Below, one piece after another: positions 1 to 64,000 of a stretch of DNA of 64,000 bases. Within the stretch, counting starts at the first letter, position 1; every line of letters begins with the position of its first letter. Under the pieces are notes generated by a model, which did not search any database, was not told the origin of the DNA, and worked only from the letters and a program-made list of their open reading frames with translations. The position numbers and the translations under genes are program-made. The stretch is from Planctomycetota bacterium (GTDB lineage: Bacteria; Planctomycetota; UBA11346): the NCBI GenBank assembly GCA_003136555.1, contig PLEW01000233.1:6067-70066 (forward strand), in the 5' to 3' direction.

Positions 1-125
1 GCATAAGCCAGTACCGCCGGGATCATGATCACCACCACGGCCAAGCCGGCGATCCCATCGCAGCGCCAGCGCTCCCAGAGGCCGGAGGCTGCCGCAGCAG
101 GCGATACGAGCGGGGATGGTTCCAT
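1..125 (-). CDS. SulP-family anion permease, N-terminal fragment (gene continues beyond window start)
   Basis: Own minus-strand translation: ATG at 125-123, then MEPSPLVSPAAAASGLWERWRCDGIAGLAVVVIMIPAVLAYA... The D-x2-AGL-x-V-x4-IP-x2-LAYA block is the conserved start of SulP/SLC26 permeases. Cut by the window edge, so absent from the ORF track. Confidence 0.5.
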   Translation of the reverse strand, partial: MEPSPLVSPAAAASGLWERWRCDGIAGLAVVVIMIPAVLAY

Positions 126-315
126 GTGGAGACTGTTCTATCAGGCGGTGGGCATTGGCCCAGTACGGCAGCAATGACGGGTGTGCCGGCAGTCCTGCGC
201 GCAGGGCGCCCTGCTGGCGTCGCCGTGGCAGAGGCGAGGCTCCGGAGTCGCACCGGTGCCCAGTGCCAGAAGGCTGTGGGCTCAGTCAATGGGTGATGCG
301 TGCCTGGCAGGGCGG

Positions 316-996
316 TTAGAAGCGGTACCCCAGCGAGATGCCGGCGATCAGGCCATGGCCCTTGGTATCGCTGTTGACCGACACTGTTTGGGTTCCGCCT
401 GCGGGAAGCGGAGCGCTCTGCGAGATGCCGGCCTTCTCGAAGAAGTTCTCGAAGCCAAGGCTGACCCCGATCTGGCAGTGCTCGTTGCAGGTATAATAGG
501 CGGCCGCCGCGATGCCGTAGTCGGCGTAGGTACCCGTCCCGCTGGCATCGTCTCCGTTGGCGAGCAGGCCGCCGACGACGGTGACGCGATCACGGCCGAT
601 GCCGGCAAAGGGCGTCAGCTCGAGATGGACAACGGGGGTGACCCGGTAGGCGATGCCGCCATTCACCCCCCACCCATAATGATTCTCCTTCAGGTCGCGT
701 CCGGTCGTGGAACCGGTTGCCGATCCCTTGCTCGAACCCGCGAAGAGCCGGCCTCCTGCCACCCATCCCCACGTCGGCGTGAGAAAGGTGACATACTGGC
801 CACCGAGGGTGAGCCCACCACCCTCCTTGGGGGCGGTATCGTCGGTTCCGCTCCCGCCCGTCGTCGTGCGCGGGCCGGGGAGGAGTTCGGCACCCAGGCG
901 GATATCCCAGACGGCTTCCTCGGCGGCCATGGCCACGCCAGCCAGACTCGCCAGCAGGGTGAGGTTCAGTAAGGTAGCGAGGGGCTGCGGGAGCAT
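316..996 (-). CDS. Small outer-membrane beta-barrel protein (OmpW/OprG-like size)
   Basis: ORF 316..1275 trimmed to the internal ATG at 996, which has a GAGGA shortly upstream. This gives signal peptide MLPQPLATLLNLTLLASLAGVAMA. Gly/Thr/Tyr-rich alternating strand pattern; C-terminus ...GISLGYRF ends in Phe, as in OM barrels. Confidence 0.6.
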   Translation of the reverse strand: MLPQPLATLLNLTLLASLAGVAMAAEEAVWDIRLGAELLPGPRTTTGGSGTDDTAPKEGGGLTLGGQYVTFLTPTWGWVAGGRLFAGSSKGSATGSTTGRDLKENHYGWGVNGGIAYRVTPVVHLELTPFAGIGRDRVTVVGGLLANGDDASGTGTYADYGIAAAAYYTCNEHCQIGVSLGFENFFEKAGISQSAPLPAGGTQTVSVNSDTKGHGLIAGISLGYRF

Positions 997-1368
997 GAGG
1001 GGGGTCCTCTGCGTCAGGGAAGGTAGGGTATGGATGGTGTCGGGATGCTGGGACGGCGGCATCCTATGGCGCTGGAGCGCACTTACAGCTGCTTTTGCCG
1101 TCAGCAGCTGGGAGCTCGGCTGATGCGCCGCGGCGACTGACCAGCAGTCGGAATACGCAGCCTCGGCGACCCGTCGGCCGGGAGGCATGGCGCAAGATCT
1201 TGCGGTCTGGACAGCGAGGAAGCGACGCTGGGGAAGGCTGGCCGTCAGCGCCGCGGGAGGTGGCGCGCGGGACACTCATCGCCCAGGACAAGCTGCCGTG
1301 TCGAGCGGCGTACGGGTGCTGCGCGCCAAGCGGCAGATCCCCTATTGACAGAATATAATAGCATCTAA

Positions 1369-1382
1369 AGATCCTAATATCT
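1369..1382. promoter_or_regulatory. Candidate operator site 1 of 7 (weakest): AGATCC-TA-ATATCT, reverse complement AGATAT-TA-GGATCT
   Basis: Lies in an AT-rich island 42 nt upstream of the porin start at 1424. The reverse complement is followed by TTTAGATG, resembling the sTTTAs flank of the other sites. Confidence 0.35.
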
Positions 1383-1423
1383 CCATTTGAGCCAGCTCAC
1401 CTCCTTTCCCGGAGAACGCCGCT

Positions 1424-2662
1424 ATGATCCATCACCGCAGCATCGTCCGCTCGACCCTCCTCCTCCTCGCCGGCCTCGGCGTCGTCGTGGCGGCGGAGGA
1501 CCAACAGCCTGCGTCTGCACCCGCCACCGATCCGACCGCCCAGCTCAAGCAGCGCCTGGATGACCTGGAAAAGCAGATCAAGGCTCTCCAGGCCCAGGTC
1601 CAGTCGACGAATCAGCAGCCGTCCGACACCGCCGCCCTCGAAGCACGGGTATGGAAGCTTGAGGCGGAAGGACAGACCGACAACGGCTATGCCTTCGGTG
1701 GGGTCGGAGATGTGACCTTGGTGGCGCAGAAGAATGTCGGCAAGACCGTCAGCGCGGACTTCAATCCGATCTTCATCTACAACTACCGCGAGTCGTTCCT
1801 CTTCATCGCCGAGCTCAATGCCGATGAGAACGGCGTCTCACTCGGGCAAGCGTGGATCGCCTTCACCTCGCTGCCGCATGCGGTCGTCGAAGCCGGCCGC
1901 TTCCCGCTGCCCTTCGGCGTCTACTCCGAACGCCTGTCACCCAGCTGGGTGAACAAGTTCTCCACCAACGCGCCGCAGCCCTACAATACGGACTACGGCA
2001 TCTTCTCCGAAGACCAGACGGCCGATGGTCTGCAGGTGCGTGGGGACATCCCGCTGCCCAACAACGCCAAGGGCAATTACCATATCTTCGCGGTTGCCGC
2101 GCCAACCTATAATAGTCAGGATTTCTCCGATAACCGCCTAGTATTCGGCAATCCGGGCACCGGCGACCACGTCCGTCCGACCCTCGGTGCACGTCTCGGC
2201 TTCCTGCCGATGCCGACCGTCGAAATCGGCGTCTCGGGCATGTTCGGCGCGATCATCAATCAGCAGACCGCCGATCCGACCATCGATGATACGGCCGAAC
2301 GCTCCTACCATGCATTCGATGTCGATGCAGAGTACCACTACCAGAGCGCAGTCATCCGTGGTGAATATGTGCGCATGGACAATCAGGACCCCACCGGAGC
2401 CTGGGTGCATTCCCAGGGCGCCTATCTCCAGGGTTCGCACCGCTTGACCTCGCTGCAGGGCTGGTTGAGCGGCTTCGAGCCGACCATACGCATCGGACGC
2501 GTTCAACGCAGCGTCGTCGATAACGGCTATCAAGATGTCAATGAGCTCGATATCGGGGTGAACTACTATTTCACCAGCTACATCCGCACCTCTTTGATGG
2601 GATTCGACCACAGCGTCCATTCCCTGGACCAGGTCGTCCTCAACACCACATTCTCCTACTAG
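1424..2662 (+). CDS. Porin-like outer-membrane protein with N-terminal coiled coil (OprO/P-like architecture)
   Basis: Signal peptide MIHHRSIVRSTLLLLAGLGVVVAAED. Coiled-coil segment LKQRLDDLEKQIKALQAQVQ. Long beta-rich body ending ...LNTTFSY (aromatic C-terminus). GGAG upstream of the ATG. Confidence 0.65.
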   Translation: MIHHRSIVRSTLLLLAGLGVVVAAEDQQPASAPATDPTAQLKQRLDDLEKQIKALQAQVQSTNQQPSDTAALEARVWKLEAEGQTDNGYAFGGVGDVTLVAQKNVGKTVSADFNPIFIYNYRESFLFIAELNADENGVSLGQAWIAFTSLPHAVVEAGRFPLPFGVYSERLSPSWVNKFSTNAPQPYNTDYGIFSEDQTADGLQVRGDIPLPNNAKGNYHIFAVAAPTYNSQDFSDNRLVFGNPGTGDHVRPTLGARLGFLPMPTVEIGVSGMFGAIINQQTADPTIDDTAERSYHAFDVDAEYHYQSAVIRGEYVRMDNQDPTGAWVHSQGAYLQGSHRLTSLQGWLSGFEPTIRIGRVQRSVVDNGYQDVNELDIGVNYYFTSYIRTSLMGFDHSVHSLDQVVLNTTFSY

Positions 2663-2675
2663 GAAGGAACCGGAC

Positions 2676-2981
2676 ATGACGTTTTTCCCCATGACCACGC
2701 TGTCCCTGTCCCTGGCGCTTGTCGCCTGCGGATCGTTGCAGGCCGAGGATTCCATGCAGAGTGCTGCGATGGGCGCAAAGGTCTTCGCTGAGAATTGCAA
2801 CCGGTGCCATGAGGCCCCGGACCCGGCGTCGCGCGACGGTCGTACCTGGACCGGCATCTCCCTGCATATGCGCGTCTTCGCCGATCTCTCGCAGGAAGAC
2901 CAGCACCGCGTGCTCGCCTTCCTGCGCACCTTCGATACGGCGGCCATCCCCAAGAAGCCGGGTGTCCCCGCCGCACGCTGA
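2676..2981 (+). CDS. Monoheme c-type cytochrome, lipoprotein
   Basis: Lipobox LSLALVAC. Single heme motif CNRCH. AGGAAGGA ribosome-binding site. Starts 14 nt after the porin gene, so probably the same operon. Confidence 0.8.
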   Translation: MTFFPMTTLSLSLALVACGSLQAEDSMQSAAMGAKVFAENCNRCHEAPDPASRDGRTWTGISLHMRVFADLSQEDQHRVLAFLRTFDTAAIPKKPGVPAAR

Positions 2982-3128
2982 GCGAAGGCCTGGTTGCCGG
3001 GTGGTCCGCGCACTACCCGTCCTCTCCGCCCTTCCACGTCAACACCTCTAGCGGGTCGTCGAGCGGTCCTGGGAGGGGTCAGGGCAGGGACTGGTGGTCG
3101 ACGGGCGGATTTCCGCGACCGGCACACT

Positions 3129-3142
3129 GGATAAGAACATCT
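3129..3142. promoter_or_regulatory. Candidate operator site 2 of 7: GGATAA-GA-ACATCT
   Basis: AT-rich island (ggataagaacatctgtttattttattg) 47 nt upstream of ATG 3189. Nearly identical to site 7 (GGATAAGATCATCTGTTTAG). Confidence 0.5.
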
Positions 3143-3188
3143 GTTTATTTTATTGTCATGTGACAGTCACGCGCTAGCATCCTTTTAC

Positions 3189-3992
3189 ATGTCCGATTCG
3201 GCCCCCACGACACGACGTCATTCGCGCGTACCGGCACTCGATCCGGAACGCGCCTTGTCCCGTCTCAGCGCCGTGCAGTTGCGCGAGCGCGAGCTGCGCC
3301 GTCCGGGCTTCCATTTCGCCTCAGCAGACGCGCCGGAAGACTTCATCTCTGCCTATCCAGAACTTGCGCAGATCTGCGCGGAGTGGGAATTGTGCACCGG
3401 GCAAGCGATCGGTGAAAGAGGTCCAGCCGCCACGCAGATCCTGCTCGAACTCGCCCGCAGGGCACAGCCGCCCTATCATGGGTTCGATTGCGGCGAAGTG
3501 AATATCTCCCGCTTGATCGATGAACTGGTGGACCAGCACCACCCCGCCTTGCGCTGGGAATTGGCGCGGCTGGACTTGCTCGTCGCCCGGCAGTCCGAGC
3601 TGCGCAACCGCGCCGATGTGCGCACCCTGCATTGCGGCTGGGAGGTGTTCCGCGATCGCTTCCTGGATCATCTGCATGAGGAGGAGGTCCATTGCTTCCC
3701 GCTCTGCCGCTTCCTCGACCAGGCGCGCTCGGAGCTGCTGCCGTCACGAGCGCAATGCGCTAGCCAACTGGCCATCATGGGCAACAGCCATGCCCAGTCC
3801 CAGTCGGAACTCGACGAGATGCTCGTGCTGGCGCGTCGTGCGGACATCGCGGTCATCGAACCTGATCTAGGCGTGGTCGTCCATGGCCTGGTCGCCATGC
3901 GCCAGGCACTCGTGCTGCATACCGAGCTGGAGAACGGCTCGCTGCTCAAGCGCTGCGCCCTGCTGGCGATCCAGCGGACGTCGGCCGCGTAA
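3189..3992 (+). CDS. RIC/ScdA-type di-iron (hemerythrin-like) protein, paralogue 1
   Basis: The track ORF starts at TTG 3153; ATG 3189 (MSDSAPTT...) is more likely. Hemerythrin-like motifs VDQHHPALRWEL, LDHLHEEEVHCFPL and LHTELENGSLL match RIC H-x3-E / HxxxEN..LFP blocks. N-terminal FISAYPELAQICAEWEL resembles the ScdA_N region. Confidence 0.7.
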   Translation: MSDSAPTTRRHSRVPALDPERALSRLSAVQLRERELRRPGFHFASADAPEDFISAYPELAQICAEWELCTGQAIGERGPAATQILLELARRAQPPYHGFDCGEVNISRLIDELVDQHHPALRWELARLDLLVARQSELRNRADVRTLHCGWEVFRDRFLDHLHEEEVHCFPLCRFLDQARSELLPSRAQCASQLAIMGNSHAQSQSELDEMLVLARRADIAVIEPDLGVVVHGLVAMRQALVLHTELENGSLLKRCALLAIQRTSAA

Positions 3993-4178
3993 TCAGCGGT
4001 CCTGCGCGGGTTCGCGCCATCCGGGGATGCAGGGCGATAGGCACAGCCCATATGGAACGGCCGTGGGGTCCGTACGTTGGGACCGCCGACCGCCGATTTC
4101 CGCTCTGATATGACGATCAGGCAGGACTTGCCTGCGGCGCAGCATCGGCAAGGCACATCGGCACACGAGCAAATATCA

Positions 4179-4192
4179 GGATAAATATATCT
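4179..4192. promoter_or_regulatory. Candidate operator site 3 of 7: GGATAA-AT-ATATCT
   Basis: AT-rich island (caggataaatatatctctttacatgaatagatat) 60 nt upstream of ATG 4252. Followed by CTTTACAT, as at site 6. Confidence 0.5.
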
Positions 4193-4251
4193 CTTTACAT
4201 GAATAGATATGGTGCGACAGTGCCCGTGGACACCGACCGTAGGAGCCGCTC

Positions 4252-5121
4252 ATGGATGCATCAGCCATCACCGTGCCCTTTCTCGGCCACTCCTGGAAGC
4301 GGGTGTACTGGGTAGATGAGCCGGAAAGCGCGCAGCACCTGCCGCCGGTTCCTATGCCGGCATCGCCGGCTCCCGCGGGCGCTCCACCGCTTTTCAGCGG
4401 CGCCAGCCGCCGTGCGGACCTGGTCGCCGCCTATCCCGATCTCGATGCGCTGTGCGATCGCTTGTCCTTCGGCTGGGACATGACGTTGGAGAGCTTGTGC
4501 AGCCAGAGCGACTGGGCGCTCCTTGAACTGGCCCGTGCTGCCAAGCCGCCTCGGCAGGCACGTCAAGCCGATTGGTCGATGGCGACCATGAGCGAGCTGG
4601 TCGGGGACATCCTTATCACCCACCATCTGCCATTGCGCAGTGAACTGCGACGCATCGACATCCTTATCCATCAGTTCTGCCGCCGCCACCCCGAACTGGC
4701 ACATTTCGATCTCCATGGGGTCTATGCGCGTCTGGCCGATGGCCTGAATGCCCATCTCGACCATGAGGAGGGGGTGGTCTTCCCCCTGGGCCTCGCCATC
4801 GAGCGCGCCAGCCGTCACCCTGGCCAGGACGTGCCCGCGAGCAGCGCGGTCACCGGCGCCATCCGCTACATGGCGCTCGGCCACCAGGACGCTGCGCAGG
4901 CGATACGACGCCTGCTGGTGGTCCTACGCCAGGTGCAGATGAACACCTTCGATACCGATCTCGGACTGATCAGCGATGCCTTGGCCGCCATGCTGGCCGA
5001 TCTCACCCAGCATGAGGACAAGGAGGATGGCATCCTGATGCCGGCCGTCATCTTCGCAGATGAATTGCTGCGCTCCCGCGCAGCGGCACCCGCCAGCACC
5101 AGTCACGGATCAGCAGGCTGA
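4252..5121 (+). CDS. RIC/ScdA-type di-iron (hemerythrin-like) protein, paralogue 2
   Basis: AGGAG ribosome-binding site. Motifs LVAAYPDLDALCDRL, ITHHLPLRSEL, LNAHLDHEEGVVFPL and LTQHEDKEDGILMP parallel paralogues 1 and 3. Confidence 0.7.
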   Translation: MDASAITVPFLGHSWKRVYWVDEPESAQHLPPVPMPASPAPAGAPPLFSGASRRADLVAAYPDLDALCDRLSFGWDMTLESLCSQSDWALLELARAAKPPRQARQADWSMATMSELVGDILITHHLPLRSELRRIDILIHQFCRRHPELAHFDLHGVYARLADGLNAHLDHEEGVVFPLGLAIERASRHPGQDVPASSAVTGAIRYMALGHQDAAQAIRRLLVVLRQVQMNTFDTDLGLISDALAAMLADLTQHEDKEDGILMPAVIFADELLRSRAAAPASTSHGSAG

Positions 5122-5260
5122 GCACGCCCCATGGTCACACCTCCCCGATCCGCAGCGACAGGCCTGCACACCGGCGAGCCGGCGAGCGTCCGGACCATCC
5201 CATCATCCAGCATAACCGAGCGGGTCGATCCCGCAGACATCAGCTGAGCAGGAGACCGCC

Positions 5261-6490
5261 ATGTACCGCAAACCCATTCCAACATCGGCCCACGATCGTC
5301 AGCAGCGCGAGCACGCACCCCATGTGCACGCCGAACCAGCCGCGGTGCCTGCGGCCGCACTGGACTATCAGCAGATCCAGGCGCTCGCAGCCCGCCCGGC
5401 GACGCCGACCATCTCCTTATATTTGCCGACGCACCGGGCCGGCAGCGACAAGAAGCAAGACCATACCCTGCTCAAGAACCTCATCCAGGAGGCGCGCCGT
5501 CAGGCGGATGGGACGATGAGCGCGCCAGGCGCAGATGCCCTGATCGCACCATTGAACCGCTTGGTCAACGAGCCCGGCTTCTGGGCGCATCCGCTCGATA
5601 GCCTTGCGGTGTTCAGCAGCGCCACCGGCATGACCCATGCCTGGCTGCCAGCGCCGGTGCCTGCGCTGGCTAGCTTCAGCGAGCACTGCCACCTCAAGCC
5701 GATCATTCCCCTGATCCAAAACGACGGCCGCTTCTATGTCCTCTCGCTGACGCAGCATGGTGTCCACCTCTATCGCGGCACCCGCCATGCCCTGACCATG
5801 ATCGAGCTGCCCAATACCCCGGCATCGATCGAGGAGGCGCTCGGCGAGCCGGTCCAGGAGCGCCACACCGAAGTACGCACCGTACAGGGCGGTGGACAGG
5901 GGTCGACTCGGTATTTCGGCACGGTGGGCGATGAGCAGGCCAAGGGCCGCATCCGGCACTATTTCCGGATCATCGACGGGACGGTTAGCCGCCTGCTGCA
6001 TGCCGAGCACGCCCCGCTGGTCATCGCCGGGGTCGAATTCCTCCTGCCGCTCTACCGCAGCGTCAACAGCTATCCGCACCTTGATCCTGCTGGGATCGGC
6101 GAGCACACCGACCCCCAGGCGCTCGGTGCCCTGCATCAGCGAGCCTGGTCGATCGTCGCCCCGCATTATACGGTGCCGGCGCTGAAGGCTGGTGAGCGGA
6201 TCGCCCAGCTCCTGGGCACCCCGCGCGCCTCGACCGACCTCGCGACCATCCTGCCAGCGCTGATCCAGGGACGGGTCGAGGACCTCTTCGTCGCCAGCGA
6301 TGCCGATCGCTGGGGCACCTATGATGCCAGAAACGACGTCGTGCGTGAGCACCATCCGCGCTGGGCGACCGATGATGATCTTCTCAATCTCGCGCTGATC
6401 CACGCCCTTGCGACGCGGGCTCTGGTCCAAGTCGTGCCCCGCGGCGACATTCCTGGTGGCCACGACATCGCTGCGGTATTCCGCTTCTGA
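5261..6490 (+). CDS. eRF1-like protein (bacterial archaeo-eukaryotic release factor, baeRF-type)
   Basis: AGGAG ribosome-binding site. TISLYLPTHR near the N-terminus, a central FYVLSLTQHGVHLY block, and a C-terminal ...GGHDIAAVFRF tail. These match my recollection of baeRF-family proteins. No search was run. Confidence 0.55.
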   Translation: MYRKPIPTSAHDRQQREHAPHVHAEPAAVPAAALDYQQIQALAARPATPTISLYLPTHRAGSDKKQDHTLLKNLIQEARRQADGTMSAPGADALIAPLNRLVNEPGFWAHPLDSLAVFSSATGMTHAWLPAPVPALASFSEHCHLKPIIPLIQNDGRFYVLSLTQHGVHLYRGTRHALTMIELPNTPASIEEALGEPVQERHTEVRTVQGGGQGSTRYFGTVGDEQAKGRIRHYFRIIDGTVSRLLHAEHAPLVIAGVEFLLPLYRSVNSYPHLDPAGIGEHTDPQALGALHQRAWSIVAPHYTVPALKAGERIAQLLGTPRASTDLATILPALIQGRVEDLFVASDADRWGTYDARNDVVREHHPRWATDDDLLNLALIHALATRALVQVVPRGDIPGGHDIAAVFRF

Positions 6491-6534
6491 CCAGGAACCA
6501 GTCCACCATCATACGCTCGTGAGAGGATGAAGCC

Positions 6535-7584
6535 ATGCACTGCGACCATCTCCATTCCATGATTCCGCTTGAACGCTATCGCGACATCATCGCCGCCATC
6601 GGCGCGAAACGCGAGTCCTGGGCCGACAGCTTCTGGATGCGTTTCGCCGCCCAGGCGGCGGTTCTCTGCCCCGATCCGCCAGAGCAGCTGGCCAAGCGCA
6701 TCCACCACATCGCCTCAGCGCTGCAGCAGCGGACAGCGTGGTATCGCACCCTCGCCTCTCCGGTGCGCTTCGTGGTCGCGGCGATGCTCATCCAGCATCA
6801 CATCCCGGTCGCCGACTTCCTCGGCGAATGCGATCGCGCCTCCGAGGTCTTCAAGGAGGTCGGATTGCACCATCATGGCTTCTACGAAACCATGGCCGTG
6901 CTCATCCTGCGCCTCTCCGCCAAGCATCCAGCCCCGAGCCTGATCCAAGCCGATCGCATCAAGTCGCTCTACGACCATATGAAGGGCTTCCACTGGTGGC
7001 TGACCGGGCCGAGCGACCTGCCTGCATGCGCCGCGCTCGCCTCGTGCCCCGGTCCGGCAGAGGTGGTGGTCGCCCATGTCGAGGATGCCTATCAGCAGCT
7101 CAAGGCCAGCGGACTGGCCAGGAACCATCATCTGCAGACCGCCGCGAATCTCCTGCCGGTCCTCGGCGTGCCGATCGACGAGGGGGTGTCCCGCTACCGG
7201 GCGCTCAAGATGGCCTTCGAAGTGCGCAACGGTGTCCTGGATGTGGAATCCTATGATGCGCTGGTGGTGCTGGCCCTCATCCACCAGACCACCGATATCA
7301 TCATCAACCGCTTGTGCTCGGTGCGCGAGGAGCTCGATCTCTTCCAGCCGGAGCAGTGCGGACCTGCCAATTTCCTGATTGCAGCCGACCTGACCGTGCT
7401 GGATCTGGTGCGTTTCGGTCCGGATCAGGAGCAGATCCGCCAGCCACAGGACGTCGAGAGCATGATGGCCACCATCCATGCCTTCCACATCGCCTCGGCG
7501 GTCCTGGTCAGCCAAGTGCAGCCGGAGATGATCCAGCCGCTCGGCGGCCTGGACGCCATGGGGTGGCCCTATCCCTATGCGTGA
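6535..7584 (+). CDS. Hypothetical all-alpha protein (possibly DUF4003-like)
   Basis: GAGAGGA ribosome-binding site, 45 nt after the baeRF stop, same strand. Long helical, His-rich sequence with no motif I recognise confidently. The antisense ORF 6715..7830 is judged a shadow. Confidence 0.55.
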   Translation: MHCDHLHSMIPLERYRDIIAAIGAKRESWADSFWMRFAAQAAVLCPDPPEQLAKRIHHIASALQQRTAWYRTLASPVRFVVAAMLIQHHIPVADFLGECDRASEVFKEVGLHHHGFYETMAVLILRLSAKHPAPSLIQADRIKSLYDHMKGFHWWLTGPSDLPACAALASCPGPAEVVVAHVEDAYQQLKASGLARNHHLQTAANLLPVLGVPIDEGVSRYRALKMAFEVRNGVLDVESYDALVVLALIHQTTDIIINRLCSVREELDLFQPEQCGPANFLIAADLTVLDLVRFGPDQEQIRQPQDVESMMATIHAFHIASAVLVSQVQPEMIQPLGGLDAMGWPYPYA

Positions 7585-7654
7585 GGGGGGCAGGACAGCG
7601 ATGAGAACCCCTGGGGTGCCCACACCTGGCGCGCGCGGACCGGCCGGCGCACGG

Positions 7655-7945
7655 TCAGAGATTCTGGAGCAGCACCCCTTCGGGGATGTCGGCGGAGAGT
7701 TTGATGACCTGGACCGGGCAGCCGTCGGCGATGAAGCGCATGAACACCACGCCCTCGGCGTCGAGCACGCCCGGGCGCAGCAGGCTGCGTTCGTCGCGGT
7801 TCTCGCTCTGGGTGATGTCACGACGGGCATCCGAACGGATCACGCACCCGTGCTGGCTGACGAAGAAGATCGCCGGTTCGAGATTCTGGCACCAGCCGCA
7901 CTGGATGCAGCCCTCATCGATCCAAATGACAGTCTTATCCGGCAT
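7655..7945 (-). CDS. Single-cluster ferredoxin
   Basis: CIQCGWCQ (CxxCxxC) plus the distal DGCPV motif. 96 aa. Divergent from rrf2 at 8132. Confidence 0.8.
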   Translation of the reverse strand: MPDKTVIWIDEGCIQCGWCQNLEPAIFFVSQHGCVIRSDARRDITQSENRDERSLLRPGVLDAEGVVFMRFIADGCPVQVIKLSADIPEGVLLQNL

Positions 7946-8067
7946 GACAAACCCTTCGACGGAAAGGAGTTAAGTCTAAATGGAGAAACCGCCCTCTGCA
8001 ATCGGAAACTCTGCATTAGGCCGAAGTACCTGCCCCAGCGGGGCTTGATTGTAATATATAAATAAGC

Positions 8068-8081
8068 GGATATATATGTCT
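8068..8081. promoter_or_regulatory. Candidate operator site 4 of 7: GGATAT-AT-ATGTCT
   Basis: In the AT-rich core of the ferredoxin/rrf2 divergent intergenic region, 51 nt upstream of rrf2 ATG 8132. Confidence 0.5.
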
Positions 8082-8131
8082 CATAGCATCCTGCATGTGT
8101 GGTGCGTTTCCCTTCCCCGTGAAAGTCCGTC

Positions 8132-8569
8132 ATGATATCTCAGACGACCGAATATGCCCTGCGAGCGATCGTGTTCCTTGCGGATACGCCGAGCGTCGCC
8201 CATACCGCCGAGTCCATCGCCAATGGCACCAAGGTCCCGGTGGGGTACCTGGCCAAGATCATGCAGGGCCTGGCCAAGGCCGGATTGGTGACCTCGCAGC
8301 GGGGGCTGTATGGCGGCTTCACCCTCGTCGGCCCACCCAAGGACCTCACTGTCTATGCCGTCGTGCAGGCGATCGACCCCATCCGTCGCATCACCGAGTG
8401 CCCGCTCGGTCTCGAGGGGCATGGACCGAACCTCTGCCCGCTGCACCGCGGACTCGACAATGCCATGCTGGCGGTCGAGACCGCATTCAAGAAGCTGACC
8501 ATCCAGCATTTGCTCACCCAGCCCCAATCCACCCGACCCCTGTGTGCGTTCCCTCGGCACGAGGAATAA
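8132..8569 (+). CDS. Rrf2-family transcriptional regulator with candidate Fe-S ligands (NsrR/IscR/RsrR-like)
   Basis: N-terminal wHTH: TEYALRAIVFL...VPVGYLAKIMQGLAKAGLVTSQRGLYGGFTL. Candidate ligands C90, H97, C102 and H105 (ITECPLGLEGHGPNLCPLH), plus C138. Confidence 0.9.
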   Translation: MISQTTEYALRAIVFLADTPSVAHTAESIANGTKVPVGYLAKIMQGLAKAGLVTSQRGLYGGFTLVGPPKDLTVYAVVQAIDPIRRITECPLGLEGHGPNLCPLHRGLDNAMLAVETAFKKLTIQHLLTQPQSTRPLCAFPRHEE

Positions 8570-8773
8570 GGCTGGCCCGCTCATTGCACCAGGGAGTAAC
8601 GGGTCGCGTGCGTGAGCCTACGAGCACATGACGGGCGAGGCGCTGAAACCGGTAAGTCAGGCCGCCTGTGGCAATGGTCAGTCGCCGGGGATTCCGCTGG
8701 TCCGTAGCGACAGCGAAGCAGGCATTGCAAGCCAAGACCCTGGTATCACACACCTGCCGACAAGATAATAACA

Positions 8774-8787
8774 GGATATTGATATCC
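8774..8787. promoter_or_regulatory. Candidate operator site 5 of 7: perfect palindrome GGATAT-TG-ATATCC
   Basis: In an AT-rich island (aacaggatattgatatccaattagactaataatag). 27 nt upstream of a strong-SD short uORF at 8814 and 83 nt upstream of GNAT ATG 8870. Confidence 0.55.
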
Positions 8788-8869
8788 AATTAGACTAATA
8801 ATAGAAGGAGGCTATGGGGTGGCGACAGCCTAACCACCGGTCCGTACCCCTTCCATTCGACCTCATGAC

Positions 8870-9532
8870 ATGATAGGATTGACCATGAACGCCTCGTCAC
8901 GCATGTCGCTCCCATCAGGGCAGCTGGAACCTCATGTCGAGGCAGCGGAACTGGCGGGATTCCCATCCCCGCCGGTGGAGCTGACGACGGGTGGGGGCTT
9001 GGCCGATCTCGCCCATCAACGCACCACGCTGGTCCTCAATGATGGCACGCAGGTCACCGTCAGACCGGTGCAGCCGGAGGACGAAGCGGGCCTGGTGGCC
9101 CTGCACCAGCAGCTCTCCCTGCACACCGTCCGCTTCCGCTACTTCATGGACATCCCGCTGATGACCCGCATCGCCCATGCACGGCTCGAGCGGGTCTGCC
9201 ATCCGGATCCGGCCAAGGAGGTGGTGCTCATCGCCGAGCATGTGCGGCAGGATGGGAGCACGGAAGTGATCGGTGTCGGCCGCATCAATCGCCAGCAGGA
9301 CCTCCAGGTCGGAGAGCTGGCGGTGCTGGTCGCCGATCATTGGCAGCGCCATACGCTCGGCTCCCGTCTTTTCGAGATGCTGATCGCCATCGCCAGGCAG
9401 GTGGGCCTCAAGCGGGTCTTCCTCAGCTTCCTGCCCGAAAACCGCATCATGCGCCTGCTTTGCGATCATCGCGGATTCACCGCGAGCGTGACGCCATCGC
9501 TGGTGACCGCCACCCTGGTGCTTGCGGGCTAG
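8870..9532 (+). CDS. GNAT-family N-acetyltransferase (Pat C-terminal-domain-like)
   Basis: VTVRPVQPEDEAGLVALH..., ELAVLVADHWQRHTLGSRLFEMLIAIAR (acetyl-CoA-binding Q/R-x-x-G-x-G/A-like segment), and FLPENRIMRLLCDHRGF. The start is uncertain (8870 or 8885). Confidence 0.75.
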   Translation: MIGLTMNASSRMSLPSGQLEPHVEAAELAGFPSPPVELTTGGGLADLAHQRTTLVLNDGTQVTVRPVQPEDEAGLVALHQQLSLHTVRFRYFMDIPLMTRIAHARLERVCHPDPAKEVVLIAEHVRQDGSTEVIGVGRINRQQDLQVGELAVLVADHWQRHTLGSRLFEMLIAIARQVGLKRVFLSFLPENRIMRLLCDHRGFTASVTPSLVTATLVLAG

Positions 9533-9563
9533 GGAGCGTCAGCGCGCGCCACAGTGGTGGCGA

Positions 9564-12392
9564 TCACGCCAGCGGCGGTGGGCAGCAGTGCATCAGCGCC
9601 TGGCGCAGCTCGGCGAGCTTGGGCGGTTTGGCCAGGACGTAATCCACATGCATCGGCAATTCACCATCCGCGACCATCGTCCGTCCCCAGCCGGTGAGCA
9701 GGATCACCGGCGTAGTCGCTGAGACGTCCTTGATTGCGCTGGCGACCTGGCGCCCGTCGCAGTGCGGCATACCCAGATCGGTGATCACCGCCGAGAAGCG
9801 CTCGGCCGTAGGCCAGGCTGTACGGAAGAGCTCGATGGCCCGGGTGCTTACATGCTCGGCGACCACCTGATGGCCGTCATCCTCTAGGATGGTGCGCAGC
9901 GAATTGAGCAGGATGGGATCATCATCGATGACCAGCAGGCGCAGACGCGCCGGGATCGACGAGAGGAGCGGCGGTGGCTCACCCTCGGTCCGGGTGTGCG
10001 GGATGGCGAAGGAGAGCCGCATGGTCGTCCCACGATTCACCTCGGTGTCGATCTCTATCTCCGCGTGGTGACGGCGGGCCATCCCGTAGACCATCGCCAA
10101 GCCGAGACCGCTGCCACGCTCCCCTTTGGTGGAGAAGAAGGGTTCCAAGCAGCGCCGGCGGGTCTCTTCATCCATGCCGATGCCGGTATCGCAGATCTCC
10201 ACGAGCACCCGCTCTGGGATGCGCACGCCGCCAGGTCCTGTGCGCGCCTCGGTGGTGCGGGTCGCCAGCGTCAGGGTGCCGCCGTCGGGCATGGCATCCA
10301 CGGCATTGAAGACCAGGTTGGTCAGCGCCTCGCGCACTTCACTGGCCACCCCCATGATCGCGGGCAGCGCCGGATCCAGGGAGGTCACCATTCGGATGAG
10401 CAGGCCTCGCTGCTGCGGCATGTCGTTCCAGCGCGCCCGCGTCAAGTCGATGACGTGCTGAACGAGCAGGTTGAGGTTGGCCGCTTCGAGGGCCAGCTGC
10501 GGCGGGCGCTGGCGGTAGAACTCGCCCAACCGGGCGATGGTGGAGGCGACATCGTCGATCGAACGGTACATGATCTCCAGGTACTTGCGCGCCCGATCGC
10601 TCAGCCCGGACTCTTTGCCCAGCAGCCATTCCGAATAGAGGGCCACAGGCGACAAGGCATTATTGATGTCATGGGCGATTCCGGCGGCCATTTCTCCGAG
10701 CGCACGCAGGCGCTCCTGCTGCATGGCGGCCTGCTGCGAACGGTGGAGGTCATGATAGGCCTGCTGCAGCGAGGTGTGCAGTTGAGATTGGTGCGCGGCG
10801 AGGGCGACATGATCGCCCAGCTGGCGCAGGAACTCGCAGTCGCCGCTGGTGAAGCCCTGTGGTTGACGGCGCGAAGCGATGATCATGCCGAAGAATGTGC
10901 TGTCCACTTGGAGGGGGGCGACGACCAGGGAACGCAGCCCCGCGGCTGCGAATTGGCGCGACAATGGCAGTTCGAGCAGGGCGAGATCCGGCTCATGGAT
11001 GAGCTGGCCATCTAGGCAGCAGGATAGCCCATTCGCAATCACGGGGATCGTTGAGAGTGCATGCAGTGAGAGGGAGTCGGCCATGGCCTGGCTGTGCGCG
11101 CCGATGCTGGCGATGGTCAGGCGATCGTATGGCGGTTCCAGCAGGCAGGCGCAGCAGAAATCGACGGGCAGGTCGTCCTCCAGGCTGTTGACCACGACCT
11201 GGAAGATGCTGGGCAGGTCTTGGCGCTCAGCGATGGCACGGGAGATGCGGTTCAGGAGGTGCAGGCGGGCCAGCTGCACCAGAAGGCGCCGTTCGGCGTT
11301 GGCCCTCTGGGTGATGTCGCGTGCGATCTTCGAGGCGCCAATGATGGTTCCGCTCGCATCGCGGATGGGCGAGACGGTGATGGAGACATCGATGTCCCTG
11401 CCGTCCTTGCGCCGCCGACGGGTATCGAAGTGATCGACGCACTTACCGGCCATGATGCGGTTGAGGATATGCGTCTCCTCCCCAGCCCGCTCTGGGGGGA
11501 TGCACATCAGGATCGGCCGGCCGATCGCCTCGCCAGCCGAGAAGCCGAACATCTTCTCGGCACCCGGATTCCACGACGTGATGATACCGTCGTTGGTCTT
11601 GCCGATAATTGCATCGTCCGAGGAGTCGACGATGGCAGCCAACTGCAGGCGATTCTCCTCCAGCTTCCGGACGGTGATGTCGCGTGCCACCATCGAGACG
11701 CCGATGGTGGCCTGCGCGGCATCGCGAATTGGGGTCATCGTCAGCGAGATGTGGATGGTGCTGCCGTCCTTGCGCCGACGCCTGGCATCGACGAGGTCGA
11801 GTGGTTCGCCCTGGGCTAGACGCTGGACGGTCGGTGACTGCTCGACCCAGGGCTCCTCAGGGGACAGCAGCGAGATCGATCGTCCGATCACCTCCTCGGG
11901 GGCATAGTTGAACATCCGGATCGCTCCGGTGCTCCAATGCGATATGACGCCGTCCAACTGGACGCCGATGATGGCATCGCTGGTGGCGTCGATGAGGGAG
12001 GCGAGGCGTTCGCGTTCGGCGCTCTTGCGCTCGGTCACGTCGCGGATGGCGCTGGCGACATAGAGGCCTTCCGCAGTCCTGATCGGATTCAGGCTGATCT
12101 CGATCTCGAACTCGCTGCCGTCCCTGCGCTTGCCCCAGAGATCCAGTCCGGAGCCCATCGCCCGCCGCTTCGGCTGGGACAGGAAGCGCGTCCGGTGCTG
12201 GAGATGCTGCTGATGGAACCGTTCTGGTATGAGCAGCTCCACCGGTTGGCCGACGAGATCGGGACGTGCGTAGCCGAACAGCTGAATCGCCTGCTCATTG
12301 ACCTCGACCATGGACCCGATGCTGTCGATGATCACAATGGCATCCGGCACGACGTCGAGAACGCCAGGGAATGATGCCGCGACCGCTGTCAT
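9564..12392 (-). CDS. Hybrid sensor histidine kinase: 3 PAS + GAF + HisKA + HATPase_c + receiver
   Basis: Three PAS-like repeats (for example DAIIGKTNDGIITSWNPGAEKMFGF...IARDITQR) and a GAF-like segment. H-box AAGIAHDINNALSP. G-boxes DTGIGMD and GSGLGLAMV. C-terminal receiver LLVIDDDP...VITDLGMP. Confidence 0.9.
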   Translation of the reverse strand: MTAVAASFPGVLDVVPDAIVIIDSIGSMVEVNEQAIQLFGYARPDLVGQPVELLIPERFHQQHLQHRTRFLSQPKRRAMGSGLDLWGKRRDGSEFEIEISLNPIRTAEGLYVASAIRDVTERKSAERERLASLIDATSDAIIGVQLDGVISHWSTGAIRMFNYAPEEVIGRSISLLSPEEPWVEQSPTVQRLAQGEPLDLVDARRRRKDGSTIHISLTMTPIRDAAQATIGVSMVARDITVRKLEENRLQLAAIVDSSDDAIIGKTNDGIITSWNPGAEKMFGFSAGEAIGRPILMCIPPERAGEETHILNRIMAGKCVDHFDTRRRRKDGRDIDVSITVSPIRDASGTIIGASKIARDITQRANAERRLLVQLARLHLLNRISRAIAERQDLPSIFQVVVNSLEDDLPVDFCCACLLEPPYDRLTIASIGAHSQAMADSLSLHALSTIPVIANGLSCCLDGQLIHEPDLALLELPLSRQFAAAGLRSLVVAPLQVDSTFFGMIIASRRQPQGFTSGDCEFLRQLGDHVALAAHQSQLHTSLQQAYHDLHRSQQAAMQQERLRALGEMAAGIAHDINNALSPVALYSEWLLGKESGLSDRARKYLEIMYRSIDDVASTIARLGEFYRQRPPQLALEAANLNLLVQHVIDLTRARWNDMPQQRGLLIRMVTSLDPALPAIMGVASEVREALTNLVFNAVDAMPDGGTLTLATRTTEARTGPGGVRIPERVLVEICDTGIGMDEETRRRCLEPFFSTKGERGSGLGLAMVYGMARRHHAEIEIDTEVNRGTTMRLSFAIPHTRTEGEPPPLLSSIPARLRLLVIDDDPILLNSLRTILEDDGHQVVAEHVSTRAIELFRTAWPTAERFSAVITDLGMPHCDGRQVASAIKDVSATTPVILLTGWGRTMVADGELPMHVDYVLAKPPKLAELRQALMHCCPPPLA

Positions 12393-13077
12393 GACGGGCT
12401 CACGCGGCTAAGCATGCAGCTGGCTGGACGCTGGAGCCAGCTGGGGAGCAAGTGCATGCGTGCGAGAACGGTCCACTCGCCTCAATCGATGCCGTGCTGT
12501 CGCTCCAGGTTCAGCAGCGCAAGTGGACGGGCCGATGCAGCGCGCGGAGCAGAGCAACGGGCCAGCAGGGTGGATCCTGGCAGGGGGTGATGCCATCCAC
12601 CTGGGTCTCAGCCGGTCCCGCTGCCACATATGCTGTGTCACTGATTTCCATCTCCACCGGGGCGTCCCGTTCGCAGCGCTTTGGGCAGCGCCATACTCTA
12701 ATCAACTACAACAGATGTAGAAATATTAAGACCGACTTATCTACAATTAAGCGTACTCGGCCCGGGGTTCCAGAGAAGAGGAAATTAATCACCCACAAGT
12801 CATGTATTTCTAGACGATTGCACGCAATGCAAGGGTCTGGCCAAAGCGTGCGGGCGTGTGCCACCTTTGGGGGTGGCCGCGAGCCCAGCGGGGCGCTAGG
12901 AGGGCCTAAGCCACGGTGGCATCACGAGTCGGCAGGAAGGCCGCATGCGGCGGTTTGGCGTGGTCGCTAGGCCTGACGCTGCCGGCTCATGTCATGTTTG
13001 GGGGAGCGAGGAGGAGCCGGCCGTGCTGCGCGCTACATGCGGTCACCGCCAGAAGTGGCAGGACCGACGTCCGCTCA

Positions 13078-15567
13078 TCACCCCTGGGTGCCGAGCGGGG
13101 CCAATGGGGGCACTAGCGGGAGCGCTTGCGCAGGCGTCGACCGGTCTGGAGTGCTGGCGAGGAAATAGCGCCCGGCCGAGGCCATGGCCACGGCGGTGAT
13201 CGAACTGAGCGGCATCGCCACCGCACAGAGGTAGGGGCCCCAGACACCCATCATCGCCAGGACGATTCCGGCAGCATTATAGACCAGCGAGATGGCGAGG
13301 ATGAGGCGAACCTGGGCATTGGCAGCGGCGCAGCCGGCAAGCAGCTCCTGCAGCCCCTGCCAGGCGTCATTGCGGGCCACGAACACCTGGCAGCTGGCGA
13401 TCGCTGCCTCGACTCCGCCGCGTAGGCCGATGGCGAGATCGGCACGGGCGAGGGCGGCGGCATCGTTGACGCCATCTCCGATGACAGCGACCGCCCCCGA
13501 GCGGTGGAGCATGGTGACCAGGTCGGCCTTGTCCTCTGGCGCCATGCCGCCATGGATCTCCTCGGTGGAGAAGCCGAGCTCCGCTCCGACCGCATGCGCT
13601 ACGCGTGGATCATCGCCCGAGCAGAGATGGGTGGAGATGCCGGCCGCGCGCAGCTGGGTGAGCAGCGCCGCGGCTCCCGGGCGGATGGGATCGGTACAGG
13701 CGATGTGCGCCAGCACGACACCGTCGAGGGTGACGGCGATCACCGTGTCCTCAGGCCCATCGAGCCGCATGGCACCGCACTCGACCCCGGTGAGGCGCTG
13801 ATTGCCGATGCACAGCACGCCCCGTTCGGTCTGGCAGCGCAGTCCCTGACCGGGGATCTCAGACCACTCGGTGATCGGGAGCACGGCGGATAGTCCCAGC
13901 TCAGTGCTGATGGCGAGAGCGAGCGGATGCTGCGAACGGGCTTCGGCGGCGGCCACCGCCATGCGCCCCCACTCCTGCAGCGCGGCGTCGCCGCTTTGCC
14001 ACTGCCAGGCGACCACCCGCAGGCGGCCCTCAGTAAGCGTGCCGGTCTTGTCGAAGACCAGATGGCGGATGTTACCGCCACCCGCACGCATGCCGCCGAG
14101 GGCTTCCAGCGCACCGGCATCGCGCACCAGGATGCCGCGTACCGCTGCGCGTGAGACCGCCAGGGCCTGGACCAGGGGTGTCGCCAAGCCGAGGGCGCAC
14201 GGGCAGCTGACCAGCACCAGGGCGATGGCGCGCTCGAGGCCGCGAACTCCACCGCCCGGACCACCAGTGAGCCAGGATACCAGGATGGTGCCCAAGGCAG
14301 CTGCGGTCACCGAGAGGATGAAGATGGTCTGCAAGCGGTCGGCGATGCGGATCAGGGCGGTTGGGCGGGAGGCCGCATCCCCGATGGCGCTCAGCACCCG
14401 GCCCATGCGGGTCGCAGCACCGGTCGCGCCCACCTGCAGGCAGAGATGGTCGGCGAGGCAGGTGGTACCTGCGAAGACGATGTCGCCAGGGACCAGCTGC
14501 ACCGGCCGCGATTCGCCGCTGAGGGCGGCGGCATCGATGCTCGCCGGCGCATCCTGCAACAGGCCATCGCAGGGGACGACCTCGCCGTTGAGCACCTCGA
14601 CGCGATCCCCTGGGCGCAGCTCCGCGGTCTGGACGTTCTCGGTTCTGCCGGACGGCCCTGTGCGCCGAGCCACCAGCGGCATTAGGTGGTCCAGCGCCTC
14701 GGTCGCATTGGCGACCCGGCTGCCGGCGGCCAGCACCGCTACCCTGCCGGCGAGCAGCAGGGCGACGAACATGGTCACGGCATCGAAGTACAGTTCGCGC
14801 GACCCCTGCAGCAGGTTGACGATGCTGGCCACCACCCCGACCAGGATCACCAGGGTGGCGCTGACATCCATGGTCAGCCGGCCATGGCGGAGCGCCGTGA
14901 TGGCGGCGCGGTAGAAGGGTGCCGCCCCGTAGGTCAGTCCCGGGACCGCCAAGCCGAAGGCGCACAGACCGAACATCCGGGTGGCGCTCGGGTCGAGATC
15001 GCGGGTCATCTCGCCGGCATAGAGGTTGAGCGAGAGGTGCATCGCCCCCAGCGCGGAGGCGGAGGCGATCGCCAGGCGGATCAGCAGATGGCGGCGTTCA
15101 TCACGACGATGGGTGCTGGCCTGGGCGAACGGCTTGGCGCGGTAGCCGAGCGACCCCAGCAGGCGCACCTGTGCGGCGGGAGAGCTGTGCGTCGGGTCGA
15201 AGACCACGGTCAGCCGCCCGGTGGCGATGCTGACGCGGGCGCAGCGCACCCCATGGTCGATCCGGGGCAGCTGCTCGAGCAGCCAGACGCAGGCGGCGCA
15301 GTGCATGCCCACCACATGCCAGCGGACCTCGCTCAGGCCATCCTTCCGGCCGACTACCACCGCAGCGAGGGCGTCGCGCTCGGCGCTCACATCGGCGCTC
15401 GGTGTGGTGATGCGCTCTGCCGATTGTCCGCGCAGGCGGTAGAAGTCGCTCAGTCCACAGGCGTTGATCACCGCATGCGCCGCCTGGCAGCCCGGACAGC
15501 AGAAGTCCTGGTCGGCCGGGGCGAGGGAGGTGGCGCAGTGCTGGCAGAGACGGGCGCTCTCAGGCAT
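13078..15567 (-). CDS. ccoI: Heavy-metal (Cu) translocating P1B-type ATPase, CcoI/FixI-like
   Basis: N-terminal CQHC...CCPGCQ metal-binding domain, membrane CPC (VSCPCALGLATP), DKTGTLT phosphorylation site and GDGVNDAAAL hinge. Adjacent and divergent to the cbb3 operon. Confidence 0.88.
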   Translation of the reverse strand: MPESARLCQHCATSLAPADQDFCCPGCQAAHAVINACGLSDFYRLRGQSAERITTPSADVSAERDALAAVVVGRKDGLSEVRWHVVGMHCAACVWLLEQLPRIDHGVRCARVSIATGRLTVVFDPTHSSPAAQVRLLGSLGYRAKPFAQASTHRRDERRHLLIRLAIASASALGAMHLSLNLYAGEMTRDLDPSATRMFGLCAFGLAVPGLTYGAAPFYRAAITALRHGRLTMDVSATLVILVGVVASIVNLLQGSRELYFDAVTMFVALLLAGRVAVLAAGSRVANATEALDHLMPLVARRTGPSGRTENVQTAELRPGDRVEVLNGEVVPCDGLLQDAPASIDAAALSGESRPVQLVPGDIVFAGTTCLADHLCLQVGATGAATRMGRVLSAIGDAASRPTALIRIADRLQTIFILSVTAAALGTILVSWLTGGPGGGVRGLERAIALVLVSCPCALGLATPLVQALAVSRAAVRGILVRDAGALEALGGMRAGGGNIRHLVFDKTGTLTEGRLRVVAWQWQSGDAALQEWGRMAVAAAEARSQHPLALAISTELGLSAVLPITEWSEIPGQGLRCQTERGVLCIGNQRLTGVECGAMRLDGPEDTVIAVTLDGVVLAHIACTDPIRPGAAALLTQLRAAGISTHLCSGDDPRVAHAVGAELGFSTEEIHGGMAPEDKADLVTMLHRSGAVAVIGDGVNDAAALARADLAIGLRGGVEAAIASCQVFVARNDAWQGLQELLAGCAAANAQVRLILAISLVYNAAGIVLAMMGVWGPYLCAVAMPLSSITAVAMASAGRYFLASTPDRSTPAQALPLVPPLAPLGTQG

Positions 15568-15570
15568 GAG

Positions 15571-16332
15571 TCACACCGGGCTCAGGTGATGGCAGCACGC
15601 CGCCGCGCTCCGGCTGATGGCCATGAAGAGGATCCATGCGCCGCTGAAGGCGAGCGAGGCCGAGGGCAGCCAGCGTCCGCACCAGGTGCGCAGCCCTCCG
15701 CGCCACCGGCTGGCGACGGCGGTGATGGCGGTGGAGGCGGCCAGGGCCGGCGTGGTCATCGCTACCAGGATCACCATCACCAGCGCGCCCTGCAGCGGGT
15801 CGGCGCTGGCCGCAGCGAGGCCGAGCGCCCACAGCACGATGCCGCAGGGGAGGAACGCCATCGCCGCGCCCAGCGCGGCGGCAGCGAACACCGGCCGGCG
15901 GGCGAGGCGCGCCGGCAGCGCGCGCAGCAGCAGGGCAGCGACCGGGGTGGACGAGCCCGTGCGGCTGATCAGGCGAGCGAGGCTGGCGGGATGGCCGAGC
16001 TTGACCAGCGCGGCGATGAAGAATGCCGCCGCCAGGGCGATGCCCAGCCACAGCTCGCCACCATGCAGATCCTTGGCGATGCCAGCTCCGGTCCAGCCCG
16101 CTGCCGCGCCCAGCAGGGCGTAGACGGCGGCGCGTACGAACTGATAAGCGCCGAGCTGGCTGATCACCGTGCGCGTGGAGGGGGGATCGCCGGGAGCGAG
16201 GGCGCCAAGCCTGCCGATGCGCAGTCCCACGACCAGCGGACCGCACATGCCGGCGCAGTGGACCGAGGTCCAGGCCAGGCCGAGGCCGAGCACCAGGCCG
16301 GCGGCCTGCCAGGTCAGCTGCGGATCGCTCAT
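15571..16332 (-). CDS. DsbD_2/TauE-like polytopic membrane protein
   Basis: HCAGMCGPL motif in the first TM segment, with about 6-7 hydrophobic segments. Its stop lies 3 nt upstream of the ccoI start, so the same operon. Antisense ORFs 14686..16377 and 15560..16348 are judged shadows. Confidence 0.7.
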   Translation of the reverse strand: MSDPQLTWQAAGLVLGLGLAWTSVHCAGMCGPLVVGLRIGRLGALAPGDPPSTRTVISQLGAYQFVRAAVYALLGAAAGWTGAGIAKDLHGGELWLGIALAAAFFIAALVKLGHPASLARLISRTGSSTPVAALLLRALPARLARRPVFAAAALGAAMAFLPCGIVLWALGLAAASADPLQGALVMVILVAMTTPALAASTAITAVASRWRGGLRTWCGRWLPSASLAFSGAWILFMAISRSAAACCHHLSPV

Positions 16333-16385
16333 GCGAGCAGCGTGCCATTCTGCGTCTCCATGTCTATGACAATTTGATTGTTTAA

Positions 16386-16399
16386 AGATATAAATATCC
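16386..16399. promoter_or_regulatory. Candidate operator site 6 of 7: AGATAT-AA-ATATCC
   Basis: AT-rich core of the 114-bp divergent region between the ccoI-side operon and ccoS. 48 nt upstream of ccoS ATG 16447. Followed by GTTTACAT. Confidence 0.55.
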
Positions 16400-16446
16400 G
16401 TTTACATTTTGAAAACCGGGTGTAATTTCCCCTCCGCGAACCACAC

Positions 16447-16647
16447 ATGTCCATGCTCTTCCTCTTCACTGGCATCGCCCTGGCGATCTTCGCGATCGCC
16501 GTGGCCCTGCTGATCCTCCTGATCCGCTCCGGCCAGCTCGACGATCTCGATACGCCGCCGCTGCGGCTGCTGGCAGACGATCCACCTGTCGAGGCCCCCC
16601 CCGGCCCGACGCGACCCGACTCAAGGACCCCACCCCATGACCAGTGA
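16447..16647 (+). CDS. ccoS: cbb3 oxidase maturation protein CcoS/FixS
   Basis: Single TM segment followed by SGQLDDLDTPPLRLLADD, which matches the CcoS GQ(F/L)DDL motif. Overlaps the ccoNO start by 11 nt. Confidence 0.8.
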   Translation: MSMLFLFTGIALAIFAIAVALLILLIRSGQLDDLDTPPLRLLADDPPVEAPPGPTRPDSRTPPHDQ

Positions 16648-18889
16648 CGCCGTTACCGGAGAACCCGCCACCCCCGCAGCAGCCACGCTCGACACCTTCG
16701 CCTACGACAACCGCTCGGTCCGCGACTTCATCATCGCGACCGTGGTCTGGGGCCTCGTCGGCATGCTCGTCGGAGTGCTGATCGCACTGCAGCTCGCCTG
16801 GCCCGCAGCCAATTTCGACCTCCCCTGGCTGAGCTACGGCCGCATCCGGCCGCTGCATACCAACGCGGTGGTGTTCGCCTTCGCCGGCAACGCCATCTTC
16901 GCCGGATTCTACTATTCGCTGCAGCGCCTGCTCAAGGCGCGCATGTACAGCGATGTGCTGTCGCGCATCAACTTCTGGGGCTGGCAGCTGATCATCCTCG
17001 CGGCGGCGATCACCCTGCCGCTGGGCAAGACCACTAGCAAGGAGTACGCCGAGCTGGAATGGCCGATCAAGATCGCCATCGCCGTGGTGTGGGTCGCCTT
17101 CGGCATCAACATGATCGGCACCATCCTCAAGCGGCGCGAGCGCCATCTCTATGTCGCGATCTGGTTCTACATCGCCACCTTCCTCGGCATCACCATGCTG
17201 CACGTGATCAACGGCCTGGCGGTTCCGGTATCGTTCCTCAAGTCCTATCCAGTCTATGCCGGGGTGCAGGATGCGCTGGTGGAGTGGTGGTACGGCCATA
17301 ACGCCGTCGCCTTTTTCCTCACCACGCCCTTCCTCGGGATGATGTACTATTTCCTGCCCAAGGCCGCCGAGCGTCCGATCTACAGCTACCGCCTATCGAT
17401 CGTGCACTTCTGGTCGCTGATCTTCCTCTACATCTGGGCCGGTCCCCATCATCTCCTGAATACCGCCCTGCCGGAATGGGCCCAGACCCTTGGGGTGGTG
17501 TTCAGCGTGATGCTGATCGCCCCGTCGTGGGGCGGCATGATCAACGGCCTGCTGACCTTGCGCGGCGCCTGGGACAAGGTGCGCACCAGCGCGGTGCTCA
17601 AGTTCCTGGTCGGCGCGGTGACCTTCTACGGCATGGCGACCTTCGAGGGCTGCCTGCTCGCACTGCGCGATGTCAATGCCCTCAGCCACGACACCGACTG
17701 GACCATCGGCCATGTCCACAGCGGCGCCCTCGGCTGGGTCGGCCTGCTGACCTTCGGCATCATCTACTGGATGATCCCGCGCCTGTGCCGCACCACGCTG
17801 TGGTCCGAAGCGATGGCCAACCTGCACTTCTGGATCGCCACCATCGGCATCTGCATCTACGCCGTGGCAATGTGGATCGCTGGCATCACCGAGGGATCGA
17901 TGCAGCTGGCCTTCGACAGCAACTCGCACCTGGTCTACCGCGACTGGTCCGAGATCGTGCGCGCCACCATCCCCTTCTTCTGGGTGCGCCTGGGCGCCGG
18001 TCTGATCTACCTGGCCGGCATGGTGCTGTGCGCGATCAACGTGTTCCAGACCATCTGCCACGGCAAGCCGGTGCAGGATGAGACCGTCCAGGCGCCGCCC
18101 CTGATCCGCGACACCGAATACGTGGCGCAGATCGATGCCGCGCTGTCGAAGTCGGGATGGCGAGATTTCTCGACCTCGATGCACAGCCTGGTCGAGCGCT
18201 GGCCCGCGGTGATGATCCTGTTCGCCGCCGGCGCATTGGCGATCGGCGGGCTGTGCGAGATCGTGCCGAATATGATCCAGGGCGCGCTGTCGCCCAAAAT
18301 CGCCTCGGTCACGCCCTATACCCCGCTCGAGCTGACCGGACGCGACATCTACATCCGCGAGGGGTGCAGCAACTGCCATACCCAGATGATCCGCACCCTG
18401 CGCGCCGAGACCGAACGCTATGGCGGCCAGTACACCAGGCCCGGGGAGGGCATCTACGACCGCCCCTTCCTCTGGGGTTCGAAGCGCACGGGCCCCGATC
18501 TCGGTCGCGAAGGCGTGCTGCGGCCCTCCGCCGCCTGGCATTACTACCATCTGCAGCGCCCCTCGTCGATGTCGACCGTGACGGTCATGCCGAACTATCC
18601 CTGGCTGATCAGCGATGACATGGATCTCAGCGACATCGGCACCAAGCTCGCGGTGCTGGCAGGCATGCCGATGTTCACCCCCTACAAGGCGGCCGACATC
18701 GAGCAGGCCGAGAGCAATGCGCGGGCGCAGGCACTCGTGGTGGCCAACGAGCTGCGCAAGGAGCCGCGCCTGAAGGACGACAAGGACCTCGAGAAGAAGG
18801 AGATCGTCGCCGTGATCGCCTACCTCCAACGGCTCGGCACCGATCTCGGGAAACCGTCTCCCGCGACGGTGAGCACAGCAGGACACTGA
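16637..18889 (+). CDS. ccoNO: Fused cbb3-type cytochrome c oxidase subunits I and II (CcoN-CcoO)
   Basis: 750 aa. Heme-copper oxidase core with conserved His-containing helices (HFWSLIFLYIWAGPHH, TIGHVHSGALGWV). C-terminal CcoO part with a TM segment, heme site CSNCHTQMIR and FLWGSKRTGPDL. Confidence 0.95.
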   Translation: MTSDAVTGEPATPAAATLDTFAYDNRSVRDFIIATVVWGLVGMLVGVLIALQLAWPAANFDLPWLSYGRIRPLHTNAVVFAFAGNAIFAGFYYSLQRLLKARMYSDVLSRINFWGWQLIILAAAITLPLGKTTSKEYAELEWPIKIAIAVVWVAFGINMIGTILKRRERHLYVAIWFYIATFLGITMLHVINGLAVPVSFLKSYPVYAGVQDALVEWWYGHNAVAFFLTTPFLGMMYYFLPKAAERPIYSYRLSIVHFWSLIFLYIWAGPHHLLNTALPEWAQTLGVVFSVMLIAPSWGGMINGLLTLRGAWDKVRTSAVLKFLVGAVTFYGMATFEGCLLALRDVNALSHDTDWTIGHVHSGALGWVGLLTFGIIYWMIPRLCRTTLWSEAMANLHFWIATIGICIYAVAMWIAGITEGSMQLAFDSNSHLVYRDWSEIVRATIPFFWVRLGAGLIYLAGMVLCAINVFQTICHGKPVQDETVQAPPLIRDTEYVAQIDAALSKSGWRDFSTSMHSLVERWPAVMILFAAGALAIGGLCEIVPNMIQGALSPKIASVTPYTPLELTGRDIYIREGCSNCHTQMIRTLRAETERYGGQYTRPGEGIYDRPFLWGSKRTGPDLGREGVLRPSAAWHYYHLQRPSSMSTVTVMPNYPWLISDDMDLSDIGTKLAVLAGMPMFTPYKAADIEQAESNARAQALVVANELRKEPRLKDDKDLEKKEIVAVIAYLQRLGTDLGKPSPATVSTAGH

Positions 18890-18891
18890 TC

Positions 18892-19074
18892 ATGCAAAAC
18901 TACCTCAACGCCCATCCGAACAGCCTCGCCCTCTTCGCCTTGCTGCTGTTCGTCGGACTCGCAAGCCTAGTCGTGCTCTACATCGCCACCGACCGCCGCA
19001 AGGCGCATCATCGGCGCATGGAGAGCATGGCCCTCGATGACGACAACCAGCAGAAAGGAACCCCGCATGTCTAG
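18892..19074 (+). CDS. CcoQ/FixQ-like small subunit
   Basis: 60 aa with a single TM segment, followed by TDRRKAHHRRMESMALDDD. In the position between ccoNO and ccoP. Confidence 0.6.
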   Translation: MQNYLNAHPNSLALFALLLFVGLASLVVLYIATDRRKAHHRRMESMALDDDNQQKGTPHV

Positions 19075-19669
19075 TACTGGAAGCACCGACGCCGGCGGCG
19101 GCAACATCGATCGCGAGCGCGACCACTCCTTCGATGGCATTACCGAATACGACAACGACCTCCCCCGCTGGTGGCTGGCGATGCTGTGGATCAGCGTGGT
19201 CTTCGCCATCTGGTACGTCGCCTATTTCCATTTCGGCAACGGCCAGATCGGCGTGGATCGCTGGACCAAGGAAACGGCGGCCATCGCCGCTGAGCGCGCC
19301 AAGCACCAGACTGGCCCGCTGACCGAGGAGTCGTTGCGCGCCCTCAGCCACGATCCCGAGCGCATCGCCCGGGGGAAGACGCTGTTCGGCACGGTCGGGT
19401 GCTCGATCTGCCACGGTCCTGAAGGCACCGGCCTGATCGGCCCGAATCTCTGCGACCGCTATTGGATCTATGGCTCGAATATGACCGACATCGTGGAGGG
19501 CATCACCAATGGCCGTGCCAACAACGTCATGCCGCCGCAGAAGGCGGCGCTGTCCCCTGACGACATCAACAATCTGGCGATCTACGTGGTCAGCCTCAGC
19601 CGGGCCGGCTTCAAGCCCGGTAAGCCCGCCGATCTGACGCGTGAAAAAGACAACCCGATCACCTATTGA
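19067..19669 (+). CDS. ccoP: cbb3 oxidase subunit III (CcoP), monoheme variant
   Basis: Conserved FDGITEYDNDLPRWW N-terminal motif. Only one CxxCH (CSICH) is present. The start is placed at ATG 19067 (AAAGGAA RBS, overlaps the ccoQ stop) rather than the track start 19037. Confidence 0.85.
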   Translation: MSSTGSTDAGGGNIDRERDHSFDGITEYDNDLPRWWLAMLWISVVFAIWYVAYFHFGNGQIGVDRWTKETAAIAAERAKHQTGPLTEESLRALSHDPERIARGKTLFGTVGCSICHGPEGTGLIGPNLCDRYWIYGSNMTDIVEGITNGRANNVMPPQKAALSPDDINNLAIYVVSLSRAGFKPGKPADLTREKDNPITY

Positions 19670-19675
19670 TCCCCC

Positions 19676-21082
19676 ATGGACGATGTCAGCGACGACTTCC
19701 GCTCTGTCATGGCATCCGTCGACCGTCGTGGTCGACGGAAATGGGTCTATGTCCACATCGTCCCCGGTATCTGGCGCCGCCGCCGCTTGGTGGTGGCCTA
19801 CCTGATCACCGCCCTGGTGATCGCCCTGCCCCATCTGCGCATCGCCGGTCGTCCGGTCCTGTGCATCGACTTCCCCCACTCGCAGTACACCGTCCTCGGG
19901 CAGGTGTTCTGGCCACAAGATCTCAGCTACCTGCTGCTCCTCCTGCTGATGGCCATCATCGGCACCCTGCTCGCCGTCTCCCTGGTGGGTCGAGTGTTCT
20001 GCGGCTGGCTGTGCCCGCACAACGCCTTGCTGGAATTCATCTTCCGGCCGATCGAGGAACTGCTCGAAGGTCCGGCTCATCGGCGCATCCGCCAGGATCA
20101 CGCGGGGCTGCACCCCGGGCTCATCCTGCGCAAGCTGGTCAAATGGGCGCTCTTCCTGCTGGTGTGCATGACCCTGGCGAGCGCGGTTGCCGCCCTCTTC
20201 ACCGGAGCGGACGCCATGGTCGGCGGCATCCATATCGATGCCGCCGAGCATCCGGGCGGCGCCCTGTTCGCGGGCCTGCTGACTGCCGCCATGCTGTTCA
20301 ACTTCGCCTGGTTCCGCGAGCAGACCTGCACCATCGTCTGCCCCTACGGTCGGCTGCAGGCAGCGATGCTCGATCGTCATTCCCTTGTGCCGGCCTACGA
20401 TGCGCGTCGCGGCGAGCCGCGCGGCAAGGCCGCGAAATCGGCGGCCGCCGAGGCGCCGGCGGCGTTGGGCGACTGCGTCGACTGCAAGCTCTGCGTCTCG
20501 GTATGCCCGACCGCCATCGACATCCGCAATGGCAGCCAGCTGGAGTGCATCAACTGCTTGGCCTGCATCGACGCTTGCGATGGCGTCATGGCCAAGCTGG
20601 GTCGGCCGGCGGGCCTGATCGCCTACCGCAGCGAGAACCAGCTCAGCGGTCAGCCGCGCCAGGTGCTGCGTCCGCGCACCCTTATCTATGGCGCGGTGCT
20701 CGCGGTGCTGCTGGCGGTCTCTGCCATCCGCATCGGCTCGCGCACCGATCTGCAAGTCATGCGCCTGCGTGTCGGTGCCATGCCCTCACTGGTGCGCGAT
20801 GCCGCGGGCAACCAGCTCGTGCGCCAGGATCTCACCTTGTCGGTCATCAATCGCACCGGCGACGAACAGCGCGTCACCTTCGGCCTGCCCGACGATCTGG
20901 GTGCGTCCCTGCACCTGGTGGAGCCGGTGGTGGTATTGGGCCCGAACCAGCGCCGCGAGATCACTCCGACGGTCGATATCCCGGAACAACGCCTGCATGG
21001 CAGCGATCGCGCCACCATCCTCTCCATCACCAGCAGCTCCGGCACCCATGTCGACCTGCCTATCACCCTGCGTGCCCCATGA
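19676..21082 (+). CDS. ccoG: CcoG/FixG 4Fe-4S ferredoxin-type membrane protein
   Basis: TM segments followed by two ferredoxin motifs: CVDCKLCVSVCP and CINCLACIDACD. Confidence 0.9.
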   Translation: MDDVSDDFRSVMASVDRRGRRKWVYVHIVPGIWRRRRLVVAYLITALVIALPHLRIAGRPVLCIDFPHSQYTVLGQVFWPQDLSYLLLLLLMAIIGTLLAVSLVGRVFCGWLCPHNALLEFIFRPIEELLEGPAHRRIRQDHAGLHPGLILRKLVKWALFLLVCMTLASAVAALFTGADAMVGGIHIDAAEHPGGALFAGLLTAAMLFNFAWFREQTCTIVCPYGRLQAAMLDRHSLVPAYDARRGEPRGKAAKSAAAEAPAALGDCVDCKLCVSVCPTAIDIRNGSQLECINCLACIDACDGVMAKLGRPAGLIAYRSENQLSGQPRQVLRPRTLIYGAVLAVLLAVSAIRIGSRTDLQVMRLRVGAMPSLVRDAAGNQLVRQDLTLSVINRTGDEQRVTFGLPDDLGASLHLVEPVVVLGPNQRREITPTVDIPEQRLHGSDRATILSITSSSGTHVDLPITLRAP

Positions 21083-21582
21083 ACCAGCCCCAGACCAGCA
21101 CCTTCAACCCCTGGCCCTGGCTGCCGGTCATCGTGCTCGGCATCACCGTCATCCCGAGCCTGATCTTCGTGATGACCGCGCATCGCCTGCGGCTGGGCCT
21201 GGTGGAGGAGCTGCCCTACCAGTCGTCCGTGCATTACGATGTCGACAAGCAGTCGCGCAGCGATTTCCGCGCCGCTGGCTATCACTTCGCCGCCCAAGGC
21301 GACGGTCCGCTGCGGCTGCGCTTCCAGCTCGCCGCGCCGGTCGGTGCCGGCCCGGCGAAGGACACCCAGATCGCACTCTACCGCCCAGACGACCTGCGCT
21401 GCGACCGTGTCATCGCCTGGCCCGATCCCACGCAGCCGTTGGTCGTCTCGGTGCAGCGCCCCGGTCTCTGGCGCGTGCGCCTGTCTCTGAACCTGGCTGG
21501 ACCGGTGAGCTCCACCGGTACGGCCAACGACCGAGTGCTGACGGACGAGACCGCCGTCGATGCCCCCGAGGAGGAACCATGA
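21079..21582 (+). CDS. FixH/CcoH-like protein
   Basis: Extracted from the long ORF 19666..21582. ATG 21079 overlaps the ccoG stop (ATGA). N-terminal NPWPWLPVIVLGITVIPSLIFV TM segment, as in FixH. Confidence 0.7.
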   Translation: MNQPQTSTFNPWPWLPVIVLGITVIPSLIFVMTAHRLRLGLVEELPYQSSVHYDVDKQSRSDFRAAGYHFAAQGDGPLRLRFQLAAPVGAGPAKDTQIALYRPDDLRCDRVIAWPDPTQPLVVSVQRPGLWRVRLSLNLAGPVSSTGTANDRVLTDETAVDAPEEEP

Positions 21583-22019
21583 TCACCTTGACCGGCGAAT
21601 ATGCCTTACGGGCGGTCGTCTGCCTCGCCGCCCATCCCGGCGAGCCGATGACCGCCGAGGCCATCAGCCAACATACCGCTGTGTCGGTGGGCTACCTGGC
21701 GAAGATCCTGCAGGGGCTCAACCGCTCGGGCCTGGTGGCATCGCAGCGGGGACCGCATGGCGGCTTCACCCTGCGCCACCGGGCGGAAGACATCACCGTC
21801 TATGATGTGGTGGAGGCGGCCGATCAGCTGCCTCGCCTGCATGAGGGTCCAGATGGGGCGGTGGCTCCCAGCCCGAATAAGGTCCTCGATCGCCTGCACC
21901 GCCTGCTGTCGCATGTCCGCGGTCAGCTCGAGGAGGTCTACCGTACCACCACCATCGCGGCGCTGATGGTCGAGACCGGTAGCCCGGACCAGAGCGGTCC
22001 TGCCGCCGTCAGGCCATGA
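21579..22019 (+). CDS. Rrf2-family regulator lacking cluster-ligand cysteines
   Basis: Extracted from ORF 20688..22019. ATG 21579 overlaps the fixH stop (ATGA). GEYALRAVVCL...VSVGYLAKILQGLNRSGLVASQRGPHGGFTL. No Cys/His cluster in the 90-105 region. Confidence 0.85.
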   Translation: MITLTGEYALRAVVCLAAHPGEPMTAEAISQHTAVSVGYLAKILQGLNRSGLVASQRGPHGGFTLRHRAEDITVYDVVEAADQLPRLHEGPDGAVAPSPNKVLDRLHRLLSHVRGQLEEVYRTTTIAALMVETGSPDQSGPAAVRP

Positions 22020-23149
22020 GCCTCCGGCCCGCGTTCGACTTCAATCGTGCCCCCTTCATCGTCATCTGGGAGGTCACGCGGGCCTGCGATCTCGCCTGCC
22101 AGCATTGCCGCGCCGATGCGCAGCCGGACCCCTCCGCGCAGCAGCTCACCACCACCGAGGGCATGGCCCTCCTCGATCACGTGCGCGAGCACTTCGGCGT
22201 GGTGCTGATGGTCTTCACCGGGGGTGACCCGCTCAAGCGCCCCGATCTCCACCAGCTCATCGCCCATGGTACGCGCCTGGGGCTGCGCATGGCCATCACC
22301 CCCTCGGCCACACCGCTGCTCACCGCTGCGGCGATCGGGGCGCTGCAGGACAGCGGAATAAAGCGCATCGCCCTCAGCCTGGATGGCGCCGATGCGGCCA
22401 CCCATGATGCCTTCCGCGGTGTGCCAGGGACCTTTGCCCGCACCATCGATGCGCTGAACACCGCTCGCCGTCTGGGCCTGGAGATCCAGGTCAATACCAC
22501 CGTCTCGCGCCATAACATCGGCCAGCTAGAGCAGATCGCCCGCATGGTCGAATACCTGGATGCGCGGCTGTGGTCGGTCTTCGCCCTGGTCGCGACCGGT
22601 CGCGCTGCTGCCGATCTCCTGCCGACCCCGCTCGAGCATGAGCAGGTCTACCGTCTCCTGGCCGCGCTCGCTTTGGAGCCCGCCACCAGCTTCGATATCA
22701 AGACCACCGCCGGCCAGCCCTATTACCGCGTCCTGGCGCAGCGGCGCGCGGCAGCGCTTGCGGCCGGAGCGGCGGGAGAATCCCTGCGCACCCCCGGCAA
22801 CCGCGCGCCACGCACGGTCAACGATGGCAACGGCCTGGTCTTCATCAGCCATACCGGCGAGATCAGCCCCTCGGGCTTCCTGCCCCTGGTGGCGGGCACT
22901 GTGCGCACGGCGAGCCTGGCCGACGTCTACCGCCAGCAGGCGCTCTTCGTCCGTCTGCGCCAGCCCGAGACCTTCAGCGGCAAATGCGGATGGTGCTCCT
23001 TCCAGCAGCTGTGCGGAGGCAGCCGCAGCCGCGCCTTCGCCGCCACCGGCGACGCCTTCGCCAGCGATCCGACCTGCATCCACCAGCCGAAGCGCCAACT
23101 GCAGGGGGCTTCCGAACCCGGATCAGCAACTTCTGGGAGGAGCACGTAG
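22016..23149 (+). CDS. Radical SAM/SPASM-domain protein (recalls the TIGR04053-type family)
   Basis: WEVTRACDLACQHCRA (CxxxCxxC), TGGDPLKRPDL, SLDGADAATHDAFRG, and a C-terminal Cys-rich SPASM-like segment GKCGWCSFQQLCGG...DPTC. ATGA overlap with the rrf2 stop. Confidence 0.88.
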   Translation: MSLRPAFDFNRAPFIVIWEVTRACDLACQHCRADAQPDPSAQQLTTTEGMALLDHVREHFGVVLMVFTGGDPLKRPDLHQLIAHGTRLGLRMAITPSATPLLTAAAIGALQDSGIKRIALSLDGADAATHDAFRGVPGTFARTIDALNTARRLGLEIQVNTTVSRHNIGQLEQIARMVEYLDARLWSVFALVATGRAAADLLPTPLEHEQVYRLLAALALEPATSFDIKTTAGQPYYRVLAQRRAAALAAGAAGESLRTPGNRAPRTVNDGNGLVFISHTGEISPSGFLPLVAGTVRTASLADVYRQQALFVRLRQPETFSGKCGWCSFQQLCGGSRSRAFAATGDAFASDPTCIHQPKRQLQGASEPGSATSGRST

Positions 23150-23233
23150 ACGAGGCCGCATGCCAAAATGACATCTGACGACATCGCTCGAGACATGCGA
23201 GCTGAGCGGCGCCGGTTTCGGGCAGCAATATAT

Positions 23234-23247
23234 GGATAAGATCATCT
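23234..23247. promoter_or_regulatory. Candidate operator site 7 of 7: GGATAA-GA-TCATCT
   Basis: AT-rich island (atggataagatcatctgtttagaataataatg) 45 nt upstream of ATG 23292. Followed by GTTTAGAAT (a TAGAAT -10-like hexamer). Confidence 0.5.
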
Positions 23248-23291
23248 GTTTAGAATAATAATGAGCGGACCACCCACATTCTGGAGGTCGT

Positions 23292-24083
23292 ATGCCACCA
23301 TTCACGCACGATACCAGCCGATGCGCTCCCGGACGCTCACCGACCGCGGAGTCGGTGCGGCCAATCACCCATGCGGCCAGGAACCAGGGAGCGGTCTTCT
23401 CGTTCTCGGTACAGGATCGCCGCTGCGACTTTGCATCCGCGTATCCCGAGCTCGATCACGCCTGTGCCGCCCTTGGGATCGCAACCGCGGAGTCAATTGC
23501 TGACGGTAGCGCCGATGCTCGCCAAACGCTGCTCATGCTCGCTCGTGCCGCGCAGCCGCTGCTGGATTATGCGAATGGTTCGGCCACAGCGCCCATCCCG
23601 GAGCTGGTCGCGGTGCTCCGTGACCGCCAGCATCAGGCGATTCGCTGGGAGCTGATCCGACTGGGACATCTCATCTCCTGGCTCTCTGAACAGCACCATA
23701 CGGAGGAGAGCATCGCTTTGCATAGGGGATGGCTCAGCTTCTGCGCACGTCTGATGGAGCATATGCAGGAGGAGGAGACCACCTGCTTCCCCTTCTGTGT
23801 CCACGTGGCGCTGTCCCCGGATGCGCAGTTGCCGTCGATGCACGAGTGCATGCACCGCATCCATCAGATGAACGAGACGCATGATGAGACGCAGGCAGAG
23901 ATCCGCTCCCTGCTGGTGCTGGTCAACCGGGCGCAATGCGCGCTTCCGGATGACGACCTGCGCATCGTCGGATTCGGACTCGATGCGCTGCAAGTGACCC
24001 TTGGCATGCATGCTGAGCTCGAAGGGGAATACCTCCTGCCGCGGTGCATCGAGCTGGTGTTCCGAGCGAGAGCGTCGATGTAG
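23292..24083 (+). CDS. RIC/ScdA-type di-iron (hemerythrin-like) protein, paralogue 3
   Basis: Motifs DFASAYPELDHACAALGI, LRDRQHQAIRWEL, LMEHMQEEETTCFPF and LGMHAELEGEYLLPR parallel paralogues 1 and 2. Confidence 0.7.
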   Translation: MPPFTHDTSRCAPGRSPTAESVRPITHAARNQGAVFSFSVQDRRCDFASAYPELDHACAALGIATAESIADGSADARQTLLMLARAAQPLLDYANGSATAPIPELVAVLRDRQHQAIRWELIRLGHLISWLSEQHHTEESIALHRGWLSFCARLMEHMQEEETTCFPFCVHVALSPDAQLPSMHECMHRIHQMNETHDETQAEIRSLLVLVNRAQCALPDDDLRIVGFGLDALQVTLGMHAELEGEYLLPRCIELVFRARASM

Positions 24084-24640
24084 GAGCCGGTCATGGCGTC
24101 GATCGCCGATTGAGGGCGCGGTGCTGCCGCAGCGACCTCGCAATGACCAAGTGCATGGACATGGTTGCAGGGGATCGACAGTCACCACGGATGTGTCGAC
24201 AGCCGTATTGGGCGTCCCTGGTGTTGAGACGCACGTCAGCTCCCCCCATGGCGGGGATCGTCAACTACTCCTGCGCGCATGCAGACCTGCCACGCAACCA
24301 TTTCTATCATAGGTAGTTGCAGCGACATCCGAGCGGATAGCAGCACGGCGTCTGGGCATTGAAGGCCACCTGGGGGGAGTGCTGCGGGGCACCAGGACCG
24401 CTCATCCCATGAGTGCTGCGGCTGCGGCTGCGGCCATGGCAGGCAGGTTCGCCTTGCAGGCGGATGGGCGCGAGTGACAATCACCCCATTGGCAGATCAG
24501 GAATCGGCGCATGTTTTCCAGCGGGCTGGCGAGTGTGAATCCGATGCGCCGTACGGCAGCGGGACCTGCGGTGGGAGGCATGCGGGGATATCCTGGAAAT
24601 GCAGGTATGCGGTGGTCGTCGGTCCAGACAGGAGGTCGGT

Positions 24641-26713
24641 ATGCGGCTGCTCATGATCGGACTGGTTGTCGGCTCGCTGGCCATGGCAGCGCCGTGGTGG
24701 CCGGGCAACCGTGCCTTGGCAGCCGAGGAGGTGACGGGTACGAGCTTCGTCCCGTCGGGCGAACCCAGGGTCACCCCGCGCGCCAAATCCTTCCTGGATG
24801 ACAAGCTGATCAAGGATGCGGCCAAAGCCATCGACGCCCTGATCGATGCCGGCTTGGCCCGCGACCAGATCAAGCCCCAGCCGCGGACCAAGGACCCGCA
24901 ATTCCTGCGCCGGGTGTACCTCGATCTGGCCGGCCGCATCCCCACCATCGATGAGACGCTCGAGTTCCTCGCCTCGACCAAAGCGGACAAGCGCAATGCC
25001 CTGGTCCGGCGGCTGCTCGAGAGCGAGGCCTACGTCAGCACCACCTTCAACTGGTGGGCCGACATGCTGCGTGCGCGGACGCGGCTGCAGGATCGCTACG
25101 ACGGACGCCCCTACATCGACTGGATCAAGCAATCCATCCGCAGCAATACGCCCTATGACCGCCTGGTCTACCAGTTGATCACCGCGTCCGGTCCGACCTG
25201 CGCCCGGGGCAATGGCGCCACCGGCTTCTATGTGACCGATGCTGGCATGCCGCTGGACAACATGGCCAATACCGTCCGGCTCTTCCTCGGCACCCGCGTG
25301 GCCTGCGCCCAATGCCACGACCACCCCTTCGACAAATGGACGCGCAAGGACTTCTACCAGATGGCGGCCTTCACAGCGGGAACCGAGGTGGCAGCCCCGC
25401 TGGGTCTGCTCGATGGCGCGGTCAAGACCTTGGCCGAGCACAGCGCCACGCGTCCGGTATCGACGGGCTGGGGCAAGTGGGGGTCATTCCAGCCGGTCCC
25501 CTATACGGCCGCCCAGGTCACCCAACTGGTCGAAGAGACCATCGGCATGCACGTCTCCTCGGGGGATCTGGGGGAGATCGCCCTGCCGAGCAACTACCAG
25601 TACAACGATGCGAAGCCGGACGACCTGGTCCAAGCCAGGACGATATTTGACGAGCAGATACTCACCGATGCAAGCAAGCGTGCGCGCGCGGTCTACGGCA
25701 GGTGGCTGACCGCCCCGGGCAACCCCCGCTTCACCATGGTTGCGGTCAACCGGCTGTGGAAGCGGCTCATGCGCGTCGGGCTGATCGAGCCGCTCGATCA
25801 GCTCACCGATCAGACTAGGCCCTTCAACGCTGCGCTTGCCGACTACCTGGTCCAGCTGCTGAAGGATGTGCACTACGATACCCGCCTCTTCCAAGCCGCC
25901 ATCTGCGCCACCAATGCCTATCAGGCGCAGACGGTCATGGGCGATGCCGATCGCCTGCAATTCCATCACGAAGGGCAACCGCTGCGCCGGCTGTCAGCCG
26001 AGCAGATGTGGGATTCGCTGATGACGTTGACCGTGGCCGAGGTCGATGGCATCAGGGACGCGAGCGCCGAGGCGCTGTACCGCTTCTACGAGGTCAACAG
26101 GGCGAAGAGCCCGGATCAGCTGGCACCGCTGGTGCTCAAGGTCGCGGATGCCCAGGTTGAGCTCGATAATGTCGAGAAGGACATCGTCTTCAGACGCGAG
26201 AAGCTCGCTGCCGCCTCGGACACGGACAAGCCCGCCCTTGAAACGGAGATCAAGGAGGTCGTGGCCAAGCGCGAGCTGCTCAGGACGCAAGCGGACATCC
26301 TCTCGCCGTATGCCGATGCGCATGCCTCGACCAGCCCGTACCGTCGCGCGTCCGAGTTGTTGTCGCCGACGCCGCCGGGCCATTTCCTGCGCGTCTTCGG
26401 CCAGTCCAACCGGCAGCTGATGGACAATGCCAGCGATGCCATGAACCTGACCCAGGCCCTCGAACTGATGAATGGATTGGTGGAAACCACCATCCTCGGA
26501 GATCCGTCATCGGTGCTCTCGCGCGGTCTGGCCAGGATGCATGCCGCCGAGGACAAGGTGTTCATCCTCTATGCAGCCATCCTGTCGCGGGCGCCGACCG
26601 CGGCGGAAATGGAGTATGGCCTCAAGGTCATGTCGCTGGCCCCCAATAGGCGCGGCGCCGCCTATTTGGGCTGGGCGCTGATAAACAGCGCCGAGTTTGC
26701 CTTCAATCAGTGA
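24641..26713 (+). CDS. DUF1549/DUF1553 (PSCyt2/PSD1) protein
   Basis: Start moved to ATG 24641 (CAGGAGG RBS), giving signal peptide MRLLMIGLVVGSLAMA. RRVYLDLAGRIPTIDE, CAQCHDHPFDKWTRKDFYQMAAF and VNRLWKRLMRVGLIEPLD are hallmark motifs of this family. Confidence 0.85.
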   Translation: MRLLMIGLVVGSLAMAAPWWPGNRALAAEEVTGTSFVPSGEPRVTPRAKSFLDDKLIKDAAKAIDALIDAGLARDQIKPQPRTKDPQFLRRVYLDLAGRIPTIDETLEFLASTKADKRNALVRRLLESEAYVSTTFNWWADMLRARTRLQDRYDGRPYIDWIKQSIRSNTPYDRLVYQLITASGPTCARGNGATGFYVTDAGMPLDNMANTVRLFLGTRVACAQCHDHPFDKWTRKDFYQMAAFTAGTEVAAPLGLLDGAVKTLAEHSATRPVSTGWGKWGSFQPVPYTAAQVTQLVEETIGMHVSSGDLGEIALPSNYQYNDAKPDDLVQARTIFDEQILTDASKRARAVYGRWLTAPGNPRFTMVAVNRLWKRLMRVGLIEPLDQLTDQTRPFNAALADYLVQLLKDVHYDTRLFQAAICATNAYQAQTVMGDADRLQFHHEGQPLRRLSAEQMWDSLMTLTVAEVDGIRDASAEALYRFYEVNRAKSPDQLAPLVLKVADAQVELDNVEKDIVFRREKLAAASDTDKPALETEIKEVVAKRELLRTQADILSPYADAHASTSPYRRASELLSPTPPGHFLRVFGQSNRQLMDNASDAMNLTQALELMNGLVETTILGDPSSVLSRGLARMHAAEDKVFILYAAILSRAPTAAEMEYGLKVMSLAPNRRGAAYLGWALINSAEFAFNQ

Positions 26714-27041
26714 CCAGCGCCAGGTGGTGGCTGGTGCGCCCGTCCAGCCTTGGTGAGCCGCCGCCGCTCACGAGGTTGGCAAGCGGTTCAGGCGTGATGC
26801 CGAATCATGGCGGTGCCGTCGCCGAGCGTCTGGGAAGTGAGCCCATCTGCACGCAGTCTGGGTCTGGAAATCCAGATCTCGACCACCTGCTCGTGCCACA
26901 CTATCGGCAGCTGGAGCAGATCGGCCGCAGGGTCGGCTACCCGGAGGCGCGGCTATGCTCAACCGTCGCCGACGTCGCGCCGGGAACCTGGACGGGGCAC
27001 ATAGTGGCTCTCGATTCGCGTGAAACTGGCAGCACCTCGGT

Positions 27042-27080
27042 TTCCAGAATGGAAACACAACCATTGTTTCCATTCTGGAA
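27042..27080. promoter_or_regulatory. Perfect 16-bp inverted repeat (TTCCAGAATGGAAACA-N7-TGTTTCCATTCTGGAA), candidate higBA operator
   Basis: Read directly from the sequence. Ends 17 nt upstream of higB ATG 27097. Confidence 0.6.
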
Positions 27081-27096
27081 GCATTTATCATCGATC

Positions 27097-27405
27097 ATGC
27101 AGCTCATGAGTCTCGGAACCCTGCGAACCTTCCGGGAAGCCAATGAGCGGGCACGGCAGGAGCTTGTGCAATGGTCGAAGATCGTCCGTAAGGCTACGTG
27201 GCGGAATTTCCATGATGTTCGCAAGGATCTTCGCAGCGCCGACAACCTCACTGGTGGTTGGATCTGCTTCAACATCCGGCGCAATGAATTCCGCCTCATC
27301 GTCCTCATGGTGTACGATGTCAAGATGGTCCTCGTGAAGTTCATTGGATCGCATGCCCAGTACGATCTCCTGCTCACAAACCCGAAATGGAAGAAAGCCC
27401 TATGA
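27097..27405 (+). CDS. higB: Type II toxin HigB (RelE/ParE superfamily)
   Basis: C-terminal part of ORF 26710..27405. LRTFREANERARQELVQWSKIVRKATWRNFHDVRKDLRSAD...CFNIRRNEFRLIV...KFIGSHAQYD matches the HigB_toxin pattern. Visibly lower GC than the flanks. Confidence 0.85.
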   Translation: MQLMSLGTLRTFREANERARQELVQWSKIVRKATWRNFHDVRKDLRSADNLTGGWICFNIRRNEFRLIVLMVYDVKMVLVKFIGSHAQYDLLLTNPKWKKAL

Positions 27406-27794
27406 GTCCGACCCGCCCCATTCGATCAGTACGTGAATATGAGCGCGCCCAGAAGCGCGTTGCCGAACTCGTCGCGCTAGGCGTCAAGAAGGGCTCTCCA
27501 CAAGGGGATGAACTCGAAATGCTCGGACTGCTCATAACCGCATTTGACGATGAGCATCATCCCCTTGGCCCGACGGATCCAGTGGCCGCCATCGAATTTC
27601 AGATGAACCAACGTGGTCTGACGCGCAGAGACCTGGAACCCTTCATTGGCAATCGCGCACGGGTGTCCGATATACTCAACCGCCGTCGTGGCCTGACCCT
27701 GTCCATGATCCGGCGCCTTCACGCTGGCCTGCGCATACCGCTCCAGTCTCTGATTGAGACCGAGACCGACGTCGGCTCAGCGGCGGTCCACTAG
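27387..27794 (+). CDS. higA: Type II antitoxin HigA (XRE-type HTH)
   Basis: PIRSVREYERAQKRVAELV...GDELEMLGLLITAFDDEHHP...DPVAAIEFQMNQRGLTRRDLEPFIGNRARVSDILNRRRGLTLSMIRRLH. The alternative start ATG 27402 forms an ATGA overlap with the higB stop. Confidence 0.85.
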   Translation: MEESPMSPTRPIRSVREYERAQKRVAELVALGVKKGSPQGDELEMLGLLITAFDDEHHPLGPTDPVAAIEFQMNQRGLTRRDLEPFIGNRARVSDILNRRRGLTLSMIRRLHAGLRIPLQSLIETETDVGSAAVH

Positions 27795-27854
27795 TCCCAA
27801 CGCGAGAACGAGGCACCCCAGGCGGAGTCCTCATCACGGCATGCGGTGGTTGAG

Positions 27855-28430
27855 CTACTTGCCGGCTGGCAGCGCGCCGTAGGCCTTGGCCAGGATCTCC
27901 AGGCCGGCCCGGGAGAACGACACGTCATCCTCCGATTTCGCTCCGGAGAAGGCGGCCAGCACATAGCCCCCGGGGACCTGCTGGATGACGCCGCCCTTGT
28001 AGCCATTCTCGCCCTTCAGCGACGGCCTGACACCGCTGCCGCTGTCCTTCAGGGTGTCGGCCATCTCCGCGGCCTTGGTGTAGACGATGCCGAGTACATT
28101 GGTGTTGTTCTTGCTGAATGAGCCGACCACCAGCATGCGCGATGCCCACGATCTGGTCGCCTCGCCCGGGATGTAGGCGACGATGGCGGCGCCGTTGGCA
28201 TTGATCGCCCCGGCATGCTGCTTCATCGCCTCAAGAGCATCGCTGGCGACCTGGTCGAAGTCCACCCCGCCAGCGTGCGCCGGGCTCGGGGAAGGTGACG
28301 ATTCCGTCTCGCATGCGACCAGGAGCAGGCACAGGCAGGGGAGGACGCAGCGGAGCAAGATGGTAGCGATGGGGCACCTCGATGAGGGTTCTAGCGGCAT
28401 CCACCTGCTCGGCAATACGGCGTCGGGCAT
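27855..28430 (-). CDS. GlcG/HbpS-like (DUF336) putative heme-binding lipoprotein
   Basis: Lipobox LLLVAC. C-terminal GGVIQQVPGGYVLAAFSGAKSEDDVSFSRAGLE resembles the GlcG/DUF336 core. The start shares 1 nt with the upstream RR stop (TGATG). Confidence 0.6.
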   Translation of the reverse strand: MPDAVLPSRWMPLEPSSRCPIATILLRCVLPCLCLLLVACETESSPSPSPAHAGGVDFDQVASDALEAMKQHAGAINANGAAIVAYIPGEATRSWASRMLVVGSFSKNNTNVLGIVYTKAAEMADTLKDSGSGVRPSLKGENGYKGGVIQQVPGGYVLAAFSGAKSEDDVSFSRAGLEILAKAYGALPAGK

Positions 28431-29641
28431 CAGGAATCACGTTGGAAGGTGAGGATGTCATCCACCCAGGCGCTCGGCACGGCGCTGGGAGCCTGCGCAC
28501 GGGCGTCCACCGGCAGGGTGACGGTGAACCCGGGCCCTGCGGGGCCCTGCGGGTGGACATCCACCTGACCGCCATGGTGGTGGGCGATGAAGGTCGCCGA
28601 CAGCAGTCGTGCCGGGTGCGGCTGCACCCCGCCAGCGAAGCTGAGGGTGGCATACAGCCCCGCATGCTGTGCCGGCGTCCAAGGCGCGCCGCCGGTGCGC
28701 ACAGTGACCGCGACGCTCCGCTGGCCCTGGAGCGGCGGGCCGTCAGCGACCCGGATATCCAGCCGCGGCGCCGCCGGGTCCACCGCCAGCGCCTCCGCCG
28801 CCAGCAGGGCGAAGAGGCGCGCGACCAGATGGCCATCGCTGGTGATCGCCGTCACCGTGGTCTGGAGCTCGACCGCCACCGCTGCCGGTCCGTGCGCGCC
28901 GGCGAGCGCGCGCGCCGGCGCGAGCAGATCACCGAGCGGCTGGACGGTGAAGCGCGGAGCATCGGCCGCGACATCGCGGCTGATGGCCTGCGTCAAGTCG
29001 ACCAGTCGTCGGCTCTCTGCCTGGACGCGGGCATAGGGATCGCCGCCATCGAGCGAGGGAGAACCACCGTCCCCGCCAGGTGCAGGCGCCTGCTCGATGT
29101 AGGATTTCAGCGCCGTGAGGGTGTTCTGCAGGCGCGGCGTCAGGCCTGCGGCGAGGACCGCGAACGCGCGCACGCGGTCCAGCATCACCAGGGTCTGCAG
29201 GGTCGAGAGCTTCTCGCGCAGCAGGCTGTCGCGTTCGCGGGCGATGATGTGCCACTCCATCGCATGCATCAGGATGCCGACCAGCTCGCGGGCGTTCCAG
29301 GGCTTGACCACATAGCGGTAGATCTCGCCGGAATTGACCGAGGCGATGGCGCTGTCGATGTCGGTGTAGGCGGTGGTGAGGATGCGCACCACGCGCGGAT
29401 AGGCGCTGCGCACCCAGGTCAGCAGGTCGACGCCGCTCTCGCCCGGCATGCGCTGGTCGGTGATCAGCACGCCGATCGAGTCCCCCTGCGCGGCGAAGAT
29501 CGCGCGCGCCTCGCGGGCGGAATTCGCGGTCAGGCAGCGGAAATCTTTGAACAGGATGGGGAAGTACTTGAGCGCCTGCTCCTCGTCGTCGACATACAAC
29601 ACGGAGAACTTCTTCACATCAGGGGTGCTCATGGGGCTCAT
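28430..29641 (-). CDS. Response regulator with degenerate histidine-kinase-like output domain (PhcR-like)
   Basis: Trimmed from ORF 28430..30607 to ATG 29641 (ATGA overlap with the HK stop). Receiver VLYVDDEE...VLITDQRMPG...VVKPW. Output AAGLTPRLQNTLTAL aligns with an H-box but has Pro in place of His. C-terminal IAHHHGGQVDVHPQGPAGPGFTVTLP resembles a G2/ATP-lid remnant. Confidence 0.8.
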   Translation of the reverse strand: MSPMSTPDVKKFSVLYVDDEEQALKYFPILFKDFRCLTANSAREARAIFAAQGDSIGVLITDQRMPGESGVDLLTWVRSAYPRVVRILTTAYTDIDSAIASVNSGEIYRYVVKPWNARELVGILMHAMEWHIIARERDSLLREKLSTLQTLVMLDRVRAFAVLAAGLTPRLQNTLTALKSYIEQAPAPGGDGGSPSLDGGDPYARVQAESRRLVDLTQAISRDVAADAPRFTVQPLGDLLAPARALAGAHGPAAVAVELQTTVTAITSDGHLVARLFALLAAEALAVDPAAPRLDIRVADGPPLQGQRSVAVTVRTGGAPWTPAQHAGLYATLSFAGGVQPHPARLLSATFIAHHHGGQVDVHPQGPAGPGFTVTLPVDARAQAPSAVPSAWVDDILTFQRDS

Positions 29642-32259
29642 TCCTTGGTGGCTTGCGGCCGGCCGCTGTTGGGACGCGGGAGGTGTATGGAGAATTCCGT
29701 CCAGTGGTGGTGTTCGCTGCGCACAGCGATGGTGCCGCCGTGGTTGGCGATGATGGTATGGCAGATGCTCAGCCCGAGCCCAGTCCCCTGGCCGACGGTG
29801 CGGGTGGTGAAGAAGGGCTCGAAGATCCGCGGTATGACCTCCGCAGCGATGCCGCAGCCGTTGTCCCGCACCAAGATGGTGGTACCGGCGCCATCCTGCT
29901 GCGCGGTTATCGCTATCGTCGGCTGGCGATCGGCCGCATCCTTCAGCGCCTTGCTCGAATTGATGAGCATGTTCATGAAGACATGGCTCAGCTGCGTCTG
30001 CGAACCCTGCACCAGCAGGCCGGAGGGGACCTGGCGTTCCACCTGGACGGTGCGCAGCTCGAAGGCCACCAGCCGCAGTGACGATTCGATCACCGCGCCC
30101 AGATCGACGATGTCGTTCTCGCGTCCGCTCGACTTGTAGGCGAACATGCTCAGGTCGCTGACGATGGTCTTGATGCGCGCCATGCCCTGGCCGATGTCGT
30201 CGAAGATCTCCTTCAGGCTGGCATCGCCCGGGGGGATGCAGCCATAGGCGACCTGCAGGGCGGTGAGGGTGAAGTTCAGGGGATTGTTCACCTCGTGCAT
30301 CAATCCGGCCGCCACCGTCCCCAGGGCGCTCATCTTCTCGCTCTGGACCAGCTGCGACTCGGTGGCCTTGAGCCGCGCAAGCGTCTGTTCCAGCTCGGTG
30401 GCGCGTTCGAGCTCCGAACGCTGCAGATCGGCGGTGCGCAGCAGGTTGGCGACCCGGGTCTGGATCTCGAGGATCGAGAACGGCTTGGTCAGGAAGTCGT
30501 CGGCGCCGTTCTCCAGCGCGGTGATCTTCGAGGCCTCGTCCATGCGGGCGGTCAGCAGGATGATCTTGGTCCTCGCCATGCTCGCATGCCCGCGCAGGGT
30601 GCGGCACACCTGGATGCCATCCATGCCCGGCAGCATGAGGTCGAGGAGGATGAGATCGGGAATGCGCTCGAGCGCCAGGGCGACCGCGCGTTCTCCATGG
30701 TCCGACTGCAGGATGCGGTAGCGGTCTGCCAGGCGCGAGGCGATGAAGCGCCGCATGTCCGGCTCGTCATCCACCACCAGCACCGTATGCGTGCCGGCAC
30801 CGGCATGCTGGCCCTCGACGTCGCTGCCCTCGTCCAGGGTCACGCCGCCGCGCCGTTCGGCGCTGCGGTAGATCTCGCTCACCACATCGTCCTCGTGCTC
30901 CTCGGAGGTGCGAGCGGGTGGCTGCAGCTGGCGCAGCGCGTCGACGGAATGCAGTGGCAGCGCCACCGTCATGGTTGTGCCGCGGCCGAGCGTGCTGTGC
31001 GGGGTGATCACCCCGCCATGCTCCTCGACCAGCTCCTTCACCAGCGCCAAGCCGATGCCCACGCCCTGGAACTTCCTGGTCGACGAGCCGTCGACCTGGT
31101 GGAAGCGGCTGAAGAGGTTCGCCATCTCGCTTTCCGGGATGCCGATGCCATTGTCCTCGATCTCGATGAGTGCGCGCTCGGCGCTGCGGCGCGTGCGGAT
31201 GGCGATGGTGCCGCCGCGCGGGGTGAACTTGATCGCATTGGTCAGGAGGTTGAGGACGATCTTCTCAAGGCGCGAGGGATCGGCATCGACCGGCAGCGCC
31301 TCGGTCGGGGCGCTGCATTCCAGGGTCAGGCCCTTGGCATCGGCGAGATAGCGGATGGTCTCGGCGATGCCGATGGCGAACGGCGCGGCATCGAACACCT
31401 CCTTGCGGATGGCGATGCCCTTGTCCTCCAGGCGCACCAGTTCGAGCAGGTCGTTGATCAGCTTGAGCAGGCGCAGGGCGTTCTGGCGGGCAATGCCGAG
31501 CGCCTCGGCGGTGGTATCGCTGAGCTGATGGCCCCGGCGCAGGAGGTCCTCGATGGGAGCGATGATCAGGGTCAGCGGGGTGCGCAGCTCATGGCTGACA
31601 TTGGCGAAGAACTGGCTGCGCAGGCGATCCATCTCCGCGAGCTTGGCATAGGAGCCGGCCAGTTCGTGGTTGCGGCTGTCGAGCTCATCGCGCAGGCGGA
31701 AGTCCTCATACTGTCTACGCGCGGAGAAATGGCAGCCGATGGTGCAGATGATCGCGGTCAGGGTGATGAAGAACAGGTTGTTGAGCAGGTAGTGGGTATC
31801 GATCGGGGTCGGATTGCCGAGGCAGGCGAGCAGATAGCAGACGAGGATGGCGATGCAGCAGCAGATCGCCTCGAAGGTGGTCCAGCTGAAGAGCGTGCAG
31901 ACGCCCATGTTGACCAGCAGCAGGCCGGTATAATAGGGCGAACGGGAACCTTCCGTCTCGTAGATCAGCCAGGACATCGCCACGATCGGCACCATGACCC
32001 AGGCGAAGCCCAGGACCTTGATCCAACGCAGCCCGAAGGGCAGGAAATGGCAGGCGAGGATCACCGCCAGGACAGCATCGAACACCAGACGACCGACCAG
32101 GAAGGTCCAGAAGTGCGTCGGATACACCACCAGGTCCAGCAGCGAACCGGCGGGGATGAGGGCCAGGGCGATGATCGCACCGGCAACCGACAGGCGCATG
32201 CGCAGGGCACGGCTGGCAACGGCATAGCGCGCCTGGAGCGGCGCTTCCGCGGTCGTCAT
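29638..32259 (-). CDS. Membrane hybrid sensor kinase: about 6 TM + HisKA/HATPase + receiver + second HisKA/HATPase
   Basis: Hydrophobic N-terminal 200 aa. First H-box FFANVSHELRTPL with DNGIGIP/GVGIGLALV. Receiver VLVVDDEPD...LILLDLMLPGMDG...TKPF. Second H-box AAGLMHEVNNPL with DNGCGIA/GTGLGLSI. Confidence 0.9.
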   Translation of the reverse strand: MTTAEAPLQARYAVASRALRMRLSVAGAIIALALIPAGSLLDLVVYPTHFWTFLVGRLVFDAVLAVILACHFLPFGLRWIKVLGFAWVMVPIVAMSWLIYETEGSRSPYYTGLLLVNMGVCTLFSWTTFEAICCCIAILVCYLLACLGNPTPIDTHYLLNNLFFITLTAIICTIGCHFSARRQYEDFRLRDELDSRNHELAGSYAKLAEMDRLRSQFFANVSHELRTPLTLIIAPIEDLLRRGHQLSDTTAEALGIARQNALRLLKLINDLLELVRLEDKGIAIRKEVFDAAPFAIGIAETIRYLADAKGLTLECSAPTEALPVDADPSRLEKIVLNLLTNAIKFTPRGGTIAIRTRRSAERALIEIEDNGIGIPESEMANLFSRFHQVDGSSTRKFQGVGIGLALVKELVEEHGGVITPHSTLGRGTTMTVALPLHSVDALRQLQPPARTSEEHEDDVVSEIYRSAERRGGVTLDEGSDVEGQHAGAGTHTVLVVDDEPDMRRFIASRLADRYRILQSDHGERAVALALERIPDLILLDLMLPGMDGIQVCRTLRGHASMARTKIILLTARMDEASKITALENGADDFLTKPFSILEIQTRVANLLRTADLQRSELERATELEQTLARLKATESQLVQSEKMSALGTVAAGLMHEVNNPLNFTLTALQVAYGCIPPGDASLKEIFDDIGQGMARIKTIVSDLSMFAYKSSGRENDIVDLGAVIESSLRLVAFELRTVQVERQVPSGLLVQGSQTQLSHVFMNMLINSSKALKDAADRQPTIAITAQQDGAGTTILVRDNGCGIAAEVIPRIFEPFFTTRTVGQGTGLGLSICHTIIANHGGTIAVRSEHHHWTEFSIHLPRPNSGRPQATKE

Positions 32260-33686
32260 GCGGAACCCGGCTTGGTTATCTCGAGGAAGATGTTCACTCC
32301 GGTCTGGTCGCGGACGGTGCGCGCCGGCACATCGCCCGGGGCGAGCGACAGCATCTGGGCGTCATTGCGGTGGTAGAGGTGCCATTCCAGGAGGTGCTCC
32401 ATGTACAGGCGGTTGGGATTGTCGCTGTGGACATTGGTCACCAGCACCATGCCGCCGGGACGGGTCATGTGGGTGAATAGCCGCACCAGGCGCTGGCAGA
32501 TCTTGTCGGAGAGGTAATCAAACAGCCCGGCGCAGTAGACCAGGTCATAGCTCGGCAGCGCGCGCTGGCTGTCGAAGCGGCTCGAGGTCTCCTTGAGCAG
32601 GTCATGGATGGATTTCAGGATGGTGGTGATCGATACCGTGGTCTTCGCATCCCTAGCCACGCCTTCGATCATGGCAGTGGCATACTTCAGGGTCTCGGCA
32701 TTGAAGTCGAGCAGGGTGAATTCGCAGGATGCCACCAGGGGATCCTTGGCGAATTGCTGGATTTCGGCCGCCGGTCCGCAGGCGATGTTGAGCACCCGCA
32801 GCTTCTGCCCGCGTGCGCTGGCGGCGCTGGCGCTCTGCCTGAGGTAGGCGACCAGCATCGCGATGCGGTTGCGGTGGGCGGTGGCGGCGGCGCCGTTGAG
32901 GTTGAGCAGATTGAGGATGCGGGCGTAGGTGTTGGGACCCTTGATGGGATCGGTCAGGATCATGTTGACCATCTCATAGTCGCCGGCATATCCCAGGGGC
33001 TTTGTGAAGGTGCGGTGGAGGAAGGGCGAGCACAGGATGAGCGGATGGATCTCGCGCCGGGCATAGGATTTGTGGATGTTGACCGCATCCGGCGCGACGT
33101 CCTGCGCCGCCGCCTCGAACCCCTTCATCAACTCCCAGATCTTCCCGCCGACGCCATTCATCACATCGTGGACGAAGTTCCGCTTGGCTGAATCGGGCGT
33201 CGCCGGATCGGAGATGCCCGCCAGGGCCTCTCCTTGACCGAGCCAGCGGCTGAGCTCCTCGAGGAAATTGCGGAAGCGATTGACGATCGAGAGGTAGGAC
33301 GGCAGCAGCCGCCCCTGGGTCTGCTCCCAGTCGTTGACGAACACCGAGACCTCGGAGACGATCTCATCGCTGAGCTTGAGAGTGCGTTTCGATGACCAGT
33401 CGTCCACCAGCGTGGCCGAGACGATGAGCATCAACCCGGTGTTGACGAGATTGCTGACCACGGCCTTGCCGGCATAGACCGTGCGATCGCCCCGGCTGAT
33501 GCGCAGCTCATTGAGGACCTCGCTCAACTGCACGATCGAATACGGATTGTAGACCTCGAAGACGGCCATCTGCTGGGTGACGCTCATCAACGTTCCACGG
33601 CATTCAACCCCGCTCGAATTCCTGAACACCAGGAGACTTTCACCGAAGTCATCGCGCTGATCGCTCCCTTTGCTGACGGTACTCAC
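32256..33686 (-). CDS. SAM-dependent methyltransferase with N-terminal beta-rich domain (PhcB-like architecture)
   Basis: GTG start at 33686 with GAGGA upstream. Class I MTase motifs VLNIACGPAAE and DLVYCAGLFDYLSD. 476 aa. ATGA overlap with the downstream HK. Confidence 0.75.
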   Translation of the reverse strand: MSTVSKGSDQRDDFGESLLVFRNSSGVECRGTLMSVTQQMAVFEVYNPYSIVQLSEVLNELRISRGDRTVYAGKAVVSNLVNTGLMLIVSATLVDDWSSKRTLKLSDEIVSEVSVFVNDWEQTQGRLLPSYLSIVNRFRNFLEELSRWLGQGEALAGISDPATPDSAKRNFVHDVMNGVGGKIWELMKGFEAAAQDVAPDAVNIHKSYARREIHPLILCSPFLHRTFTKPLGYAGDYEMVNMILTDPIKGPNTYARILNLLNLNGAAATAHRNRIAMLVAYLRQSASAASARGQKLRVLNIACGPAAEIQQFAKDPLVASCEFTLLDFNAETLKYATAMIEGVARDAKTTVSITTILKSIHDLLKETSSRFDSQRALPSYDLVYCAGLFDYLSDKICQRLVRLFTHMTRPGGMVLVTNVHSDNPNRLYMEHLLEWHLYHRNDAQMLSLAPGDVPARTVRDQTGVNIFLEITKPGSA

Positions 33687-34729
33687 GGGATGATGTCCTC
33701 GCTAAACATGGTGATGGCCTCGCAGAGAGACGCAGGACAGGCGGGCATTGAGATCACCGTGCGCGGTGGGCGCCGGAGCTGGAGGGCTCGTGCGCCCACC
33801 GTGCAGGGACACGATGGCGATTGGCACTCATACCAGGTGCCGGCGCAACTATTTCCATAATAGCGCCGCGGCATCCTGATCGCAAAGTTGGTATTGGCCT
33901 GCTCGCAGTGGTGAGCCGGACCTGGAGACGGTCTCGACGGCATCTCGCGGGATCGTCCAGGTGGAATCCGACTGGTGTGCGTCGTGCGTGTCACGTCAGC
34001 GAGCCCACCCATGGGATCAGGTGCGACGCAAGAGAGGACACATCCACACCATCACCCACCGCAGTCTCCCTGTGTGGATGTCCAGACATGGCGTCGGTCG
34101 GCATGAGGGTCTGCGCATCAGCGTGCGGAACCTGCTGCCGATGAAGTGGGAGGTCAGGTGGATGTGCAGCAAGTGGATCACCGTCGACCACCCATCACAT
34201 CGTCGCGATCGTGGCACAGCGACGGTGACACGGGCGTGGTATCGGGTCGCTGCTTGGCATCTCCATGGTGTGTCCTCCAGGTCGTCAGCCATCGACGGTG
34301 AACCGGAATGCCATTCAATGACCGAGCATTGGCAGCATGGGGTGCTGCTCAGGCGCGAATTGTCCACCCCGATCCTGTTCTGTAAATATGAATAATATAT
34401 GCACTTATGATGTTATTTGTGGCAATGCCTCCGGCAGCCAGATCCCGGTGGCCGAGATCGGTCCAGGGCCAGACCCCGGTCTGGCGAGCGCACCACGCGC
34501 GTGATCCCACCCGCTACGTATGGGGATCAGGTGGCGGTGCCATCCGGGCCGGAGCATTGCAGCGCCGGTCAGCGGTCGATTCTCAACATCCGACTCCGAC
34601 GCGCAATGTACTCGTCTTTCGGTGGGATGCCGCCTCCGCACATGCAGTGCCATGGGGGTTGGTGGCCGCGGATGAGGCGGACGGCTGCGGGGTCACGAGT
34701 CCTGGTCAGGGGGTGGGTTACACCGTCTG

Positions 34730-35530
34730 ATGCCGAATGCATATCGGGGTTCTGCGATCATCCAGGTCCGGCAGCCTACCACCATGCCATCCGCACGCTC
34801 CCCGTCACGCCTGCAGCGCACCGAGCCTGTGATCCCGCCCGCGGCGCCATCGCTGCGCATCCCCTGGTCGCTGCTCGGGCCCTATGACCATGCGACCGCC
34901 TGGCGCGGGCGGCGTTGGCATCGCCTGCAGCCGCTCGACCGGAGGCGGCCGTGTCCGCCGACCCGCGTCAGTCTGCTTGCAGCCGCCGACGGCCTGCATG
35001 CGCGCTTCATCTGCACGTCCCGACGGATTACGGCAGAAATGCGCGACGATGGCGCTCCGCTCTATCTCCAGGATGTGGTCGAGCTCTTCGCCTGGCCATC
35101 GCCGGGCGATGTCCGTGCCGCGCGTTACCTCGAACATGAGGTCTCTCCGGCCGGCAGCTGCCTGACGCTCATCATCGCCAGCGACGGACGGCCGCGTGCC
35201 CGCTGGACGCCTTGGGGGCTGGCGCCGGCCGATCGGCCCCGCCAGCGGGTGACCATACGTCGGCAGCACGGCAGGGTGTGCGGATGGGATGTCGATGTCG
35301 TGTTGCCGTGGACGCTGTTCACCGGTCTCGGAGTCGTCCCACCGGTAGCGGGGAGCTGCTGGCGGGGCAACCTGACCCGCATCGACCACGCTCAGGGAGG
35401 GGAGCGCTTTGCCGCTTGGAGTCTCCCGCCAGTGGTCGATTTCCACCGGCTGGATGCCTTGGGCGAGTGGTGCTTCGAGGCTCCTCCGTCGGCTCCACGC
35501 ACCCGCCGGCGCAGCAAAAGCGGTCGCTGA
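34730..35530 (+). CDS. CBM9-like/DOMON-like carbohydrate-binding domain protein
   Basis: WRGNLTRIDHAQGGERFAAWSLPPVVDFHRLDALGEWCFE resembles the C-terminal signature of CBM9-like domains. The start is uncertain (34730 or ATG 34784) and the N-terminus is Arg/Pro-rich. Confidence 0.45.
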   Translation: MPNAYRGSAIIQVRQPTTMPSARSPSRLQRTEPVIPPAAPSLRIPWSLLGPYDHATAWRGRRWHRLQPLDRRRPCPPTRVSLLAAADGLHARFICTSRRITAEMRDDGAPLYLQDVVELFAWPSPGDVRAARYLEHEVSPAGSCLTLIIASDGRPRARWTPWGLAPADRPRQRVTIRRQHGRVCGWDVDVVLPWTLFTGLGVVPPVAGSCWRGNLTRIDHAQGGERFAAWSLPPVVDFHRLDALGEWCFEAPPSAPRTRRRSKSGR

Positions 35531-35810
35531 CCACGAGGCATCGCGGGCCCTCAGGCCGTCCTCAGCGACCCACGGGCGGCGTCCCAGAGTATTTCATGAC
35601 AACGGCATACGTCGTATTCTACGTGCCCTTTGAGCGTAGCCACAGCCCATCAGCCCCCGCTCGCCCGGTCACCCAGGGTGGGAGTCACATTCGGCATCGG
35701 GGCCCGCGAACGCCAACGCTGGGGTAACCTCCCCTGACCAGCTGCTATCCTGTACTGCACCTGCACGACCTGCCTCTCCCGGTCTGACTCCTCCTGCACC
35801 CGGCCGATCC

Positions 35811-36383
35811 ATGCTCGAACCCACCGCCATCGATGCGCTCGTCCTGCGCGCCCAAGCCGGCGACCAGGAGGCCTTCGGGGCGCTGGTGATGGATTTCGAG
35901 TGGCCGGTCCGCGCCTGGATCACCGCTAGGTGCCCCGCCGGGGCAGACGCGGATGACGTCGCCCAGACGACCTTCGTCGAGGCGTTCAAGAATCTCGGCC
36001 GCTATCAGGTTGGATCGGATTTCCGCACCTGGCTGTTCACCATCGCCCGCTATCAGGTGATGGCCGAGCTGACGCGCTTGCGGCGCCTGGCCGACTACCA
36101 CGAGCGCTATTTCCCGCACGCGCTGTGGCAGGAGCTGGAACGGCGGGCGCTGATGATGGACCTGCGCGACGATGAGCGCCTGACCGCCCTGCGCGACTGT
36201 TTAGCGGCCCTGGACGACGACGACCGTGCGCTCCTGACCCAGCGCTACAGCGACGAGATGCCGCTGCGCCAGATGGCGCAGCTGCGCCAGCGCTCCGAGG
36301 GAGCGATCAAAAAGAGCCTGTTCCAGCTGCGCGAGCAGCTGCACACCTGCCTGATCCGCCGTCTGCGCAGCGAGCACCCATGA
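35811..36383 (+). CDS. ECF-type RNA polymerase sigma factor
   Basis: Region 2: FGALVMDFEWPVRAWI...DADDVAQTTFVEAF. Region 4: RALLTQRYSDEMPLRQMAQLRQRSEGAIKKSLFQLR. Confidence 0.9.
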   Translation: MLEPTAIDALVLRAQAGDQEAFGALVMDFEWPVRAWITARCPAGADADDVAQTTFVEAFKNLGRYQVGSDFRTWLFTIARYQVMAELTRLRRLADYHERYFPHALWQELERRALMMDLRDDERLTALRDCLAALDDDDRALLTQRYSDEMPLRQMAQLRQRSEGAIKKSLFQLREQLHTCLIRRLRSEHP

Positions 36384-38062
36384 CCGCGGCGGACGAGTCG
36401 ATGACACCAGCGCTCGCAGAGCTGTGGTCGCAGTTCCTCGATGGCGCACTGGAAGCGGGCCAGGCGGCGGAGCTGGAAGCGCTGCTACGAGCCGACCCGG
36501 CGAGTGCACGCCTGGCGGGGGAACATTATGTCGAGCACCGCCTGCTATCGCTGGCGCTCCAGCGCGAGGCGCCGGGGCGCTTCGTCACCGCTACCCTCAG
36601 CCGGATGGCGGAGGAAGGGCGATCCTTCTCCCAGCGGGTGCAGCAGCGCCTGACGCCCCTCCAGCCGACCCTGGTGCCCGCGCCTGCGCCCCGACGCCGC
36701 ACTCCGGCGTGGTTCGCCCCTACCGCTGCTGCGGCGTTGATCGCCATCATCACGGCCGGTTCCTTGCTGTACACGCACTCCACGCGACCCGCGCAGGAGA
36801 GCGCGCCGGCCACGCTGGTGGCCACCCTGGTGGTCGCTGACCATTGCGTCTGGCGGGGCACGCCGCGGGAGACCGGCGAACGGCTGGCTTCCGGAGAACT
36901 GGAGCTGGCTGCGGGGACCGCCCTGGTGCGCTGCGATGGCGGGGCCGAGCTGCTGCTCTCGGGTGCGGTCGCGGTGCGCCTCGAATCCGGCGGCAGCGCC
37001 GCATGCAGCCACGGCAGCGTGACCGTGCGTGCAGCCAAGCCGGTGGCCGGCTTCATCCTGCGCACCCCGGTGGCCGAGATCAGCGACCTCGGCACCGAAT
37101 TCGCCGTCACCGTCGGCGACGGTGGGATCACCGAGGTGCAGGTGCTCGAAGGCGGCGTCGAGTGGCGCAGCCGGTCAGCCGCGGCGGCCGATCCCGGGAC
37201 GCTGCTGCATCAGGGCCAGGCGGTGCGCGTGCGCTCGGCCGAGGACCGCATCGGCGAGCCGCTGCCCGTGACCGCCGTGCGTCTCGATGCCCAGCTTGAG
37301 CGGATCGAGACGGGAGCGCCCAACGCCGCCCTGATCAGCTATGACGGCTTCAGCTACGGTTTCCCAACCACCATCAGCAGGCGCAAGGACGCCAATGGCG
37401 GTACGGGCTGGCGCTCCGCCTGGTTCCGCAGCCAGCAGAGCAATGACCTGGTCATCGACTTCACCCCTGATGCCAGCCTCGCCATGCCCGATGACCTGCT
37501 CCCTGCACGCGGTGGCCGCATGGAGCTCCCGTCGGAGCCGGAGCGCCCAGGCACCTACCGCGAGGCCTGCATGCGGCTGTTCGCCCAACCGATCGCGATG
37601 GCCCGCGATGGTGTGCGCTATGTCAGCCTGCTCGTCTGCCGCAGCGCGGTCGCTAGCGGTCCGACACATTGGTGGTTCCGCTGCATGCTGACCTCGGAAA
37701 TGGTGCCGGATGACCGCATCGGCTTCGGCATCCTCAGCAATGGCTGCCCGGAGCTGATGAGCCACTTCGGCAACAGCCAGGCGGAGCAGCCGATCGTGGA
37801 TGGACGGCCCTACCTCTTCGTCTTCAAGCTGGTAACTGGACGCAGATCACCGGATCAGGCCTTCCTCAAGGTCTATGGCCAGCACGATGCAATCGATATG
37901 CATGAGCCCTCGTCCTGGACCGTGGCGGGTGTGCCGTGCCACTTCGATGGCGTCCTGGGGTCCATCCACATCAACAACGGCACCGAGCGCGCCTACAGCG
38001 TCGATGAGCTGCGCATCGGCATGACCTGGCAGTCGGTCACACCGCGTCGCAACACGCATTGA
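36380..38062 (+). CDS. Anti-sigma factor: N-terminal anti-sigma domain + TM + FecR-like + C-terminal LamG-like domain
   Basis: ATGA overlap with the sigma gene. TM segment FAPTAAAALIAIITAGSLLY. FecR-like central beta region (LRTPVAEISDLGTEFAV). Long C-terminal jelly-roll-like domain ending VDELRIGMTWQSV. Confidence 0.8.
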   Translation: MTAADESMTPALAELWSQFLDGALEAGQAAELEALLRADPASARLAGEHYVEHRLLSLALQREAPGRFVTATLSRMAEEGRSFSQRVQQRLTPLQPTLVPAPAPRRRTPAWFAPTAAAALIAIITAGSLLYTHSTRPAQESAPATLVATLVVADHCVWRGTPRETGERLASGELELAAGTALVRCDGGAELLLSGAVAVRLESGGSAACSHGSVTVRAAKPVAGFILRTPVAEISDLGTEFAVTVGDGGITEVQVLEGGVEWRSRSAAAADPGTLLHQGQAVRVRSAEDRIGEPLPVTAVRLDAQLERIETGAPNAALISYDGFSYGFPTTISRRKDANGGTGWRSAWFRSQQSNDLVIDFTPDASLAMPDDLLPARGGRMELPSEPERPGTYREACMRLFAQPIAMARDGVRYVSLLVCRSAVASGPTHWWFRCMLTSEMVPDDRIGFGILSNGCPELMSHFGNSQAEQPIVDGRPYLFVFKLVTGRRSPDQAFLKVYGQHDAIDMHEPSSWTVAGVPCHFDGVLGSIHINNGTERAYSVDELRIGMTWQSVTPRRNTH

Positions 38063-38074
38063 TTGGAAGCATCT

Positions 38075-40726
38075 ATGATCGTGAGCCGCCTCTTTCGGAT
38101 GTTCGTGTGTGCGCTGCTGGGCGGCGGCACGTTCATGTCGGCGTCCGATGCCGTGGGGCAGCCGGCGGCTCCGGAGGCCGAGTTCTTCAAGCAGCATTGC
38201 TATGACTGCCATGATCATGAGACCAAGAAGGCCGGCCTCGATCTGACCGCCATCACCTGGCAGCCGCAGGATCCGGACAATGTCGTGCGCTGGGTGAAGA
38301 TCCACGACCGCATCCTCAGTGGAGAGATGCCTCCGGCCAAGAAGCCGCGGCCCGAGCCGACGGAGGTGACGATCCTGACCGGACGACTGGCGGAGCGGCT
38401 GACCAGCGCGGAGCTGGCGATCCGGCGCCAGGACGGCCGCTCACCGCTGCGCCGCCTCAACCGCGTCGAGTTCGAATGGAGCGTGCGCGATCTCCTCGCC
38501 ATGCCTGCGCTGCACGTCAAGGACTCTCTGCCAGAGGATGGGCGCTCGCACGGCTTCGACCGCCTCGCCGGCGCGCTCGACTTCTCCTCGATCCACCTGG
38601 AGGCCTACCTGGCGGCGGTCGACCGCTCGCTCGAGGCGGCGCTCTGCCCGCTGCCGGAGAAGCCGCCGGTGTTCAAGCACCGCTACCGGCTGTGGGATAT
38701 GACACGCCACGAGGGCAAGGAGTGCGAGGGCTGGCTCGGCATGTCGGTGCATGACCACATCGGCATCGGCCTGAATGGCCTGACCCTGCTCGAGCATTTC
38801 ACCGCGCCGACCTCCTACACCATCCGCGATGATGACCACGCCGCCACCGCGGTGGGCCTGTTCCGCAACGAGGACGCCGACTACCGCTGCTCCCTCGACA
38901 CCATCCATCCTGTGCTCACCGGATGGCACAAGCTGCGGGTCTCCGGCTACAGCTTCGCCTGGGACGGCAAGAAGGTGGTGCCGACCGATCGCGGCGGCGC
39001 CATCTCATGGGGCGTCTACCACCGCAACGAGCATTATGGCACGGTCGGCTTGCCGCCGAACAAGCCGGCGGTCGCCGAGCTGACCGCCTGGCTGACGCGC
39101 GGAGGCGGCATGATCCACCCCTACGACGACCACCTGCGCTTCATCCTGTCATCGTGCGAGAACATCCGCGATTTCGGCCATGCCGACACGCTCAAGGGGC
39201 CGCCGACCGCAGCACCCGGCATCGCCATCGAATGGGTCGAGCTCGAGGGGCCGTTCAACGACCAGTGGCCGCCCGCCAGCCATCATGCGCTGTTCGACGA
39301 TCTGCAGGTCAAGACCTGGACCAAGGAGCTCGGGGTGCCGCGACCGACCCAGCAGAGCTGGCCGCAAGGCAATCCGTGGTCATTCCCCAAGGATATCTAT
39401 GGCGAACGCGGGGAGAAGCGGCCGGTGGTCTACGTCGAGACCGCTGCGCCCGCCCAGGATGCCCAGCGGCTGCTCGCGCGCTTCGCTCGCCGCGCTTTCC
39501 GCCGTCCGGTGAGCACCAGCGACCTCGCGCCCTACGAGGACATCGTGCGCCAGCGCCTGGAGGCCGGGATCGCCTTCCAGGACGCCATGCTGGCGGCCTA
39601 CCGGGGCATGCTGACGGCGCCCGATTTCCTCCTCCTGCGCGAAGCGCCCGGCACGCTCAGCGCGCATGCCCTGGCGGCGCGGCTGTCCTTCCTCCTATGG
39701 TGCTCGGTCCCGGATGACGAGCTCGCGCGGCTGGCGGATACCGGTGAGCTGACCAAGTCCGCGGTGCTGTATGCGCAGACCGAGCGCATGCTCAAGGATG
39801 CGAAGGCGGCGCGCTTCACCGAGCATTTCCTCGATCTCTGGCTGTCGCTGCGCGACATCTACGCCACCCAGCCGGACAAGAAGCTCTACCCCGAGTTCAT
39901 GCCCTGGCTAGCGGAGGCGATGCTGATGGAGTCGCACGCCTTCTTCAACGAGCTGATCACCAACGACCTACCGGTGACCAACCTCGTGCAGTCGGACTTC
40001 TCCATGCTCAACGAGCCGCTCGCCCGCCATTACGGCATCCCCGGGGTCTCCGGCTGGGACATCCGCAAGGTGGCCCTGCCGCCCGGCAGCCATCGCGGCG
40101 GCGTGCTCACCCAGGCGGCAGTGCTCAAGGTCACCGCGGCCGGCACCACCACCTCGCCGGTGAAGCGCGGCGCCTTCGTGCTCGAGCGCATCCTCGGCAT
40201 CGTGCCCGATCCGCCGCCGCCGGATGCCGGGGCGATCGAGCCGGATGTGCGCGGTGCGACCACCGTGCGCGAGCAGCTGGAGAAGCATCGCCGCAATGAC
40301 ACCTGCAAGGCGTGCCACGCCAAGATGGACAGCTACGGCTTCGCCCTCGAGAGCTTCGATGTCACCGGGGCGTGGCGCGACCACTACCGCGCCGTCGGGG
40401 GCAGCGGCCCGGACGACCAGCGCAAGATCGTCAATGGCCATCCGGTCGAATACCACCCAGGCCTGCCGGTCGACTGCAGCGGCACCCTGGTGGATGGCCG
40501 CACCTTTAGCGATGTCGATGCCCTGCGCGCCATCCTGGTCGCCGATCCCGCCCGCCTTGCGCGCGCCTTCACCACCCAGCTGATCACCTATGCCACCGGA
40601 GCCCCAATCACCTTCGCCGATCGCGCCGCGGTGGAGGATATCCTCAGCAAGGCCAAGGCGAAGCAGTATGGATTACGCACCATCCTGCATGAGATCATCC
40701 AGAGCGACCTCTTCCGTTCGAAGTAA
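38075..40726 (+). CDS. DUF1592/DUF1588/DUF1587/DUF1585/DUF1595-type protein with N-terminal cytochrome-c motif
   Basis: ATG 38075 preferred over the TTG track start 38063. Signal peptide, CYDCHDHETKKAGLDL, LNRVEFEWSVRDLL and CKACHAKMDSYGFALESFD. Confidence 0.85.
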   Translation: MIVSRLFRMFVCALLGGGTFMSASDAVGQPAAPEAEFFKQHCYDCHDHETKKAGLDLTAITWQPQDPDNVVRWVKIHDRILSGEMPPAKKPRPEPTEVTILTGRLAERLTSAELAIRRQDGRSPLRRLNRVEFEWSVRDLLAMPALHVKDSLPEDGRSHGFDRLAGALDFSSIHLEAYLAAVDRSLEAALCPLPEKPPVFKHRYRLWDMTRHEGKECEGWLGMSVHDHIGIGLNGLTLLEHFTAPTSYTIRDDDHAATAVGLFRNEDADYRCSLDTIHPVLTGWHKLRVSGYSFAWDGKKVVPTDRGGAISWGVYHRNEHYGTVGLPPNKPAVAELTAWLTRGGGMIHPYDDHLRFILSSCENIRDFGHADTLKGPPTAAPGIAIEWVELEGPFNDQWPPASHHALFDDLQVKTWTKELGVPRPTQQSWPQGNPWSFPKDIYGERGEKRPVVYVETAAPAQDAQRLLARFARRAFRRPVSTSDLAPYEDIVRQRLEAGIAFQDAMLAAYRGMLTAPDFLLLREAPGTLSAHALAARLSFLLWCSVPDDELARLADTGELTKSAVLYAQTERMLKDAKAARFTEHFLDLWLSLRDIYATQPDKKLYPEFMPWLAEAMLMESHAFFNELITNDLPVTNLVQSDFSMLNEPLARHYGIPGVSGWDIRKVALPPGSHRGGVLTQAAVLKVTAAGTTTSPVKRGAFVLERILGIVPDPPPPDAGAIEPDVRGATTVREQLEKHRRNDTCKACHAKMDSYGFALESFDVTGAWRDHYRAVGGSGPDDQRKIVNGHPVEYHPGLPVDCSGTLVDGRTFSDVDALRAILVADPARLARAFTTQLITYATGAPITFADRAAVEDILSKAKAKQYGLRTILHEIIQSDLFRSK

Positions 40727-40742
40727 CACCGGAGCCGACACC

Positions 40743-42050
40743 ATGACCATGCCCCATTTCCTCCGGCGCCGGCCGCTCGACCGCCGCACCCTGCTCAAGG
40801 CCGCCGGCGTCCTGGTCGCCCTGCCGCTGCTCGATGCGATGCTCCCGGCTGCGGCCGCCGGCGCCGACACGCCCGTATCCGCCCAGCCCCCGAAGCGCTT
40901 CGTCGGCATGCTGACCAACATGGGCATCCTGCCCGAGTACTTCTTCCCCCAGCAGGCCGGCAGCGACTATGTCGCACCGCCCTACCTCGAGCTGCTCAAG
41001 CAGCACCGCCCCTCTTTCACCGTCTTCTCGGGCGTCTCCCTCCCGGGCGTCGACGGCGGGCACGCGGCCGAGCGCTCCTTCCTCACCGGGGCGCCGGGCG
41101 CCAGCAGGGGGTCCTTCCGCAACAGCGTGTCGCTCGACCAGGTGATGGCCGAGCAGATCGGCAGCCAGACTCGCTTCCCCTCGCTGACGCTGATGGCGGG
41201 CGCCGAGGACATGAGCATCTCCTACACCCGCAGCGGCGCGATGATCCCGCCAGTGCGCAGCCCGGTGAAGCTCTACCAGCAGCTGTTCGTCGAGAACACC
41301 CCGGAGGCCAAGCTGGCCGCGCATGAGCGGCTGAAGGCCGACCGCAGCCTCCTGGATGGGCTGCGCGAGCGCACCAAGGCCCTCGAGGGCAGCGTCAATG
41401 CCGCCGACCGGCAAGAGCTCGACCAGTACTTCAGCGCCATCCGCGACCTGGAGAAGCGCCTTGCCGCATCCGAGAACTGGGTCGATCGGCCGAAGCCCAA
41501 GGCCGGACAGCCGCAGCCGGAGGAGGTGACCGACTCGCAGCGCCTGATCACCCACTCCAAGGCCATGCTGGCCCTGGTGCGCCTCGCCCTGGAGAGCGAT
41601 TCCACGCGGATCGTGAGCCTGTGCTTCAATACCGGCACCACCACCCCGCGCGAGATTGCCGGCGTCAACTCGATGGTTCACGAGATGACCCATCACGGCA
41701 GCCGGCCGGCGGTGATGAAGGAGCTGGCGCTGGTCGAGGCGGCGCAGTTCAAGGAGCTGGCGATCTTCCTCGACAGCCTGAAATCCGTGCAGCAGGGCGG
41801 GCGCAGCCTGCTCGATCTCACCGCCGTGCTCTACGGCACCAACATGGGCAGCGCCAATTCGCATTCCAATGACAACCTGCCGGTGCTGCTGGCCGGTGGC
41901 GGCTACCGCCATGTCGGCCACCTGGCCTTCGACCGCAAGAGCAATTATCCGCTTAGCACCCTCTACGTCTCGCTGCTCCAGCGCATGGGCGTGGCCACCG
42001 ACCGCTTTGCCAGCGCCACCGGGACGATGCGCGGCATGGAGCTGGCCTGA
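40743..42050 (+). CDS. DUF1552 protein (Tat signal)
   Basis: Trimmed from ORF 40590..42050 to ATG 40743. MTMPHFLRRRPLDRRTLLKAAGVLVALPLLDAM twin-Arg signal. HEMTHHG motif. Confidence 0.85.
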   Translation: MTMPHFLRRRPLDRRTLLKAAGVLVALPLLDAMLPAAAAGADTPVSAQPPKRFVGMLTNMGILPEYFFPQQAGSDYVAPPYLELLKQHRPSFTVFSGVSLPGVDGGHAAERSFLTGAPGASRGSFRNSVSLDQVMAEQIGSQTRFPSLTLMAGAEDMSISYTRSGAMIPPVRSPVKLYQQLFVENTPEAKLAAHERLKADRSLLDGLRERTKALEGSVNAADRQELDQYFSAIRDLEKRLAASENWVDRPKPKAGQPQPEEVTDSQRLITHSKAMLALVRLALESDSTRIVSLCFNTGTTTPREIAGVNSMVHEMTHHGSRPAVMKELALVEAAQFKELAIFLDSLKSVQQGGRSLLDLTAVLYGTNMGSANSHSNDNLPVLLAGGGYRHVGHLAFDRKSNYPLSTLYVSLLQRMGVATDRFASATGTMRGMELA

Positions 42051-42071
42051 GGCGCTGCCCGCCGGACCGGC

Positions 42072-43208
42072 TCAGGCCGGTCCGGCGGGCGCGGGCGGCG
42101 CGAGGCTGCCGCGGTCACGGAGGGTGACCGGCACCGCCGCGGGCGGTCCGCCGTCGAGCAGGAGGCGTACCGCGGAGCGTCCGAGCTGGTGCCGGTCGAC
42201 AGCCATGGTCGACAGCGGCGGAACGCAGAAGTCCCCGGCCTCGATGCCATCGAAGCCGAGCACGCTGATGGCCCGGGGGACATGCCGTCCGATGGCATGC
42301 AGGTGCTGAATGGCGCCGATGGCCATCAGGTCATTGCCGGCAAAGGCCGCCGTGAGGGTCGGATGGCGCCGCAGCGCCTGCGCCATGGCGGCCGCTCCCG
42401 CCGCCACCGAGCCGCCCCCGGCGCTGGCGCTGATCACCGGTTCCGTCAGCGCCGCCGCACCCAGATCACCCACGGCCTCCTCGAAGCCCTGGCGTACTGA
42501 GCGCCAGTGCGGTGTCGACTCGCCGCTGTTCAGATGCACGATCAGGCGGTGCCCCAGCGCGATGAGCGCGCGCGTTCCCGCTAGCGCCCCACCGCGGTCA
42601 TCGGGATGGACCATGGGCAGGCCGGGGATGGCCTCGTTCACCGCCACCACCGGCAGGCCCCCGGACTGGAACAGGCGCGCGCGTGCGCGGCTGCCGGTGC
42701 CGACCAGGATGAGTGCGCCACGCAGACGCAGCCGCCGCACTGCGGCGGCGATGTCCCCCGGCTCCTGCCAGGCCGGATCGTCGAACAGCAGCTGCATCCC
42801 GCGTGTGGACGCCTCCTCGCGCATGCCCTCGAAGACCGAGCGGAAGTACATCGCCTGCATGCTGCTGAGCGCATCCGGTCCCCAGCCGGAGAAGACGATG
42901 GTCTCGGCCAGGTGGGCGTCGACCAGGCGTCGGGCGGCCGCGGTGACATAGGTGCCGCTGCCGTGCCGCCGCTCGAGCAGCCCGCGCTCCACCAGCTGGT
43001 CGACCGCCTGACGGGCGGTGAGCAGGCTGATGCCGAAGCGGCTGACCAGCGCGCGGTCGGTATGGAAGCGCTCGCCGGCCTCGAGGGCGCGGGCGAGGAT
43101 CTCCCCTTCGAGCCGCACCGCGAGCTGGTGGTAGAGCGGCAGCGCAGAATCGCGCACCAGCGCCGACGTGGGGCCGCGAGGGGGGAGAGGTCGGGCGGGG
43201 CGTGTCAT
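42072..43208 (-). CDS. GntR-type HTH regulator fused to LacI/PBP1-type sugar-binding domain
   Basis: PLYHQLAVRLEGEI...ERFHTDRALVSRFGISLLTARQAVDQLVERGLLERRHGSGTYV, followed by a periplasmic-binding-fold region (ALILVGTGS..., PVVAVNE..., SVLGFDGIE). Confidence 0.85.
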   Translation of the reverse strand: MTRPARPLPPRGPTSALVRDSALPLYHQLAVRLEGEILARALEAGERFHTDRALVSRFGISLLTARQAVDQLVERGLLERRHGSGTYVTAAARRLVDAHLAETIVFSGWGPDALSSMQAMYFRSVFEGMREEASTRGMQLLFDDPAWQEPGDIAAAVRRLRLRGALILVGTGSRARARLFQSGGLPVVAVNEAIPGLPMVHPDDRGGALAGTRALIALGHRLIVHLNSGESTPHWRSVRQGFEEAVGDLGAAALTEPVISASAGGGSVAAGAAAMAQALRRHPTLTAAFAGNDLMAIGAIQHLHAIGRHVPRAISVLGFDGIEAGDFCVPPLSTMAVDRHQLGRSAVRLLLDGGPPAAVPVTLRDRGSLAPPAPAGPA

Positions 43209-43285
43209 GGCAGTTGGGATCAGCGTAGGATGAGGCGCCTCCAGGACAGTGCAAAGGCCGGATGGGGAGGCTTCCCACGTGCATC

Positions 43286-43693
43286 TCAGCGTTTGGTGGG
43301 CTCTCGCCAGGCCTCAACACGCAGTCCTCTCACGTGCTTGAATTCCCGCTGATTGTCGGTGACGACACGAGCACCCAATGCTAAGGCGTGGCCTGCGAGC
43401 AAGGTGTCGTGGGGACCCATCGAGGAGCCGCAGCGCGAGGGGGCTGCGCGCTCGGCAGTGGCATGACGATCGCCATCGGCATCGAAGGGATGGACGCTGA
43501 TTGCACTCAGCACCCGTGCGACATTGCGGCGCTCCTGCTCGGGATCGCAAGCGAAGTGGACACCGCTCTCGATTTCGAAGATCGTGACGGTTGAGATGGC
43601 CAGGGCAGCTGGTGTATGGGCAATGAGCCATTTCTCGGTATCGGGCTTCGTGCGCAGATGTGAAATCAGCAGGTCGACGTCGAGTAGCAGCAC
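43286..43693 (-). CDS. vapC: PIN-domain toxin VapC
   Basis: GTG start at 43693 with GGAGAGGA upstream. Acidic PIN residues are in place: LLLDVD, TIFEIESG, PHDTLLAGHA, VVTDNQREF. Confidence 0.75.
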   Translation of the reverse strand: MLLLDVDLLISHLRTKPDTEKWLIAHTPAALAISTVTIFEIESGVHFACDPEQERRNVARVLSAISVHPFDADGDRHATAERAAPSRCGSSMGPHDTLLAGHALALGARVVTDNQREFKHVRGLRVEAWREPTKR

Positions 43694-43791
43694 GGTGGTG
43701 AGGATCCTCTCCGACCTTCCAGGCGCCGGATAGGCGCTCCCTTCGGCTGTGGGAGGCGTACCAGCGTCGAACCAGCCTCGATCGCATCGAA

Positions 43792-43995
43792 TTACCCGGC
43801 TGGCCAGCCGATGGCGCCGATTGGTTCGATGACCAACGATGCGCCATCACGGCGGATGGTGACCTCGTTGCAATCAAGACGTAGTGCGACCGGAATGCGT
43901 ACCGCCTGGTTATTGCCGCTGCGGAATACCGTTGAACGCACACGCAGGGGTGCGTCGCGGTGGCGACGAGAGGGGAATGGCGCAGGGTGAGGCAT
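43792..43995 (-). CDS. vapB: AbrB/SpoVT-type antitoxin VapB, apparently truncated by an in-frame TAA
   Basis: STVFRSGNNQAVRIPVALRLDCNEVTIRRDGASLVIEP matches the VapB swapped-hairpin DNA-binding domain. GGGAG RBS before ATG 43995 (alternative GTG 43941). The same frame stays open for about 41 more codons after TAA 43792-43794. Confidence 0.6.
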   Translation of the reverse strand: MPHPAPFPSRRHRDAPLRVRSTVFRSGNNQAVRIPVALRLDCNEVTIRRDGASLVIEPIGAIGWPAG

Positions 43996-45069
43996 GGCGG
44001 CTCCCAGGATATACGTGGTACATATACTGCCATCCTGCATTTCAAGGTGTGCGACGTGGGAAATGCGGCCAATATGGGGCGTCGGTTTCGCTCTCGGTCC
44101 TCGACCCCGCTGCTGAGCGATTCGACGTGGAAAGCCTCAGACGCTTGATCGTTCGTCGCCAGTCGTGCTCAGCATTCATCTGTCAACGATGTCGACACGC
44201 TGGACGTGTGATCAACGCATAGGCATCCCCCACGCACATCATCCAACGCGTCGGCAGCATCGCGAATGAACGGCCAGAGGTAGCGGCTAATCGCAATTCA
44301 TACCCCATTCGGGCCCGAGACCGTTCTCGGGTCGGTCCGGGCCGAGTGGAAGCCCGGCATCAATACGTGCCCAGCGTTCTCGATGCGGACACCGACTCGA
44401 CCCAACAGCACCATCCGCGCTTCTGGATGGGAGCATCTGGCTAATGATCCTGGCAGCAGCTTTCCCTGCTTCCCTGGGACCGTGACCCGCACCATCTGAC
44501 TGGCGGCTGACTAGGAGGCGAAGCCCATAACAGCGCGATCCTCGACGTGAGCTATGACCCAGGTCCGGGAAAGCCTGTCGCCAGCATCACGCTGGGAATC
44601 TGGAGCGAGTGACGGAACACGTGGGCTGCTGGCGATGGGCGTTCGGTCTACGGGTGGGGTAGGGCAGGCTGAGCCTGTGGACGGCAGACGAGTGGGACAA
44701 TCGCTGGCCATTCTGATCCAGGAACAACGCCCCTCGGTCCGACCCGCGCAGCAGGTCCCGCCGGAACGCCAATCAGGCCTTCACCGCCGTCAAGTCAGTG
44801 CTGATGACCGGCAGCCACCGCTCCTGACTTCCCTTGCCATTGCGCATGCGGAGTGCCCGTTCACTGGGGTCGACAGCGGGTCAATGCTGTTCGCGACCCA
44901 ACCGGTGCCGAGCGCGAGATTAGGTCCATATTTGGTCAAATGGCAGACCCGCACCAATAGCGGGATTGGACGTTGATCGGACGTGTCCAAGGGGTAAGGC
45001 TACTTCGAAATGGCGATTCTCCACATGACGGCAATCATGGGCACGACCGGGATTGGCAGGGTGGCCCGC

Positions 45070-45954
45070 ATGCCGAGGTCGGCATCTGGCCTCATCGCCA
45101 TCCTGGTCGCATGCTCCCTCGGAGGCATTGCCGATGAGGCGCCGATCAGCCCGTCGCCTGCCCGTCCCAGCTGGGCCTCTGCCATCGGCATGGGCTGCGA
45201 CCACGCCGGGACCTGGGCGGACTTCGCCATTGCCGGCGTGGTGCAGCGGATGCGCTGGATACCCCCGGGGCATTTCATCATGGGCAGCCCACCGCAGGAA
45301 CAGGAGCGTGCCATCAGCGGCGGTGCGCTCCCTGAATGGGTCTCCGGCGAGACCCTGCATACCGTCACTCTGACCCATGGCTTCTGGCTGGGGGACAGCG
45401 TCGTGACCCAGGGATTCTGGGTCGCTGCGATGGGCACCAATCCGAGCGCGCACATCAGCGCAGATGCCGAGCTTCCGGTAGACTCGGTCTCCTGGACGCA
45501 GTGCGCCCTCTTCAATGCCACGCTGAACACGCGCGTTCCAGGAGCCCAAGCGCGCTTCCCAAGTGAAGCGGAATGGGAGTATGCCTGCCGCGCGGGGATC
45601 GACGAGCCGTATGGAGGACTGACGTTGGAGCAGGTGGGCTGGTTCCGCGCCAATGCCCATGGCGTGACGCATCCGGTGAAGCAGAAGCTGGCCAATCCAT
45701 GGGGATTGTACGATATGCATGGCAATGTCTTCGAGTGGTGCGGCGACGTCTATGCCGCGTACAGACTCTCCGACGTCAGTGATCCGGTTGGACCCCCGGC
45801 CGGGGCATCACGGGTCCGGCGTGGGGGTGCCTACCAATGCCTGGCCTATGATTGCCGGTCGGCGATGCGCTTCCATGGTGCAATCGAGGATAGTCAGGAT
45901 GTCTCTGGGTATCGCCTCTGCCTCTCAACGCAGGAGCATGGCACCGCACCGTGA
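45070..45954 (+). CDS. Formylglycine-generating-enzyme (FGE/SUMF1) family protein, lipoprotein
   Basis: Start chosen at the third in-frame ATG (MPRSASGLIAILVACSLGG lipobox). MRWIPPGHFIMGSP, VDSVSWTQCALF, FPSEAEWEYACRAG, NPWGLYDMHGNVFEWCGD and RVRRGGAY motifs. Confidence 0.85.
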   Translation: MPRSASGLIAILVACSLGGIADEAPISPSPARPSWASAIGMGCDHAGTWADFAIAGVVQRMRWIPPGHFIMGSPPQEQERAISGGALPEWVSGETLHTVTLTHGFWLGDSVVTQGFWVAAMGTNPSAHISADAELPVDSVSWTQCALFNATLNTRVPGAQARFPSEAEWEYACRAGIDEPYGGLTLEQVGWFRANAHGVTHPVKQKLANPWGLYDMHGNVFEWCGDVYAAYRLSDVSDPVGPPAGASRVRRGGAYQCLAYDCRSAMRFHGAIEDSQDVSGYRLCLSTQEHGTAP

Positions 45955-46027
45955 TCGCGAGTCGCTTGCCCGTAATGGCGCGCTACGCCGATGTCCTGTC
46001 CGCTCTCCTCCAGGTGAGCCGGCGCTT

Positions 46028-48316
46028 TTACCGCCAGAGGGTGGACCTGTCATCGCAGTGGGCGCGGCGCGTCGGTAGGGTGCTGTGGCGGCGGCGCACC
46101 GCGCCCAGCAGTCCCAGGATGCCAATGGCGGAGACCCAGCCGCTGCCGCATCCCTTCCCAGACGATGACGCCGTGGGGTTGGGCGAGATCCCGGTCCTGT
46201 AGATGCCCGACGATGCCGAGCCACCCGGGGTGGTGACGGTGATCGGGCCATTGGTCGCTCCGCCCGGGACGGTGGTGGTGATCTGCGTGCCGGCGCCATT
46301 GACGGTGAAGGAGGCAGCGGTGCCATTGAAGCTGACCAGGGTCGTGCCGGCGAAGTTGCTGCCGTCGATCTGCACTTGGGTGCCGCTGCCCCCGGACGTG
46401 GGGCTGATTGAGGTGATCACCGGTGCGGGGATGACGGTGAAAGAGGTGCTGCTGGTGCCGGTGCCGCCGAGCGCGGTGATGCTGATGGTCCCGCTGGTGG
46501 CGCCGACGGGGATGGTGGCGGTGCACTGGGTGGTGGAGGAGCTTGAGAAGCTTGCTGCGCTGCCGGCGAACTGCACTGCCGTCACGCCGACGAAATTGGC
46601 CCCCTGAATCACCACGGACGCACCGATGCCACCGGAGGTGGGTGCGAACGAGGTGATCGACGGCAATGGAGGGGTGGTGACGGAAAACGGCGCGCTGGTG
46701 GCGCTGGTGAGGATGCCGGCGGTGGCGGAGAGGGTATAGCCGGTCCCAGGGGTGGTGAGTGAGAGGGAGGAGAAGGTGGCGACGCCTTGGATGGTGGGAA
46801 CGGTCAACGTCCCGAGCAGCGAGCCCGAACCGGAGGCGAGTGCGAGGGTGATGTTTCCGGCTGTGGCCGTCACGGTCGTGCCGGTAGTGTCCTGGATGGC
46901 GACCTGGACCGCAGGAGCAATGGTGCTGCCGGCCACCGTCGTCGATGGCTGGACGACGAAGGCGAGTTGGCTGGCGCCGGCAGCTCCTGCGCTGAGCACC
47001 AGCGGTCCGGCCTGGTAGTACTCATAGAGCTTCCAGCGCAGATAGCCGCCATCATCATCAGCGGCATTGGGAGTGGTCAGCGTGGCGGCGGCGGCAGCGA
47101 AGACCGGCGCCGATCCCGCGGCACCCAGGACGGCTTGGATAGTGTTGGGATTCTGGTTGCTGCTGGATGGATTGGCCGCTATCGGGCCGGGATCGGTCAC
47201 GCCATCACCGTCGGCATCGCTGGGCTGGGTATCGCTGGGCTGGCCACCGCCGAAGAGCACGGCGATGACGCCATCATTGGCGAAATCGGCGAGCTGATCA
47301 TTGGCCAGATTGTCGAGCAGCCATTCCACCTGGTTGCTCTGGTAGTGCCCCGAGCTGTTGTTGCAGGATTGCATCAGGGTGTTGCCGATCGGGGTCTGCC
47401 ACAGGACGATGCGGAGATTGGCATTGGCGGAAAGGTTGGCGTCGAATTCGCCGAGGTGGCGGTAGTCGTCGCTCTGGAACCAGTCGAGCGCATCGCCGCG
47501 GATGATCTGGCCGTAGGCGGAATCGGCATCGAGGGTCTCGCCGAACAGCAGGTCGAGCTGGGCACCCAGCGAGGCGAAATAGGCGGCCGACTGCTGGCCC
47601 ATCGCCATGGCCTTGGCATCGTCCGGCTTCGGGACCGAGGTCAGCAGGTCCCAGCCGGTGCCCCAGATGCTGGCATTGAATCCGATCAGGACATTGGGTG
47701 CGTAGAGGTTGCGCAGATGGATGATCGCCTGGGCGAAGCCGGCGACATTGTTGGCATAGCCCACGACATCGCCGCCGCAGGCGCCCACCTGACCCGGCAC
47801 ATTGGCGACCCCCCCGGCGGCGGTGGCGGCCTGCTCGAAGTAGCCCCACAGATCCGGTTCGACATTGAGCACCACCGTCTTGCCGGTGAAGGCCCCGGCC
47901 TTCTGCAGCAGCAGGGTGAAGTCGGCGAACCAGGCCTTCATGGTCAGGAGGTTGCCGAAGTTGCTGAGATCCTCGGCCGATTCGCCGCTGCCGCTGTGAG
48001 GTGTTGACTGCAGCAGCTGGTAGTAGATGCCCACCGGGACCAGGCCGTTGGTGATGGATTCCTGGAAATAGAGCGTCGCATAGTCGCCGGGGGGGGAGTT
48101 CCAGGTTGACCAGCCCGCACCGGTATTGACCCCGCCGCTGAAATAGGTGTAGCGGAAGCCGCCCGGGACGGCCTGGGCCAGCACCGGGGCTCCGCCGGGT
48201 GCATCGGCGATGCCGAACTGCAGCACGCTCGGCCAGCCGGTCGGCAGCGGCGCCTGGGCGCCCTCGATGGCGCAGCTGACGAACAGCAACCAGGCGGTGA
48301 CGAGGAGCAGGCGCAT
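46028..48316 (-). CDS. Large secreted/surface protein: GH-like N-terminal domain + Ig-like region + 2 IPT/TIG repeats + Cys-containing C-terminal TM anchor-like tail
   Basis: Signal peptide MRLLLVTAWLLFVSCAIEGAQA. DADGDGVTDPGP Ca-binding-like loop. Two IPT/TIG-like repeats (ITSFAPTSGGIGASVVIQGANF..., ITSISPTSGGSGTQVQIDGSNF...). C-terminal GKGCGSGWVSAIGILGLLGAVRRRH. Confidence 0.8.
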   Translation of the reverse strand: MRLLLVTAWLLFVSCAIEGAQAPLPTGWPSVLQFGIADAPGGAPVLAQAVPGGFRYTYFSGGVNTGAGWSTWNSPPGDYATLYFQESITNGLVPVGIYYQLLQSTPHSGSGESAEDLSNFGNLLTMKAWFADFTLLLQKAGAFTGKTVVLNVEPDLWGYFEQAATAAGGVANVPGQVGACGGDVVGYANNVAGFAQAIIHLRNLYAPNVLIGFNASIWGTGWDLLTSVPKPDDAKAMAMGQQSAAYFASLGAQLDLLFGETLDADSAYGQIIRGDALDWFQSDDYRHLGEFDANLSANANLRIVLWQTPIGNTLMQSCNNSSGHYQSNQVEWLLDNLANDQLADFANDGVIAVLFGGGQPSDTQPSDADGDGVTDPGPIAANPSSSNQNPNTIQAVLGAAGSAPVFAAAAATLTTPNAADDDGGYLRWKLYEYYQAGPLVLSAGAAGASQLAFVVQPSTTVAGSTIAPAVQVAIQDTTGTTVTATAGNITLALASGSGSLLGTLTVPTIQGVATFSSLSLTTPGTGYTLSATAGILTSATSAPFSVTTPPLPSITSFAPTSGGIGASVVIQGANFVGVTAVQFAGSAASFSSSSTTQCTATIPVGATSGTISITALGGTGTSSTSFTVIPAPVITSISPTSGGSGTQVQIDGSNFAGTTLVSFNGTAASFTVNGAGTQITTTVPGGATNGPITVTTPGGSASSGIYRTGISPNPTASSSGKGCGSGWVSAIGILGLLGAVRRRHSTLPTRRAHCDDRSTLWR

Positions 48317-48538
48317 CGGAACTCCCGGGCAGCGGTGGCTCTGCGTGCACGAGTGGCAGCCCGCACGGCGGTGCCACCGCAGCGGTGCGGCGTCAGGACC
48401 CGGTTGATCATCTCAGGTGCCGCGCTGGCGCCAGGGCCATCGAATGCCGCGCCGACCTGGCCGGTGATACTCGCGTGATCCTCTCCGGGCGGCGTATCGG
48501 CTGCCCCGGCGCCCGAGGGCTGGTATACTCGCGCGCCC

Positions 48539-49528
48539 ATGCCCCTTCCCGCCTGTCCCCACCCCCAGCTGCGCACCACACCGGCGGGCATGGTGTGCAC
48601 CACCTGTGGACAGCTGGTCCACCCGCGCGACACCGCGGCGGCCGTCGCCGCGAGCGTCGCCGCGCTCTGTGGGCGCATGCCGCATGCCGCATCCCCAGCT
48701 CCTGTCCCAACCGACCCCAACCCGGCGTCCAGGCGTCCTGGAGCGTCCGTGCGCGCGTCTCTCTGGTCCCAGGCCCTGACCATGCGTGGACTGATCCTCC
48801 TGGCCGTGACCCTGCCGGCGGCGATCCTGGTGATGAACACCCTGCCAATGGTTCACTATATACTCTACGCGCTTGGCATCCTCTGCCATGAGACGGGGCA
48901 TACGGTGGTTGCGCTGCTCACCGGCCATCTCGCGATCCCGTCCTTCGACTTGCAGAATGGTGGCGGATTCACCCACATCCTGGGCCGCTCCTGGTGGCTG
49001 ACGCTGCTGGTGTTCGTCCTGATCGCCGACCTCGCCCGGCGCTATCGCGATCAGCCACCGGTGCCCCTCCTCTGCGCGGTTGGCGGCGCCATCCTCCTCC
49101 TGCTCATCCTGACCGGTTGGGATGAGCCCCTGGGGTTGGAGATGGGCCATGGCGGGCAACTGGTTGCCGGCGGCATCTTCCTCTACCGCGGGCTGACCGG
49201 GGTGGCCGAGGTCTATCCCGGCGAGCGCTGGCTCTATGGCTTCGTGGGCTGGTCGCTGATCCTCGATGTGGTGTCGTTGTGCTGGAGGCTGACACATGAT
49301 CAGGCGACCCTGAACACCTACCTCCTGGGGCACGGGAATGTCGACAACGATTTCGTGCGCTTGGCTTGCGATCATCTCAACACCAGCTTGGCGACCGTCG
49401 TGTGGGCGAATTTCGGCGCCTGCCTGCTGGTGCCGGTGGTCGTGGTGGGTGTGCGGCTCCTCCTGGTGCATCACAGCCTGGTGCGCGATGCAGCATCCGG
49501 GCAGACGGCCCCGCACCCCCGCGGGTGA
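48539..49528 (+). CDS. M50B-like polytopic membrane metalloprotease
   Basis: HExxH inside a TM helix: ILYALGILCHETGHTVVALLTGHLAIPSFDLQNGGGFTH. At least 5 further hydrophobic segments. The N-terminal 80 aa are uncertain (alternative start MRGLILLAV). Confidence 0.6.
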   Translation: MPLPACPHPQLRTTPAGMVCTTCGQLVHPRDTAAAVAASVAALCGRMPHAASPAPVPTDPNPASRRPGASVRASLWSQALTMRGLILLAVTLPAAILVMNTLPMVHYILYALGILCHETGHTVVALLTGHLAIPSFDLQNGGGFTHILGRSWWLTLLVFVLIADLARRYRDQPPVPLLCAVGGAILLLLILTGWDEPLGLEMGHGGQLVAGGIFLYRGLTGVAEVYPGERWLYGFVGWSLILDVVSLCWRLTHDQATLNTYLLGHGNVDNDFVRLACDHLNTSLATVVWANFGACLLVPVVVVGVRLLLVHHSLVRDAASGQTAPHPRG

Positions 49529-49752
49529 CCCGGAGCCATGCTCATCCTCGGACGATGGAGCGATGGCGGGAGGCGGGACCAGGACCGGCAAGACCGCACC
49601 CACAAATATTTACGTAAGAATAAAATTTATAATGGGTTACACATAATTCCGCAGGGAGAGGCTCGGTTCCGCCGGGTCGCATCCGGGGGAGCATGGGTCG
49701 ATCGGAACCTCTGGCGTCACACACATGACCTGGCTGCATCATTTCGCTCAAC

Positions 49753-52206
49753 ATGTCCACCTCTGCATTCGTATTCATATGCATGCCGATCTGGATATTC
49801 CTGCACCTGCCGCCACAGCGAGCCTGGGCTGCGGCGGGCCGCCTGGCGCTGCTCGCACTGGGCCTGTCGATCCGGCTGGTAGGGGCGGAGCCACCTGCCA
49901 CGGACATGACGCCGGCGCAGCTGACGACGGCCTTCCAGCAGCAAGTCGTCCCCCTCATTAATACCTACTGCATTGCCTGCCACGGTCCGGAGAAGCATAA
50001 GGGCGACCTCAACCTCAAAGCCCTGGCCAGCGGAAGTGCGATCCTGACCGAGCGGGCAACCTGGAAAGCCTGTGCCGCCAAGGTGCTTGCGCGCGTCATG
50101 CCACCTGATCAGGAGAAGCACCAACCCGCGGATGACGAGCGCAACCAGCTGATTGCCTGGGTCACCAGCCTCAAGCGCCTGGCGCCCAAGGATCCGGGAC
50201 CCGGCATCATCCGCCGCCTCTCGCGCAGCGAGTACGCCAACACCCTGCATGATCTGCTGGGCGTCGATCCCAAGGTCGCCGCCGACCTTCCCGGCGACAC
50301 CGTCGGCGAGGGCTACAATAGCACCATCGCACCGCTGTTGATGGAGAAGTACCTGCTGATCGCCGACGATGTGCTCGACCAGCTCATCAAGCCCGACCAG
50401 ATGCTGTTGAAATGGAACGCCGGCCAGCTCGATGCGATCGTCGAGCGCATGGTCCAGGAGGGCAAGCCCGATGGCGCCGAGCGCCGCTTCGCCGGTCCAA
50501 GCGAGCTGATGGCGGTCATACCCGCACCGGCGGACGGCACGTATACCATTCGCATCAGGGCCTCGGCGGAGCGCACCACCAGTAAGGAACCGGCGCGACT
50601 GGCCATACGCATCGATGGCCAGGTGATCGGTGAGCTGAAGATCACCGCGCCGTCCAAGTACCCCGCGGTCTCCTCCATCACCTGCAAGCTGGGCGTCGGC
50701 AAGGTCCACCTCTCGGTGCTGCTCGCCAACCCCTTCATCGAGGATTCCTCCGCGAGCAGTGCCGCCAAGGCCCCGGCAGGCGCACAGCCGGCGGCCAAGC
50801 CGGGTACCGCCGCGGCGGTGTCGAAAACCGCTCCGGCGGCGGTGCGCACCGTGACCATCGAGTCGGTCGAGATCGCCGGGCCGCCCGCGGGCCTGCCCTC
50901 CGAGGCGCAGCGCCGCCTGTTCATCGCCCTGCCGGGCAAGGACCTCAGCAAGCGCGAGGCGGCCAAGCGCATCGCCGTGTCGTTCGCGCGGCGCGCGTTC
51001 CGCCGTCCGCCGACGGCGGATGAGATCGGCCTTCTGCTCAAGGTCTTCGACCTCGCCGATGGCCAGGACGAGGTCTTCTCAGAGTCGGTCAAGCTCATGC
51101 TCAAGGCGGTGCTGGTATCGCCGGAGTTCCTCTTCCTCACCCCGGATGATGGCACGACCTTGACCGGCGACATCGTCGCGATCGGCGACTACCAGCTCGC
51201 TGCCCGGCTGTCCTACCTGTTCTGGGCGACCATGCCGGATGAGGAGCTCTCTGCCCTGGCGGCTGCCGGGACGCTGCACCAGCCCGCTGTCATCGCCCAG
51301 CAGGTCCGCCGCCTGGTGGCTGATCCGCGCGCGCACGCCCTGTTCGACAGCTTCGGCGCACCCTGGTTGGGCCTCGACAAGCTGGAGGACGCGCCCTTCG
51401 ACGAGAAGAAGTTCCCGCAGATGACCAAGGATCTGCGCAAGGCGATGTTTGCGGAAGCGGCGCTGGTCTTCGACGACATCATGCGGGATAACCGCAGCAT
51501 CATCGCTTTCATCGATAGCGATTTCACCTATCTCAACGGGCCGCTGGCCCGGCTCTACGGCTTGGAGGCCGAGGTGAAGGGCCCGCAGATGCGCAAGGTC
51601 CAGCTCGCCGACGGCAACCGCGGCGGGGTGCTCACCATGCCTGGCGTCCTGGCAGTCACCTCCCTGCCCAACCGCACCAGCCCGGTCAAGCGCGGTCGCT
51701 GGGTGCTCGAGCAGATCCTCGGCCAGACACCGCCTCCACCGCCGATGAACGTGCCGCCGCTGGAGAAGCAGGACACCAGCGAGAATGCCGTGCTCAACCT
51801 GCGCCAGCGCACCGAGCGCCACCGAGCCGACCCGGCCTGCGCCGGATGCCACCGCCTGCTCGATCCCATCGGCTTCGGCCTGGAGAACTTCGACCCCCTG
51901 GGCCGCTGGCGTGAGAAGGACGATACCGGCGTGGCGGTCGATCCGGTCGGCGAGCTGCCCGGCCACATCACCTTCCGCACCCCCCAGGATCTCAAGCGCA
52001 TCATCGCCGGACGCGCAGATGACTTCTGCCACACCCTGGTCACCAAATTCCTCGCCTACACCCTCTGCCACCACCTCGAGGACTACGACGAGGTGGTCGC
52101 GGACGAGATCAGCGCCGCGGTTGCCAAGGGCGGCTACCACTTCCAGGATCTGCTGATCCAGGTCGCGACCAGCTATCCCTTCCTCAATCGCCACATTACC
52201 CACTGA
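49753..52206 (+). CDS. DUF1592/DUF1588/DUF1587/DUF1585/DUF1595-type protein with cytochrome-c motif (paralogue 2)
   Basis: CIACHGPEKHKGDLNL, RRLSRSEYANTLHDLL and CAGCHRLLDPIGFGLENFD. The antisense ORFs are judged shadows. Confidence 0.85.
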   Translation: MSTSAFVFICMPIWIFLHLPPQRAWAAAGRLALLALGLSIRLVGAEPPATDMTPAQLTTAFQQQVVPLINTYCIACHGPEKHKGDLNLKALASGSAILTERATWKACAAKVLARVMPPDQEKHQPADDERNQLIAWVTSLKRLAPKDPGPGIIRRLSRSEYANTLHDLLGVDPKVAADLPGDTVGEGYNSTIAPLLMEKYLLIADDVLDQLIKPDQMLLKWNAGQLDAIVERMVQEGKPDGAERRFAGPSELMAVIPAPADGTYTIRIRASAERTTSKEPARLAIRIDGQVIGELKITAPSKYPAVSSITCKLGVGKVHLSVLLANPFIEDSSASSAAKAPAGAQPAAKPGTAAAVSKTAPAAVRTVTIESVEIAGPPAGLPSEAQRRLFIALPGKDLSKREAAKRIAVSFARRAFRRPPTADEIGLLLKVFDLADGQDEVFSESVKLMLKAVLVSPEFLFLTPDDGTTLTGDIVAIGDYQLAARLSYLFWATMPDEELSALAAAGTLHQPAVIAQQVRRLVADPRAHALFDSFGAPWLGLDKLEDAPFDEKKFPQMTKDLRKAMFAEAALVFDDIMRDNRSIIAFIDSDFTYLNGPLARLYGLEAEVKGPQMRKVQLADGNRGGVLTMPGVLAVTSLPNRTSPVKRGRWVLEQILGQTPPPPPMNVPPLEKQDTSENAVLNLRQRTERHRADPACAGCHRLLDPIGFGLENFDPLGRWREKDDTGVAVDPVGELPGHITFRTPQDLKRIIAGRADDFCHTLVTKFLAYTLCHHLEDYDEVVADEISAAVAKGGYHFQDLLIQVATSYPFLNRHITH

Positions 52207-52221
52207 TATTGGAGTCTCCCC

Positions 52222-53661
52222 ATGCACCGTCACTGGCACATCTCGCGTCGCACCTGCCTGCGCGGCCTCGGCGTCGCCTTGGCCCTGCCGCTGTTGGAGA
52301 CCATGGGCTGGGCGGACCCGCCCAAGGGCGGAGTGGCCAGCCTGCCGATCCGCCTCGGCTTCATGTACATGCCGCTGGGGGTCAACACCAAGCAGTTCTG
52401 GCCCACCGATGCCAAGACCTATCCGGTGACCCTGCCGCCGAGCCTGGAGCCGCTGCGCCCGGTCATCGACCAATGCCTGCTCCTGGAGGGGGTGGACAAC
52501 GTCGACCATGGCCCGCTGGGCAATGCCGCCCATGCCTTGGAGCTGTCCACCTGGCTGACCGCCACCCTGCCCAGCGTCACCAAGCGCGACAGCATCAACA
52601 TCGCGGTTTCGGCGGATCAGCTGGCCGCCCAGCATATCGGCCTCTACACGCCACTGCCGTCCCTCGAGCTGGCCACCCAGGGCAACAGCGCCAGCGGCAC
52701 CGGGCAGGAAGGGCTGAACAACATGTACTACACCACCGGCAGCTTCGGCACGCCGACCCAGCCGCTGCCGGTCGAGACCAGCCCGGCCAACGTCTACAAG
52801 CGCCTGTTCTCCTCGCGCCAGTCGACCCCGCGCAAGCGCGGCGCTCCGACAGTCGACACCGCGACATTCGCCAGCACCGGGCCTGCTGCCGGCGGCGAGG
52901 AGCAGACCCTGGACCGCAGCATGCTCGACCTGGTGATGGAGGAGGCCAAGGGCCTGCGCGCACGCGTCAGCCTGGATGACCAGCACCGGCTCGACGACTA
53001 CCTCGAGACCGTGCATGCGCTGGAAACGCGCGTCGCCGCGATCGAGCGCCAGCAGGCGGAGGCGGCCAAGGCGGCCAAGGGCGGCAGCAGCAGGCGCGCG
53101 AACGACATCAAGCGCTCGGACCCCATCGAGGTCACCATCCCCAGCGGCAACGTCAGCTGGAGCGAGCACGTCAAGGTGATGGGCGATCTGATGATCCTCG
53201 CCTTCCAGGCCGATCTCACCCGGGTCTGCACCCTCATCAGCTCCCACCCGCAGGGCATCAACTACCCCGAACTGGGGTTCAGCGATGGCCATCATGATGT
53301 GAGCCACCACGACGCCGACCAGGTGAAGCTGACCAAGGTGGCGCAGATCGACAAGTTCAACCTGGAGCAGTTCGCCTACATCATTACCAAGATGAAGGGT
53401 CTGCGTGAAGGGCCGGGCACGCTGCTCGACAACAGCATCATGCTATGGGGCTCCGGCCAGGAGGATGGCAGCAACCACTCCAACCGGCGCCTGCCCACCA
53501 TCATCGCTGGCAAGGGCGGCGGCACCATCCGCACCGGCCGCCATGTGCCCAAGGCTTCGGGCAACCAGGGCGATCTGCTGACGGCGATCCTGGCGCGGGT
53601 GGGCGTGCCGCTCGAGCGCCCCATCGGTATCGGCACCAAGTTGCTGCCGGATCTCTCCTGA
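52222..53661 (+). CDS. DUF1552 protein (Tat signal), paralogue 2
   Basis: GGAG RBS. MHRHWHISRRTCLRGLGVALALPLLETM twin-Arg-like signal. HHDVSHHD motif. Confidence 0.85.
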   Translation: MHRHWHISRRTCLRGLGVALALPLLETMGWADPPKGGVASLPIRLGFMYMPLGVNTKQFWPTDAKTYPVTLPPSLEPLRPVIDQCLLLEGVDNVDHGPLGNAAHALELSTWLTATLPSVTKRDSINIAVSADQLAAQHIGLYTPLPSLELATQGNSASGTGQEGLNNMYYTTGSFGTPTQPLPVETSPANVYKRLFSSRQSTPRKRGAPTVDTATFASTGPAAGGEEQTLDRSMLDLVMEEAKGLRARVSLDDQHRLDDYLETVHALETRVAAIERQQAEAAKAAKGGSSRRANDIKRSDPIEVTIPSGNVSWSEHVKVMGDLMILAFQADLTRVCTLISSHPQGINYPELGFSDGHHDVSHHDADQVKLTKVAQIDKFNLEQFAYIITKMKGLREGPGTLLDNSIMLWGSGQEDGSNHSNRRLPTIIAGKGGGTIRTGRHVPKASGNQGDLLTAILARVGVPLERPIGIGTKLLPDLS

Positions 53662-54085
53662 CGAATACCGCCGCGGGTCATGGAGAGGCGAGCGGAGGAG
53701 GGTCTAGTATGACGGCGTCCGCCGCGACATATCCCAGCGTGCCAGTAGCAATGGCCTTGAGGGACGACCCCGCACGGGTCTCATCCCAGTAAAGTACTAA
53801 CGTACCCAATCAACAGGCTTAGGCCTCTGATTCGTGCGCTTCACCAGAACTTCACAGGTCAGCGCTACAGAGCCAGCCCGGTGCATTGGACAGCGATGCC
53901 CGCGGGCACTCGTCCAAGTGAGCACTCGACCCGCGGATCACCGGTTACGCGCACGCGTTCAACCGGGCATGCCCGTTCGGCCTCTGCGGCGACAGGGGGA
54001 GCGTCAGAGGCATCTCGGCGGTGGACTGCACATTGACCTGGGTCGCGGCATCCCCAGGGTGCGTCTTCCTACCAAGGATTCCGGC

Positions 54086-55888
54086 ATGGTCGCGAGGCTG
54101 AAACGCATATGGGGTGGCGCGTTGGCCGGCGAGCGATCCAGCCAGAAGCCGCCCGGCTGGTTCGACTTCCTCCTGCTCATCGGCGTTTTCGGCCTGTTTT
54201 ACGGGCTTTTCCACATCGCTGGTCAGTGGTCGAGTGTGATGCGCGCCAAGGTCGAGATCGACCTCTCGCCCTGGATGCTGCCGTGGTACACCTTCCAGTC
54301 GCTGATGCGGGGCATCTTTGCCTACGTCCTCTCCCTGATCTTCACCCTCATCTACGGCTATTGGGCCGCCAAGGATGCCCGCGCCGAGCGCATCCTGGTA
54401 CCCATCCTCGACATCCTCCAGAGCATCCCCGTCCTCGGCTTCATGCCCGGACTCGTGCTCGCCTTGGTGGCGCTCTTCCCGACGAGCAATACCGGCCTCG
54501 AACTGGCGGCGGTGCTGATGATCTTTACCAGCCAGGTCTGGAACATGACATTCAGCTTCTACCGGTCGATCCAGACCGTCCCACGCGAGCAGCAGGAGGC
54601 GGCACAGGTCTTCGGCTTCACCTGGCTGCAGAAGTTCGGCAGGGTGGAGGTGCCCTTCGCCACCTTGGGACTGGTATGGAACAGCATGATGAGCATGGCG
54701 GGCGGCTGGTTCTTCCTCACCGTCAGCGAATCGTTCACCCTCGGTGACCAAGATTTCAGGCTCCCGGGGCTGGGATCGTATATGCAGGCGGCGACCGCGC
54801 AGGAGAACACCGCCGCCCAGATCTACGCCATCATCGCCATGATGGTCATGGTGGTGTCCCTGGACCAGCTGCTCTGGCGCCCGATGGTCGCGTGGGCGCA
54901 GAAATTCCGTGTCGAGGAGGGTGGAGGAGGGGAGGTTGCGAGCTCTTGGTTCCTCGAGTGGCTGCAGCGCTCGCACCTGCTGAGCAGGGCCCAGAGCGTG
55001 GCATTCTGGGTGGGACGACCCTGTGCCCGCTTTGCCCGCACGGTCGGTCGCCAGCTGAAGGGGCTGCGCCGGTCCATGGTGCGGCCCGCATTCCCGCTGG
55101 CTGACGATGCGGCAGCCTCGAACTCACGCTCCCATCCGGTCGCCTCCGCCTTCTCGCTCTGCATGCTGATCGCCCTTGTGGTGCTGATGGCCTGGGGGGC
55201 GGTGGAACTGATGCGCCTCCTTCGCCAGGTCCATCTTCAGACCTGGGAGGAGATCGCCGCCTCCGGTGGCATCACCTTCGCACGAGTGTTCACCGCCGTT
55301 GTCCTGGGCACGCTTTGGACCCTGCCGGCCGGTCTGATCATCGGCCTGTCGCCGCGGCTCTCGCGCATCCTGCAGCCGATCATCCAGATCGCCGCCTCGT
55401 TCCCCGCTTCCATGCTCTTCGTGATCGTCGTCGGCGCGCTCTATTCCTGCGGCCTCCCGCTCGGCTTCAGCAGCATCGTGCTGATGATGCTCGGCACCCA
55501 ATGGTACATCCTCTTCAATGTCATCGCCGGGGCGATGACCATCCCTGCCGATCTGCGCGAGGCGGCGCGTGCGTATGGGATCGTCGGCTTCCAGCGCTTC
55601 AGGATACTGTACTTCCCAGCGATCTTCCCCTACCTCGTCACTGGTTGGGTTACCGCCATGGGTGGGGCCTGGAATGCCAGCATCGTCGCCGAGCTGATGA
55701 CCACCAAGGCCGGCGAACTCTCGACCGTCGGCCTGGGGGCTATGATCAGCAAGGCCGCAACCAGCAGCGATATGCCGACCCTGGCCGCCAGCGTGGTGGG
55801 GATGTCCTTCATCGTCGTCGGCATCAACCGCACGGTCTGGCGTCGACTCTATCGGATCAGCGAAACCACCTATTGTATCGACAAGTAG
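54086..55888 (+). CDS. ABC transporter, duplicated permease (NitT/TauT-like, COG4986-type)
   Basis: Trimmed from ORF 53834..55888 to ATG 54086 (MVARLKRIWGG...). Two tandem permease modules, each with 5-6 TM segments (ILVPILDILQSIPVLGFMPG... and RILQPIIQIAASFPASMLF...). Confidence 0.85.
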   Translation: MVARLKRIWGGALAGERSSQKPPGWFDFLLLIGVFGLFYGLFHIAGQWSSVMRAKVEIDLSPWMLPWYTFQSLMRGIFAYVLSLIFTLIYGYWAAKDARAERILVPILDILQSIPVLGFMPGLVLALVALFPTSNTGLELAAVLMIFTSQVWNMTFSFYRSIQTVPREQQEAAQVFGFTWLQKFGRVEVPFATLGLVWNSMMSMAGGWFFLTVSESFTLGDQDFRLPGLGSYMQAATAQENTAAQIYAIIAMMVMVVSLDQLLWRPMVAWAQKFRVEEGGGGEVASSWFLEWLQRSHLLSRAQSVAFWVGRPCARFARTVGRQLKGLRRSMVRPAFPLADDAAASNSRSHPVASAFSLCMLIALVVLMAWGAVELMRLLRQVHLQTWEEIAASGGITFARVFTAVVLGTLWTLPAGLIIGLSPRLSRILQPIIQIAASFPASMLFVIVVGALYSCGLPLGFSSIVLMMLGTQWYILFNVIAGAMTIPADLREAARAYGIVGFQRFRILYFPAIFPYLVTGWVTAMGGAWNASIVAELMTTKAGELSTVGLGAMISKAATSSDMPTLAASVVGMSFIVVGINRTVWRRLYRISETTYCIDK

Positions 55889-55897
55889 GATACCGTC

Positions 55898-57250
55898 ATG
55901 GCCCAGCCCACTCCGCTCTGCGAAGTCAAGGATATCGTCCAGGATTTCCGTCGTCCCAGCGGCCAGACGCTGCGCGTCCTGGACGGCGTGTCGCTGACCG
56001 TCAATGAGCACGAAGTGGTCGCCCTCCTTGGGCCATCGGGGTGCGGCAAATCGACGGTGCTGCGCATCCTCGCCGGCCTCATCCCAGCGACCGCGGGCAG
56101 CGTCTCCAACCAAGGCGCGCCGCTGACAGGGCGGAACGAGGATGTCGCGATGGTGTTCCAGAGCTTCGCCCTCTACCCATGGATGACGGCGCGCGAGAAC
56201 ATCGAGGCGGTGCTGCGCGCGCAGGGCCTCTCCGAGGATAAGGTCAAGGAGCGCACCGATCAGGTGATCAAGGTGGTCGGGCTGACCGGCTTCGCCAATT
56301 CGCATCCGCGCGAGATGTCCGGCGGCATGAAGCAGCGCATCGGCATCGCGCGGGCGATCTCGGTCGATCGCAAATTGCTGTTCATGGACGAGCCCTTCAG
56401 CCAGGTCGATGCCCTGACGGCGGAAAGCCTGCGCAGCGAGGTGCTCGATCTGTGGGCCCCGGTCGACCGCAACCCCTCCTCGATCCTGATGGTCAGCCAT
56501 GACATCAAGGAAGTGGTCTACATGGCCGACCGGATCGTGATCTTCGGCACCAATCCGGGCCGCATCCGCAAGATCATCGACAACCACCTGCCACGGCCGC
56601 GCGACTACCGCTCGCCGGAATTCCTCCAGCTGGTCGACCACATCCATGACATCATCACCGGCATGGAGTTGCCCGATGCGGCTCCCCTGGCGGCCGCCAC
56701 GCCAGCGGGGGAGATCGAACAGCTGCCGCCGGTCATCCCGAGCGAGATCGTCGGTCTGATCGAATACCTCGAGGCGCGGCGCGGCCAGGAGGACGTCTTC
56801 CGCATCGCCACCGACACAGCACGCGAATTCGGCGAGATCATCTCGGTGGTCAAGGCCGCCGAGGTGCTCGACCTGGTCGACACGCCCAAGCGCCTGGTGG
56901 TGCTCACCGCCGAGGGACGGAAGTTCGCCAAGGCCTTGGCCGAGGAGCGCCGCAGCATCTGGCGATCCTGTCTGATGAGCTTGCAGATCTTCAAGACGCT
57001 GCACGCGATGATTTCCCGCCAACCTACCCACGAGATCGATCGCGAGATCGTCGAGGAGACCATCATCCTGGCGATGCCGCACGAGGACTATGCCCGGCAG
57101 TTCATGACCATCATCGCCTGGGCCCGTTACGGCAACATGCTCTCCTATGACGAGACCACCGAGAAGGTCTCTCTCAGCGAGGGGAACGGCACCGGCAATG
57201 GGGGCAGTCACGGCAGCACCCCCGCTCCGACGGTCACGCCATCCGCGTAA
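55898..57250 (+). CDS. ABC transporter ATP-binding protein with C-terminal AAA-associated domain
   Basis: Walker A GPSGCGKST, signature MSGGMKQRIGIAR, Walker B LLFMDEPFS, H-loop VSHD. Followed by a C-terminal extension of about 190 aa (EIVGLIEYLEARRGQEDVFRIA...). Confidence 0.9.
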   Translation: MAQPTPLCEVKDIVQDFRRPSGQTLRVLDGVSLTVNEHEVVALLGPSGCGKSTVLRILAGLIPATAGSVSNQGAPLTGRNEDVAMVFQSFALYPWMTARENIEAVLRAQGLSEDKVKERTDQVIKVVGLTGFANSHPREMSGGMKQRIGIARAISVDRKLLFMDEPFSQVDALTAESLRSEVLDLWAPVDRNPSSILMVSHDIKEVVYMADRIVIFGTNPGRIRKIIDNHLPRPRDYRSPEFLQLVDHIHDIITGMELPDAAPLAAATPAGEIEQLPPVIPSEIVGLIEYLEARRGQEDVFRIATDTAREFGEIISVVKAAEVLDLVDTPKRLVVLTAEGRKFAKALAEERRSIWRSCLMSLQIFKTLHAMISRQPTHEIDREIVEETIILAMPHEDYARQFMTIIAWARYGNMLSYDETTEKVSLSEGNGTGNGGSHGSTPAPTVTPSA

Positions 57251-57327
57251 ACGAGGCGCCCGCCAGGCCGGGCCGCGTTCATTCAGCATTCACTTGACGG
57301 CCATCTGCGGCCGGGAATGGTGACCGC

Positions 57328-57939
57328 ATGCGCGGAACCCCACTGCCCAAGAAGCACGTCCACATCAAGACCAAGCACCGCAAGCTGCGCGGTCCGGATT
57401 GGCATATCTCGGAGATGATGCTGGACCGCACCATCGATGCGATATACCGCCGTCTTCCGGTGAACCGCAAATACCACGTGCCCTACCTGGCAGGCTACAG
57501 CACCGACGGCACGCAGATCTACATCGACAAAGACCTCCCGCCGAGCTTCACCAACAGCAACGGGGAGGAGATCGAGATCGACCGCTACCTGCTGCTGCAT
57601 GAGGCGGTCGAGAAGAGCCTGATCGATACCCTGGGCCTGCGCTATCAGCACGCGCACCAGATCGCCTTGCGCGCCGAGCAGGCGGCGGTGCGCGCCGACG
57701 GCGTCTCATGGCACGAATACGACAGCTTCATGATGAAGTTCGTCAAGGAGATGGGCGAGGGGAAGGTCACGCACGTGCCCCCGGATCTCGACCTCAAGCC
57801 CTACATCGATGAGCACGATACCGAGATCCTCGAGCAGATGCGCGTGCTGATCAAGGCGGCCAAGGCGCGTCACGCTGCCAAGGCGTCGACGTCAGCAAAG
57901 AGGGCCAAGAAGGCAAAATTGGCTAAGAAATCGTCGTAG
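57328..57939 (+). CDS. Hypothetical protein with Lys/Ala-rich basic tail
   Basis: 77 nt downstream of the ABC ATPase, same strand. No recognised motif apart from LLLHEAVEKS and the C-terminal KAAKARHAAKASTSAKRAKKAKLAKKSS tail. Confidence 0.5.
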   Translation: MRGTPLPKKHVHIKTKHRKLRGPDWHISEMMLDRTIDAIYRRLPVNRKYHVPYLAGYSTDGTQIYIDKDLPPSFTNSNGEEIEIDRYLLLHEAVEKSLIDTLGLRYQHAHQIALRAEQAAVRADGVSWHEYDSFMMKFVKEMGEGKVTHVPPDLDLKPYIDEHDTEILEQMRVLIKAAKARHAAKASTSAKRAKKAKLAKKSS

Positions 57940-57958
57940 GGACCCGGGCAGGGGGGCA

Positions 57959-59077
57959 TCAGTCGTGTCGCGGGGCGGTCAGACCAGCTAACGCGTCGAC
58001 CACCGGCAGCAGCGTGCCGTGCTGATCCCAGAAGGAGCGCGACTCGAAGCCATCGAAGCCGAGGCCAGGGGTGGTCTGGAATTCCGCGCCCCACCAGAAC
58101 ACGCCCCGGCCAGCCCCCTGAGGCAGCGCGGCGAGGATGCGGCGCAGGTCGGTGGCGAAGCGGACCTGGCCGTCCGGACCGATGGGAATGCCGTTTATCG
58201 CGGTGGGTGTCCCAGGGACCGGGCTGGCGGCCCAGGGGAAGGCGGTCTCGGCGATGATCACCGGCTTGCCATAGCGTCCGACGCAGCCGTTCAGGCAGGT
58301 GGTCAGCGCATCGAGCGAGCCATGCCAGAACGGGTAGTAGCTCTCGCCGATGATGTCGAACGCGACGCCCTGTGTGCGGATGAGCTCGTCGAAGAACCAG
58401 CGGGTGGTCTCCCAGTCCCCGCCACGATCGAGATGGATGATGGTCTGAGGTTTCTGCGCACCGCTGGCCTCGGCGATGCCGCGATCGGCGGCGCGGATCA
58501 GACGGGCGAGCTGCCGCCATTTCCCCGCACTATCCACCTTGCCCTCGGGCCACACCAGGCCCATCGGCGTCTCGTTGCCGATCTGCACCAGATCGGGCAG
58601 CACCCCGGCGGTGCGGAAGGCGGCGATGGTGTCGCGATTGTAACGGTACATCTGCTCTTCGAGCTGATCCATGCTCAGGCCTTCCCAGGCCATGGGCTTC
58701 TGCTGGTGGCCGGGATCCGCCCAGGAATCCGAATAGTGGAGATCAAGCAGGAGCTTGAGCCCGACCGCCTTGACCCGGCGGGCCAGCACCAGGGTGGCGG
58801 CGAGGGTGTTGCCATGATTGTAGGGATCTGCGGCGGCCTGCGCATCGCTGCAGGTCCACAGGCGCAGGCGGATGCAGGTGATGCCATGCGCTTTGAGGAT
58901 GGCGAGGGCATCGCGGGCGCCCGTGCCATCACGATAGAGATGGCCGCGGCTCTCCATCAGCGCCAGGTGCGACATGTCCGCACCGGCCAGGAACGGGAGG
59001 GCGGCCTCGGCCGCGCCGATGATGCAGCAGGCAGTGCTGAGCAGCAGCAGGGATCGTCGCATCAGGCCGTCCATCAT
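57959..59077 (-). CDS. GH53 arabinogalactan endo-beta-1,4-galactanase
   Basis: Signal peptide MMDGLMRRSLLLLSTACCIIGAAEA. GADMSHLALMESRG, CIRLRLW, HYSDSWADPGHQ, VQIGNETPMGLVWPEG and IIAETAFPW motifs, typical of GH53. Confidence 0.85.
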   Translation of the reverse strand: MMDGLMRRSLLLLSTACCIIGAAEAALPFLAGADMSHLALMESRGHLYRDGTGARDALAILKAHGITCIRLRLWTCSDAQAAADPYNHGNTLAATLVLARRVKAVGLKLLLDLHYSDSWADPGHQQKPMAWEGLSMDQLEEQMYRYNRDTIAAFRTAGVLPDLVQIGNETPMGLVWPEGKVDSAGKWRQLARLIRAADRGIAEASGAQKPQTIIHLDRGGDWETTRWFFDELIRTQGVAFDIIGESYYPFWHGSLDALTTCLNGCVGRYGKPVIIAETAFPWAASPVPGTPTAINGIPIGPDGQVRFATDLRRILAALPQGAGRGVFWWGAEFQTTPGLGFDGFESRSFWDQHGTLLPVVDALAGLTAPRHD

Positions 59078-59117
59078 GGTGGCTTGCCGTCATCCCCGCG
59101 AGGCCAGCTGACGATCC

Positions 59118-60560
59118 TCACGGCGTCTGCGCCTGGAGCCGATAGAGGCGGATCCAGTCGATGTCGAGCTGGTGGTCGGGCGCGGCTGCTGAAGCTTCAG
59201 GGGTGACGGTGAGCTCCACGGCCAGGCTCAGCCCGCGAGCGATCGCCGAGGTCCAGCCGGCATCCCGCGGGACGGCAGCGGTGCCGATGCGCTCACCATC
59301 GCGCGTGCAGATCAATCCGCTGGACGTCCAGGTGATGCTGAAATCGTGGTAGCCAGGCGTCACCGGCGGACCGACGCCCAGCTGCATGTCCTGCCCGTCC
59401 CGCAGCGACCACCGCCAGTGCGCCGGATCGCCGGTGGTGGACAGGAAGACGATCTCCGCCCCGGCCGGCCAGTGGTCCGCGTCGACCGCCCAGACCAGCG
59501 GCCAGAAGCCAGGGCTCATGGGCATGCGTGCACGGATGTCCAGACGCATGCCCGGACGCATGCGCACCGCCTGCGCCACCAGCGCCGCGGAGGTCCAGCC
59601 GCTGGCACTGCGGGTGGCGGTGATATGCAGGGCGCCATGGTCCACCTGGGCATGGGCGGCATCGTAGCGCTGCATGTCATGGTTCGATCCCGTCGGGCGG
59701 CTCCACGGCCGCCAGCGTCCCGGATCAGGCTGCCCGCTGGCTACGAACTCATCGGCCCACACCAGCTGCCAGCCCGCGGGCAGGCCACTGGCGAGCGCGG
59801 CAGTGGTCATCGTCCCACCGCTGGCGATCCGCGCCGTCCGTCCTCCCGCGCTGAACGTGACCGTGCCGCGCTCGACCTGGCAGGTGGTCTGGCCGCCGAC
59901 GGTGACGGTGAAGACCGTCCCCACCACCGCGATGGTGGCGTCGAGCGTGCGGACGCGGAACGGATGCCGGGGGGAATGGGGCAGGACCGTGCAGCGGACC
60001 TCGCCACCCTCCACCTGGAGCACCCCGTCGACCAGCCGCAGGCGGCTGCCTGGGGTCGCCTGAGCGGTGGTGCCATCGCTCCAGCAGAGCATGACACCGG
60101 TGCTCGCGGCAATACCAGCACCGCTGCTGGGCAGCGGGCTGCCGACATCGCTGCGGCCATCCGCCGCGATCCACGCGCCGCTGGTGACGTGCACCGGTCC
60201 TTCGTCACCAGGCCGCGTCAGGAAGGCTACTCCGATCCCCAGCAGGAGGAGGGCGGCTGACGCCCAGGCGAGGGGGGTGAGACGGCGGCGCTGGCGCGGG
60301 GCGGGCAGGGTGCGGATGGTTGCCAGGGTGCGTTCGTGCAGGCGATCGCGGTCATACTGGCGGACGCGCGCCATGATCCGTCCGGCCAGGCCGGCGGGAG
60401 ACGACGCGCTGCGCAGCAGGGCATGCTGGTGCAGCAGCTGCATAGCCGCTGCAACCTCGTCGGGATGGGTGAGCTGCTCCTGGCGCAAGGCCGCATCCAG
60501 GGCGTCGGCATCGCTGCTGCCGTTGAGATAGGCGAGCACCAGCTCATCGGCTGCGGTCAC
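59118..60560 (-). CDS. Anti-sigma factor: N-terminal anti-sigma + TM + FecR-like + C-terminal GH16-like (catalytically degenerate) domain
   Basis: Trimmed from ORF 59118..60737 to GTG 60560 (GTGA overlap with the sigma stop). TM segment LAWASAALLLLGIGVAFL. FecR-like VRTLDATIAVVGTVFTV. GH16-like WQLVWADEF...GWTSAAL...GFWPLVWAV...WPAGAEIVFLS, where the canonical E-I-D-I-x-E reads E-I-V-F-L-S (59439..59456). Confidence 0.8.
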   Translation of the reverse strand: MTAADELVLAYLNGSSDADALDAALRQEQLTHPDEVAAAMQLLHQHALLRSASSPAGLAGRIMARVRQYDRDRLHERTLATIRTLPAPRQRRRLTPLAWASAALLLLGIGVAFLTRPGDEGPVHVTSGAWIAADGRSDVGSPLPSSGAGIAASTGVMLCWSDGTTAQATPGSRLRLVDGVLQVEGGEVRCTVLPHSPRHPFRVRTLDATIAVVGTVFTVTVGGQTTCQVERGTVTFSAGGRTARIASGGTMTTAALASGLPAGWQLVWADEFVASGQPDPGRWRPWSRPTGSNHDMQRYDAAHAQVDHGALHITATRSASGWTSAALVAQAVRMRPGMRLDIRARMPMSPGFWPLVWAVDADHWPAGAEIVFLSTTGDPAHWRWSLRDGQDMQLGVGPPVTPGYHDFSITWTSSGLICTRDGERIGTAAVPRDAGWTSAIARGLSLAVELTVTPEASAAAPDHQLDIDWIRLYRLQAQTP

Positions 60561-61129
60561 GACGCCCCCTGCTTGCGGGCAAGGCACGCTCGCAACGCGA
60601 TGCGGATGCGCGACAGCAGCTTCTGGGTCGCCCCCTCGCTGCGCCCCAGTCGCGTCGCCACCAGGGCGATGGACAGGTCCTCGGCATAGAACAGGCGCAG
60701 CGCCTCCTGGGCGACGTCGTCGAGCTGGTCGCGGCATTCCTCCAGACTTCTACGCAGGAGCTCCTGAGTGGAGTGCCAGCTGGCATCCGGTTCGCTCGCC
60801 GCGCTCAGGGACTCCTGATACAGGGTCACTCGCCGCTGTTCACGGCTCCGGTCACGCAGATGGTTGCGCGCCAGGTTGCGCGCCATGGTCACCAGCCAGG
60901 CTTGGATGTCGGTGCCCAGGGCGTAGGCATCGAGCCGTTCATAGGCGCGGATGAAGGTGCGGTGCACCAGATCCTCGGTCGCCAGGCGATCCTCCAACAG
61001 CGGTGCCACCACGCGCCAGACGGCGTCCTGGCAGTGCTCCACTACCATCGCGAATGCCTCACGGTCGCCAGCCAGGACGTGCGCTACCGCGCTGTCAAGG
61101 CGGTTCAGCTGATCCGGTGGAGTGCTCAT
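60557..61129 (-). CDS. ECF-type RNA polymerase sigma factor
   Basis: Region 2: FAMVVEHCQDAVWRVV...EDLVHRTFIRAY. Region 4: EALRLFYAEDLSIALVATRLGRSEGATQKLLSRIR. Confidence 0.9.
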   Translation of the reverse strand: MSTPPDQLNRLDSAVAHVLAGDREAFAMVVEHCQDAVWRVVAPLLEDRLATEDLVHRTFIRAYERLDAYALGTDIQAWLVTMARNLARNHLRDRSREQRRVTLYQESLSAASEPDASWHSTQELLRRSLEECRDQLDDVAQEALRLFYAEDLSIALVATRLGRSEGATQKLLSRIRIALRACLARKQGAS

Positions 61130-61261
61130 GCCACCAGACTAACACCGCAGTCCGCTGGACCAGACCGGGAATCGTGGCCACGATGGTGTCCGGAAGCAGG
61201 AGTTGGCTCCGGTACGGGGATGCGCACACGCCTGCCACGGGCGAGACAGGCTCGTGCAGCG

Positions 61262-62374
61262 TCAGGGCCGCTGCAGCACCCGCGCGATATTGTCGTGATA
61301 CAGATCCTGGAGCGTCTGCTCGCTGAGGGCTAGGCCGTAGAGCGGCCAATGATAGCCGAATTTGCCGGTCTCATAGAAATGCTCGTCGGCGGTCTCGAGG
61401 ATGCGGAAGGTCACCGGATAGATCCCGACCGTGTAGTGGTTGTCCGTGCCATAGAGCAGGCGCGTGTGATAGCGCTCAATGAAGGCTTGGACGAAGCGGG
61501 GGATCGGCGCGATCTCGCCGTAACGCGCAGCGATATCGGCATAGAGGTTCGGGTAGGCGTCGAGCAGACGTCCCAATTGGGTGAGATCCGCGCAGCAATT
61601 GGCCAGATGGCAGGCGATGAAGGTGGTCGCGGGATTGTCGCGCACGGCCGCCTCCAGCGCAGCGAGCAGGTAGTCGTGATCGGCGAGTCCTGGGCGCTGG
61701 CGGTCGACCCGCCACTTGGCGGCATTCATCAAGCCGTCATTGGTGGCATCCGGCGCATGGTACATCCAGGCGTCTTCGCCAATGTGGATGTTGATCGGCA
61801 TGTGCAGCTGGGCGCAGGCGGCCAGGAGCGGCTTCATGCGCGGGTCGTTGATATGCATGCCGACGGTGGTGTCGCTGTGCGATGTCAGGGTCGCAGTGGT
61901 GGAGATCGGCTTGAAGCCCATGCCCTTGTCCATCAGCTCGCCGACCCCGCGAGCGCCCAGCTCATGGCTGTGGTGGAGGTCGGCAACCGCACGCTCGCTC
62001 CAGCCCGGCTTGTCCCAGTCGGTGAAATCGAAATAGCACCACAGCTCGAAGCGATCGGGGTAGCGGCCGTATTTGGCGATCAGCGCGGCCAGGGCGTCGC
62101 CGGTCGCGAAGGACAGCACGATGGACCGGCTGATGTTCGCCCCATCCATCGCGGCCACCCAGGCGTCGACTTCCTCCGGGGTCTTGGCGTAGTCATGGGT
62201 GTGGACGTCGATCGCCGCGAACTTGGCCCGGTGCACCTGGGTCTGTGGGATGTGGTAGATGGATTCCGGGCGGAAATCCTTGAGCAGGATCAGATCGGCG
62301 CCATCCGTGGCCGGGTCGGCAGCAGCGAGCACGGAGGTGCAGATGGCACAAAGCAGCAGATGATCGTAGCGCAT
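61262..62374 (-). CDS. Amidohydrolase-family (TIM-barrel metal-dependent hydrolase) secreted protein
   Basis: Trimmed to ATG 62374 (AAGGAG RBS), giving signal peptide MRYDHLLLCAICTSVLAAA. AIDVHTHDY (HxH metal motif), MPINIHIGED and LYGTDN motifs. Confidence 0.8.
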   Translation of the reverse strand: MRYDHLLLCAICTSVLAAADPATDGADLILLKDFRPESIYHIPQTQVHRAKFAAIDVHTHDYAKTPEEVDAWVAAMDGANISRSIVLSFATGDALAALIAKYGRYPDRFELWCYFDFTDWDKPGWSERAVADLHHSHELGARGVGELMDKGMGFKPISTTATLTSHSDTTVGMHINDPRMKPLLAACAQLHMPINIHIGEDAWMYHAPDATNDGLMNAAKWRVDRQRPGLADHDYLLAALEAAVRDNPATTFIACHLANCCADLTQLGRLLDAYPNLYADIAARYGEIAPIPRFVQAFIERYHTRLLYGTDNHYTVGIYPVTFRILETADEHFYETGKFGYHWPLYGLALSEQTLQDLYHDNIARVLQRP

Positions 62375-62599
62375 CGGGAACTCCTTCGCTGTGGACAGGC
62401 GACCCAGGCGGTGGGCCACGCGATGTTCGACGCTCCTTCGTGGGAGAGGAGGCCGTACCTCCAGCATCGTCGCAGTCCCCGGGGGTGGCGCGCAGAATCA
62501 CAGCGGTGGTGTCCAATCGTCTCATGTCGAGAAGACGGAACGGGGGAACGACTCAGGCAGCCCAGTGGAGGGGCGACCGACTGGAATCATACTGGCCGC

Positions 62600-63814
62600 A
62601 TGATGCATCCCGGCATGCTCGTGCGCCCGCTCAGCGTCCTCGCGGTAGCCGCCGGTCTCCTGATGGCCGCTGACGATCGCTCGACGCTCATAGACGCCAT
62701 GGAGCAACCGACCTTCACCCCCGGATCTGCGAAGGTCGCGATCACGGTGGTGGATGGACAGGTCGGTCATGCGCTCCAGTTCTCCTTTGCCGACGGCTGC
62801 CAGAGCACCTTCGCCACCAGCCGCATCCATGGCACCCCGGAGTGGGATCACGCCGCCGGCATCTCCTTTTGGGTCAAGGGCGATGGCTCAGCGCACCTGG
62901 GCGGCATCGAATTCCTGTGGAATGATGATTATGGACAGCGGTACGACGCGGCATTCCCGATCAGCAGTACCACCTGGACGAAGGTGGTGATCCCCTGGCG
63001 CGACCTCATCCCGGTGATTGCTGCGCCGGGATGCACGCCCCTCGATGCGCAAGGAGCGCATCGGCCGTCGCAGCTGAGCGGCCTTGCCGTTGGCAAGTGG
63101 TGGTACTGGGGGGATTACGTCGCCCATGCCTATGCCATCGACGAGATCCGCCTCGAAGCGGATATCGCGGTGGATTCTCTGGCGCTGCGCGCCGCGGCTG
63201 GACCCCTATCGCGGGTCGCCGCCAAGCTCCAGGCCAGTCAGCCAATCACCGTGGTCACTCTGGGCGACTCGCTGACGGATACGCATCATTGGTCCAACCA
63301 TGAGCACAACTGGCCGGCAATCTTCACCCAGCTGATCACGGCGCGCTACCACGTGCCGGTGACGCTCATCAATCCGGCGATGGGGGGGACAGAACTGAAG
63401 CAGAACCTGGTGGTGATGCCGCGCTGGCTTGCCACCACACCGCACCCCGATCTGGTGACGGTAGAGTTCGGCGGCAACGATTGGAACAGCGGCATGCGCG
63501 GTCCGTCCTTCCTGGCCGCCCAGCGCGACGCCATCCAGCGCATCCGCCGAGCCACCCAGCAAGGTGCGGATGTGCTGATCATTACCACCCTGCCCAGCGT
63601 CGCGACCTGGGACGTCATTGGCGAGCTCGCCGAGGCCTGCCGTGGGGCGGCGACCGCCGAACACGCGGGATGCTGCGATGCATTCGCGGCGTTCCATGCC
63701 CTGGGCAAGGACCATGAGGGGCTTTTCGCCAGCGATCATGTCCACCTCGGAGCGAGCGGACAGCAGGCGCTCGCCGAGGCGGTGGTCCAGTCCATCGCAG
63801 CCGGCCATCCCTGA
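62600..63814 (+). CDS. Secreted CBM-like domain + SGNH/GDSL hydrolase
   Basis: Trimmed from ORF 61349..63814, whose 5' part is antisense to the amidohydrolase, to ATG 62600 (signal MMHPGMLVRPLSVLAVAAGLLMA). SGNH blocks VVTLGDSLTD, GGTE, EFGGNDW and SDHVHL. Confidence 0.8.
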   Translation: MMHPGMLVRPLSVLAVAAGLLMAADDRSTLIDAMEQPTFTPGSAKVAITVVDGQVGHALQFSFADGCQSTFATSRIHGTPEWDHAAGISFWVKGDGSAHLGGIEFLWNDDYGQRYDAAFPISSTTWTKVVIPWRDLIPVIAAPGCTPLDAQGAHRPSQLSGLAVGKWWYWGDYVAHAYAIDEIRLEADIAVDSLALRAAAGPLSRVAAKLQASQPITVVTLGDSLTDTHHWSNHEHNWPAIFTQLITARYHVPVTLINPAMGGTELKQNLVVMPRWLATTPHPDLVTVEFGGNDWNSGMRGPSFLAAQRDAIQRIRRATQQGADVLIITTLPSVATWDVIGELAEACRGAATAEHAGCCDAFAAFHALGKDHEGLFASDHVHLGASGQQALAEAVVQSIAAGHP

Positions 63815-64000
63815 CCCGTCCGGCTGCGCATCCTCCACCGGGGTTGCGCCCGCTTGGCCGTTGAGCGTGCCGTGCAGTGAGCCAGGGGGCTCGACACCTC
63901 ACCTACGTGACCCAATCGTAACGTCCGACGCATGGCGCATTCCGGCTCATGCAGACCTGCCTGAGTCCGTAACGCCCAGACGGCAGCAGCTGCGTGGTGA

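Follow-up and report, generated by a model that had tools for sequence, protein, structure and literature searches.

Planctomycetes rank among the major degraders of complex polysaccharides; they have few TonB-dependent transducers and many ECF sigma/FecR pairs. To our knowledge, they have no Sus-type regulators and the way in which they sense glycans is largely unknown. The window analysed here, the whole stretch of 64,000 nucleotides, brings this question down to a single locus, where an anti-sigma factor appears to end in a disabled glycoside hydrolase and a galactanase gene follows: could the former act as a glycan sensor for the expression of the latter?

The sigma/anti-sigma/GH53 cassette and its distribution

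As the earlier note had described, three co-oriented ORFs were found on the minus strand. These comprised an ECF sigma factor gene (60557-61129, 190 aa), an anti-sigma factor gene (59118-60560, 480 aa, GTG start) and a GH53 galactanase gene (57959-59077), whose product carries an N-terminal signal peptide and which lies 40 nt downstream of the anti-sigma stop codon. The 4-nt GTGA overlap between the sigma stop and the anti-sigma GTG start, also described there, was present in both the window and the orthologues. The GTG start itself is supported by the orthologues, which begin with MSTADDL or MSRADDL at the place matching VTAADEL of the window. In G003 and G010, the GH53 ATG overlaps the anti-sigma stop (ATGA). 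Neither a sigma-70-type promoter (consensus scan) nor an intrinsic terminator was found in a scan of 57700-61500. The GTGA overlap, the 40-nt gap, the ATGA overlaps and the lack of an internal terminator or sigma-70 promoter support reading these genes as a putative operon.

The product of the first gene matched Pfam Sigma70_r2 (PF04542, E = 6e-13) and Sigma70_r4_2 (PF08281, E = 1e-7), as well as TIGR02937 (78 bits, cut-off 42.9). Possessing regions sigma-2 and sigma-4 only, within ~190 aa, it is by sequence an ECF (group 4) sigma-70 factor. The top-scoring subfamily was TIGR02989 (Rhodopirellula/Verrucomicrobium type) at 102.2 bits, under the curated cut-off of 124.55; by this score the protein is a relative of the subfamily and not a certified member.

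Upstream of the sigma gene start at 61129, where the earlier note had proposed to look for an ECF-type promoter, cross-locus conservation revealed a two-block candidate for an autoregulated promoter (61140-61165, minus strand). This consisted of GTCTGG (61165-61160), an 11-nt variable spacer and GCGGTGTTA (61148-61140), with the last block 10 nt before the sigma ATG and a leader that is short or absent. The blocks GTCTG and GCGGTGTT were invariant, at equal distance to the ATG, in four orthologous loci, while the spacer and flanks diverged. The motif occurred once in the 5.9-Mb assembly; a loose form of the pattern is expected approximately once per 25 kb by chance. A further copy (GTCTGG-N16-GTTC) immediately precedes GH53 on the metagenome contig L022. 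The designation of GTCTGG-N16-GTTA as an ECF promoter is a guess based on this conservation.

The third gene was assigned to GH53 by PF07745 (E = 1e-82, 278 bits), and its best PDB matches were the beta-1,4-galactanases 1hjs and 7osk (E = 1e-55). The catalytic Glu residues were intact, as IGNE (acid/base, G-N-E) and AETA (nucleophile, E-T) aligned with both structures, and by sequence the product is an endo-beta-1,4-galactanase. The sigma factor had also been suggested to control the nearby amidohydrolase and CBM-SGNH esterase genes. Neither was syntenic in the orthologous loci nor preceded by a copy of the promoter motif, which is single in the genome, and both were dropped as regulon members.

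Four genomes, all from a single uncultured genus of planctomycetes, and one metagenome contig retained the cassette, with a GH53 orthologue after the anti-sigma gene in 5/5 loci. GH53 is tightly coupled to the anti-sigma gene in all five. Within the genus, only the members with the sensor had a GH53 orthologue (66-68% identity); G005, G007 and G009 possessed neither, and G024 encoded a distant GH53 without an adjoining sigma or anti-sigma gene. The three genes are passed on, and lost, as one unit. The anti-sigma gene was split by a frameshift in G004, which would reflect either an assembly error in this MAG or a sensor that is dispensable there. Among 401 sampled Planctomycetota genomes, the FecR-GH16 fusion occurred in G000 and G003 only. 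A scan of genome contigs returned nothing with a single protein query, and an alignment-based query gave only two already-known MAG relatives.

Domain architecture of the anti-sigma factor

From its N-terminus, the anti-sigma factor was divided into a predicted cytoplasmic helical domain (residues 1-~90), a TM helix (residues 94-115, window 60216-60281), a periplasmic FecR domain (residues ~131-250, window 59811-60170) and a GH16-like beta-jelly-roll domain (residues 255-480, window 59121-59798), all encoded on the minus strand. The N-terminal domain was weakly recognised by NF052375 (residues 18-134, 23 bits versus a cut-off of 100), and a low-confidence single-sequence AlphaFold model (pLDDT 40 for the whole protein) placed five helices in residues 3-83. 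The TM helix was the sole hydropathy peak, with RQRRR just before it, and the FecR domain (PF04773) scored 29.5 bits versus a cut-off of 24. A FecR domain after one TM helix, encoded by a gene overlapping that of an ECF sigma factor, identifies the protein as a predicted FecR-type, single-pass inner-membrane anti-sigma factor.

Within the FecR domain, the motif VVGTVFTV contains Gly214-Thr215 (59916-59921, minus strand), which sits about where a model of E. coli FecR puts G181-T182 (residues 181-237 corresponding to model positions 144-201). VVGT was invariant in the three full-length proteins, the C-terminal ORF of G004 and an independent fusion protein, P0017 (see below); the fifth sequence, P0009, does not span this region. 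FecR and FoxR are documented to cleave themselves between Gly and Thr (PMC9249621), and from the conservation we infer a candidate self-cleavage site here.

The C-terminal domain contained the GH16 landmarks that the earlier note had picked out, namely WQLVWADEF (residues 264-272), GWTSAAL (321-327), GFWPLVWAV (351-359) and WPAGAE (364-369). Against PDB chains, phmmer retrieved many GH16 laminarinases (E = 6e-12 to 1e-9), with WPAGAEIVFLS of the sensor opposite WPxxGEIDIME of the enzymes. An hhalign comparison of five orthologues with 20 GH16 enzymes gave a probability of 99.4% (E = 9e-22, 215 columns). An AF2 model of the domain (pLDDT 80.8, pTM 0.82), which leans towards a GH16 fold as it was built with a GH16 alignment, found GH16 laminarinases as its best Foldseek matches (E = 1e-15, TMq 0.70-0.77). 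The GH16 model of Pfam missed the domain (12.7 bits versus a cut-off of 22, E = 0.087). For this reason, public annotation of the anti-sigma factor shows FecR only, and similar sensors are probably under-counted. By these comparisons, the C-terminus is a true GH16 homologue, far beyond chance.

The closest sequence and structure matches were GH16_3-type laminarinases and beta-1,3(4)-glucanases (7wwc, 4bq1, 4crq, 6xof). Foldseek matches at TM 0.68-0.74 also included GH16 O-glycanases from gut bacteria, enzymes that cleave beta-galactosyl linkages. Sensor identity to any enzyme was only ~25%, and hence substrate specificity is unreadable from homology.

The catalytic strand was clearly degenerate. 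In the window it reads E-I-V-F-L-S (residues 369-374, 59439-59456, minus strand), aligned to E-I-D-I-M-E of GH16 enzymes, and the loss of the Asp and the acid/base Glu reported for this one sequence was repeated in all five orthologues. In 5/5, Val stands in place of the Asp and Ser or Thr in place of the acid/base Glu (motif E-[AV]-V-[FL]-L-[ST]), whilst the nucleophile Glu369 was invariant. A catalytic triad in a shifted register was rejected: neither Asp nor Glu occupied n+2, n+4 or n+5, and the first acidic residue thereafter lies in a loop, nine positions along. With the E-x-D-x(x)-E motif absent, the domain is by sequence GH16-derived and not a GH16 enzyme.

Several features of the cleft were retained. 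The cleft-forming residues W353, W357, W364, E369 and H405 lie in columns invariant across 57 GH16-type sequences, a set that takes in the window protein, one orthologue and P0017. The domain was 47-56% identical among orthologues, equal to the rest of the anti-sigma factor, and this even conservation points to purifying selection, not decay. Loops that shape the cleft in the enzymes are deleted, one being a 16-residue stretch right after the catalytic strand, and the region following this strand is the least confident part of the model (pLDDT ~50); given these deletions, the cleft may be remodelled or lost. Among the PDB matches were E-to-S nucleophile mutants of GH16 enzymes whose crystal structures contain bound oligosaccharides, so a GH16 cleft without activity can retain its ligand binding. 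From fold and conservation, we infer that the sensor domain binds glycan.

A second, unrelated FecR-GH16 anti-sigma fusion, P0017, carried the motif EIDIFQ, in which the acid/base Glu is replaced by Gln. Its GH16 domain was 45-49% identical to real laminarinases, and next to its gene lie an ECF sigma gene of its own and a GH16 gene whose motif is intact (EIDLME). Ten other representative-search matches that pair a GH16-matching region with an N-terminal extension were checked in Pfam for further FecR+GH16 fusions. Nine proved to be ordinary GH16 enzymes, in part with additional ricin, cadherin-like, BACON or CBM6/35 modules, and only P0017 had a FecR domain. Separately, at the independent L021 locus an 11-nt perfect inverted repeat precedes both divergent genes and was the sole shared promoter-like element found. 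The genome of the window encodes ~20 FecR-domain ORFs, including a paralogous FecR anti-sigma factor with a PA14 domain, a sugar-binding module that also serves as a sensor in clostridial RsgI factors.

Proposed signalling route and competing readings

The most likely function suggested by these data is that of a periplasmic glycan sensor leading to autoregulated GH53 expression. In full, sigma, anti-sigma and GH53 would form an autoregulated three-gene operon with the dead GH16 domain as the periplasmic glycan sensor driving GH53, a reading to which we give a probability of about 0.6. At rest, the N-terminal domain of the anti-sigma factor would tether sigma to the membrane. Once in the periplasm, a beta-linked glycan or oligosaccharide would bind in the cleft of the dead GH16 domain. 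Given the strict linkage of GH53, fragments of beta-1,4-galactan are the first candidates, and beta-1,3-glucan is the alternative as the closest relatives are laminarinases. Binding would expose the periplasmic part to processing, as in Fec/Fox-type anti-sigma factors, in the order of possible self-cleavage at Gly214-Thr215, a periplasmic protease and finally a site-2 protease of the RseP type. The genome encodes an RseP-like M50 protease. Released sigma would begin transcription at GTCTGG-N16-GTTA, 10 nt before its own ATG, raising the levels of sigma, sensor and exported GH53, and GH53 would free more oligosaccharide in a feed-forward loop.

Sensor and enzyme may not share a substrate, since the closest relatives of the sensor are beta-1,3-glucanases and not galactan-active GH16 enzymes. 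The domain could instead detect beta-1,3- or mixed-linkage glucan of fungal, algal or plant walls as a cue for decaying biomass, GH53 being one output with a different substrate. The best sequence and structure matches (laminarinases and beta-1,3(4)-glucanases) favour this, as does P0017, whose clearly laminarinase-derived sensor adjoins a laminarinase. However, every locus of this lineage pairs the sensor with GH53 and none pairs it with a glucanase, the single intact GH16 gene of the genome is located on another contig, and the O-glycanases among the structural matches, together with the ~25% identity to any enzyme, weaken the case for glucan. We consider this reading rather unlikely, although it fares best among the competing ones.

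Ligand binding by the domain is itself set aside if the GH16-like fold is an inert periplasmic cap or a protein-interaction module, for instance one that shields FecR from proteases or contacts another envelope protein, with some other signal and GH53 as a co-transcribed passenger. The deleted cleft loops and the poorly modelled region after the catalytic strand would suit such a role, and canonical FecR proteins sense by protein contact with a transducer, not by a small ligand (PMC9249621). The genome also contains seven TonB-dependent receptor matches, but none lies on the contig of the window, and the cassette conserved across the orthologous loci includes no TonB-dependent transducer. The invariance of the cleft tryptophans, His and nucleophile Glu argues against an inert module, and the P0017 fusion beside a GH16 enzyme and the FecR-PA14 paralogue both point to glycan recognition, making this reading improbable. 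An enzyme of unconventional mechanism, or a decaying non-functional remnant, is very improbable: the nucleophile Glu is kept and the G004 orthologue is frameshifted, but in both registers 5/5 orthologues lack an acidic residue where the Asp and the acid/base Glu would stand, the domain is conserved like the rest of the protein at ~50% divergence, and the frame is intact in G000, G003 and L022.

Relation to known sensing systems

If the glycan-sensor reading holds, a disabled-glycosidase head on a FecR scaffold would be a concrete answer to how planctomycetes sense glycans, for at least one sigma/FecR pair. It would demonstrate that signalling is among the uses to which a GH16 fold can be turned, and the compact cassette (promoter, sigma, sensor and enzyme) could serve a heterologous host as a glycan-responsive switch. 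More tentatively, planctomycete FecR anti-sigma factors may constitute a family of modular sensors that detect glycans directly in the periplasm, a diderm counterpart of RsgI, whose heads (dead GH16, PA14 and others) were recruited repeatedly, sometimes through enzyme duplication, fusion and disabling of the acid/base residue; this is possible, though we lean against it. If true, the two FecR-GH16 fusions without an acid/base Glu would represent snapshots of enzyme-to-sensor recruitment at different ages.

The system shares with FecI/FecR/FecA signalling (E. coli Fec; Pseudomonas FoxR and PupR) an ECF sigma factor, a single-pass anti-sigma factor, a periplasmic FecR domain with a conserved Gly-Thr and likely release via Prc-type and RseP proteolysis (PMC9249621). 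It differs in that the cassette has no TonB-dependent transducer and its output is a glycanase, not iron uptake. Whereas the C-terminal part of FecR and PupR contacts the signalling domain of the transducer, the window protein has its GH16-like domain there, implying direct sensing. In the Tannerella forsythia SigG/FecR-GlcA locus and ECF-regulated PULs of Bacteroidota, an ECF/FecR pair likewise lies directly upstream of regulated glycanase genes (PMC13352502). Those systems signal through a SusC-like TonB-dependent transducer and their GH16 protein (GlcA) is the regulated enzyme; the window has no SusC/SusD genes, and its disabled GH16 domain would be the sensor and is part of the anti-sigma factor itself. 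A GH16-fold 'pseudo beta-1,3-glucanase', Rv0315 of Mycobacterium tuberculosis (PDB 4wzf; Foldseek rank 15, TMq 0.66), is also described as inactive, but it is a free-standing secreted protein that belongs to no signalling protein and has no known sigma factor link.

The earlier note had regarded the device as distinct from SusR/HTCS and TonB-linked signalling. It does differ from both, but the principle has a precedent in Clostridium thermocellum, in Rsi24C-GH5 and RsgI. The GH5 module of Rsi24C (sigma24C/Rsi24C, Cthe_1470/1471) lacks the acid/base residue and still binds cellulose (PMC3526467), and the anti-sigma factors of the SigI/RsgI biomass sensors carry GH10 (RsgI6), PA14 (RsgI3) or CBM3 (RsgI1/2/4) modules (PMC6852018). 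In these systems, a membrane anti-sigma factor uses a carbohydrate-active module to sense outside the cytoplasm, the adjoining sigma and anti-sigma genes control their own expression, and glycoside hydrolases are the regulated products; the same is proposed for the window. In contrast to the sensors of this monoderm Firmicute, which face the medium and use GH5/GH10 TIM barrels, that of the window would face the periplasm with a GH16 beta-jelly roll, and the enzyme that it would regulate is encoded within the same putative operon as sigma and anti-sigma. The anti-sigma scaffold also differs, with a FecR domain and no RsgI_N domain reported by Pfam in the window protein, and the sigma factor is of a planctomycete-related ECF type; by sequence, the system would work like RsgI/Rsi24C sensors without being a member of that family. 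The idea of a pseudo-enzyme as receptor would thereby reach beyond the cellulosome regulators of Gram-positives and gain an example in a bacterium that has a periplasm. Until now, this sugar-sensing design was known from clostridia that degrade cellulose, and the window system is a variant of it.

Organisation and distribution of the sigma/anti-sigma/GH53 cassette

In the window, the cassette consists of three co-oriented minus-strand ORFs. The GTG start of the anti-sigma gene (59118-60560, 480 aa) overlaps the stop of the preceding ECF sigma factor gene (60557-61129, 190 aa) as GTGA, and a 40-nt gap follows before the third ORF (57959-59077, 372 aa). This arrangement, and every motif that the earlier note had quoted, including EIVFLS at 59439-59456, was confirmed at the positions claimed. 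The sigma protein possesses Sigma70_r2 and r4_2 domains and scored 78 bits against TIGR02937 (cut-off 42.9); its nearest subfamily was TIGR02989 (Rhodopirellula/Verrucomicrobium type; 102 bits, under the cut-off of that model). The third ORF encodes a GH53 endo-beta-1,4-galactanase (PF07745, E = 1e-82) with a signal peptide, and both of its catalytic glutamates (IGNE, AETA) align with those of the solved galactanases 1hjs and 7osk. In the anti-sigma protein the FecR domain passed the Pfam cut-off. A single hydrophobic helix (residues 94-115), with RQRRR just before it, assigns residues 1-93 to the cytoplasm and 116-480, with the GH16-like C-terminus, to the periplasm.

The window originates from a 5.9-Mb MAG (86% complete) and also encodes the planctomycete-specific PSD and PSCyt domains, which mark its source as a planctomycete. 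The fused anti-sigma was present in this genome, in G003, G004 and G010 out of its ten congeners, and on a single Logan metagenome contig (L022); it was not found elsewhere in the phylum among 401 sampled genomes. When 1.8 billion representatives were searched exhaustively with HMMER, only these orthologues fell below E = 1e-30. The order sigma, anti-sigma, GH53 was kept in all five loci, and the coupling is operon-like, with the GH53 ATG overlapping the anti-sigma stop in G003 and G010. GH53 is co-inherited with the sensor: within the genus its orthologues were restricted to members possessing the sensor, with G005, G007 and G009 lacking both, although incomplete genomes limit these co-occurrence counts. 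A distant GH53 in genome G024 had no adjoining sigma or anti-sigma gene.

The core of what the earlier note proposed, a dead GH16 sensor on an anti-sigma factor that would control GH53, is supported by these and the following data. Its extension to the amidohydrolase and CBM-SGNH esterase flanking the cassette is not, as both genes were missing from the other orthologous loci. A 203-aa ORF convergent with GH53 (57328-57939, plus strand), with a basic Lys/Ala-rich tail, had no Pfam match and was likewise not kept beside the cassette in the orthologous loci. In G004 (contig C51, L019:7744-9175) the anti-sigma orthologue was broken into two frames by a frameshift near residue 188, within ...DAGS/ALRCT..., a break that may reflect either misassembly of the MAG or genuine inactivation; the GH53 gene downstream was intact.

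GH16 ancestry and loss of catalytic residues in the proposed sensor domain

The Pfam GH16 model matched the anti-sigma C-terminus below threshold (E = 0.087), hence public annotation gives FecR alone. Searching residues 248-480 against all PDB chains (phmmer) recovered about 30 GH16 enzymes (top E = 6e-12), with WPAGAEIVFLS paired to their WPxxGEIDIME. Profile-profile comparison of the five orthologues with 20 bona fide GH16 enzymes gave 99.4% probability (E = 9e-22) over 215 columns, spanning the whole domain. An AlphaFold model of the domain (pLDDT 80.8, pTM 0.82) matched GH16 laminarinases in Foldseek (E about 1e-15, TMq 0.70-0.77); this model depends on its GH16-containing input alignment, of which the sequence statistics are independent. 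The domain is almost certainly a dead GH16 homologue.

The GH16 catalytic motif is E-x-D-x(x)-E. It reads E-I-V-F-L-S in the window protein and E-A-V-F-L-S, E-A-V-L-L-T (twice) and E-V-V-L-L-T in the orthologues; the nucleophile Glu is invariant, the Asp is always replaced by Val and the acid/base Glu always by Ser or Thr. Residues of the cleft floor are kept (the nucleophile, the tryptophans of GFWPLVW and HW, and the His of YHDF) and map to invariant columns in an alignment of 57 GH16-type sequences. Several loops are shortened relative to the enzymes, including a 16-residue deletion right after the catalytic strand, where AlphaFold confidence was lowest. Identity among the orthologues in the GH16-like domain (47-56%) equals that in the cytoplasmic and FecR parts, and this even conservation speaks against decay and in favour of selection for a role other than catalysis. 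A triad restored in a shifted register was ruled out, since none of the five orthologues has an acidic residue at n+2, n+4 or n+5 from the nucleophile Glu.

Proposed receptor role, candidate promoter and proposed mechanism

The strongest comparative argument for a receptor role came from a second, unrelated FecR-GH16 fusion, P0017 (508 aa), encoded on an ENA metagenome contig, where its gene overlaps its own ECF sigma gene by 4 nt. The GH16 part of P0017 is 45-49% identical to real laminarinases and is therefore a much younger recruit. Its motif reads E-I-D-I-F-Q, with the acid/base Glu changed to Gln, the final strands of the domain are missing, and an intact GH16 gene (EIDLME) adjoins it divergently. 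Both fusions have lost the acid/base residue and both adjoin a glycanase, which supports a receptor function for the domain. On the P0017 contig (L021, ERZ19400609, 7290 bp) this arrangement is at 1814-5173, with two flanking fucosidase-like genes. A perfect 11-nt inverted repeat, GATTACCAAAT / ATTTGGTAATC, lies upstream of both divergent genes, 1 nt from the sigma ATG and 36 nt from the GH16 ATG.

Upstream sequence was available for four sigma genes. Ungapped alignment anchored on the ATG revealed two invariant blocks, GTCTG and GCGGTGTT, in otherwise divergent sequence; the blocks are separated by a spacer of constant length and variable sequence and end 10-11 nt short of the ATG. The spacing of GTCTGG-N16-GTTA is that of ECF promoters, and a promoter at this position would leave the transcript with a very short leader or none. 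In the window's own genome the exact motif occurred once. On L022 (Logan SRR24677614) the 39-nt gap that immediately precedes GH53 contains a second copy, GTCTGG-N16-GTTC (2091-2115); the corresponding gap in the window lacks it. As a putative second promoter this copy is suggestive only, because the looser pattern turns up by chance about once every 25 kb. Inside the locus, neither a sigma-70-type promoter nor an intrinsic terminator was detected.

By analogy with the Fec/Fox literature (PMC9249621), the N-terminal anti-sigma domain would sequester the sigma factor, the conserved Gly214-Thr215 (VVGTVF) may be a self-cleavage site, and a periplasmic protease followed by an RseP-type protease, a kind that the genome encodes, would bring about release. 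The fold and its context suggest that a beta-linked glycan entering the periplasm would bind the dead cleft and trigger this release. Once freed, the sigma factor would direct transcription of the operon that encodes it, GH53 among its genes, and the products of GH53 could strengthen the signal. We place the probability of this sensor-operon model at about 0.6. Galactan as the ligand is a more tentative proposal, with less than even odds: linkage of the sensor to GH53 favours beta-1,4-galactan fragments, whereas homology favours beta-1,3-glucan. GH16 also includes enzymes active on galactosides, some of them among the structural matches of the domain.

Other FecR proteins and comparison with known sensors

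The genome contains about 20 FecR-domain ORFs against seven TonB-dependent receptor matches, so most FecR-type anti-sigmas here cannot signal via a dedicated transducer; none of the receptor matches is on the window's contig. A paralogous anti-sigma on contig C184 (47885-49279; L029:4886-6280), with an ECF sigma gene of its own upstream, combines FecR with a PA14 domain and may be a further glycan-sensing switch. Downstream of it lies a gene for a 1179-aa protein with DUF7133, HEAT repeats, a cytochrome c domain and a weak, sub-threshold GSDH-like (glucose/sorbosone dehydrogenase) match. Another ECF sigma/FecR pair within the window (35811-38062), whose 560-aa anti-sigma is recognised by Pfam for FecR alone, is followed immediately by a PSCyt/PSD (DUF1592-family) gene and a DUF1552 gene. 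Beyond the sensor, a single GH16-type gene was found in the genome (C237:84789-85946; L002:1354-2421), not on the sensor's contig; its product is a canonical secreted enzyme whose GEIDILE motif is intact.

The novelty is less than was first proposed, as glycoside-hydrolase modules are established anti-sigma sensors in Clostridium thermocellum, whose RsgI factors carry CBM3, PA14 or GH10 modules; the GH5 module of Rsi24C lacks the acid/base residue and still binds cellulose (PMC6852018, PMC3526467, PMC3990059). In Tannerella, a GH16 enzyme is under ECF/FecR control via a SusC-like transducer (PMC13352502), and an inactive GH16 fold is already known in Rv0315. Our literature search found no description of an anti-sigma that joins a FecR scaffold to a pseudo-enzyme head of GH16 origin, has the enzyme it regulates in its own operon and belongs to a bacterium with a periplasm. 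Given these precedents, we rate the cassette as a variation on a known sensor design.
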